A stretch of DNA of 64,000 nucleotides from Auanema rhodensis (lineage: Eukaryota > Animalia > Nematoda), in assembly GCA_964057225.1 (NCBI GenBank), contig OZ059899.1, forward strand, positions 5,022,001 to 5,086,000. The letters are read 5' to 3'. The notes under the pieces are model-generated. The model made no database searches. It had not been told where the DNA came from and saw only the letters and a program-made list of their open reading frames with translations. A program made the translations under genes and the position numbers. Positions 1-64,000 of this stretch are shown in pieces (position 1 is the first letter of the stretch; every line of letters starts with the position of its first letter).

Positions 1-2520
1 CTTCGATTATCTGATTGAAACGCACAATATCAGAAACTACTGGTAATCTGAACGTTTGGACTCCATTCAGTATCATTTCTGTCCTAGTTGTCATGTCTTT
101 TTTTCCGTCTCATCTATCATATCAAAGAAAAAGCTTTACCCTTCCCGATTGTTTGCAAAGTCAGCATGTCCGTTTCTAATCTGCTCATGCTCTTTGAACT
201 CCAGGAAATAACTCCTCAATTTCTAATCATAACGTCATCTTTGTGTGTGAATAGGCCTCGAAATCATATCACTAACGTAGCTCTTAATACGAAATCAGAT
301 GCCATCCACTTCTTGAGCCGTCCTTTTCTCATTTCCAGATATTTATTTTTCCAATTCATAGTGCATTGAGCATTGCAGAATAACTTGTTAGTCAGATAAA
401 CTAGCGGGGATTACACACGTCAGTTGTCTGTTTCATTTCACATTCATCTCATGAGCAATTGCTCAATAATCACAAGTAGGACTATGTAACATGAAGAAAA
501 ATTGTTTAATTACCCATAACTTTTCCGGAGTGCTGTACATGTGATCTTTGTTTTTTTTTGTCATTACTCCAAGTCATCTTAATTCTCTCTTCTATAGTGG
601 TATTTGTCTCAATTCTTTCTGCTTAAATTACATTTTACCATTTCTCGAACTCTTTGTTACCGGTGATGTTACACACTCGTTGAATCCCTACATGTTTTTT
701 TCCAATTTCATGTTATCTTATCGCTTATGTTCTGCAAATGCCAGAAACAATTTAACTTATTTTTTCTCACTTACTCTCCATTTATTTTGAGTTTTGCCGC
801 ACGAAGTATAGCTGTGTTTCCCTTCTGTATACTTGTCATGAATTTAATTTGAATTCGTCATTTTTGCTTTTGCAGGTGTTAGAAGAGGTTGTGCTTTGTG
901 TCTATCTTCTTGTTTCATCTATTTTCTTCTTTTTCTGAGCTAGGAAGTTCAATTTTTCATTCCTTTTCCCTATCTCTCCTTCTATGCTTTTGCCTGCTGT
1001 GAAAATCACTTTCTTGTTCTTGAGCTTTAAGCGTAGTCTTCATTCAGCTCTACTTTAACGTCATCTGGATTTAAATTTGTTGCCATCGTCGTTGAGAGCA
1101 GACATGTCGACTCGTTGAAAGCAACTACATGGTTTTGCCTATCTCTACTTCTCTTTCATCCGCCTCCGTCTTTTTCGCTAAAGGCAAATCCATTTCAAGT
1201 ATTCTCGTCTTTATGACTTTTTTTGTTACTCTATTCTATTCTATCGACCTCTATAACTATTTGTTCCTCTGACCTGCATCTGTTGTGCAAGCCTTGTTCC
1301 TAATCACATTTGCTAATTCGACAACATTCGTGAATGTTTGGCATTCTAAAAAAATCGGCTTTGTTGTTAGATCTTACATATATTTTCCTGCACTAATCAC
1401 CTGGTTTTTGGTTCTTATTATTGAAATGTATGCATGTTTCACCACGGGTTCCACCAATAAACTCAACATCATTATTTTCTCGGACTTCCTACTCCATTTT
1501 GAATAGCTGCTAGCTTTTCCTGTTAGTTGGTGATGTTTGATATCAAGGGTTGTAACCATACTTCTACATTTTTCAAAAATAACAGTTCTTTGTTGTTCTT
1601 GGTTACAGCTTCCCTTGCAGCATTCTTGTCTATGGCTTTTTCTCTTTCTTCTTTCCTTACAGCTACATTCTACAAATCCAGATGTTTTCCCGGGATGATT
1701 TCAGGTCTTCGACCGGCTTTCTTCATAAACAAGCCTCTACTGCCTTAGGAATTCAACCGAGTTAATAAAACTTCGTTTAGTAAAAGTTGAACTTTTCTGA
1801 AATAATCACAACTTATTCCAAGAACGCAATCTTTATGTTTCCACTTCCTGTTCCTTCTCTTATTCTTTAGGCCCTTTTAAAGTTTTTTGACCATTGTTCA
1901 ATAGTTGTTTTGAATTTATATCTGTTGTTTTCGGGTCTTCAAACTACATACTACTAATACGAATATACTAAGTTTATTGCCACTTTTGATAATATTGGCT
2001 TTCTGGTCAAATTAGAAGAAACAGCTTTGTTAGTAAGTTTGTAAGTAATATCACAGACAAAATTATGTCTTACTAGAAGTCAATATGTTTCTTCCTTATT
2101 CTTTTGTATTTTTTTTTTTTATTTTCTTAAACTATTGTCTGTCTATTTTCTTGACTTTTCCTTATATTTCTTCCTTATTTCTTTCATTACCTTTTCGTCT
2201 TTTTTAATGGCTACTCATATATTCTTTTGATATATACTCCCTCTCCACCCTCTTCTTTCATCATATATATTTCTTTTGCTTTGACGAATTGTTCAGAATT
2301 CGGAATTTATTCATAACTTGTTCTTTGATGTTGTTTTTCCCTCTGACTGACGTATTTCTGCTTCTTCCCTTTAGTTTTCAGTTTTCTTCATGCTGTTGGT
2401 GAACTTGTCATCGTTTACAACGTTGAACTCTTGTCACTGTCTGATTTGGCCACTTTTCTCATTCCATTGCTTTGCCAAACACTTAACGACTTGATTTTAT
2501 CCTTTACTTAAGATCATCGG

Positions 2521-3790
2521 ATGGATTCTTGTGTCATTGGCGATGTTTTCCGAGAGACCAGTAATCAAGAGCGAAAAGGACGATTCACGGTGCGTAATCA
2601 TTGAATGATAACTTATCCGATAGTACCTTGATTAAGCATTTTCTATCATACTAATTTAAACTTTATTGAATGTAATCTATATCATATATAATCTGTTTGC
2701 AAATTTTATAATTATTTAAAAAATTTAAATTTTCATGTTTAAGGTTGAAAACTTGAATCATGTTCATTGTGTACTCATCAGTGACAACTGCCAATTGATC
2801 TCAAAAGCAACAGCTTCAACTAGTCGGGATGCATGTGATTATGTGAGTTATTTCCAATTTCTTGTCCAAATTATTATACAAACCTATTTTAAATGTTATT
2901 TTCAACAACTGTTCTCATTTAAATTGAAACATTTAAATTATTCTTTCAATATAAATGTTATATTAACTACTGTATTTCAGCCCTGTGCTAAGTTGACACT
3001 TTTTCCAAAAAATTCTTCACGTGTCAACAGCAAAGATAATTATACTGTTGTTTTAAAAGAGGTATGATCCGAAAATACTGAAAGATTTCATTTTTACTAT
3101 AACAGGCTTGTTTCAATACTGAATCACGTCTTACGGATCCTGAAGATAATGATCTCCTCCCCAATGTTATTATTTGTTTTGTTTCCTTAGAGGATCGTGA
3201 CAAATCATTATATAGAATATCAGAAATTACCAAAAAGGTGCAACTTTTATATTTCATTTACATCAGTTTACTTTTCTTTTTGATCAGATGGAAGCTCATA
3301 GCTGGCGGAGCCGTCTTATACTTGTAGTGTTTCGCCAGAATCCACTGTCTGTTCCTGATGACGATGTCATGTCAGCCATTAGAAGCTTGGCTCGTATGTC
3401 TTCTGTTTATAGTTGCATAGAGACGTCTGGTATTTCAAAGGTTTGTTATTATGTTTACTCTATTGAATACGTAATTATTACTGTGTAATTACCTTCATTT
3501 TGTTTGAAAAATAACAAATTCAAGATGAATTTCATTAAGGTTTTAAATAGAATTTTTAGAAAATCATTCGTCATGCTATCATTATGTCTCTCCTAGCTGC
3601 CCGACCAACAGTAGCTGAGATGAGACAAGTTTCCGATTTTGTAGTTATCGACGATGAATCTGTTAAACGGAAGGAGGAACAACCTAACATACAACCTTTT
3701 CGACCAAGAAAACCGTCTTTGGGTGAACGTATAGATAAATTGGGAGAATTAAAAAAGAATAGACGTAACAAATCGTGCAAAATCCAATAG
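2521..3790 (+). CDS. Rho-family-like pseudo-GTPase with polybasic-CaaX tail (6 exons, about 254 aa)
   Basis: Exons 2521-2589, 2744-2842, 2981-3061, 3106-3237, 3288-3440, 3560-3790 join in frame through GT-AG, phase-0 introns. Segments resemble Rho strands and helices (HVHCVLISD, NVIICFVSLED, RLILVVF, LARMSSVYSCIETSG) and the protein ends KKNRRNKSCKIQ*. No GxxxxGK[ST], DxxG or [NT]KxD motif. AATAAA at 4018-4023. Confidence 0.7.
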
Positions 3791-4106
3791 ATTGCATGTG
3801 TAGGGTTATGTTTCGTATATTCATATAATCAAAATTACTAACACACTTGGAATGTTTCATAGAGACAGAGGTCAACACAAGTTTATATTGTTGTAAATAT
3901 ATTCAAAAATCATTTTTATAATGTACTAACACCTATAGGTTGTTGACCTCACCCTTAGCCAGTCGCAATTATATGATGTTTCGTTTGATTCTGTTTGTAC
4001 CATGACTGCGGGTTGTAAATAAAATTTCTATAATATTTATTTGTTTTAAATGAAAATTTTCCGGTCGTGAAAAAAATCCGCCGGAATTAACCCGAATTCT
4101 AATTGC

Positions 4107-7451
<3,345 letters not shown>

Positions 7452-8179
7452 TCAAAGTACAGTAAATTACCTATAATTTACTATGAAATTAAAAAAGTAA
7501 ATTTCTGGAACAATGAGTACTAGGAGTCTACCACACATCGTCGTTTACATGAAAATGTGATCTCGTGTTCAACGAGCAATCTCGTAATTTCAAGTATTAA
7601 AAAAAATAAATAAAATAAGAGAAACCTTCTGGAACTGATAGTGACATCTTATCAATAAAAGTATTATAATCAGATGTAATACATCCAACTGTAATACGAT
7701 ATAGATGAATAAATGAATAAAAACTTCTAAGTATATTAGTTGAATTCAAGAGTAACTAATTCCAATATATATGAAACAATATCCTATTTTTTTTTAACTT
7801 TTCAGTAGGAACGGCACTCATTATATAATTTATTATAATTTAAAATCTCAAATTATTGAATTTGAATTAATGTTTAGTTTTATTAATTTGAAATCAGTAA
7901 AATGATAATATTTTCTCGTCATAGGAACAAACAAAGGTCCTCTTAAATATTTTAAAAATTAGTCTTTTTCCACTACTGTAATCAAAAGTTTATGAAATTA
8001 TTGATTGATTTTATGCATATTTCATTTTGGGATTGCGTTTCGCAATTTCAGCTTATGGTGATAAATTACAAAAGAGCGGGATCATCCCAGTTTCAATTGA
8101 ATTTTTTGTCGAATTTATAGTCTGGGTTTATCTAAGCTCAAGCGAAGGTTTTAAAGTTAGGTATTCATATGGTATGTAA

Positions 8180-10050
8180 ATGGAGCAGTTCGTCATGGAT
8201 ATTCCTCAAAAGCCTAAACTATATAATAATCAAAATAAATATGCTGTTCTGATGACAAGAACAGCGCCCTATGAATATCTTGTTCATCAAGTATCTTGCG
8301 ATGTTACTGTAGGTGACAAACGGCTTTTATCAACTGATTTGTCCACAGTAGATCTACATGTTATTGTAAGTTTTTTTCAGGTTATTTAAAATATTATTGG
8401 TTTCATTTTGTGATTAGGTATTGGGAGTTTATGAAAGTTTTGAGAGAGCTCATTTCGTGAAAAGAACTATCGAAGGTTGCAATGAAGAACAGAATTTATC
8501 TAATTTGGTGCATGGTAAGAAAAATGAGCTGAGCATTTAAAATATTGTTTTAGATATGTCTGGGATTGTTAACCAACTAAGGTCGGTTTCCGAACAAATT
8601 CAAACACCTAATAAAGTAAACAAGGATATCCATAGTTATCTTAAGAAATTTTAAATTGTAGGATATTATCAATTCACCTTACTCTAATAATTCGTTGGAT
8701 CGAAAGTTTTCTCCCATCGTCCCACAAACACCATTTATCGATAAATCATCTACAACTATTGATACTTCTATGTGTTCTTCAATGTACGCGGGAGCTCAAA
8801 CACCGAATTTAGAATATGTCTACTATGATTTACCAGCTACTAGCACTCCTCAAATCGAAACAATTCCTGGTTTGTTTCTCCTGCCAAAAACTAATTAGAA
8901 TTTGTTCAGTGAAATCGGCTCTGGTAGTTGAGGGAGATGATCATGAACCTCTGAATTACTCTGTGGTATATTTGTATTTTATAATGTTATTTTTTATTAT
9001 ATTTATTTCTTTTAGGTTGAATTAATCGCAGGACTGGCGAAACTATACCATTTACCTTCGAATGTTCATCGAGATAGTTTTTTTGCCAAATTGCTTGCTT
9101 TACTTCTTTTCAAAGGAGAGCAATGTTCGCGTAAGGAAGACAAGGATAAGGTTAAATGATTTTTCTTCTATTCGCTTATATTTGATGTTCATTTAGTGGA
9201 ATTGGTTGATAAAGAACGTCTTTCATTTCTTTCCAACTTCCCATATTCCGGATGAGGCTGAGCATATCCGAGAACATAGAATATCTAGCGCTGTCTTTAA
9301 ATTCTGCCAAACGAAAAAAAAGGTAAAAAAGTAATTATTGAAAGGTACTATGTAAATTTTAGAAAACTGTAAATGGTAAAAAAATCAAGGATAATACTCA
9401 ATTGTTAGCTGATATATTTGACAAGTTATTTATATATATATAGTAGTACATGATATAATTTTATTTAGATTCCATCAGTCAACCGTATCCGATGGTAAAA
9501 ATCCTAAGCTGCGATATCGATCTGTTCCATCTTTCAACTTTACTCCAATAAGTCTAAGAAATAAAAAAGTGGACGAACTGAAGCCATGCAGATTAGAGTC
9601 ACCGGGAAGCATATCATTAGCCTCTATTACTTGCTCAGATATTTTAAGTAAAAGTGTAATTCACTCATCACTCTTTTCTAAAGAACAGGTAATTTCTAAT
9701 GAAATTATTGTAGTAAACTTTGTTTTTAGATTTTGTTGTTAGGGAGAAAAACACAAAAAAGGTTTGGTGTTAAGTCTTACGTTAAGTTTGCTGCTTCTTT
9801 GGCCGAAAAAATTATGGATGCTAAGAGAAGTCGTGTTCTTTCGGACGAAGAGGCATGTTCTAACCAAATTTGTTTTACATATAGAGTAAATTTAGAAGCA
9901 ATTTGTTTATCAATCCACAAGAACCGTGTACAATAAGAATAAGAAATGTGTGGAAAATTTTTCTATATTAGATAGAGAAGTAGAAGTAAACCTAACTTTA
10001 ATATAATAGTATTTTATCAAAAACAATTTCAGGCTTACCTTAGGAAATGA
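8180..10050 (+). CDS. Uncharacterised, probably nuclear protein with two BEN-like helical domains
   Basis: About 12 short exons splice in frame from ATG 8180 to TGA 10048-10050. Two segments have BEN-like spacing: FFAKLLALLLF..KWNWLIKNVFHFFP..RISSAVFKFCQTKK and FAASLAEKIM..LSDEEKQFVYQSTRTVY..ILDREVEAYLRK*. The N-terminus is beta-rich (KYAVLM..VIVLGVYESFERA). The gene itself is well supported; the BEN label is pattern recognition only. Confidence 0.6.
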
Positions 10051-11256
10051 AATTGGAAAGAAAGCTGGAATGCAGAATCATATTGATTACCTAGTTAAGG
10101 ATTTGTTAAATTTTCAATTTACTTAAACGTTTTACTTTTGTCAATGTACTATCACTTCATAATTGTAAGGAGTTTGTTTGTTCTTTCCTGTTAATAAATG
10201 CAAATTTCTCTTCTAACACGAGAATAAATCTCAAACAATTTTTGGTTGAACTCATTATAAATTGAATGGAATAGGGTTATGAAATTAGGGACCAACAGCT
10301 ATTAAATTCTATTCTAGCGCAAATAATTTTTTTTCTTAAATATTTATGTGCCCACATAAGTGTCTCTCACATATTTTCCATACCATTTTATTCCTCCTCA
10401 TAGGTTTTATTATATAGACATTCTGAAGCCAGTAGTAGAATATCAGAAAACTGAACAAGATGCACAATATCATATATCACGAAAAAAAACCAATAAAATG
10501 TTTTAATGGAAACTCATCAAATATCAATTGTTTCTTTTAAACCTCGCTTATCAGATACGTACGAAGAACGACGTTTTTCTCCACAGCAACAAAGAATTTT
10601 AAACCGATATCAGCTTTTTGATTCCAACCGATAGGTTTCAGTAATTTGGTACATAATGAAACCTGGAACCGATTAAAAACGAAAAATACATTTTGGGTGC
10701 AGAAACTTCTTGTTGATGACAGCAGTTGAAGCATTAATTGCAAAGAAATTTCAAAAATACATATTTCAAATACGTAGAATTTTTGGAAAATTGGATAATT
10801 GTAGATGAAGACAAGGTACAATGTAAAGTTATGTTAACGTACTAGTCATGCACAAGTTGGTAGTTTAGTATAAACTTCAAACCAGATTGTATTTTTTTTT
10901 ATAAGGTTTTAGGTAAAAAAGTATGTTATTAATCTGTAAATTATGAAAAGCTTAAGCTTATTCAATTTGATCTCAAAAGTATAAAATATATTTTCAAAAA
11001 TTTAAAGACATTTACTAATAATGAGTGTGTTTTATAAAATTTGTATAAGTGTACTATAATACTGTACGAGTTTAATAAGTACAGTAATATTTCACTACGA
11101 TTTGACAACCTTACGCTATGTTACTGTAACCGCCTCAAAAGAGTTCGAAAAACTTCGCATTTTCACATTAATTTTGAACTTTAATATAATTCTTTATATT
11201 TAAATATGTATAGCTACTTGTTACATTTATATTATATTCGTTTTAGCATAGCTTGA

Positions 11257-14200
11257 ATGACAGCTGATAGTCAGAACGAAGAAAATGGGGTGACAGTGGC
11301 TTTCGAGCCTATTCCGTAAGTTGTATTTTTTTCAATTTGCACATAGCAAGGTTATAAAACTGTTTATCTTATTACTCTTTGGTTTTTGAATGCAGTTTGT
11401 TTGTTTCTTGACGTAATTTTATCCAAGGAGTTTAGCAATGATTTACAGTGATGAGAAATGTTAACCTATTCGCGGTTGTTGCAGATAATTTACGATTGTC
11501 TATCAACATTCCTTTTCACATTTCCGTATAGCTGTACATAGTTGAACTAACATAATTTGTGAACTCTTGTGGACACTTCTTGTTCTTTAATAGATGATTC
11601 TAACCCTGTTTTCAATTTACGATGAATGTCAAGTGTAGTACCCATCCTATAAGATCATTTGCATTTTCATCAAAGTTTAGTGATCTTCATGTGGAATTGA
11701 TAATAGCCACTTGTCCTTGATGAATCTAAGTGAACTAGCGCCCCCACTTTATTGTCATCAACTCTATCGTTCACATGTTTGTCTTTAATGTTTTGAGCTC
11801 GTGGTTTAACTTGACATATGATATCCTCAACAAACTTGCTTAGCGAGATTGGATATTCAAATCTTTTTATATTCTATGAGATCTGGTCTCTTTTTACCTT
11901 ACCTGTTACATGTTTACTTTATTTTCTGTGTGTTATTATGATAAAATTAACGACGAAAATCTCAAATATATCTACCTTCTGCCTTCGTTAGTATCGTTGT
12001 CTACACCCTTTGGAATTCAATTATGCGTTTTCATTTGACGAAAGGGCATTCGCTTTCCTATGCACGCTGTGACGTCTCTGCTCTTCCTCTGTTTCTCTCT
12101 ATCTTACGTCTGTGTGTGAAAGAATGAAGCCACGCCTCTGTGTTCAGAGAGTGTGCAAACCAAAAGCTCGTGCCATAAATGTGGGGGAATTCTGTTCTTG
12201 CTTGCTAATGTTCTTCATTTGTATATTCCTTTGTTAATCTTCTTACTTATCGATAATTATGTTTACTTTATTATCTTAAAATGTACTAATGTAGGATTTA
12301 ATTTATACTTTAGATTCTATGTTTATTTTACTGTTTATGTTAAGCTTTTACTATTGTTATTCAAAAGACCGATTTTCCATTTTTTATATCCGCGTAGCGC
12401 TGGCTTATTTGCCATCGAGTTGATTGAAAAATCTCCTGTCTGCCTTTTCTTCTCTAATGCCTAATACGAATTCTTTCGAAACGATCCTCTTCCGATAAAA
12501 TTTACTACTTCGAACAGCTGTTCGATTTTGTGACGTAGAGATTTATCCCACCTTCATGATTTTCATTTCTGATCTATACCTCAGTCATGCCAGATGGTTT
12601 TGGAAACTTGTTACGTAGGTATTTGGGTTCAAAACTTCAGTGTAAATCTTTTAATTAAAGTTTTTAAGTTCTATATCATGTTACCTTAGCTTGCATTAAA
12701 ACAACTTTCAAGATCCGTAGGAAAGTACATTAGATTTTATACACCATGGCTTTCTTTGCACTTTCTCTCCTCATTGTTAATTTCTGCCCGTCTGCCCTAC
12801 ATATATCAACGGAGTCATCGTCCACGGCACAGTGACTGTAATAATTCTGAAAAATGGCGTGACTAATCTAACTTTAACAATATGGCCTTCAGTTTTCTAT
12901 TTTCTGCATTCATTCTCTGGCATATGATGGAATTTTGAAATACCTATAACATTTATTCAGCTCCAGTCTTTGTTATATATATTTTAAAAAACGGTTGCAA
13001 TTTCTTCGTTTAAAACGTTCTGCCGTTTTGTTTCCCTTCGCTTTACATTTCACTGGAATCCCTAGAGTGGTTTACGGACACCCCAAGCTGCTCTGTTGAC
13101 TTTACAAGTGATGTCATATGTAATCTATTCTAAAGTCTGATAGAATATTATCACAATTAGAAACATGCAACTTGGCAGTTGAGCTGTGCTTATTTCCCAA
13201 TTATTGCTTTGGTTCCCCGTTATCATTGTATATGAATTCAGTAAGCGTTATGAATTCGTCTCTTGAACTTTCTGATTTTTGTAGATCGGAAGATCACCTT
13301 TCATAAGATCAGTTGCTCATATTGTAATTTTTGATAGCTATGTCATTTCAATACTTCCAATATTTTTTAAACATAGTAATTGTTTAGGTCTTCGCCACCG
13401 AAGAACACGGGTAACAGTATGGACGCTTCTTCAAAGGGGACTAAGTATCGTGAGTTTGTCTTTGAACATTGAATATAAAACCAAACTATGAGAATAGCTC
13501 GATAAGAAAAGTTGATATCATAGTCATATATGTATATGTATAAATTAGCTTGAAAAAATAGGTGGCCGTTAACTGTGAAAATATCTTAACGTATACCAAA
13601 AGTTCTGATTCATAATCTGAATACGGGGTCGGCATGACCTGCGCGATTTCTACTAGAAAATGCAGTTGTTCAAACATTTTTATCGGAACACGTTTATCAA
13701 CGGGGGAATTTTCTTTGTCGCAACTGATTTTTGATTAATTTTACGCACAAAATATTCTTATCTAAGAAAAGAGAATAGGATTTATTTCGTTTGGTGTAAA
13801 GACAATAATGTTAAAATACAGGAATAAGTACAAGAATGATAATATTGTTGTACTCGTTTACGAATACAAAAGATTATTTTCATCATATTGCAGGATTGAT
13901 ACCATCAACTCGCTTTGCCTTGGCCATAATATGCTTCTTCGGATGTGCTGTAACATATACAATGAGAACAAATTTGTCTCTTGCTATCGTATGCATGGTT
14001 TCGAATAATGATACTTTGGAAGTGTCTGGAAACAGTACTATGATTAACAAATGCGGAAAGGAGGTTTCTAGTCAAAAAGATTCGGTTATTGGAGAATTCG
14101 ATTGGGATCAAAACACTCAGGGAACAGTTCTTGGTGCTTTCTTCTTTGGTTATATTGGAAGTCAAGTGAGAGCAATCTATATTTTTGTAAACATCAAGTA

Positions 14201-15790
14201 TATAATTCTTCAGATTCTTGGTGGAATAATTGCTAGTAGATTTGGTGGAAAACGTATCATTTTTGCATGCATTTTGGGATCTTCCTTATTCACATTATTG
14301 AGCCCTGTCGCTGCCAGAACTGATGCTTATGTCTTAGTAGTTCTTCGTGCAGCTATTGGTTTTCTCCAGGTTGACTTGTGCTCTTGTTGTTATCATTAGT
14401 TCTGTTTTTCAGGGTGCAACTTTCCCAGCTATGCACACCATGTGGTCAGTTTGGGGACCTCCACTAGAACTTTCTGTTTTAACTGGAGTTACTTATGCAG
14501 GTAAAATATTATATATTTTTTTGAGTTAATTATCTCGTTTCAGGATCTCAAGTTGGTAATGTTATTGTTTTGCCTTTGGCTGGATACTTGTGTCAAAATG
14601 GATTTGATGGCGGCTGGCCTAGCATATTTTACGTTCTTGGTATATAAAAAAATTTTTTTTGGGATTTCTAAAACTATACTGCAGGCTTAACTGGATTGGT
14701 ATGGTGTGCTGCTTGGGCTTATATGGTGTCTGATCGTCCATCTAATCATCCTCGTATCTCAAGTGAAGAAAAGAACTACATTATTCAAGCTGTTGAAGCC
14801 AGTACCGGAAAAGAAAACGATAAAGTACTCTTGTACCGTAACTTTTTGCTAAATCTAGATTTCAGCCACCTGTAATACCTTGGAAGAGCATTTTCACCAG
14901 CCGTGCAGTTTGGGCTTGTTGGATTGGTCATTTTGCTGGAGATTGGGGAGCTTACACAATGATGGTGGCTATGCCAAGTTTCTTGAAGGACGTACTACAA
15001 CTTGATCTTTCTGCAGTATGTTATTTTTTTAAAAACATTAATATATTTGTTTTACAGTTGGGAATGCTTTCTGCTGTTCCATACATTGCCTATTTTCTTG
15101 CTATTAATGTTGGTGGTATTCTGGCTGATACAATTCGTTCCAAGGGAATTCTCGGAACTTTGAATACTCGTCGTGCTGCCATGCTTATAGGTAATATGAA
15201 AGCGATAAACAATCGTATAATGAAGTATTTTTCAGCTCTTGTTGGTCAAGCCCTTTTCCTTGTTCTTTCCAGTTATTGCGGATGTGGCCAAGAGGTAAAA
15301 ATAAATATTGTTGTTGATATCAATATATCATCTCATTTAGATTCTTGTTATTGTTTTCTTGACTCTCGGAATGGCCATTTCTGGACTTCAATATTCTGGT
15401 TTTGTTGTCAATTATCTTGATATTGCTCCAATTTATTCTGGAACTATCATGGGTATTGGAAACACAATTTCTTGCCTTGCTGGAGTAATTACTCCTAAAG
15501 TTACAGCTATGGTTGTTCAACAGGTATATTTAAACTATAATTGCGTTCACGTTTATTTATTTTTGTTCAGAAAACTCAAGAGGAGTGGCAGATGGTGATG
15601 TTGATCACAGCCGGTATTTTAACTGCTGGGTCTACACTATTCTGGTAAGTTGACTCATGTACTTTTTAAAGTTTGATCTGATGGTTTTAGTGTTATGGCT
15701 AGTGGAGAGGTACAAATGTGGGCTAAGAACAAGTCATCCGATCCTAGCGAAGGAATTCCTTTGAAAGAAAAAGAAGCTATCGATGCTTAA
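11257..15790 (+). CDS. slc-17.2: SLC17/sialin-like MFS anion transporter (slc-17.2-like)
   Basis: Motifs [96 protein letters not shown]. First coding exon 11257-11315, second from 13388 with an in-frame ATG at 13419, TAA at 15788-15790. The symbol rests on recalled similarity to C. elegans C38C10.2. Confidence 0.85.
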
Positions 15791-16218
15791 AGGTGCAATA
15801 ATATGTTGATTTTTCTATTCAATATACTCCCCTTTTACTTTCTCTTGTTCTATTTTATCGAAATGTCACCTATCTTCAAAAATAGCGCAATCTTTTTAGA
15901 TTATTCTTGTTCTTTAGGTTCTCTTCACATAGTTTTCTGAATTTACCCATTTTTAGCATTCCTTTTGAACTACCACTTTCATTTTCAAGATTTATGCTTT
16001 AGGTTATTTAATAACTTGTTATCAGCGGTTTACGAAAATTTGTTGGTATTTATGGTAGAAAACTAGATTGTTTTTGAAAACCGTTGATATGTTTGTCTGC
16101 TCAGAAAAAGATGAAAAACGTTTTTAAAATATTTAGATTATAAAAACTTTTCTTCAAGAAGCAAACATAAAATGAATCACCAAACTCCTTTTTTGCTTAA
16201 CTTTCTACCAAGATCTCA

Positions 16219-17640
16219 TCAAACTTCTGTAGCACTCGTAATAGGTTTTGTCAAATGCTTAATGCGCATAACATCCTGAAACATCCTCCTGGTTTTTTTC
16301 AAAACTTTAGGTGGAAGCAGTACTCTTCCAGTTGATTCAGAATATATATGATATCTGGATTGATTGATGTTGGAGTTTATAGCTTTTCCTTCCTTTTGAG
16401 GCGGCCGATTACAGTTTAAAACGTGTTGGGAATCGCCATAATCTAACATGAATTTTAGAAAATTAGTTCATCACTTTCTGTAATCCCAAACTAAAGTACT
16501 TAGTATCTGTAGTTCTAGTAGTTTTACATAAATTCTTGCTAATCATGCTGAATTTAAATGATGAAAACATTTTGTTAAATTTTACACCCCCTTTCCAGCT
16601 GTTTATATGAGTAATTTCATAACGATTATGCGTACACATAATTAACAGCTTCTTGTTTCGTTCCATTTGTCATTCTGTAGTAAAATATATATTCCTTTGT
16701 TTTGAATGAAAGTATGGATTTAATGTTGCTTTTCTTATTTCTTCGTGTGAAAATATTCTAAGACATTTTATATAATTATCTAGTATAAATGCACCGGCCC
16801 CGGTCTACAAACATATAATTTTATTTCTAATGCAAAGCATACGGGATATGGATATTAGGCTCTAAGTAAGAGTGAGGACGGCATAAAGTACCGTAATTGG
16901 GTTAAGTAAACATGAAAAAATAGCAAGCCGCTGATGACATGTGTAGAGAGATCAGAAGACGAAACGGAAAACGGATTAAATGGTCGTACAACTACCGGAA
17001 AGATGGCAATATCATTGATGCGGAAAGTTGAACATCAATAGACAGCCACAGTCACACAGCAGAAAACGATGATAGATCTAGGCAAGACAAGAGATTTGCA
17101 ATATACATCCGTATGTACATATCTATGTATGTACCTGTTAGTTTTCTGTGTAGATTGAGGATAACATGTTGAAGGACAATCGTTCTGATGACACAAACGG
17201 ATGGCGAAATGTCATTTCAGATCATTTCAACGACAATGCAATATACATATAGATAATGTAGAAAATTAAACAAGGATTTCATTAATTTGAATTGAAAATT
17301 GTATTTAATCTCATAAGAGAATCAAACGCTGGCTTGATTTTTACGAAACTGTAGTCAGTACGCTGACGGCTGGCTAACCCATAACGTCCTTGAAAAGCTC
17401 AGTGGGGCTCTTGAGTTGTTGAAAATCAAATTACAAGCTCTTCCTTGATTCGACAAACCCTTCATCGATCTGTTCATCTTCTTTGATTCTCGTCCAGCTC
17501 TCAATTTAAGTTCTGCCCATCTGTTCTGTGGCTTCTTTCCAAATTTTTTGATCTCAAGCATGACACTTCTCTCTTCCCAGTCGTATTCATCAATTTCTTT
17601 CTCGCTGACTGTTTCCGATAAGACAGTCTCAAAGAAATTT
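16219..17640 (-). other. Possible fragmentary coding exons or degenerate element on the minus strand
   Basis: Three minus-strand stretches read like protein (17355-17640 ETVSEKEIDEYDWEERSVMLEIKK..., 16463-16666, 16219-16449), but I could not join them into a consistent spliced model. Confidence 0.2.
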
Positions 17641-19002
17641 AAATTAAGCGGCAAAAGAATCCCTACGACTGAATCAGCTTGCAATTGAATCAGATAGTCA
17701 GCATGCCTGCAACAGCAGTAGCAGCAGCTCAACGATAGCTATAGGATCTATCGAACGACATACGTGTCCCAATAGTGGCTTGAGGCTCCTAAATACCATC
17801 TGCGACATAGTCTCAATTACAGAATAGATGGAAGCAGGTCGAAAATCATAAAACTGTATGTACAATGATTACCAAATCTTACATATTCAATAGCTGTAAC
17901 ATGAAACTGACTAATAGGTATTTGGGATTTTTTGTATAAGAATAGTAGTATTAGCAATCATCACCGTGATCATCATCATCATCATCATCATCCTAATGTG
18001 TCACTGTTCTAAGACCTTTGGACATTTTGAAAACTAAAAGCATAATGCTCATCATATATACATATATACATATCATCATGATGATCAAGAAAGTTTCAAA
18101 TATAAATATATATAATCAAATGTTTTTATATGAATTATATATATATATTCAAATAACAATATAACGTTATGCTATAATATCATTATCGTCAAAATTTTCT
18201 ATATGGTCTGATTTGATGAAAAATGTTTTTTTTTTGTTAAGAAAATCAGGTAAGTGTTACGAAAAATCTTAGAAATTATATGAATTGCATAGTAAAAGAT
18301 GTTAAAAAGAGTTTGATGACTAACTATGAAAATTCATGTAAGAATAAAATATAAAGATTCAAATATTTGAAAAGAAAAGTTTTAACAAACAAGTTATAAA
18401 TGAATATTTTGGATGAGGAGAACAATTCGTTTTCTTTTTTATTTTTTTTTTGGAAAAAAAGGGGAAAATATTAATTCTTTCTTAATGAAAAACGATAGAA
18501 ATCCCTTTGAAGAAAATTATAATAATTTGAATTATACTTACTCGATATTAGTTGTATCTTTAAAGGCTAAAAGAGATGTCATACAATTCATATCCGTCGG
18601 CATATACTTCTATGAATAATCCATTTATAGGGTTTAAACTGCTATATAATATATGAATTTACAAATAATATACATATACTTCTATTATATATTTTTTTAT
18701 TTGTTAATAAATTAGAAAAAAAATCAATAAAGATAAATATATATATTGTATGAATATGTTAAATTTTAAATAAATATTTTTATTTAATTACTTAATTACT
18801 GTATTCATTATGTATTTTCATTTCCATTTATTCCGTTATATGAGCTTAGTTGTTCTGTTTTGTTGGTGACTGGTAAAGGCAATTGGTAGTTAGGCTTTTA
18901 TGGTTATGAAGAACACGATATTCAATCCGACATCCGGAAAGATGTGCTGCTGGTAAATCTTTACATCTCCATCTGTCACATCTTCGTCATCTTCTTGTTT
19001 CA

Positions 19003-19007
<5 letters not shown>

Positions 19008-19054
<47 letters not shown>
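19008..19054. repeat. (TC)n microsatellite
   Basis: Uninterrupted TC dinucleotide run of about 47 nt. Confidence 0.95.
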
Positions 19055-19059
<5 letters not shown>

Positions 19060-21501
19060 GTAAGACACTTTATAACTCTTATTTTCCCTTATTTTTTATA
19101 AGTATTATTTTTAAGTTTTTCATCTTCTATAGCTCTAGTGGATCATAACGTCTGAAGTTGGAAAATGATATAACAGCTTCATTCATTATTGAAAAACATT
19201 ATTATATAATATTGTCATCATATAAGGCTTAAGTTGAATGTTTTTATGCTCTAATGCTATTCTTTTCTTAAAAAAGGCTAAAATAGTTTTCATATATCAT
19301 CCATCTTAGATGTTCTTATATAGTATTTGTTAGAATTATAAAAAATAAAGAAAAGTTGTCAACACAATGAGTCTAATTACCACATCTTAAACTGTTTTCA
19401 TCAATCTATATTTATCTTGAATACGAACTCCAATCCACACACCATAACCAGATGAGGACAAGCGGACATGCTAACCCATCTGGGCTAATTAGGGGTAGTA
19501 GGAAAGAAGGGTATACAGACTGTGTGCCTCCTGCTGCACATCACATGAACGATATGTGCCTGAACGGCATGTACCATTAGTCTGTTAAAATAGAAAAAGA
19601 CAAGAGATGAGGCTAATCTTACATTTAGCAGAACAATTTATGTTATTCATCTTATATTATTTCCTTCGATGATGCTCGTTAATAGAAAAATAAATTATCA
19701 AAACTGAAATGCAGTTATATTTCCCATTATTGAAATTTGAAATAGTAAGATGAAAACCATAAAATAAGAAAAGAAAGAAACAACTCATTAAGCAATTAAG
19801 AAATAGCACCAGCTCTAATTAGAAAAACCTAAACTGTACATTAGTCAGCCAGCAGTTAGTCATATGGACATGAAAATGAACAAATTTGTTCGATATTTCA
19901 AATATCCAGAATACTTTTCAAGTTTATTCATGTGGAATAAACGAAGTGTCATATAACTATATATTCAAAAGTACAATTATATATAAATATATATATAATT
20001 ACAAATTTTAAATAACTAAATTATTAAATATTATTAAAAAGAAAAATAGAAATAAGTTGAAAATATAATTTCTAAAACTTTTAAAATAGAAATATCTTAT
20101 ATACATAAATATTCAATTTAGATATTGATTTCTTCTATTAAAGTTAACATATGTTATATTGCTTGTATTATATTATGTTAGTAAACATGATTTGAATGTG
20201 GCTTCTACTTTCTATCCGGCTAGTCATCCAACTAACGTCGTCTTCTCTCATATAGTCGAAACAATTGGCTAACAACCCTCATTAGCTGACATTGTGAGCG
20301 ATGAGCTTGTGGTGGTTTAGTGTTCACCCTAGATGATCGACTGTCACAAAGTAGTTACCCTCCTTTCGGCTGAAAAATTACTTTTTTTTTCTATAATTTT
20401 AGGTTGATATTATAAAAATTGTAAAGATCATGATAGGAAAAAGAAAATATCGTTCAGAGATTTCAATTTTTAGAGTTCAATGTATGAATGTTCTATAAGA
20501 AAACTTAGGAAGAGTTAACTTCCTACTGTTTTTTTTTCATTTAAGACATTGTATTTACATTTTATTCCAAGTTTGGCAATTCTTGTTGAATATGGTTCTG
20601 AATGGAATTATTGCGTGCCGTAGTGAATGTATCCTCAACATCATTGTCAAAGAATGTGATGAGAAGATTCCTTGTCATCTTCATCGCTTTTTCCTCAAAT
20701 TTTCTCACATTCTCATGTCTATGCCGTAAAATGACCAATATCTTCAAAAAGTTCATTTCTATCTATGTATGGATGCATGTGGTATATGAGAAGTCATCAA
20801 CTCATTTGAATGGCTTTGTCTTCATGCGGCCCCGGGCAAAATCTCCTTCTCGTTGCCTTCCTTTCTCTTCCCCCCACCCATTAGAAAACCGTATATGTAT
20901 GTATGAAATATCTACTCTGTCATTCTCCTTTTTCCTTCATGAAAAGCTTCTTTGAATTTGAATTTTAAGTTTTGCAATTATCTTTAAATATTTTAACATT
21001 TACTATATATATATATAGTTTAAAATCTTAGTGTAAAATATACATAAAGAGATGATGATGATGATGCCGTAAAAAGCACTTAAACTTATTTTAAATTCTT
21101 ATACTTATGATTAGACAAATGGTTGAATTTAAAGACAATTTTGAAATAATTTATGATTTTTGAATATTATAATACTTACTTATTTATTATATTATATAGT
21201 TATATATATATTATATATATAAAGATATGTGACGAACAATATTATTTTAAAAATTTTTCTTTAAAAGAATGGTTGTGTTGTACAATTTTCTTTTGTTTAT
21301 TTGTTTACTCGTCGGCTTTTTTTTTAAAACAAAATTTTTATGAAAAGCTTTATGTAGCCTTAAAAGGAAAAGCTGAGGTCATGCTCATTCATTGGATATA
21401 AAAGGATCTAAATGAATATGTCCGAGCTCGCGCTTTTGGTTATATAGAAGGTTGTATGATATGTAAAGAGAAAATCAGCGAGGTAGAGCATCAAAGAGAA
21501 T

Positions 21502-21506
<5 letters not shown>

Positions 21507-21581
<75 letters not shown>
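21507..21581. repeat. (AG)n microsatellite
   Basis: Uninterrupted AG run of about 75 nt; it produces the spurious poly-ER ORF 21500-21751. Confidence 0.95.
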
Positions 21582-21584
<3 letters not shown>

Positions 21585-23034
21585 GTAGAAGAGATAAGGG
21601 GCTTGAGGATGAGGTCATAGAACAATCATCTAATTTTCGTGTTGTTCACAAGGAAATCAGAAGAAGACCTCAAGAAGTACTCTCAAATTCGATGGCATGT
21701 GCTATATCCTCTTCCATTTCGCCTATCTCTAACAATCTTTCTTTCGTCTGACTAGATCATCTCCCATAAGTGTACGAAGAGGCACAAGCATAATACATCG
21801 TTTATATATCTATCCTCATACTTTATTCCTTTATTTCTTTAACTTTATAAATAAAATTCCATCTAAAAATTTGTAATATTTCTATATTCATCTTATTCAT
21901 TTTTAACTAAAAATATATATTTAATTGAAAATATTGTATAAATCCATCAATATCAATCAAATTACCACATTTACATAAATATGAACAAACTTGAAAAATA
22001 GTATTTCAATGAAAAATCGAAATAATTTTTGGAACAATATGTAATGAAGATGGTTCGGCTTAATCTCCTATAAATGGGATGATGACGATCAGTCGGTCGT
22101 TCAGACAAATGGATGAATGGCATACGCTCATCTCATCTCATCTCTTCTTTGCAAACTTCTTCATGTCCACTTCACTTTTTCTTTTTATGTTATTTCTATA
22201 TAAGCTGAGAGTCGTTTAAACATCATTTACAAACAACTTGACCCTAACAACTTACAGCAAAAAAAAAACTTTTTTTCATATAAAATGTAAAAAGTATATA
22301 TTATTCTTTCTAATATTATATTTTAGTTTAAAATTTGATGTTTTATGAATAAAAAACAAGCATTTCATTATGTCCAACAAACAAAATTGAACAAGTTCCG
22401 ATGACGTTATCGGAACTTTATTTAAATATTTCTGAAGATTTTTCATCTTTCCTCGTGATGTCATAAAACTTTGATTTGTTTGAAACTTTTATTTTTTAAA
22501 TTTCTTCATTTTATATTCAATCAATTCTTTGACTTCAATCATTTTACTATCAAATAGTGATGGAAGGTTAAGCCTGATGGCTGATGGACTCAGAATTGTA
22601 ATCTGAGATCCATTTCACGTCCACCTGTGATACTTCTTCCTCACATTATTATCATCATCATCATCATTTCTTTTGTAAATGACCGTATTTGGTCATCGAC
22701 CTTCTTTCAAATGACTTCTCGGTAGTTATTTCTCTCTACAATTCTCATAATCTTTTCTCATTTCTCTTGGAATAATTTACTTTTTTCCTCTTACTTTCCA
22801 TCTTCTCCATCCATCTCTCAATGCTTCTTCAGGAGGTCAAGCAAACATTTGCATAGCTGCTTCTGACTCAGACACCGAGCTTCTGACTGTTTTTCCAGAT
22901 GACCAGAGATATTACATAGAGAGATACTTAGAGACTTAGAGAGCTAGATAAAGATAGAGAGAGAAAAAGAGTTAGAAGAAAAATATCTCTCAGTTTCTCT
23001 CACTTCCCATAATATTCCTCTTTCTCTCTTTTAC

Positions 23035-23293
23035 CCCCCTGACGACATCACGTCCGAAGATGGCATACAGGCTCCGCCTACTGGTTGGGTGTATAAGGAA
23101 AACCCCGCCTCCCTACAACGGGTTCACGGTGGTATCCTGCTTAGAATGTGCCCGAGCAATAACTAGCCTCATAGCTAGTTGTGGACAGATTCGTAGACCA
23201 ACCGATATTAACTTTACCGTTCAAACTTCACTTCATTTACCTATATTTCTATTGATAACTCTACATTATATGAATTTATTTATTTTCTTACAG
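23035..23293 (+). promoter_or_regulatory. Probable promoter and outron of the astacin-like gene
   Basis: Local GC-rich island with CTCCGCC/CCCCGCC boxes and a GTATAAG TATA-like element near 23091. A TTCTTACAG acceptor ends at 23293, 33 nt before the ATG. Confidence 0.4.
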
Positions 23294-23325
23294 AGTAAGT
23301 TTATTAGACTTCTGCGCCTGTAGTC

Positions 23326-26300
23326 ATGCTCCGGATAGTATCTAGTCTTATTCTGCTTACAGTAAGTTTTATTTTCTTTTAACAATAATTGAAATATTTT
23401 ATATTTTAATAATATAAATATATTAATTTATTAATATTATTATTAAATTTTATATAATTTCAGGCATTTGTTAGAGCTAATAATATAGTTCCATATTATC
23501 TTCATACAGATAATGGTAATCATTTTTCTTTCTTTTTTTTTATTTATTTTCTTATATTTTCATCTTTTATTACATTTTTGTTTTCATTTAAATTTCAAAA
23601 TATGATGGTTTTCAAAGATATTTTGAAATTTTTGTCATTTGAAATTCATTCAAATATCGAACATAAAAGTTCAAAATTCGTATGTGTCATCTGAAACATC
23701 AGATGATGGATATAGCAAGAAGGCGACTAATATGAATTTTTTTTGTTTTTTCAATCATTCGAATGAATAATTGAAATATCATCAGCCTCATCTTCATCAT
23801 CCTCCTACACATTATCTTCTTAAACTTATATTATAAGCTTTTAGTTAACATAACAAATACATTGTAATAGTTTTTGTTTGACAAAGAAATAGAGACATAA
23901 CGTTTGTACTTTATTCGGTCAATTCAGTTAGCAACAAACAAATAAACAAATAGAAAACAAAAACATTAATTTGTTTTATAAAATAAGTTTAAACCAATGA
24001 TATTAGAAGCTAAAAACAAAGGTGTAGAAGCCTTACAAATACAATGAGAAATTAAGAAAATTTCTTACTACTTTCTTTCTTCTCACCGTCCGTCCTTTGG
24101 TCTACTCAATTCGTTCTACCATTCACTAATTTTACGGACAACGTCGTCCCTTTCCGAAAATTCAATTTGCTATCCAATTGCCGGTTCTTCATCTGGTCGG
24201 ATTTAGGCTTAGTATGAAGCTTCAGTCTTTTCTCTTTTCTTGCAATTAGAGAAAGAACAATATGTCGAAATATTTGCAATTGATAAATAGTTGTTTAGCA
24301 TGAAATGAGAACGATTTTAATCTGTTTTTCAACTATAATTTACAATTTCTTAATTAAATATGACTAAAGTTGTCCTTTTTTAAACTTTTTTTCTACTTTT
24401 CAAGAGTAATTTGAAGAAAGGAAGAACAACATATAGCGTCTTCAACTCGTTTTCTTAGACAAAAAGCCCAATTAGAGTGAGCTCGTAGTTCTGAAAATGA
24501 CAGGGCTAAACCTAATTTAGATGCTGAAAAGCTGACAAGTCTCAAGTTAAATGAAAATGAACTTTACGTGTAGATACATTGCTTTTGATTTTTTTGCAAA
24601 CCAAACTTGCTTAGTGGCTTGGCACATTTAAGGGCAATAAGGAAATAGCTCTTTATATTCGATATAAGATGAATTTTTCTTGGAAAATTTGTTTAACGGA
24701 AAAGTAAAATAAGAAGCCTAAGCTGATCGATGATCCATAATAGCGGCTCCTTGTCTGCTTTTGAGCAACAAATTATTAGTACTTATATGGTCTTGTCCTT
24801 CCTATTTCCCCTGAGGCTATCATCGTAGTTGAATGTATAGACGCAAGATAGCTCATGTCTTCTAAAGTTGTAAGCGCAGCAAACTGAAGATAGATGAAGA
24901 CAAACGACTATTTCAAAACCTCAAAATAGACTTTGAAAACACAGATTACGAAACAATAAAACAAAAATTAAATAAGTTAATAACTTATATCATATTATTC
25001 ATTAACTATATTAAAATATTTTTTTTATTTTCAGAAGTTCCCATTAATGAATGTGTTGAAAAGGTTATGGAAAATCTCATGGAATCGACATGCTTGTTCT
25101 TCCGTCAAAGTGGCGAAACTGATGCTCATCTGAACATTCTTCAATCTACGTAAGTTTTTATTATATCAAATGAAGTTAAATTAATTTTGTTTTTCATTTA
25201 ACTTTAAAAAAAGTAAAAAATGACATCATTCAATCAAAAATTTAGATTTAGTTTATGTTTTCGTTGAATCATCCAATAGAAAAAACTCTCTTTTGCTAAC
25301 TTTACTTATATTATCTTTACCTCACTTTCTCTCTCTCTTCGTCATTCTTTCTGTTATATCCAAGACTTTCTTTTGCTTGAACCATCTGGATTTAAAACTC
25401 TTTTCTTTCTAAAATCGAAACATAATATTCATTTCTATTCATTTTTTTTATTTCATGGCAGATGATGACATCATCTCTTTCTTTAAGTAAGATTCTTCAT
25501 TCATATATGGGTACATATACCTTTCACCTAATCTCCCACGTCGCACTTTTTTGAGACAAAAATCTTTCAAAATACTTTTTTTAAACTTTTCTTTCTTCTT
25601 TTCTTCATTTCTTTTGTCTTTTTTTTTAAAGAAAATTCTTCGTTTGAGTCTTACTATCATCAATAGAAAATTAGATTGAAAAAACATAAAATTCAAAAAT
25701 ATTTTATAAAATAAAATATTTTTTATAAACTTTTCTTATTTTAGTCATTGTGCTTGGCAAGCTGATAATAAAACTATTCATTTGAATGAAGAATGCATTT
25801 CTGATGAAGTTTGTTTCGAAATTCTTGGAAGAGCTTTAGATGTTCAACAACCACGTGCTCACATTACTCGTCATATCAACATTAACTATAACTGTACCGG
25901 TATGTTAATTATATTATATATATTTCTATATTATATATACATAGTTATAATATATGAAATAACTTAATTAGAAGTATTTTGGTAAAAGGCTGAGAGATAT
26001 AAACTCCCTCTCAACCCTCATCTCTCAATCAAAATCTCTATCCTTATGTCATCGGGTTAGATATTCAAAACGTTCACCCGTTCATTCGTTAGCTGAATTA
26101 GATTCTAAAATCCTTCAAGTCAAAGCAATCCTGATTCAGCCTTTTGATAGTCTTGAAGTTCTTCTTCTTCTCGTTAATGTTCTTCAAAGATTCAGATGGC
26201 TAAGATAATAGGCGAAGAATAAGGGAAAACGAGAAAGAGTGAATATATAGAAAGAGAGAGAGAGAGAGATAGAGATAGAGAGAGAATCTAGAGAATCGGA

Positions 26301-28931
26301 GCAAATTCATTCACTTCTTCATTTGTTCCATATGAAGAAGAGAAGAACAACTAAAGTATAAAGAGAATAAGAGAAATAGAGATATGAGAAGTAGTTTATC
26401 GTAATCGGATGCTTAACCAAAGAGATTTCGTGAAGCACAATTACCCATCTTCCATTTCTCAACTGATTTCAATTGTTCTGATTGCCTTATTAGGTAATTC
26501 AACAAGCTCTTTCTTCATCAATCTGCTTATGTTGACCAAGACGATGATGATGATGTAATCGAGCATGCAATTCTTTCCGTTTTTCATACTCAACCTCATT
26601 ATGGTCGGAAATTTAGAATCCGGATATGGACTATGTATCAAAACTTTCCGGAAATTCCTGATGGGACTAGAAAGACATCAAGAAAATCGTTGAATTAGGA
26701 AAGGGGAAGAAATGCTAAATCATCTATTCTATCCGTATACATTAGTCCTTACTATTCATACCGTAATCTACTTTAAAGGTATAGTAAGCTTATGGATAGA
26801 GAGGTAATGAGTCCTGGTGTTATGATTTGGGATCAAGAGGGCCATGTCGCATCTAATCTGTGTCTGACTGGATCAAGTGAAACGATCTCAATTCATTACG
26901 TATACAAGGATTTCAGTTACTCCAGCCAGATGACGTAATCAGCTCAGCTGGCTTAGTCCTTAGTAATCATAATGAAAACTGATTCCTTCTCTTACTTAAT
27001 CTCTTTCTCATTCAATAGACAGTATATACAGTCAATAGAATATGATCATTTGGAGTATATGATGGTCTGATGTAGCAATCATCAGCTTGTCATCTGAAGA
27101 GCATGATGCATTGGTTTAGAATTTCTTTCATTCCAATCAATGAGTTTATCTATCCTAATGTTTGTCAGTCTGACAATCTGCAGATACTTCAGTAGCATCT
27201 ATTCTGAAGTTCTATTGGTCAGTCAAACAGAACAAAACTGAGCATAAAACCTTACCGTCATACTTGAGATCGACAGCTTTCTCTCTCACCTAGTTTATGT
27301 GTACCATCTCGTAATCTCTTTGGCATCTCTCCTTTAATGCCATCAAATAGCTTAAACTAATAGAACATATAGTTAAATATTGAAAATATTATATTATGAT
27401 AGGAGTGTTGGCAGAGAAAATACAAAGAGACAATCAAAGTAAAAAAATCCTTTTTTTGCCTGCCCATGTGTATATTACGATCATTTTGTTTGTACAATTG
27501 AGCCACCTGACCATAGGAAGCCGACATCTCACGCACCTGGGTCAAGTACTTCTGGCTGCTCTCAGGCTACTATGTGAGAAGAAGAGAGGTGAAAATCAAA
27601 AAAAAAGAAGAGAAACGAAATGTATATGAAAAGGGAGAGTAACAAGCAAGAGACACACTCAAAATCGTTTTCTCTTTCATGTTGTTTTTATTAAAACAGA
27701 TGAACACATTGAACTACTTATAGAAATAACCTTTGATTTCTATCTAGATTACCGATACTTGACATTCAATTTTGAATCAAATATTTCCTTATATAGTTAA
27801 TTATATAAATATTATTTATTTTATAATATAGTTATAATATATTTGAACTATATTGTATATTAACTTTATATATTTTATATATGTTATAAGGAGATGTGTG
27901 TGTGTGTGTGTAAGTTGCTACCTGCTGAGTAAGTAGTTCGTTGGAATAGTTTGTTTCTAGAACTCTTCAATGAATATTTCTTTCTTCTTTTTTCTTTAAT
28001 AGGTTTACTAGTGCTTTTGTCTTTTCTTAAACAAATCATTCATATTCAACAACTATTCTTTATTACTTTTATAAACAAATATATAGTATATATAGTTAAC
28101 TTTCAAGATTTATGAAATACATACATGAGAGTATGTACATAAAACCATATTATTTGAAACTTAACTATGCTATGTCAACTCGATTTCCTTCAATCACATG
28201 ACACAAAGTGACCGGCTTATTGCGGAAATGGTCAGGATTATGATCGGAAGAGCATGAATACTGACCCTTCTGGTGTCTCTTCTTTCTTTCCGGCTATATT
28301 CAGCTATTCATAAGAATGAGACCCGGAACCGTCTGTCATGTGTTTTTAGTATTACGATTGAAACATGGTATACGATTAGCTTGTTGATGTGTCTTTCATA
28401 TAAATCACATATTATATAAACTTCAAATATTTATGTCAAAGTAATTCGGTAGATATTTCATTTACAAAGAAGAAATGAATTCAATACTGATGTGTGACAT
28501 GACAAGCTTCTTCTATATCCTTTGTTAATATTTGGAATACTAACTTGGATAATACTGTAGAAGTATTGTATGTAAGACGATACATCTTACTGTATGCTCA
28601 TCATCAAGCCATGTCCAAACTTCTTCTAAGCTTTTATTGGTTTTAGCTTCTTCTGTATCTCCAGACTATGGAGTCTATTGAAAACAGCAAAAGGATGTTT
28701 CTATACACTCATATTTCCATATAAGTTCTGAGAGAATAGAGAGTCTATTGAGAAACTAATGCTCAAAAGAAGTAAAGGTAAAGGTCATCGGGCTAAAGTT
28801 AGGCTTATTTGTTTAGCCGCCTGACAACAGCTTTCCCATCAAATTCACAGAAGCCAAAGGGAAAAGATAAACTTAGATATATAGAATAAAAAAGAATTTA
28901 ATAATTTTTTATATTAATTTATATAAATTAA

Positions 28932-28962
<31 letters not shown>

Positions 28963-31900
28963 AAAGATCCTATAACTTGAATCCTTTAACTAAAAAATAA
29001 ATAACGAATTCATAACATCATACTTTCATTGTCTTTCAGAAGATAATCTACTACTTGAACTTTGCATTTAATGAGATTAAAAGAATTTAAATTCATAATG
29101 AGAGTTCATGATAGTCTGTAAAGTAGAGGATGTATAAGGTATCCAATGATAATCCTATTCCATATTACTTGGAAAACCTATTTGACCCTGAGGTCTCTAG
29201 TCCAAGTGAAGTAACCTTGTCAATTAAATTGTTCTTCAGCAATACTATTATAATAAATTTAGTTATTGCTAATTACTTGGTTATAACCATTTTTCTCTTT
29301 ACTATATGAATAATTATTATAAAAAAATAAAAGATTTTCTTGGCACATAAAACAAGGGCTATCTCCAAGTAAAATTTTATGTTTTAATGATATAAACTAT
29401 AACTTCCGTTGATCTTTTAATTTGACCTTTCTAAGCGGAAATGGTATCTGACTCAACTTCAACTTTGTTTTTCTGTTGAATCATAAAACATGTTTGATGT
29501 TGAATAGTTGAGTTATAAGTTTTTCTTTCATGTTATTTGAAAAAATCTAAACGTATCTATAACGAAATCGAAATCTTGCTGAATCAGATTTCTTAATTTG
29601 AATGAATCAAGCTTGAAATCTACAGTTTCAATTATAAAGAATTGGACAGATGATCAAAATTATCCACATGAGTCACTTGAACTCCACTTAACAGCTTTCA
29701 AGCATTTTTTCAACAATTTCCAATTAGGACCAATTCTTCATCCTCTTATTTGTTCTTGTTCAAACCGACAATTCAAGCTTCTTACTCATCTAGTTTTCCG
29801 TAACAGGTGGCTTATTTCAACATCGTTTGAACGTTTTTAAGTAGTATCCGATGATGATTGATGAGATTTACAAGTCATTCTGTTGAGCGCTATAAATGAT
29901 TTTAATTGACATCATCTGTCTATCTACATTTGGTTTCCAAATTAAAATATAGTTACAATTCAACTGTTTCATATCTTTTTTATTTTCTTAATATCCTTTT
30001 CAAATTGCATAATAGTAACTAGTAGATGAAGAAACATCAATAATTCTTTTTCTACCTAAAAAACAAAATAAAATAAGACTAAATGGAATTAATGAATCAA
30101 GTTCATGTCCAATGTAAACCTGGGTTTTTACAAGCTTTAACATCTCTCTAAACTAGTTTAGAAGGCTTTCTTTGTACATATTGATTCTTCTTAATTTGCT
30201 ATAATGTCTGCAAATAAATAAAAAGAAATTGAGGCATTTGCGTGACCTGCTCAGCTGGTCATAACATACCGGTCAAAAATGTTCAAGAATGGCATGGTCC
30301 GGTATATATGTGGCTGACCTCCAGAAGTAATAATTTCTTTCATATTCCTTCTGCCTTATTTGAGGCTCTTTTTCATTACTCATTTTTATGAGTCTGTAGG
30401 CTTTTGAGTTTGACCGGAAAAACAGCCATTAACAAAGACATCATGTTTGAGTTTTATTGCACAAAAACGCAGAAGACAGATGCAAATGCTAAGGGGGGGG
30501 GGGCAGTATCTGATTAGCTTTGATCACATCATTCGGTTAGCGAATGATGCGAAAGAGATTATTTTTCTTTCATTTTCTTCTCTGCTGTTCTGTGACTAAT
30601 GGAATTGTGGGAAGGGCAATGAGTAATGCTACTTCAGGATGAATAGACTGGTAATCAGAGGTAGAGGACAGACACATTACTGAACGGTTCGTGTGAGAAA
30701 TCACGGTAAATCCGGAAATTTTGAGTCCGAAATGGGGGATAAGAATATTTAACCTGTCTATTAATTAAAAAGGAATGAGAATAAACAAAATATATTCTTT
30801 TAAAAACATAATTAATTGAAAGTTATCGCTCATTTTGTTTTCTTTTCAGAAAAATGTACTATCGAATGTTTACATGGTGGTGTCATATCTGAACCTGAAT
30901 GTGCTTGCAAATGCCCATATGGATTAACTGGAGAACGGTAAGATATTCGAACCAATATCGAATTAAATTTTTTTTTTCAGTTGTGAAAAGCTTGTTCGTG
31001 CTAATCTTTTCACTGATACTTCCTGCGGTATTGTTGATGTCACGGCCAGCGGTGATGGACAAATCTCTCTTTCAAGCTATCCAGAGGGAAGAGTAAAATC
31101 CACTTTCTGTCAATGGCTCATCAAGGTAAGCAATGTGTTAGATTTTAAAAATATATTTAGTTTTAAAAAAATATAATTAGTAATGTATATTCAGTAAATA
31201 GAACATATTTACATGGATATATAACAAATAATTATAATGATAATGAATATTAAATGAACTATTCGGAATTTCCATACAAATACATCTAGTTTGAGTTCAT
31301 TTAAGCGTGATAAGTGTTATTCACTCAATTAGTCGAAAAGAAGAGCAAAGTTGATTGATCTGATTCAATGCGGTAAAATCATTTGAATCAAGTTCATAGA
31401 ATGTATTATATATGACCTTAATATAGTTCATATGTACATGTAGTTAACAAGTAGAACTGGCAAATGACCTTACCTAGTTTATCCTGTTTGTAGAGATAGA
31501 TTATCAAATCAATTAACCATATGATGAATGTGTGAAACATACCAAATACAACTTTCTAGTACAGGGATCATCGAGTTCAACAAACTATCTAACTAGTATA
31601 ACTAATATCTTTATAATTATATATAAAGGTCATTTGATTGTCCATTTTATAAAATAGATTATGATGCAATATACTAGGGTAGGCTATGTATAAATATAAT
31701 TTTAAATATTGACACATATTAAAGTTAATATATTTATATTTTCAGACTGATGATTCATGGTCCGTAATTGATGCTGAAATTGAAAAGCTTGGATTAGACA
31801 ATGTTAACATTGCTCCCGGACTCGCCTGTAACGATTTCCTCATTGTTCACGGAACTGAAAATCCTGGAAAACCGTATGTTTTATTTCATAATTAACTTTG

Positions 31901-32759
31901 CATTCTAATCTATCCGAGCTCAAATAGAAGCATCAGAGCAGATGTGACTGTCAGATTCATTTGTTGAATTACATGATGAATACAGTTGCACTCCAACCTA
32001 GGTTGCCAAATCTGCCTCTATGAGCTGGATGAACATTTTGCTAACAGCTGATTATCTATTCATTAACTATAGTACATAAGACACGGGGACAAGATAGAAA
32101 AAACAACTAAAGTAAATACATAATAACCAGTCTTATGGCTGACCATTTGACCATTTCATCCCTGCTGTTCACTATACATACGTAATTAGGCTCCTAATTA
32201 GCGTGTAATCACGAAATCCGAGACATCCGGTTCATTATGTTTTTATTTTATTGTATTACTCATTTGGGATTGTCTTGAATCATCTTAGGGATATCATATA
32301 ATATATAGTTATGTTATGGAAATCGCTGAAACATATAAAAAAAAAGTATTATATATCTTTTATTTGTTATAATAATTGCGTTTTCGGTTTCTTATTTATA
32401 CATTTGACTCAAAATAATTAAAATAAAGAACAGTTCAATCATATAATGATAAAACTTCTTATTTAAATTTTTTAGAATCAACTGTGCTGATAACAACAAC
32501 GATACTCTTCAATTCCACTCTACTGGAAATACACTTCTTATCGAACTTCGCAGTAATCCATTTTCCGAAAATACATTTACTGGACCTCTTATCTCTTACC
32601 GTACTCGTAAGGTTCATCCAGGTAATAATTTTATTTTTTAATCGAAAGCATTTCATTTATCTTATTTCAGGTGTCAGAACATTCTCTGAAGGCATGTCAG
32701 CCTCTGCCAGTACCTTTATTTTCTCAGCTGTTATTCTTGCAGTCGTTAAATATCTTTAA
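23326..32759 (+). CDS. Secreted, probably GPI-anchored protein: degenerate astacin-like domain + EGF + CUB (9 exons, about 317 aa)
   Basis: Exons 23326-23361, 23464-23515, 25035-25149, 25745-25899, 30850-30937, 30981-31125, 31746-31873, 32476-32621, 32671-32759 splice in frame (954 nt). Signal peptide MLRIVSSLILLTAFVRA; astacin-like VPYYL..MESTCLFFR..C..IHLNEEC..ININYNC; EGF CLHGG..CACKCPYGLTGERC; CUB CG..ISLSSYP..FCQWLIK..CNDFLIV..STGNTLLIELRS; hydrophobic C-terminus TFIFSAVILAVVKYL*. Confidence 0.8.
28933..28958. repeat. (TA)n microsatellite
   Basis: AT dinucleotide run inside intron 4 of the astacin-like gene. Confidence 0.85.
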
Positions 32760-33654
32760 ATTAAAAAATAGTATGAAATGCTAGTTACTATTTTTCTTCT
32801 AAACATATAGCTATTGAAAATGTCTTCAATAGTATAGTCCATAATTGCCGCCTAAATCGTCTCTAATTTCCTTCCCTTTAGGCATAATTTGCTAAGCATT
32901 TTTCTGAAAAAAATTATATTTCATTTAATATATTGTGCAATTCGCCTTCTTATTATTTCATTTTTTGTTGTTCTCTTGCTGCCCTGTTGAAGACTTATTT
33001 TATACATAACACATATGACAAACTAACGTCTACCTCTGATAGATGTTCCCACTGTATTCTAAATTTATAAATTATTGTGGTGATATTCGTTCTCAGATTA
33101 TAATAAACGTGTTCAATTTTCTATCAAAGTTCAAAAATTTGATGTTATCAGCAACAATAACCATAGGAATCAAATAATGAATAGTAAACGTGAAATTATA
33201 TTCAGTCATTTACATAAACGAAAGGGTTGAAAACCTTAAATCAAGATTATACGATTTTTCACAGACTATATTTGTAATTTTTTTTTAAGTTCAACTACTA
33301 TTTGAATTCATGCAACGTGAGATAAAAGTTAACTTAGACACAGGGAAACATTTTTATTTATAATCACCTTAAGTATTATGCCTGTCACGTAAAATGATAT
33401 AAAGCAAAGAATCATTTTCGTTTTTAAGGAACTTGATATCATTCAAGTATGGAATAAGGAATGTAGTTAGATAAAGAGCAACAAAACACAAATACTAAAG
33501 GTTAGGAACAAATATAAACAGTTATACGATAAAGAGCAAGATATGAATATATATGAAAATGAAAATCTATATTCCGAGTTACAGCTCTTTTGAGCAGATT
33601 ATACCTGTTTCAGGAATGACATCACAGGAAGTTAGAACGATAAAGTATAAAAAT

Positions 33655-36600
33655 CTAGTACCTAACGACAGTATTGTTTAGACTGCTATAAACCCGAAAC
33701 TTATCAAACGGACTTACAATTCGGAATTCACAGACAGACTCTAAAATCCAATCTGCATTCAATACCTGAACATATTCATTTAAGGAGAAGAAAACTGACG
33801 CATCTAACCGGGACTTTTGTGTCAAATTCATATCTACGAGCTACATCATGCTCTTTCGAGTCAGGCGCGAAAATTATGTAAGTATCAGGTGGATGACAGT
33901 CCCATAACTTGGTAATTACTTCACCTCCGCACAATTCAATTAACTCCCCTAGTTTCTAAAAGAATTTGACCATTTTAACACGAAATCAAAATAAGTACAA
34001 ACCTCTCTGTTCACCAAGTGATGATTGCTAAACCTTGGAGGTAATAAAAACTTTTTTCCCTTGAAAAGAGGAGTTTTGGAAGTGCGTGCTCGTTGCACAG
34101 CGGTGAGCTGCGATTGGGAAGTAGCTTTCAATGTGTAGGAAGCCTGAATCGAATATTAAATATCAAGAATATGTTTTACTTACAGTGGGTAGTAGTCTAC
34201 CATTTTTCAAACAGTCCTCTAACCATAATCTACCTAACACTTCACAGCAGCGGGCAATAGCGAAAGAATGTTTCAAAGAACGAACAGAGTTTTGTTTCTG
34301 TTCTGAAAGTTATTTAGTTAAAAATGCATTATTAATTAACAATATTCACGTGAATTCATCATAACAAGGTGAGTAACATTTGAAGTTACGTCGTCGTTGA
34401 TTTGAATGGTAGGAAAGGCTATACGAAACTCATGTAATAATTCCTTAAAGAAATCAAAGAAATAAATAGAATATAACTAATAATCACCTCATCTGCTTGG
34501 TTTTCCAGACGTGATAAACATAATACGTAAGATTGCCTACGCTTGGCCGAACTAAACTCAAATATAGGTGTACTATTATTGCGAGGGGTTGAAACAGTAG
34601 CTAAAGCAATACAGGTAAGCATCTATAAAATATTGTACACAATTTAAAACTTACGAGTGCTAGGATCTCCCAAGCGAAGAGTAACCTCAGCCGCAAATGA
34701 ATCGTCAAATTTATTCTCTTTATTGTCGTCATAATCTTTCACGGGTGTTATTGAACAAGGTGTGCCAGGGACGCACTAAGAATTGGGTTATAAAAGCAAT
34801 CAGTTGCATCAATATACCTCTTGATCACCTGAATTACCTGCTTCTATATTATAGTCCGAAAACTTCCTTGGCGCATTAAAAGAAGTAGCCTGCAGAAATA
34901 AGATAAATTGTGAATGCCAGAAAAAGATTTACCCGACGCGGAGTTTCTCGTGAGTCTGTTAGTCTTGTGAGAACTGCAGGGACGTTATAATCAAGCGCAT
35001 CACCCAATTCGAGAGATCCTGAAAATCGAAGCAATAAAAATCTTTGAATAAGAAGAAATAATTCTTTTAAATCAAAACAATATAAATATATTTGCACTAT
35101 AATTTTGTGTTTTTTTCTTAATGAAACTCTCGAAAAAAGCAAAATGTATGATAGCCAGCAGAAAATAATTCACATTTACAGTTTCGAAAGAAGATAATCT
35201 CAAAGTTGAAAAATATAATACTGATTATACCTGAGTCACTTAGATTTGATGAACCTCCTGCCTTAGACTTCAAATCTAAAATATATTAAATTAAAAATTA
35301 AAAAAAAGTTTTCTCGAACCTCTATTGGAAGCTTCCGAAAAATAAGTAGCCGAGTCAAGTTCACAGTTTGTTTCACTTGCTTTTTTCTTCTCTAAATTTT
35401 TTTTTTTGTGAACAGTAGATATTTACGTTTTTCAGGTAAAATTTACTTTCAGGTAAGATTTAAGAATGCCTTACCTAAGCTAATCGATGCCTTCTTTTGT
35501 TGCGTATAACGGATTTTATCGGTTAGATCTGAAAAGCCAAGATTTCTGATCGAATGCTTAATGATCGCCTCACTAGACTCTTTTGCATTATTCACATTAG
35601 AAATTATTTGCGATGGAGACACGTCTTTAGCTAAGCGCAAGTTTAGTATCCGGCAAAGAGCTTCTTGTTCTTCATCCTACGATTAAATCAAAACAATAGC
35701 ATGAAACATTCTCTATTAAAACGGATTAATACCTTCATAAGAATTGAAACAATTCCTGGTAGAATAGAAAAAAGGGCTTCAATATCAGTTTCAATATTTG
35801 GCTCAGCTTCTGAAAACAAATAAAGTAATGACAATATAAAATTGGGACAAAAATTATTTTTACTTCTCTTCGTATCAATCACCGATCTGATATTAATATC
35901 AGCTAAGTCTGGGTTTAGATTACACTGTACTTCGGCATGAACATGTGTATTTAACACTTCAACGCTTCGAGTTTTGCCTAATTCCTTAAAAATTATATTA
36001 CAATCCTGCTTCTAAATTTGTTATCGAACGTCATCAGATGTAGCTGGACGTTTAACGCCGAGTATGCTAGAAATATTTTCGCTTTCCTTTTTATCTGGAA
36101 GAGGCTCATCATCTTCGTTTTCCTCTTCTAATTTACTCAATTTGGCAGGCATGGAAGGCCCACCAAGTTGTTTACGTTTAGGACGCTAAAGCATACAGGT
36201 TGTTAAAATTCGAATGAGAGAAACATACTGGACGAGCAAAAATAGGAAGCGGCGCTTTAGGAAGTACAAAATCGCGCATAGGACTATCAGTTTGGGTAGA
36301 AAGAATAGCTTGGCTTTCAAGGAAAATATTTTCCTTTGGAATATGTATAGTAGTTTCTGCAACATCTCTTTTGAAGGCGCGAGCAAGTTGTAAATATGCT
36401 TGAACGATGCTATTTAGTGATTCAGAAGGAACGCAACTCCTAAAACGATGAAGGTCATTATATAATATATACATATATGAATCAAATTTACCTCTTCTTT
36501 ATTTGCTGTCGACACATTGGACATTCTATTTGAGTTTTTCGATAGAAACAAGAGTCGATACATTCTTTACAAAACGGATGATTGCAACTAGGAACTACAG

Positions 36601-36865
36601 GATTTTTCAGAGTAGAACAACTGGAATATATAATAATAATATTTAAAATAATTATATGAATTAATGATTTAAAGAATAGAGTAAATGTACAAATATTGCG
36701 CACATCTTAAAAGAATGGTCTTAATAAAAAGCAATACCACATACATACATAAATATATATATATAAAACCAACCAAATAGCACATCTTAGATTAGCTTGA
36801 AGATCCTTAGCTAAAACCGTATTAATTTCAACAGCAATGTCATGAGCCGGTTTATTAGCAGTCAT
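33655..36865 (-). CDS. brc-1: BRCA1 ortholog (RING + tandem BRCT)
   Basis: N-terminal RING LRCAICCSTLKNPVVPSCNHPFCKECIDSCFYRKTQIECPMCRQ followed by SIVQAYLQLARAFKRD..FLESQ. BRCT1 has VTHLVM..FAIARCCEVLGRLWLEDCLKNG. BRCT2 has PLFKGKKFLL..LGELIELCGG..VLNADWILESVCEFRI. The 3' end (TAG 33657-33655) is slightly uncertain because an alternative last splice is possible. Confidence 0.88.
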
Positions 36866-37226
36866 TCCCGATCATTTGTCTGAAAACACGACCTGACTTC
36901 ACAAAACAACAATTAAAATAAAAGTAAAGTTCCCGAACAGTTCAATAATTATATTAACAGATACATATTTTAATTTCATTTCAATACAGTTTGCTTTGAA
37001 TTTGAATTTTCTTGATTCTTTTAATTTTTAATAAAATATGCATGTAATGATGAAATTTTTGTTGTTATGTTAAAAAATTGTGGTGATTAACAGATGTCAA
37101 CATTAAAATATTCTTCAATACGCAAAGAAATGATAAACAAATTACAAATAAAGTTGAAATCTGTAAATGAAAGCTTTTTTTATTATTCTTCACCAAATTT
37201 CAATGCGGAAAATCAGGTTTGAAAAC

Positions 37227-37241
37227 TTCAAATTCGCGCCA
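37227..37241 (-). promoter_or_regulatory. CDE-CHR (DREAM/E2F-MuvB) element upstream of brc-1
   Basis: The minus strand reads TGGCGC-GAA-TTTGAA, an exact match to BSSSSS-NNN-TTYRAA. It includes the E2F-type TTCGCGCC on the plus strand and lies in the brc-1/acs-19 divergent promoter beside a CCACGCCCC GC box. Confidence 0.7.
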
Positions 37242-37618
37242 CTGGCGAGAGAAACTGTGTACCCCATGCAAAGCCACGCCCCCAACTCTGAGAGCCTCGG
37301 TTCATTCTCTACGAGGCCCAACCAGCCGGCGGTTGGTTCGATCTATCTCTCTCTTCTCTCTCTCACTCCTTTTTTCGTTGTCTCGTTTCCGAACAAATAC
37401 TAAGCCAAATCGCAAGAGCGATAAGATGTTGCCTTGCAACTATTCGTTCGCTGTCAGTGTTCCAAACTAGGCCACAGACTAGACTGTATTTGACCTTAGC
37501 AATACATATATATATATATAGATCTAACTGTACTCTATAATAAATATGTTAAACATGCATTATTTTAAAAATGTTAAAGTTTTATTTTGTTCAGGTGGTC
37601 TTTACTTTGAACCCCGCG

Positions 37619-40600
37619 ATGTCAGATGTTCGTGTAAAGTTTGACCTAAATGGTCCTGTGACCGAAAAGGAGACGGAAGAGGTATCGCCTTAGACTATCA
37701 GTGACCTCTTTCTATGAACATTGTGATTCATGATTGTTGATTGTATAGGTTTTCCTTCCCCCTGCACCCCTTCTTGCTGGTGCTCATGTCTCTGGTCTGC
37801 CTTCATACTATGAAAAGTATCGTAGCTCCATTAATGACTCTGATGCTTTCTGGAAAACTGTTACCGCTGAGTTGTATTTTGAAGCTCTATCTGACAAAGT
37901 AAGACAATTTTGAAGACAAAGAAAATAAATGAAATTTAAAAGGGATTGGAATACAATTTCGATGCAAAGAAGGGAAAAGTCTTCTGCAAATTCATGGATG
38001 GTGCTCGTACTAATATCTCCTACAATTGCCTCGAAAGAAACCTTCAGAGAGGGTTGGGCGATCGGGTAAACTAGATAAAAAGTGATTACTGAAATTTTTG
38101 ATAAATATAGGTAGCCTACATTTGGGAAGGTAACGAGCCCTCAGATACATCAAAAATTACCTATGCCGAGCTTCATAAGCAGGTATGTCTAACTTAGTGT
38201 ACAGTATTCCTCGATAAATTAATTTTACTGTTACATCTTAGGTTGTAAATTTTTCCGCTGTTCTGCGTTCCCATGGTGTCAAGAAAGGTGATGTTGTTGC
38301 CATCTATCTTCCTATGGTACTGGAACTTGCTGTGGCTATGTTGGCATGTGCTCGAATAGGTAATATCATTGGAATAGGATTGCATGATCACAAGCTATAA
38401 TTTAGGTGCCATGCATTCCGTTGTCTTTGCCGGTTTTTCTGCTGAATCCCTCTCCGCACGTATGCTGGACGCTCAGTACGTTTTTAAAATGAATACCGCA
38501 AAAAAGGAAATTGTTTTAGTTGTCGCGTTCTGATTACTGCCGATGGCTTCTACCGTTCCACAAAATTGATAAATTTGAAGACCATTGCGGATTCCGCCGT
38601 CCAATTATGTAAAGCAGATAGTTTGAATGTTTCCTCTGTTATTGTGGTTGAGCACGTCAAGCGCATCACCGTTCCTTCTGGTGCACCTACTTTGCAGGTT
38701 AGCATGAGATCAAATTTCGAAATCTAATCATTGTGTTAAGGAGTTTGTGAAATCTGAAATTGACTTTTCTTATGAAGAAGAAATGAAGAAATTAGAAGGC
38801 GTAGATTCTCCAGTTGAGTGGATGGAAGCCGAAAGTCCTCTGTTCCTCCTCTACACTTCGTAAGTATTAAGATTAATTTTGGCGTTATGAACATTTTACA
38901 AATCTTGCGTTCTGTTACTTTTTGACCGTTTACGTTTCATTTTCAATATTTGTTTCACATGCCTATATATCTTGCCAACTCTATGTGCATATATCAAGAA
39001 AGAAATCAATTCTTTTCCCCCTCTCTGTAGCGCTTAGAGAATGAAAGCTCTGCATCGTTTCCTTTCCCAGTCGAAAACCCATAGCACTTTTTCTTCTCTG
39101 CTTCCATTTCTCCTCTTCTCACCACCATCATGACCAACAGAAGCGGCGTTTCATATTCTCTGTTTCTCTCTTTCGTTTACTCCCTTAGCTGCTTTTCTTC
39201 CACAATGGCCGAGGAGAAGCATCCCCCCAGCGAATTGTATATATCCATCTGTCAGTCTTTTTCTTATGCTTCAGCAAACAAGGAACACGTCAAGTTTTAG
39301 AAATAACAGAATAGTTCATCAAAGTTCAGAGTAATCACAGAAAAGTTTAATTTTCCCTTTTCAGCGGGTCTACGGGAAAACCAAAAGGAATACAGCATAC
39401 CACAGCTGGTTATATGACGTATAGTTATTTTACAACCAAATGTACATTTGATGCACAGCCTGAAAAGGACGTATATTGGTGCACCGCTGACTGTGGTTGG
39501 ATTACAGGACACTCGTGAGTTTTTTTAATATTCAAAATGACAAAGCCTTTTTCTCCTTTTTTAATCTCTTTTATTGTATATTCTTTTCTTCAGTTATCTC
39601 TTGTATGGTCCTTTGATGAATGGTCTGACTGGAATATGGTTTGAAGGAGTGCCAACGTACCCTACACCATCCCGTATGTGGGAAGTTACCGATAAGTATA
39701 AGGTAATGATTTCTGATATAAATGCCGAAATGTTCGCCTCACATGTCACCAGCTTAGTGAAATGCACGTGCTTTGCATGTTTTCCCACCATATACTGACT
39801 CAGTGCTGCGATGCACAATAGTTCTTATCACTATGGGGCGATGGTGTGAGCTATATTACATAATCACAAAGTTTTTTGATCTTGGATCATATTAGCGAGA
39901 ACACGTCATAAGAGAATTCGAGATTGAAAATAAATATGAATTAATTAAAATTTAATGGTTTAATTTTAGGTGAATAAGCTTTATACTTCTCCAACTGCTG
40001 TCCGTGCTCTGATGGCATTGGGTGACCAACATGTTACTAAGTAGGGATTTGTAATAACTTCCGCAAAAAATATTTTTTGAAGGTGTTCAAGAATGAGTCT
40101 TGAAATTCTTGGAACTGTAGGAGAACCTATAAACCCAGCTGCTTGGAAATGGCTGCACTCTGTTGTTGGAAACAGTCGTTGTGCTATCGTTGACACATAT
40201 TGGCAAACTGAAACAGTATGCACATTGTATGAATATAACAGTTATAATGTGAATATTCTAGGGAGGACATATGATTGTTCCACTACCTGGAGCTACTCCT
40301 ACCAAGCCTGGAGCTGCCACTTTCCCCTTCTTTGGAGTAAATCCTGTTATTCTTGATGGGGAAGGACGAGTAATCGAGGGACCTGGAGAAGGAAACCTAT
40401 GCTTCGACCGTGCATGGCCTGGAATGTGCCGAGGAGTGTTTGGAGACGAATCAAGGTAAGTGAGAGGCAACTAAACTTGGAGCTTTTCTTAATTCATTAG
40501 ATTCGTTCAAACATACTTTGCTCCTTTCAACGGTTACTACTTTACCGGAGACGGTGCTCGTCGTGATGAGGATGGATATATCTGGATCACCGGGCGTGTT

Positions 40601-41094
40601 GATGATCTCATGAATGTTTCTGGACATCTTTTATCTACTGCTGAAATTGAGAGCGCTTTAGTTGCTCACCCAAAGGTTGCTGAAGCTGCTGTCGTAGCTG
40701 CACCTCATGACATTAAAGGAAGTTATCCATATGCCTTCGTTACTATGAATACAGGAGAGCACTTGAACAAAGAGCTTGTAAGAACAAACGTTTTTTAATA
40801 GAAATTTTAAATTTCTGCTCCAGGTTTCTGAGTTGAAAACGTTTGTGCGTGGCAAAATTGGTGCTCTTGCTGTACCTGATGTTATTCAAAATGCCCCAGG
40901 TCTTCCAAAAACTCGTTCAGGAAAGGTATTATTTAAAAAAATTATATTCCAGTATTTTTCAATAAATTAAGGTGACCCGTCGTATTCTCCGCAAAATAGC
41001 CGAAGGCCAAGAAAGCGCAATTGGAGATACCACAACTTTGATCGATGAAGGCGTCATCAAACAGCTGATTTCTGGACGTGACCTTAAAGGTTAA
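37619..41094 (+). CDS. acs-19: Acetyl-CoA synthetase (ACSS2 type)
   Basis: [39 protein letters not shown]-loop [91 protein letters not shown] at 37619, TAA at 41092-41094, AATAAA at 41473. Confidence 0.95.
39736..39863 (+). ncRNA. Candidate structured intronic RNA in acs-19
   Basis: CTCACAT (39738-44) pairs with GTGTGAG (39844-50) and TAGTGA (39755-60) with TCACTA (39828-33). An alternative two-hairpin fold is followed by ACA. Confidence 0.3.
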
Positions 41095-41817
41095 ACCTCG
41101 TTTCCAGTTTAGCTCACCAGAAAATCAATTAGCAATCTTTGAATTCAAATTTTCTTCTCTTTTTTAGCATGTTCACTCACTTCTTAATTCCATAGTCCGC
41201 AACTAGTCTCTGACTGACGAGTTGCATAATTTTAGTGTGTTATTTTGTCATTCCTTGTTCGAAGAAAATTTAATCTCATTTTCTACCCTTTGAATTTAAA
41301 ATATTCTGAAGGAACCTCGTTACCCACGCGCATCTCTTATTAGATTTGTGCGTTGAAAACGTGAATCTTTCTCTAATAGTTTTACTTTTTTTTTGTACCA
41401 TTTTTATTTATTTGGAAAAGATGAAGATAAAGAAGAATAAGAAGATACATGTATAATTTTTATAATGACGGCAATAAATATGTATTGAAGAATTCATTCT
41501 ATTCTATTTTTGGTTCAATTTTCATGAAAATAGTGCCAATTTGATCTGGCAGCATGGAGCCGGATGCAGTGATGTTTTCTGTTTAGTCATCGTCGTACGA
41601 CGTTACCAGATAGTATCTTTGCATCTGTCGTCCTCAAATTTCCTTTAAAGATTGTACTTGTCATTATCATTAGATCAGACACGATATTTAAGAAATATCG
41701 TCATAGTTTATGTTATCTTAATTATTATTTTTAAAACTATAACATCACTCATATATAGTAAGTGTAACGGAACTAACTCGATCTATTTTTACTTTGTTTT
41801 ACTTCTTTCATAGGTCA

Positions 41818-44800
41818 ATGATGTATATCAGTGAAGTATGTTTACTTCAACAACTTATGCGGAAAAAGCAGTTTTCTATGGAGGACAAAGCAGCCTTAAT
41901 ATGGTAAAAAGATGTTATTTGTTTTACAATTTGTATCGTTTTCCTCGTATGCCTGTGCTTGACTGGTGTATGTTCTAATGTTTATGGGAAGCTATTTTTC
42001 GTTGTTGATTGAATATATATATTTTCAATATGAAAATCAACAATTATCTTTTTGTAGTTAAAATCTATTTAACTATAGAAAGATTATTAAATAAAAAAAA
42101 GAAAAAGAAAACAAACGTATAATATAAGAAATATGAATGTAAGTAGTAAGAAATATACATTTTTCAAGATTATGTTGCCTTGACACCTACATGTGTATCT
42201 CGAATGAATTTGTGTGTGTTAGTAGTTGCATAATGACGACTTCATTACTATTTCACTTCAACTTATGTCTCTTGTTTGCTCAACATGTTTTCTCACTTCT
42301 TGCTATTCTTTTTCATTTTCGCAGATCTCTCTTCTTTCTATTTTGCATTTTCATGTAGGTTTTACTATGCCTCTTACTTGCATGTTATCTCTTCACTCCC
42401 ATTTTCGCCTCTTTATTTGTGATATGAGCAGCATGGATTGTATATCGGAAAGTGAATTGTCGGAGAAAAAAACAGAAAAAGCTTAAAAAGAAAAAAAATT
42501 TAATTGAAAATGAAAACAAGAACCACATGAGGAAAATATGCGCATCAATCAAATCAACTTAAGAAATCTGATAAAGGATAACATGAAACGAAGTAGAAAA
42601 CAGAATATTCGTATATTCAACGAATCTATTTATCTCTTTTCGATGTTGAAATGTGATGCTAAATGGAAACAATCTCTCAGCATCATCTGATATATAATAA
42701 CTGAATATCTATGTATATATTATATATTTTAAAGATTTGCCATATATTTCCAAAACTTTCATATTTGATCAAAAATAATTTATCTGTTACTAATGGGGTG
42801 ATTGCCCGTCTGAATTGTTCTATAGATTAGTATTTGAGAGAAAAAGCCAAAAAAAGAACGTAAATACGGAAGAGAGAAATGTGATCAATGATTTATAGAT
42901 TTTAAATTTTATTTGTATGTTATCTCGAAATCTGATCAGATCAGAATCGTATGATTTAACAAACAAAATATCAAGCCTAATCAGGAGATGTTGTTACACC
43001 ATTTGCACCTTGATGTCATATACTAAGTTCATGAACGTTTAAACATGAACTTTGTTTTCGGGGGTATTTTCTTTTTTTTTTTGGAATAGAAGATAAGCCG
43101 ATCAACATCATAAGAATATTTGTAACATAACAGATAGAACATAAAGGCTTTATCTCATCAATTACTCATTTGACTTAATGTTTTATATCTTTGAATCTAT
43201 AGAAGTTCTTAAAGCTTTAAATTTCAAATGGTATTGGCATAGAACGATAACGTTATGAACACGCGATTGCAAATATTTCAAATTGGCTGATGCTATGAAA
43301 TCAGCCGATATTTATGTTTACTATTGCCATCATCACCTCACTTTTTGTCATATAAAAGCATATATTACAATACAAATTAATGACTAAATAAGGGATTAAA
43401 TATAATAATTTAATAATAATTATAGGGAAGGAAATTATTATGATGGAATGTGTCATGATTATGCTGAATTATCATGGAAAACAATATCTATTGTTGTTGC
43501 AAAAACAACTAAATTACTTAATAAATATTGTCAACAGGTATTTTATAAATATAACTATATATATATAACTATATATATATAATTATTTTAAATCATAAAA
43601 TATAAATTTAAGTTTGAAACATTTCCTTTTTTCTTTTTTTTTTCGTTTGTGGTACAATCATTCATACAGTATAAAAGAATATTTTCTAAGAATATGCACG
43701 TAAGAGCTAATGTTTGTTGATCTAATTGAACTTATTTTTGTTCAAATAATGTCAACTTGTATACGTGATAAAGATTATTTTAGAAAATGAACATAAAATA
43801 TAAATAATTTGATTATTTTCTTTTTATAAATATAAAAAGATTAATCTTTTATTTCATTAAATTTAAAAAAGAAAAGAAATTTTATGTTTATTCATCATCA
43901 TCGTCATCATCTTCTTTGTTATCTTTGATGTTTCAGAAGAAGAATTAAGCATTTCAGTTTATAGTTGAGAACAAAATTTTGTTGTTTATGATATAACATT
44001 GAATTGAAATTTAAAAAAAAAGAAAAGCTTTTCAAATAATTTTTACAAAGAAGAAAGTTTTTTGTGTTTTTAACAAAAAAAAACGGATAGAATTGTAAGG
44101 GAAATGAAATAGAAGATAGAACAAAATCTAAAATAAACAAAAAAAAACATAAAATGATTATAGTATTCAACTAATTATATTATATAATTCTATATAATTT
44201 AACTTTTTCGTTTATATACAATTATTTTCTATTTTCTTCTTTTCTTTGTTGAAATTTGAAATCTTCATAGATGCAATAGAAGATGAAAGGGGAGTTGAAA
44301 CAATTATTTGAAGCTATTAGTATAAATAATTTAGTAAATATTTAATAATTTAAATATATTAACCTTATTATTATTATTATATTTTTTTATAAAATATAAT
44401 TTTTAAAATAATTTTTCAACAATACCCTTACTCATTTTGGTTTAATATACCTCTGTATAACATGGGGTTGCTACACTGTTTTTCAAATTTATTGTATTGT
44501 TTTGTGAAATTTGAAACATTTTTTCAAAAAAAATGTGAAAATGAAATATATATTTTAGAAAAACTTTTTTTTTTCGATGATATTGACTTACAAAATAGAC
44601 AATATCTTCAAACGCCCACAAAAAACATTTAAAGTAAATTCATTGATTTAAAGATTTATATTATATAGATTAGAGTATATAATATACATTTATAAGTTAA
44701 TTTATTTATTAAATAAAAATAAATAAAACTTTATTAATTTAAAATAAAAAGATTTTATTTTTTTTTAATTTCGTGATCTTCTTCTTCTTCCTTCTTAACA

Positions 44801-47800
44801 TAATCAATGTTATAATTAAATTTTTATTTAATAAACAAAAATAAATAATAATAATAAAATATTATTTTATATATTATATACTATATGGATATATATATAT
44901 AAAAAATTTGAATTATTTTGTTGAAATATTTGAATTACGTAGAAATGAATCAAAACTGTTCCAAAATGGATTTTGTGCAGCATCACTATGCAAAAATATA
45001 ATTGAAATATGGGAAATCACATAAATAAATATGAAAAATAATTTTTTTCTTTATTACAAAAAGAAAAAAAATATAAAAACAATATATTTTACATATACAA
45101 ATATTTTTACAAAAATATTTTTATTTATTTTTTATTTAGGGGTTTAATATATTTTTATTTTATTTTCAGAATGATTATATATTATTATTATTACCAAATA
45201 TAGTTCAATTACCTTTGATTATTCTAGCTGCTGATTGTCTTCAACTAATTCCTATTTTGGTGGTAAATATGAAAAACATTTCTACTTTTCATCTAATTTT
45301 CAATTAATCTTCAACAGAATCCATCAGATATACGAATGGAAAAGACTTTAAATGAAATATTTTCAACGAAAAAAATTAAATTAATTATAACATTGGATGG
45401 ATATTGGCAAGCAGATCATTTACATCGAACTAAAGAAAATTTGGATCAAATTCTACAGAAAACAGTAAACATTTTCTTTTTTTTTCTTGTATTTCCACAT
45501 TTCTCTTTCTTGCTTTTTTCTCTAAATTTTTTTTTAAGAAATATGAGATTAATCATGTGTTAGTGATTCGCCATTGTGCCCCAAATGATGGTATACCAAC
45601 TCCAGATGTGGAATATCCTGGACGTCGTCCATCCTATCAGTTAAAGGTCTGGAATGAAAAAAATGTTATTTGATTTATTCACATGAAATGCATATATAAA
45701 GATGATAGAACAAAAAAAAAGATGAGGATTAATGATGAAAGGAAAAACTTTTCCAGAATTTTGAAAAATTTTTATTTTCAGTTTTCTTTAATGGATGGTC
45801 GTGATGAGGAGTGGAGTCAACTATTTCGGCAGATTTCTGGTTCAAACGAAGAAGTTTTAGATTTTCTCAAAAACTTGAATGGTTTTAATGGAATTGATAA
45901 GCTGAATTGTTCTTCCGAAGCTCAAAGCATTAATAGAATTTCAATAATATTACCAGTATGGTATGAGTTTAAAGATATATTTTTCTTTAAAATATTTGAT
46001 ATAACTATATATTTTTATTCAAATTATTCTTTAATATTCTTTTATTTCTTTATATTAGTTAAATTTGGAACAAAGATTTTGAATGTGTATGTATTGACTC
46101 AATGCCATTACGACATTATGATTGAAAATTGGAAAAAATTTTTCCGGAAATGGTATTGCTATTCTTTTCCATGAAATTTGATCGAAAATGATTTTGTTAG
46201 GAAAACCTATGGCCTTTTCTTCATCCACATTCACCTATTTTCACACAAATTCTTATTTCGAATGAAAAAAATCCGGGTAGGGAAGGGTGGGTTTGAGGAA
46301 GACCTAACATCATCAAAGTCTCGCTCTGATCTTTAGTTCTAAAAAGAAAAATTGGGTCTAAAAGCGGAAAAAGCTGATATACTTAGCCGTGCTGGGCAGC
46401 TAAGTCTTCCCAGGCCGGCCATGTTCGGCTTTTCGTGTCTGGTTGTGAGTCTATATATTGTCTGATGGCGATTGCTATTCCTACATATATTTCTTGGGTA
46501 TATGTGCTGCAAGCCATTCTAGCTTCTCTGACTCACTCAGCGAACACCAAATAATGTTCGTTCAAGCAGCCAATTCGTTACCCATCCAGACATGCACATT
46601 CTCCCTCAACATATCCCTCTATCTCCCCTATCCTTTCTTATCCTTTCTTCGTCTCTCCCCTCTGACACACACACACTCTCTCTCTTTCTTTCTCTGCTCT
46701 TTTTTTATATTTTCTTCCATTTCCCTCTCTCTCTCACTCTCTCTCTCTCTATCCCCTTTTTCCCTCTTTCTCTTTTCAAATTATTTTTTTCCCTTCAAGA
46801 TCTTCTGTTCCCTCTTTTACTATCTTCGTTTCTCTTTGCTTTCTCTGCATCACATTTTCACATCGGTCTCTTTCTTCTTCTATTTCTCTGCAAAATTCCG
46901 AATAAAACCCAAGCAATTTTAAACCATTGGTCATCATTTCCTTCATCTGCCTATCCCTTTTCCTTCTTCATCTTCTTCGTCTCTTCTCTCCTATCCTCCC
47001 CTCTCCTATTTTTCCCTCTATGTTCCTGTTCTGGAGCTCCTTTGAACATGACGTCATTTCAACAGGAATCGACAAATTTTTGAGCTAAGTTTTTGTCAAC
47101 AAACTAGAACATGCTCAGAATATCTATAAGTGAGCTCAGAAACACAAAGGAAGGAAGACAAGTGATTAAAAACATATTTAAAGAAAAAATTGTTAATTTA
47201 ACATAAAAAATACAAATTATTTATTTATTTAAAATATTTATATTTTTATATTTCAGGTATAAAACAAGTTTTAAACTACAATTTATAACAATTAATGATT
47301 TATTTCAAGCTTTAGGTTAATTTTTAAAATTTTAAAATTTAAAAAAAATTAAAATTATAGAAAGAATTACCAAACGTATCAAAGTTACAAATGAATCAAT
47401 AATATTGAATCTTGGACATCCAGCTGAATCATTTTATAATTTTATAACTTTACTATTTCCATGGTATTCAGGAAATGCTCTTGTTCAGGTTATAATTCAA
47501 TTTCAAAAAATATTTTTTTGAATGAGAGATCTGAGAATCCTTTTTCCCTTCTTTACCTCATCTTATGCCTAGAATATATGATGAAAGATTTGGAGAGAAG
47601 ATAGAGAAAAACAAGGAGAGAGAGAGAGAGAGAGTAAGTGAAATGAAGAAAAAAACACGATACAGTAGAAGTATAGAAAATGAATGTTAAAGAGATAAAA
47701 AGAAATGCCGATAGAAGAAACGATGAAAATGCTATAAATTCAGTCGTCTGAAAGATAAACTAGAGACCTCCCTGTTAGAAAAGTAACTTGATGCTGCTGT

Positions 47801-50800
47801 CGTTAGACGACGTTAACTGCTTTGTCGTCGTGTCTTAAGAGACTTTGAATAAGATGTTTACGAACGTGAGACGTCGTTTATATCACCTTGAATATGTCAA
47901 CGATGACAATGATGAGTTTATCGGATATTGAATGGTATCGTTGAAAGAATAACTTGACTTTATTTCCAAAAATTATAAATTCAGACTAAAAGATAAAAAA
48001 AACAAAAAATCTTTATGTTGTAACTCAAATATGATCATTTATCTAAAACAAAAGTAATTAATCTTATTGCCAACATCAACAAAAACTTCGCAAAATATTC
48101 AACTAAATCATCTAATCTGTATTGTATAGCTGCTGTCATCTCTTCTTTTGAAACCTCAACGACGACATACTACTCTTTGCTCGTTTTCTCCAAACTCTTT
48201 GATATTTGCCGTCGTCTAGAATACATTTTGCGTCTTTCGCTTACTCCTATCTAATCGTCGTTAATCGAACTCCTGATTCATAGCCAACATACACACAGGC
48301 ACAAAGCCATACAGACACATACATATACACACATACACGCGCGTACTCACATAGAACGATGAATTCTGACAGTCGTTGACGGATGACAAGGACAAGAGAA
48401 AACGTAACGAGGGAAATAAAAGATAAAGAGAGCATTCCATACCATATAGAATAAATTTTAGCATTAAATATACATTAATGAGTCATTTTTAATCCTTATA
48501 AATGACTTTTTTGAATTAAAGTTCAAGCGAACGATTATTGGTCTTATTGTTCAACTTCATTCAGTCTCTTCTTTGCACTTCTTTCTTTTTTTTCCTGAAT
48601 TATCCATTTAATTACTGTCGTATTGTAGACATTTAATTTGTTTCAAGTCATTTTCCGGGTGAATGCAACTGTGTTCGGCTTCGTGGTTATTTCGAGGTTG
48701 AGCTCATACACACCTCATCGGATCCCTTGGAACGACCACACACACAAAACGATGACAATCTCTCTTTTGCCAGATATGTCTGAATACTGCAGGCCAAATA
48801 TAGATGTGAGAGAACTAAAGAGAGAAAGATCAAGGGAATAGAAGAGATAGAGAGATAGCGAGCAGCAAGACCAGAATAGTCGGAACGTACGACATGTGGT
48901 GAATGACATTCTGAAGGCCAACAACCCGTGTGTTGGGGGCCATCTACTCTAGGTGTCGCTCTTCTGTTTTTGCCTTGTTCGGCCGTCTCTCATCTACTTC
49001 TACTCGAGAAGAAGATGATGATGATGACGATTGAGATGTCGTTGCCCTTTGTCAACGTTGCCGTCAGAATTTCAATTACAAGGCTTTACTTTTCGATAAT
49101 GTGTTTAAGATACAGTCAAAGCTCATGGACGATAAGAATAAAAAAAAGTTTTTGTTTCGTATTATCAGATCAGAATGAAGAAACAAAGACAATTTCCCTC
49201 TTACTGTCTTCAATCGCTTTTTCATCTATGAATTCATATGTTCCAACGGCCTCTCCCTTCGCATCAACTGGCTTGTTTCTTTTTTCTGTTTGGTCCCATC
49301 AATATCAGAGATAATCGGGAAAACTCATTGAAATTGAACCAACATTAAGAAAAACATTTATTCCTCTATCTCATTCTTTTTCTATTCAGTCTGAATTCTC
49401 AAGTTGAGAACAACTAAAGAATGAGTGACAAAGACCAGCTTCATGACTGACCCTATATTCTTCCCCCTCCTCCTCCCCCACTCTATCTCTTCTTGCAGCC
49501 TACAATCTTTCTGCTTCTGAAGGAACACATTTGATCTGAGTATAAGTACATATTATGAAATTGTATTGAGTTATGTGTAAAACAGATGAAGAGAATATAA
49601 AAATGTCTGATGAAGATGAAGAAAAAGAAGATGGAAGAGTAGAAAAAGAGTAGGATGAGGAAGAAAGAAAAAATAGGAAGGGAGAAGCGGTAAAGGTTGA
49701 GTTATTGAACAACGACAAAGCAAAAAGAATACAAGATGGTGCCAACCAATAGTAAAGAAAGAGAGTGAGTGTGGAGAAACAAAGAATGATGAAAGGAATT
49801 GTAAAAGAATCAGGAATATAGATGACTGACGAGACTTTTGAGAGAATAGTACAACAATTTATGAAAATACTTTTATATCCCACAGGAATAACATAAACTT
49901 TTGCTTGTTCAATCAGTTAGTTTCCAAAGCAAAAAAACTTGATGACATCATTTCCGCTGTTTCTGTCATATCACAAACCATCCCTGATATGTCATATATA
50001 TCTTATATTTAATTATTTATGATAGATTATACGAATATTTAAGATGACAATCTATCAGAAACGGAAAAATAAAATTGTACTTTCTCAGGCGTTTGTCGTT
50101 AAGTACAAATTGTCTCTAGAAGGACAATGATGTGGTCAATTGACCACATAGTTTATAAAAAATTTTAAATATTATGAATTGAAATTGAAATTAAAAGAGA
50201 CATAGACATAGATATATTGAGATAGAGAGAAATGAGAAAGAGACATAAATATACATAGATCTTACACTTTTCCATCTCTCCTTCTTTTCAACACTTTGTT
50301 CTTTCTTTTTTCTTGTGTCCCATTTTACCAATAACAGCTTCATCATAAGCTGTATGTCGTTTCCCTCTCTCAAAATTTGGGATGAAAGATTTCTGAGTAG
50401 TTAATCCAAAGCTAGGTGTGGCAGGAGAATGAGGAAGATAAATGTACTACAATGAATTGGTATTTTTATTGAAACATTAAATAATTGTAGGAGCTATAGA
50501 TACCTCATACATCTCTTTTTTTCGTTTTTCATTTTTTTTCAGTTCGAAGGGCATTTCTCGTTCCCAGATCCTTCACGTATCAGTCATATCATTCAGAAAT
50601 ATCATGTATGTTACAAGTTGCAATGACTACCTTTGGCATTTTGTTTATCAAAGTTCATGTTATAGGTTGACATTTTACTTCTGTCACATGATATATCATT
50701 GGATCCAAACTATCTTAGCATAGTTCCAACTCCTACACTCCAGTATATACTCGTCGGGAATGCATCAAATCACATCGAGCATGGTGTTGATGTTAAGCAA

Positions 50801-50917
50801 GATGCTGAAGACAGGGATGATTTTTCTGCGAACGATGACGTGTATCAAATGCAACTCCAAGTGCAGATTCTTCAATCAGTTTATGATAATACCAATATTG
50901 AAACGATTAATATGTAA
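41818..50917 (+). CDS. Divergent, truncated acetyl-CoA-synthetase-like pseudoenzyme (10 exons, about 408 aa)
   Basis: Exons 41818-41903, 43426-43537, 45170-45262, 45318-45464, 45539-45646, 45782-45960, 47257-47315, 47361-47488, 50543-50605, 50666-50917 splice in frame (1227 nt). Colinear with ACS-19: AALIWEGN~[22 protein letters not shown]~[24 protein letters not shown]~[31 protein letters not shown]~[21 protein letters not shown]. The P-loop and C-terminal motifs are missing. Confidence 0.8.
46364..46436. ncRNA. Candidate small hairpin RNA (pre-miRNA-like or Pol III type) inside the ACS-like gene intron
   Basis: GC-rich imperfect fold-back of about 70 nt (GAAAAAGCTGA..GCCGTGCTGGG / CCCAGGCCGGC..TCGGCTTTTC) in an AT-rich intron. 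On the minus strand a TATATA box (46457-46452) precedes it and it ends in T5. Confidence 0.4.
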
Positions 50918-51108
50918 ACTTAGCCATAATTCGCTTGTATATGAAATGAAAACAATACTTAATTCTTAATATTTATATATTTATATATATTAATATATAT
51001 AAAGCAAAAACAACTTAAGATTACAAACAAGTTACGAGTGGGATAGGTAGGTATGGGTCGGTTGATCTAAGGATTCAGAAGTATAATAAATGAGGGAAAG
51101 GAAAGGAA

Positions 51109-51154
51109 GGGGGGGGGGGGGTAAAAAAGGAATCGGGACGGGTCTGGGAATGGG
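51109..51154 (+). other. G13 tract plus G-quadruplex motif
   Basis: G13 at 51109-51121 and GGG-AC-GGG-TCT-GGG-AAT-GGG at 51135-51154, between the convergent ACS-like and ncl-1 3' ends. Confidence 0.75.
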
Positions 51155-53961
51155 AAAGGCGGATTCGGGACAAGGAAAAGAACAGGCGGCAGAATAGGGC
51201 TAGGGGAATAATGAGTCTTTGAAACTTCCTATACAGAGTTTTGGGCCAATTTTATAATAACGAATTTAATAGAAAAAAAACATATTTAAGAAAAAAATAA
51301 AAAAGGGACACTTTAACTGACAATGAAAGACCGGGGAAAGTGTTGAGGGCCGTAAGCCGAGACTGGTTGAAATTTCGAATGACCTCATTTTTCTCGAGAA
51401 AAAAATGAAGTCGACTTTGGATTTCCCTAGATTAGTTCTCAAAAAATCACAGGACTTCACAAAAGACGAGAAGAAGGTCAGCACAGCGCAAAGTTCCGTA
51501 GTTCATATGAAAGGCAAAAAAAAAACAAAAAGATGTGGCACGATTCTAGTAAATATTCTCATAAACTGAACAGTTCATGATCAAGAAATTTGACAAAAAA
51601 AAATTAAGTAAAAAATTGAAAAAAGCTAAAAAGATTGAAAAAAGAATAAAATCATTCATAACAAAGTTTTTGAAATGATCTTGTTCCAAAAACTTCCAGC
51701 TTCTTGAACTTTTGATGTTTTTTTGAAAACTAATTCAGTTTCTTTAAAGAATCACAAATGACGACAGTATAAAGCGAAAAAGAGAGGAAATAAATATGAA
51801 GGTTTTTCAATTTCAGCTCACTCTTTTTCACTTTCTAACTGTTACACTATGTTGGAATATTATTTTTTTCATTATGAATTGCCACATCTTTACTGCAACG
51901 AACACTATGTAAATATTTCAAATGGGTTACAATGTTTCTCTTTGCTAATTATGAATATGAATGCAACTTTCATATTTTATATCCGAAAACGTTTGTCGCA
52001 GTTGCGTTTTCATCCAGCATAATACGTCATAGATGGAGAGAACAAACACAGCCGTCACGCTCTGAAGTCCAACTAGTTGCCACATCTTATTCAATGTGGC
52101 GTAGTCAGTGACGTAAACTTGATATCATGACGAAGGTGAATGAATATGACCAGAGGTAATAACATCTCTGATGCAATGTAGACGTCAGCGATGAAGCTGA
52201 GGATAAGAGTTGATTGCATTACAAACTACAGAAGAGTAACAGGAACGTTTTGGTTCTTATTCTTTTTTTTCAACAACAAATGTAACCGAATAATTCCACA
52301 CCATATATATTCATATTAAATACATATATAAGTATATATATTCATAAATAAATATATATAAATATATATAGTACATCATAATTGAAATATGCTAAACGAA
52401 CTACAAAAGCTTATTTAATTACGAAAAAAGAAAGAGAAACATAGAAAGAAACTGGATATGACTACGGAATATTGCCACAGCTTACACCGAGAGGGAGAGT
52501 ACGCAGACACACTCACTAGTCATATTACGAACTTTTACCACTGGCCGGCAGTCGCACACACTAACAAATGAAAACCAACAGAGAGATGCAACAAGATGTG
52601 GGGACGCTCAACGTCCCACGACTAAGCACCCAAGCGCGCCTAACTTCGTATACATTATTACAAACAACGAGAGGACAACGTTAAAATAAATATGTTGTAT
52701 ATGTGCATTTTACAAGTGCTTAACAGAGAATGGGATGGTGCCCGCGATAACAAAAACGGAAAGGGTAAAACGTATATATATCGACATTTTTTGAATGGGG
52801 TAAGACTTTAACCGGGGGAGGGGGCTAATTTTCTTTTTTTTGCATATTGGCGGGTGTAGGTATAGCGGTGATGGTATGATGGTCGTGTGTTTAAGAGCTG
52901 TTGGATAATGACGGGGAAGTGGAGGCGAAAAAAGAGCTTTGGGGCTGGGAAGATAACTAACACGATGAGGGGTATAGGATGGCTTACGAGGCTTCGACCA
53001 ACACCAGCAAGCTATTCAAGTGCAGAAAAATCACTGAACTTCCTGCTGGCATGCAAAAGAAGCTGGATGTTTTGTAAAGGGGAATGCGCAGAATTCCCAA
53101 ACACACAAGACATTATAAGGGTTCAAAAACGAAACTCGACATTATCAAGACGAGAATGCTATTGTGGGTCGTAGAAAGATGGAGAAACAAAGCGAGAGCT
53201 GCTCTCTGCCAAATTAAACAAAAAAAGAAAAGAATAAATACTCAAAGTGGCAGAGCAAGAGACATGTCGCCAGCGACAGCTCATCAGCTCAAATAAAACG
53301 CTCATTAGTCGTTCGATTAGGTGCAATTCGCGAAATTACAAGAAAAATGAAAGGGTAATAAAACAGTTACAATAGCAATCCAGGCTTTCAAATATATCGA
53401 ATATACATAGGCAAAGAAACCCTAAGAACATGACCCTAATGGTCCTACCACACGCACAAGAGTTAAAAATTTGAATAGAAAGAGCTAATAACCAACCAAG
53501 AAACTGTAACAAACTGGGGGCAAACAACAGAAGGGGTGAACACAACAAGGCGCAGCCTGGCGCGTCTTCTAAATGAATGGAGAGCCGCCGGTAGTCGCCG
53601 TAAAAAACGCTACACGGCGCCGGTCCAGCCGGCGTGCTAGCAGCTACTGGGGCCACGAGCGAGCAAGAAAAGCTGCAGAGGCACAACAAATAGATAAGGA
53701 AGTTAACCAGTATAACAGACGACATGTAATCATCCTAGAAGGGAGGATTTTTGAAGAACTGAAAAGGTAAGAGCACCCATCCATTCTACAAAAATACAAC
53801 CTTAGCATGAAAAGGATGATACTAACTAGTAGTAATAGCAAAAAAAATTGAATGTAGATGTAATTGTTGATGCAGAAAAAATGATGTAAAGTAGTAGTAG
53901 TAGCAGTAGCGCGGTAGACAACGGCGACGGATCGGATCCGGAAAAGGCTTACGTTAGCAGC

Positions 53962-56900
53962 TTAAATGGATGCTGCTAGAGCAGCGGCAGCATTAGCGGA
54001 AGTTGAATGAGCTTGCTGCTGGAAGCAATACAAGTAGAGACGATAGTCCTTGGAGGCCAGCACCACAGAGCCATCGTCTACAAGTGCTACATCAAAGCAT
54101 TGGGCATGCTTGACTTTCGATTCGAGCGCACCGATCATGGTTCCGTCCTGCAAAGATAAAACTTAAAAACATCAAAAAAAACTTTGATTTCTAGACATAA
54201 AGAATATTTTCATGGGTAATTTAGATTAGAGAAGTAGATAACAGCAAAACATGAAAGACAGTGAACCACATCAAAAAGAAATGATAATAAATTGCTGAAA
54301 TGTGACATCATGGACAGTCATGTTGAACATTATGTCAAAACCAGAATTACTGAATTCAGTCATCCAGTATTTAACAATAGACTTTTTCTATTCTCTCTTA
54401 GGCAATTATCAAATATGACCATCATTAATGCAACTGTTCAGCCATTCACTCAGATTTGCCAAGGCTACATAAAAACATAAAAGATAGGTGCTAGTTAAAG
54501 AATATCTCTTATACATAAATGTATGATGGTATATCAATTATACATCTGCCTCAGTCTCGATCATATAGGAATTGATCGAAAAAAAGCGAAAAGGATCAAA
54601 TCTATCTAATATGGCTTGACATATGTTGATTTTCTAGTTTATATTAGATCGATTGATTGCCATTAACGGAATATCTATTTCCGTTAAGTTACCGATGAAA
54701 CAGAAATGAAGTGAAAATATCCGGGAATATAATAATATGAATTGATAACTTGCCTGCGAGAACACAGTGAGATTGAAATTGTTATGATTGTCAGCAACCA
54801 CAACATCTCCCATAGAATTAATTCCAACACCGATTGGGTAATTTGTCACTCCTTCACCACCGATCTGACGTAAATAATGTCCATCATAGGAGAAGACCTA
54901 AATCAATCAATTAAATATCCAATCTCATCTAAAAATGTGAACCTTGATGCAATGAGCACGATTATCAGAAATGAGAATTTCGTTCTTGTCATTAGTGCAA
55001 ACGCCATTGGGGAACTCTAGGTAACGAGAGCAGCTGAATTTTTGGAGGACACAACCCATCATATCGAAGATGATGACCCGCATCACCTGAAAAAAATTAC
55101 TTAAAATTATAATGTATTTTGATTCAAGAATTATGGTCATCTAATATTTTGGCACTTTCGATACTTTGCCTAGCTTGTTATAATGTTTAGCAAAAGCAGC
55201 ATTTTCAATGTGGATTATTGAACAGACTCAGCAACGCCCAGAGGCAGACAACGGGCGTACAGAGATATAACGAACAAATGATAGCGAAGAGAGTACTAGC
55301 ATTGTATGAAAGCAGACACGCAGCGAGGGCAAAGTCATCTTGATGCAAACTTTGCTCAAAGTGGTTCCTTTGGCAATAAGGCAAAACGTATGAAGCGGAG
55401 GAACGAATAGAACGTTTGGAAATGTGCTTACCTTGCATTCAACAACGATAATACGTCCTTGGCTATCAACGCAGACTCCACGAGGATGTTGAAGAATGTT
55501 AGCTCCAAACTTGCGCATAAATTGACCATACTGGTTATAAACTTGAATCTGGTGAGTTGGTGAACGTTCAGTGACAACAAAGTCTCCAGTCATTTTGTTA
55601 ACAGCAACTCTGCAAGAGTGATATCAGTTAAATTTTAAGAAAATTTGGTATAAATTGTAAAGACTCAATAGCTCACCTGTTGGGATAAAGCAACTGTCCG
55701 TCACGTTTTCCACACTCTCCGAATTGGAAATTGAAGCGCCCTTCCTTATCAAAAACCTGAAAAAAAAACATTGATACACTTATAATTTAAATTAGCAAGT
55801 GTACTTGAATACGATGGTTGTTTGTGTCAGCAACAATTATATCTCCTTGAGCATTTACAGCTACACCAGAAGGCTCAGTGAACTGCCCTTCCATGACACC
55901 GAATTCTCCGAATTTACAGTGGTAAACCATCTTCTGGCGTTTGATTTGAGAGCGACTGGAAATAAATACGTTAGAAAATCCGAGGCTCATATTTCTCATT
56001 CTACGAATTTATAGAATTGAAACAATTCTCTTTTTTTTTAGCCAATTTCTTACATTCGCAGTCGCAAAATGCTTAGTATATTTTGGAAAAAAAGGGACTG
56101 CTGCCTCCAATGATCAATAAGCACTTTTAGTACGCAAAAAAGTGTACGGGGAGCTTTTTTATTAAATGTTCACAGAAAAAGAGCGTTTTCTTAAAGGTTA
56201 TGTAAGCAAACGAATTATATTGAAAGAAATTTCGCTCTGTACGAACTCGATTTAACCAAACGCTTACCTTGGAGTGAAAAGAGCGTCATTCTTAGCATCT
56301 TCGGTTGTAGTAGACTCAATGAGTCCGAGACTGGGCTCAACGCCAATTGACCATTTATCGTATTGGTTGAAAGCCTATAATATTGTTATACAAACTATAA
56401 AAACTAGAAATGATCTTACATCGTTAAATTGACCAAGCGATTGGCTGGATCCTCCGAAGTCATTCTTGGGGTTAAGAAGATTAGAATCAGAAAATGGAGC
56501 AATAGAATTCATTGTAGGCACTGAGTGAGCTAAAGGTGGAGAGCGACCAAGCATCTAGAAAATAATAGATGATCCATAGTTGATTAAATCATTGAACATA
56601 CCTGACGACTGGGTGGTCGTCCGATGGGAGTTGGTGGCATACCCGTTTGGGCCGATGACACAATTCCAGACCAGTCGGCAGTAGCACGAACCTGGCCCAT
56701 TAAAGCTTGAATCGATTGCTTTGCTTGTGAGCAATTAACAGGTGGAACTTCAATGTCAACAGGGGAAGATAATGCATTTGACACCTAAAAAAGAGCTTCA
56801 TAGATAATTAAATTGGCGAAAAACACTTACATCAGGATTATATTGAAGGAAACACCGAAGACGAGTCTCTAAGAGCTGTTTGAAAAGAAGTACTTCTGTG

Positions 56901-59900
56901 TTAGATGCATATCTGACCAAGCGTGTGGTAAACTCAATAGTTTGCCCTAACTTCTCAGACAAATTTTGAATACGTTTGTCAACCATGGTTAATTGGAGCT
57001 GAAACAAATTACTTAACTTCATGCTACTAATTCAATCAAATTAAAATTTTAGATTCGCAAACTTAATAATTAATTTCGAAAATGCTATTACTTTTTATTA
57101 CTAATTATAATTTTGCTTTAATCCCATTTCATTTATACTTTGTTTTATAAGAGAAAAAGTCAAAAGATGGGCAGTTCAGTGTCATTATTCTATTTCATTC
57201 GATCGGTCACCAAGCGACCTCAACCCTTAAGACGGGCGACAGGTGTTATGCAAACATAAGTAGCCTGATGATGAATAAAAATCCCATACATTACAGTCTA
57301 AACACACAAGTGTGAAGATAGACCTCATATGGTGGGCCAGTTCAACACAGTAATCTGGCCAACTTGTATTAGATCAAACGAAGCTAGGGGGGAATAGTCA
57401 TTTTAAAAATTATATTATGCCAAGCTGAGACAATATAGCGAAATGGATCAATATGAACTCTCAAAAATCTCAAAGATAGCAAGTCAGTCAAGAGTACGGA
57501 ACAGCATATATACGTCTAAGTCAATCGCGCTGATCACGAATATAAATAATTATTGTTTGAACATACCTGCTTTCCAGAATAAGCATAGTCAATTTCTTTG
57601 GTAATACTCTTCTTTTGTTCTTCAATGACCCTCAGTACATTCTGCACATTCTCTTCCAACTGTTGGTGGGCTCTTTGTAAATTTAGCTGAAGCAGCTGTT
57701 GGGTGGTATCCACCTAAATAACGAAACGCTTAGATTTGTTCAACATCCATGTATTATCATGAGGTGAATAAGGACTTACCTTTTTGTATGTTTCCAAGAA
57801 TTCTTGATGTTTGAGTCGAGACTCATCTACAAGCTGCTCCAGAATAGCAATTTGTTTTTCAGCAATCTGAATATGATTAAATTTTGCACAGGTTAGATTG
57901 AAAGCAGAGTCTTAGAACAGACTAATAAATTAAAGTAAATTTTGTGATGGATAAGGAAAGAGTAGTAGGGCTAACATTAGGGATAACGGTCATTGATGAG
58001 GTTAGTGAACAATGACCTTGCATCACTTGCCTACCTCTCTTCAGTACCCGCAAAAAACTACAATTCATTAAACACTGCTTCGACTTTATATTAGACTATG
58101 ACCACATCAGCTATCACTCCGTAGGGTCATTGCCCGCATAACCATTGCAAGGCTCGCCAACTTTCACGGGTCATAACCTGTCAGCAGGTCCCTCGTCCGA
58201 ACGCATCACAAAAATGGTACTTATCCCGTGGGTAGACATCGACAAGTCATAGCTGTTGTCTTACATTGAAAAACACAAAAGATGCTAGTTTTCATAATTT
58301 TAGAAAATTCAACAGTCTTGCATGTCAACTCTTCCACGGGTAGTCCGGTTACGATAAGACCCGGTGGTCAGGCTCACCTCAGCGATGGGTTCATACTGGT
58401 GAGCAGGTTTTGGATGATCAACTTGAGTGCATTCACGGCAGATGGCGAGGTTGCAGCTAATGCAGAAGTATCGAATAGGTTGAGACCTATGTTGAAGACA
58501 CTTGCATGAAGATTTCTCTGTTGGGACAGATGGAGTTGACATGATCTTAATGAGAAGAATTATGAAGGTTAGGCATTTGAAATATGTCTTACAGGTGAAG
58601 GAGAAATGGCTTCTACACGATGTCCCTCGAAACAATGCATGTATTGATGGGCCATTTTACAATTTCCGCACAAATAGTGTGAGCAATCTTGACAGAATGC
58701 TGAAGCCCTCTCCCCGGACTTACATCCAGTGCAGGTGTTCCGTGGGAATGAAGGAGTGGAAAGCTGGAACTAAAACAGCATTCTCTAAGGACTGAAACTA
58801 TATACCAACCATATCACTAATCCGTCCTATCTGATCACAAGGTGAATCAGATAAAGGCGGTGATGAAGAGGTGGAACTGGGAGAACCGAATAACAAGCTC
58901 TTCTCATCTCCATTTAATTGACGTGAAAGCACAGACTCGAGGCCAAAATCGGATAGTAAGGAATCCAAGCCGAGTTGAACGCTGGAGAAACTAATACATG
59001 GGTGGAGGCACAATATTGATTCAAACCTCAACGGAGTTTCCATGTGGCACTGCGGACAAGTAACTCGCTCAGCAGAGTCGAGATTTCTTTCGAGGCACGA
59101 CTTACAAAATGAATGAAAGCACGCTAGTACCTTCGGCTCACGATACGGCTCTAGGCACAAGGGGCACTTAACTACCTGAAAGAAAGAAATATAAAAAATA
59201 AGAAGCGGTTGAAGAAAAAGAAAAATAATTAAGAGTAAAATATTGAAGACAACTTCGAAATATTCAAGTCATTAAAAAAGCGGAAGTCCAAAGGTGAATT
59301 AAATCATAAACTTTAAGATATACCAAACCCCTATCGCTAAGGAAGGATCAGTCCAAAACCATTTCGTTTGTCACGGCGTGAGAAAAATTGTTTGTGGTGT
59401 TTCACCGCCGAATAATCATGAGATCAAACAACATAATTAATGAAATGTCAAACTATATTATTGACTTGAAGTTGTTTACCAACAAACCAATCGATAAAAT
59501 CAATAACGTATGGAACATATAAATATACAACAATTGGTTGCGACGTGGAACTTATCCGTCATAATCGATACCAACTAAACTAGGAAACTAAAAAAGCGTA
59601 GATGCTGACTTAAAGTCTATGCTTTACGATCGCTGGTGGCGCCGTCTTCATCGTCAACGAACCAGTCAGCAAACTAACCAACCAGCCAGCCAGCTAGCCA
59701 GACTGCTAATTCCAATGCGGGCGGAGGGAGAAGGGGCATAACATTGAATGAGAAGATGGGGCGCCTCTGAGAGTCAACAAAAAAGGGTGGCGCGACGCGG
59801 TACGAGGGCTATGTATCTTAAAGGCCGCTCGGCTCTCGGTCGACGTCGTTTTAGTAATAGTGTGGTCGTAGTCGACGGAGACATCGTGCGGGCAGTTCGG

Positions 59901-62337
59901 TAATGTTAGGGTGCCAGTGATGGCAGACGGCAAAAAACTCGTACTATTTCAATTCGCAGATGGCCAAGGCATAGAACTAACCACTCTCACGAACAGCGAC
60001 CTTAAAATCCATCCTAACAAGTCAGGCAATCGTAATACTCGCTTGAATAATGGCTATGACTTATTTGAAAGATATAAAAGTTTGCAACGAAATAGTCACA
60101 AAACGAGTGAACTTCTATTCATCTCAAAACGGCGTACAACTTTGAAAATACTCTGCTCTGTTGCTCAATTAAAACTTCGATGAGTTTCTTAGAATAGGAA
60201 ACCTAATAATTATTTTATAGTGGTGCAAAAGATTAGAAACTGTTAATTAGGCCTGCCAATAATTTCTGTCGATGATGCGACAGATTTAAGACCGCCCGCG
60301 AAAACTAAAGGGAAACGCGGTACGAAGACAGATATTTTTGGTTGATAAGACTGAGAATTATAGCAAAAGAATGAAAGAAAGATTGGGTGGAATGAACAGC
60401 TATGTGTTTCTCTTCCTCTCTTTCTCATTGTGTAGATGACAGCAAACATCTTGACAAAAAACGATTGCAGTTTGACAAGCGATCCCACCCTGTTGGTCGG
60501 ATTGTTAGTATTGATAAGAACTGCAAACTTTCACCGATTTAATAATAAACTATTCTGCATTAAATATTTGAAAACAGACTCAATAGAGAACACATAGTTC
60601 AAGTCCGTGTGTAAGTATGATTTTAGTGCCAGGGCGATAGAGGTCTGACCCAGGTCAACTCTAACCAATCAGGCTGTCGTACATAGCTTGAGATCCACAA
60701 AAACTCCAATACAGAAGGGAATAGAATAAAGAGTGAAACTGAAGACCTACGAGTAGTCAGTCGGAACGACCGACTGGTGCAATCAATAGCGACAGCAGCG
60801 TATTTGCTATATACGAGAGAGGAGGGAGGAGGGAACAACCAAGGCGATGTTCCACTATTGAATCATGTTTTTTTTCCGGATCGACTCTTTAACATTTTGA
60901 AAGGAAAATATAAAATGTTTAAAGGTAGCAAAAACATAAAAGCATCAAGCTATAAACAGCATTAACTGTTTTTCGCAACTATAATGAATCAATTGAGATT
61001 GGAAGGTCCAAATAAAATTTCATACGAAAGTGTAAAAAAATATATCATACAGAGCTTGTTAGGATAAAAACATGACAGCAGAAGAACACAAGAAAACCAC
61101 CACGCGCGAACGAGCGTGTGATCGAGGACCAAATAGACAATATATAGGGAGGGGAGATACGTGTAAGTGTGACCCAAATCGATTCTTTGCGGGGATGGAG
61201 GAGGCGGGACGAGCAGTGAATGTGTGGAGAGGAAAGGGTCCTAGCCACGCCTCTCCTCGTGGCTACACAGGACAAATCCTCTTGTTTCGTTCCTAGGCCG
61301 TCCGCTACGCGGCGCCTTAGGAAAATGGATGAAAAACATCTAGAATTCGATCGTTATTACTGCTGCTGCTGCTGACATTCGTGACTAAAAGCACGCAGAT
61401 ACACAAAGACATAACGCTATTGGGTTAAACAACAGAACAAATGGATCCCAGGATGAAAAATAACAGCGGATTGGTCAACTAAACACCTACACCAAAGATT
61501 CGTATCCAAGGGTTTCTTCGTACCCTCACATATCTCTCAGTTGCTGGTATGCCAAGCACCCGCAGTTATAATAGAAAACTAATTCTTTGAACTCAACACA
61601 TTTAGAAACTATGAAAAAGCAAGATTGTTAAATATTAAAATTTTCAAAAAAAATATAATGACACAAATAAATGTGACACAAACAGGAATACCGCTAATTT
61701 AACCTGTGATAACAAAAAAGATAATAAAATCTAGAGTTGATGCCTGAGCATGTTATGAAATTGAAAGAAACGAGTATCCGTTATAGATTCAGAGTTGCCA
61801 GTAGTAACGACACTCAAGCTATTAAAAGACTACAAGCTACGGTTCAAAGGTGTGAACTTGGCTTCTAGCAACCAGAGGTGAAATGATGCCGTTTAGCCTT
61901 AGAGACGGGAATATGGATAAAATACTTGAAAATTTTTTATCCTGTGAAAGCAGGCGTCAAATTCCCATAACTTAACATGCTTAGAAAAGCAGATGCCAAA
62001 ATAAATCAGAATTATGTAGAAAAAAACAAAGTGAGGACCAAAAAAATACAATACGAAATGATTGACAGGTAGGCTTGAATAAGCCGTTAAAATCGTGATT
62101 CACGGCATAACGGCAATATCAGTTTATCATATCAAGTAATCGAAATGCAGATATCAACAGAAATTATGATTAAAATGTCAACACAAGCTTATTAAACAAT
62201 ATTTTTTGCTGAAAACTACCGCAACATTTGGAAAGTGTCTTCATAACCCAACAAGATAGCATGGATAAAGTTAATTGACTAACCTGGTCGTTTATGAGTG
62301 GTGGTGTTGGGGCCAATCCGAATGATCCTCCAAGCAT
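53962..62337 (-). CDS. ncl-1: TRIM-NHL translational repressor NCL-1/Brat ortholog (RING, 2 B-boxes, coiled coil, NHL repeats)
   Basis: [32 protein letters not shown]; B-box1 [38 protein letters not shown]; B-box2 [29 protein letters not shown]; Brat-specific [85 protein letters not shown]. The most 5' exon seen is 62351-62284 (ATG 62337); its frame is open upstream, so more 5' exons may lie beyond the window. Confidence 0.92.
59620..59930 (-). promoter_or_regulatory. Possible internal promoter in ncl-1 intron 1
   Basis: GC/CpG-rich island with a CCCTCCGCCCGC GC box and (TGGC/TGGT)n, 450-750 nt upstream of the RING-exon acceptor. A second GC-rich island lies at about 61100-61320. Confidence 0.35.
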
Positions 62338-64000
62338 AGGCTGTGACACGGCTGAAATAGAAATTGTTCATACCATTTGAGGAAAATAAAACAATGACAT
62401 CTTTTTCAAACGCTTAATGGCTGGGAATTGAGCTGAATGAGGAAAACCGGTTAGTATCTAAGTTTCTCGACAATCTATCTATCAGTTTAGAAACCCATGT
62501 GTCTGGTATGCTAATAATGTCAGCGCCATGTGGCTTGTCCATTGTTCTACGACCCTTCTGACCATCTGTCGTGATTACTACTCCATTCCGCCGATCAGGG
62601 CAAGGTATATCGTCACAGAGTTTATAGGCATTGACATAAAAACCTAATCATGCTCCACATTAACTCTAATGACGATCTTAACGAGTATTTTACCTCTAGA
62701 TTTTATCTCATAAGCATATTGAATAATCAATCTCGTACTTATATTTCCGGGACCATATTTTAGAAGAAAACAAGTTTGCTCAAATATGTCACAACAAGCA
62801 AAGATAATTCGTTGTAATTATTGATAATTTTGCTCAAAAGTTGTAGCATTATTTCAATAAGCGTGCGATATAGAGAAGTTGACTCAGAGAGAGTATACAC
62901 AGCTATACTCACATTTAATGAACTCCAGCTCTCAATCGATCGAAAAAAAAATTATCGACCTATATGAGCAAAGTTCGAATAATGCTCATAGTTTTCTTTA
63001 AATCGACTATTTATCATGATTATGGATTATATTGACTCGCTGTCACTCATCCACATATTACTCCACTCAAACTTTAATGGTGTACTATACTTAACTATGT
63101 GATAGACACATATTTTTAGGAGGGCGAATCTACCATAAGTTGATAGCTAATATGCTTTTGAGAATAAAAACATATTCTATCCCACGATGACTACAGTCTG
63201 CCCACAACTGTGTGACATATCAGACACATCATCTTTGTCAAAGAAACAAGGTGACATATCAAGCCACGTCATCAACATTCCCATTGCGCGTCTTCCGTGA
63301 ACTGATTCTTAGACGGTGAACATGAAAATAAAATTCTCGAACAATTAAGCTTTTTCAAGCTAACAATTACATGCAAGAAAGAAACGAATCATTTCCACCC
63401 TGGTATATAAAATGTTGACTAATTGTTCTGCAAGAAGATCTATTAACTATAGTTGTTTATACTATGGCAAATATAAATGCGTCATAAGTGAGAAACAAAT
63501 TTTGAGATGATCCTAATAGACAGAATTGACCGTGTACACGAAGCTCGACCTAACTATCCTTGCTTAATGTTTGTTTATTGAGATGACAAGTTCAATAAAC
63601 AGTAAACAAATACGCCAGCTTATGTTTACAACAAACTGATCAATTCGCCACGTAGGCTACAAAATTAGTATACTGATTATAGGCTCACTGTAAATCTTTC
63701 AATCTAACTCAATAAGAAATTTCGCATATAAATTCGAAGCTAAAGATTTCATAAGAACGGAATATATGCTGAAAAAATAAATGAAAGCATACCAGTACAG
63801 AGAACAGCCACTATCAATCAATGACCAAAATAAAATAAAAGTAAGCAATCAATTGATATTTCACTTTGACGTAACCACGTTTAAAAACTGACCAGTTTCT
63901 TTTATTATAATTACAATATTCTTTAAGTTCACGCTCTAATGTAAATTAGAAAAGTTACGGTGGACGAAAACTTTAAATATCTATATAGCAATTACTTTTG

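Follow-up and report, generated by a model that had tools for sequence, protein, structure and literature searches.

AMP-forming acetyl-CoA synthetases (ACS), among them C. elegans ACS-19, human ACSS2 and bacterial Acs, are described by the family model TIGR02188 and by the domains PF16177, PF00501 and PF13193. Their CoA and AMP sites are formed jointly by the first ~95 residues, the end of the N-terminal domain and the C-terminal domain, all of which are missing from the gene copy considered here. The core motifs A1-A10 of the ANL family are summarised in PMC3438747; in worms, acetyl-CoA synthetase ties acetate to histone acetylation and lifespan pathways (PMC8068152). The copy lies downstream of an acs gene in the nematode Auanema rhodensis. 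Its block order corresponds to acs residues ~95-430 and three introns are common to both genes, but it lacks a match to the family model, the ACAS_N region, motifs A3, A5, A7, A8 and A10, and the C-terminal domain. Like pseudoenzymes such as pseudokinases and the antizyme inhibitor, it is an enzyme paralog with an intact frame, a coding signature and no catalytic residues, adjoining the active gene; however, established pseudoenzymes retain their fold and show both expression and conservation between species, whereas in the copy, a predicted gene, ~40% of the fold is deleted and searches with two of its exons gave no relative. The word "pseudoenzyme" is not used among the literature matches listed. 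With unprocessed pseudogenes the copy shares the tandem arrangement, truncation of both ends, very strong divergence and AT-drifted synonymous sites, while it differs from them in the absence of stops and frameshifts from the model, in consensus splice sites that were retained or gained, and in strong codon periodicity.

The window analysed is a 64-kb stretch (GCA_964057225.1, contig OZ059899.1, positions 5,022,001-5,086,000, forward strand), and all coordinates below are positions in it. A complete acs-19-like gene for AMP-forming acetyl-CoA synthetase occupies 37619-41094 on the plus strand, with 16 exons and 683 codons (2052 nt including the stop codon, by the exon table), GT-AG borders at 15 of 15 introns and all catalytic motifs, PKTRSGK included. 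Exons 3-16 are matched by a bacterial ACS profile, every one and in order, at 5-134 bits. In a six-frame genome search with TIGR02188 the matches were confined to this gene, the sole ACS gene found in the genome. AATAAA at 41473-41478 (+) reads as its likely poly(A) signal and is followed after ~340 nt by the first acceptor of the downstream copy.

The downstream model consists of 10 exons (E1'-E10', 41818-50917, same strand as acs) forming a single open frame that begins with an ATG 724 nt past the acs stop and reaches a TAA at 50915-50917 (409 codons); all nine introns are GT-AG with compatible phases. A 10-exon open frame of ~408 aa on the same strand had been described in an earlier note on this DNA, and its features were all recovered in their places, as were the strings EGN, YQLK|FS, LPVW|YKTS and QKYH|VD, the last three marking introns that the note had correctly matched to acs in position and phase (0, 2, 0). 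The choice of exon boundaries was guided by homology and by the requirement that the frame stay open, which makes the lack of internal stops partly true by construction.

All exons lie on the plus strand. E1' (41818-41903), with its ATG 4 bases past a TTTCATAG acceptor that may be a site of trans-splicing, aligns with the end of acs exon 3 (CL..L...D.A.IW), which is its best acs exon by z (2.2). E2' (43426-43537; GC1-GC3 +0.30) contains a W-EGN...YAEL segment whose likeness to the acs exon 4 motif, noted by eye, is not significant. E3' (45170-45262), preceded by a TTTTCAG acceptor, is homologous to acs exon 5 (GDxxxxxLP...LA region; Smith-Waterman score (SW) 35-36, z 3.1), and LIITLDG of E4' (45318-45464) to the VLITADG region of acs exon 7 (SW 41, z 5.5); among language-model clusters, those nearest to E4' consist without exception of AMP-binding fragments (0.80, a weak score). 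E5' (45539-45646; INHVLVIRH..., z 2.1) matches the latter half of acs exon 7 and ends at an intron common to acs (phase 0). E6' (45782-45960; TTTTCAG acceptor) takes the position of acs exon 8 and, like it, ends in phase 2, its similarity being undetectable. At the position of the P-loop exon, E7' (47257-47315; TTTCAG acceptor, GC1-GC3 +0.26) carries neither GSTGKPKG nor other similarity, and E8' (47361-47488; GC1-GC3 +0.26), with no detectable similarity to acs exons 9-10, precedes an intron of 3054 nt. In E9' (50543-50605; TTTTCAG acceptor), 9 of 21 residues of the FEG..P.PSR..KY block are identical to acs exon 10, and the intron at its 3' end has the position and phase of its acs counterpart (KYK|V vs KYH|V). 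The last exon, E10' (50666-50917; 83 codons and TAA), lies at the position of acs exons 11-12 and encodes an acidic tail; its similarity is not significant. Three donors are weak (GTCTGG after E5', GTTAAT after E7', GTTATA after E8'), and four introns measure 1.3-3.1 kb, against ~45 nt in acs.

Homology was assessed by a region-wide Smith-Waterman scan against block-shuffled DNA and 16 real control chunks of the window. The match of acs exon 10 at 50543-50605 (E9') reached SW 48 (z 11.5; 0 of 2000 shuffles, p <= 5e-4), and those of acs exon 7 at 45378-45458 (E4') and exon 5 at 45167-45229 (E3') had region-wide p-values of 0.024 and 0.037; the three are collinear, with scores exceeding all 16 controls. 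In the exon-by-exon comparison the expected acs exon was the best match for five of the 10 downstream exons, with z up to 11.5. Statistical support for descent was thus obtained for E1', E3', E4', E5' and E9', which are collinear, while for E2', E6', E7', E8' and E10' similarity to acs exons was undetectable. Best-match positions of five downstream exons on the independent bacterial ACS profile are also collinear, an arrangement found in 0 of 1000 shuffles; over all open segments the scores of this profile failed to separate downstream exons from background, and only the positions were informative. Scoring of free collinear chains built from local alignments was dropped, its null being too noisy (z 2.1). 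Residue identity to acs reaches ~30-43% in the best blocks; outside them it is undetectable. Judged by these alignments, descent of the copy from the neighbouring acs gene is established, and the tandem same-strand duplication proposed earlier is supported by the region-wide scan, the exon-wise best matches and the controls alike.

The catalytic apparatus has not survived. The P-loop of core motif A3, (T/S)(S/G)G(S/T)TGxPKG, is absent from the model, where the E6'/E7' junction reads LPVW-YKTSFKLQ, as are A5 (WQTETG), A7 (Y-x-TGD), A8 (GRxDD) and A10 (PKTRSGK, with the catalytic lysine), the frame ending at 50917, before the position of A5. Neither the P-loop nor WQTETG, TGD, GRxDD or PKTRSGK recurs in the window, which excludes adenylation by the downstream product. 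When both strands of the 64-kb window were scanned with the bacterial ACS profile, nothing outside the acs gene exceeded 1.5 bits, compared with 60-134 bits for acs exons 9 and 12-14, and TIGR02188 revealed no further ACS exon near that gene. The loss of the catalytic motifs and of the C-terminal subdomain, claimed in the earlier note, was borne out, such exons being found in acs alone, and the missed exons that the note had named as a possible source of a restored P-loop and C-domain do not occur in the window. Its statement that the P-loop had been replaced by LPVWYKTSFKLQ is inferred from position only, across an unverified 1.3-kb intron. The copy can be classed as a pseudoenzyme in the sense of an enzyme-family homolog without catalytic residues. 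Intron 6' contains at 46197-46259 (+), out of frame with E6', what may be the decayed remains of the original P-loop exon (LGKP...T..Y..T.SYF, followed by a stop); the similarity of this stretch to acs exon 9 (SW 34, region-wide p 0.31) is within chance, and a hand count revealed no coding periodicity. An alternative exon at 46201-46276, joining E6' to E9', was rejected, as by hand count its codon-position GC runs the wrong way.

Family and database searches were done exon by exon. Pfam gave no PF00501 at E <= 10, and nothing relevant, on the open segments holding downstream exons; NCBIfam gave nothing for nine of these exons at E <= 10; the bacterial ACS profile scored at most 0.1 bits on the model exons; and the genome-wide TIGR02188 matches did not include the copy. 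The sole pointer to the AMP-binding superfamily was thus the weak language-model one for E4'. A PDB sequence search with E4' found no match, while for E9' a complex I subunit was returned, matched over a short motif by chance and discarded. No relative of E6' was found by phmmer among 1.84 billion representative proteins; its two matches, rejected as relatives, were bacterial repeat proteins aligned over a short motif that recurs (P0001 contains subtilase as well as toxin domains). A word-index search with E10' was blank, its length filter being blind to a 400-residue ortholog.

Base composition was counted on pooled exon nucleotides. GC content at the three codon positions of the downstream frame is 0.45/0.29/0.22, against a flat 0.34/0.31/0.34 in random open frames from the same region. 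The GC1-GC3 difference, 0.235, compares with a null of 0.002 +/- 0.045 (maximum 0.151 in 5000 draws; z 5.2), and is positive in 10 of 10 exons and mostly negative in shifted frames. Third positions have drifted to an intron-like AT content and first positions have not, which indicates that non-synonymous sites were protected. On the plus strand TTTTCAG occurs three times, each time exactly at a downstream exon start, and TTTCAG six times, four of them at exon starts, against one occurrence on the minus strand. Coding periodicity and the TTTTCAG acceptors at exon starts argue against a long-dead pseudogene, and support the conclusion that the downstream frame carries a coding signature which a neutrally decayed copy of such divergence should have lost.

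Several explanations of the locus can be weighed against these data. An AT-rich intergenic stretch might have furnished open frames and GT-AG pairs that were picked to resemble ACS by chance, in keeping with exon-level scores mostly within noise, a Fisher combination of ~0.06 over the 16 acs exons and the low z of the free chain score (2.1). This is extremely unlikely, as the acs exon 10 match was equalled in none of the 2000 shuffles, the exon 7 and 5 matches are collinear and above all real controls, position and phase of the KY[KH]|V intron coincide in the two genes, the periodicity (z 5.2) is independent of homology, and the acceptor excess is strand-specific. We give equally little credence to a real gene with an incomplete model, in which missed exons would restore the P-loop and C-terminal domain of a second active ligase: E7', E8' and the long introns are unverified and a GKP-containing stretch is present at 46197-46259, but this stretch is out of frame, meets a stop after 21 codons and has no coding periodicity, and neither the bacterial profile (<=1.5 bits outside acs on both strands of the 64 kb) nor TIGR02188 in the vicinity points to such exons.

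A more serious contender is an unprocessed pseudogene, that is, a dead tandem duplicate whose recognisable pieces can be joined into an open frame by happenstance and which, though perhaps still transcribed, would yield no useful product. The extreme divergence, with no exon matching any family model and five exons without similarity, the lack of relatives in the E6' and E10' searches, the AT-drifted codon usage (GC3 0.22), the three weak donors, the possible out-of-frame P-loop relic in intron 6' and the loss of both gene ends are all consistent with it. However, neutral drift to 25-45% residue identity should have brought many indels and erased the difference between codon positions, whereas GC1-GC3 is 5 sd above random open frames and positive in every exon, consensus acceptors lie exactly at exon starts, including those of introns absent from the parent gene, and the homology blocks can be followed with no stop or frameshift skipped. 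Frame disruptions, lost splice sites and absence of codon-position asymmetry, by which pseudogenes are recognised, were not found, although the frame was partly chosen open and a recent death is compatible with this result; indeed, a recently inactivated gene would look identical to the downstream copy. We regard the pseudogene as a distinct possibility, short of a probable one.

Somewhat probable, in our opinion, is that the downstream copy represents a lineage-restricted, fast-evolving, non-catalytic remnant gene. It would have arisen long ago as an unprocessed tandem duplicate of the single acs gene of this worm; it presumably lost its 5' end (~95 codons) and all sequence from core motif A5 on, had its P-loop region rewritten, and was kept under relaxed constraint, until recently or longer, as a protein-coding gene of 409 codons in 10 spliced exons. 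The copy may share a transcript with the acs gene or be transcribed directly behind it, as suggested by the ATG 4 nt past a strong acceptor and ~340 nt beyond the upstream AATAAA. Its product, if made as the model predicts, would be unable to bind ATP through a P-loop, to form acetyl-AMP or to make a thioester, and would act, if at all, non-catalytically via the remaining part of the ACS N-terminal domain. The earlier proposal that the copy is kept under selection agrees with the open frame, splice sites and codon periodicity and is weakened by the E6' and E10' searches, which returned no relatives; the missing family-model match, the half of the exons without ACS similarity, the three weak donors and the four 1.3-3.1-kb introns also speak against a kept gene.

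Nothing in the sequence supports the further suggestions of a CoA/acyl-ligand sensor or a binding regulator of ACS-19. Missing from the product would be ~95 residues at the N-terminus, the end of the N-terminal domain and the C-terminal domain in its entirety, and the truncated two-thirds of the ANL N-terminal domain may not fold. It is quite unlikely that the copy is an expressed, conserved, co-transcribed non-catalytic partner of the sole acs gene, which would bind the enzyme or its regulators, for instance the acetyltransferase/sirtuin system that targets the catalytic lysine; if true, this would constitute a genetically linked enzyme-pseudoenzyme pair tuning the nucleocytosolic acetyl-CoA supply. 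If kept as a gene, the linked, dead and cut-down copy would add a novel type of derivative to the adenylate-forming fold and offer a way into ACS regulation. A slowly dying duplicate would be an unremarkable outcome of tandem duplication, of value then as an illustration of how, where homology searches fail, a diverged gene can be told from a pseudogene by codon periodicity and the placement of acceptors.

Rfam and tandem-repeat scans gave nothing relevant, and comparison of the long introns with the worm's own genome gave short AT-rich matches of a simple kind only, neither a transposon nor a further copy being found. E10' is single-copy in the genome, and an AATAAA is situated 3' of it at 51085-51090.

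The complete acetyl-CoA synthetase (ACS) gene of the window, an acs-19-like gene (37619-41094, + strand), consists of 16 exons with a 683-codon frame, has GT-AG boundaries at all 15 introns (DNA reading and a script check), and contains all catalytic motifs, among them the P-loop and PKTRSGK. A profile built from 71 bacterial Acs proteins matched its exons 3-16 collinearly, at scores as high as 134 bits. A six-frame TIGR02188 search of the whole genome (181 Mb, 112 contigs) found ACS exons at this locus only, with two further, weak matches to different AMP-binding genes on contigs other than this one; hence, this gene is the worm's single acetyl-CoA synthetase. Its short introns are about 45 nt long, with acceptors of the TTTCAG type, both in keeping with a roundworm.

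Downstream, on the same strand, lies a truncated ACS-like frame (41818-50917), the copy, read from the DNA as ten exons: E1' (41818-41903), E2' (43426-43537), E3' (45170-45262), E4' (45318-45464), E5' (45539-45646), E6' (45782-45960), E7' (47257-47315), E8' (47361-47488), E9' (50543-50605), and E10' (50666-50917). All nine introns are GT-AG with compatible phases, and the 409 codons end with TAA at 50915-50917; the ATG is four bases 3' of a TTTCATAG acceptor and 724 nt beyond the acs stop. The earlier note's frame of about 408 residues in ten exons some 720 nt past that stop was reproduced; its peptide strings proved correct, as did the phases (0, 2, 0) of the three introns shared with acs. 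Three donors are weak (GTCTGG, GTTAAT, and GTTATA); a GTT-type donor also occurs once among the 15 parent donors.

No copy exon had a relevant match in Pfam or NCBIfam, nor did E4' and E9' in a PDB sequence search, and copy exons scored near zero on the bacterial profile. Each acs exon was then compared with all open segments of 41100-51300, block-shuffled DNA serving as the null. Three places on the + strand matched in gene order: 45167-45229 (acs exon 5, score 36, p 0.037), 45378-45458 (exon 7, score 41, p 0.024), and 50543-50602 (exon 10, score 48, 0 of 2000 shuffles), and all three scored higher than the best match in any of the 16 real control chunks taken from the window. In exon-against-exon comparison, five of the ten copy exons paired best, by z, with the acs exon expected for them (E1' with exon 3, E3' with exon 5, E4' and E5' with exon 7, E9' with exon 10; top two z 11.5 and 5.5), for which we estimate a binomial chance of about 1e-3. 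The weak best positions of five copy exons on the bacterial profile were collinear (0 of 1000 shuffles), E4' fell nearest to AMP-binding fragments, with a weak score, in a language-model look-up, and the intron after KYK in acs and KYH in the copy is identical in residue and phase. Descent of the copy from the neighboring gene can be regarded as established, chance resemblance retaining a small share of the probability. As E2', E6', E7', E8', and E10' show no detectable similarity to acs exons, the P-loop replacement claimed earlier is positional only.

The ANL family has ten core motifs with established roles (PMC3438747). The bacterial profile gave 60-134 bits on acs exons 9 and 12-14 and nothing above 1.5 bits outside the parent gene on both strands of the whole window, revealing no missed exons that would restore the P-loop (A3) or the C-terminal domain; the copy frame terminates before the position of A5 (WQTETG). 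The reported loss of catalytic motifs therefore stands: nothing catalytic is left in the predicted product, and enzyme function is excluded. Exons missing from the model likewise account for only a small share of the probability. About 240 nt past the E6' donor, where the P-loop exon is expected, a stretch (46197-46259, +; LGKP...T..Y..T.SYF, then a stop) resembles the start of that exon at a level not above chance (region-wide p 0.31). This stretch is not in frame with E6', runs into a stop after 21 codons, and has no codon periodicity by hand count; possibly it represents the original P-loop exon in a decayed state.

The copy is an ACS-derived tandem remnant, incapable of enzyme activity, with hallmarks of a spliced protein-coding gene. 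We lean slightly toward a non-catalytic gene, kept or lost only recently; an unprocessed pseudogene seems possible but rather doubtful, and a small remainder of the probability is unassigned. Two tests independent of homology, codon periodicity and acceptor placement, favor the gene. Searches were run exon by exon, with exon nucleotides pooled for base composition. In the copy, codon positions 1/2/3 have GC fractions of 0.45/0.29/0.22; the corresponding values are 0.55/0.43/0.36 in the parent and a flat 0.34/0.31/0.34 in stop-free segments drawn at random from this region. GC1-GC3 of the copy reaches 0.235, whereas the null from 5000 length-matched draws was 0.002 +/- 0.045 and never rose above 0.151; it is positive in all ten exons, including E7' and E8', while shifted frames are mostly negative. 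Third positions have reached intron-like AT content and first positions have not: by our calculation, neutral decay to 17-20% GC, taking GC3 from 0.36 to 0.22, predicts GC1 of about 0.25-0.27, some seven standard errors below that observed. TTTCAG occurs six times on the + strand of the copy region, four times at exon starts, and once on the - strand; all three TTTTCAG sites coincide with exon starts, and for two of these the preceding intron is absent from the parent. Against a kept gene, exon limits were picked with the homology already known, four introns span 1.3-3.1 kb, and no relative was recovered: phmmer with E6' against 1.84 billion representatives returned nothing but a repeat protein judged spurious, and a word search with E10', whose length filter is blind to a 400-residue ortholog, was blank. 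The locus is single-copy and DNA searches of the genome found no transposons in its introns, which also speaks against a kept gene. In the shared span three introns are common, six copy-specific, and five parent-specific, pointing to an old duplication, in which case the failure to recover relatives is less easily accounted for, save by fast evolution of the gene. The earlier pseudoenzyme reading is partly supported, by the ACS origin, the non-catalytic state, and the coding-like signature; its sensor or regulator function is speculation.

The repeat match concerned E6' residues 19-53 (45836-45940), which resemble a motif (SDEEV..FL..NGF.G.DKL) occurring about seven times in two bacterial proteins of about 1100 residues, P0001 (subtilase and Ntox8 domains) and P0002. 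It was rejected as coincidence, the library E-value of 3.5e-10 being a sum over repeats.

Outside the model, two extra TTTCAG sites (43937 and 43958, +) in the 1.6-kb intron 2' may indicate a micro-exon that is alternative or was overlooked. Intron 6' contains a CT-rich low-complexity block (46500-47100, GC skew -0.69), in which each of the three + frames is free of stops over 150-180 codons, without a family match. The 3-kb intron 8' holds, in a stretch unique in the genome (48900-49900), a 135-codon + frame (48907-49311) with no Pfam match and a 127-codon - strand frame (49500-49883); these may represent a nested gene or have no significance. Parent and copy both have a long intron at the position of acs intron 8 (38860-39364), 505 nt with 38% GC in the parent and 1.3 kb in the copy; about 12 of the other 14 acs introns are 42-46 nt, the longer ones being given as 59, 67, 79, and 267 nt.
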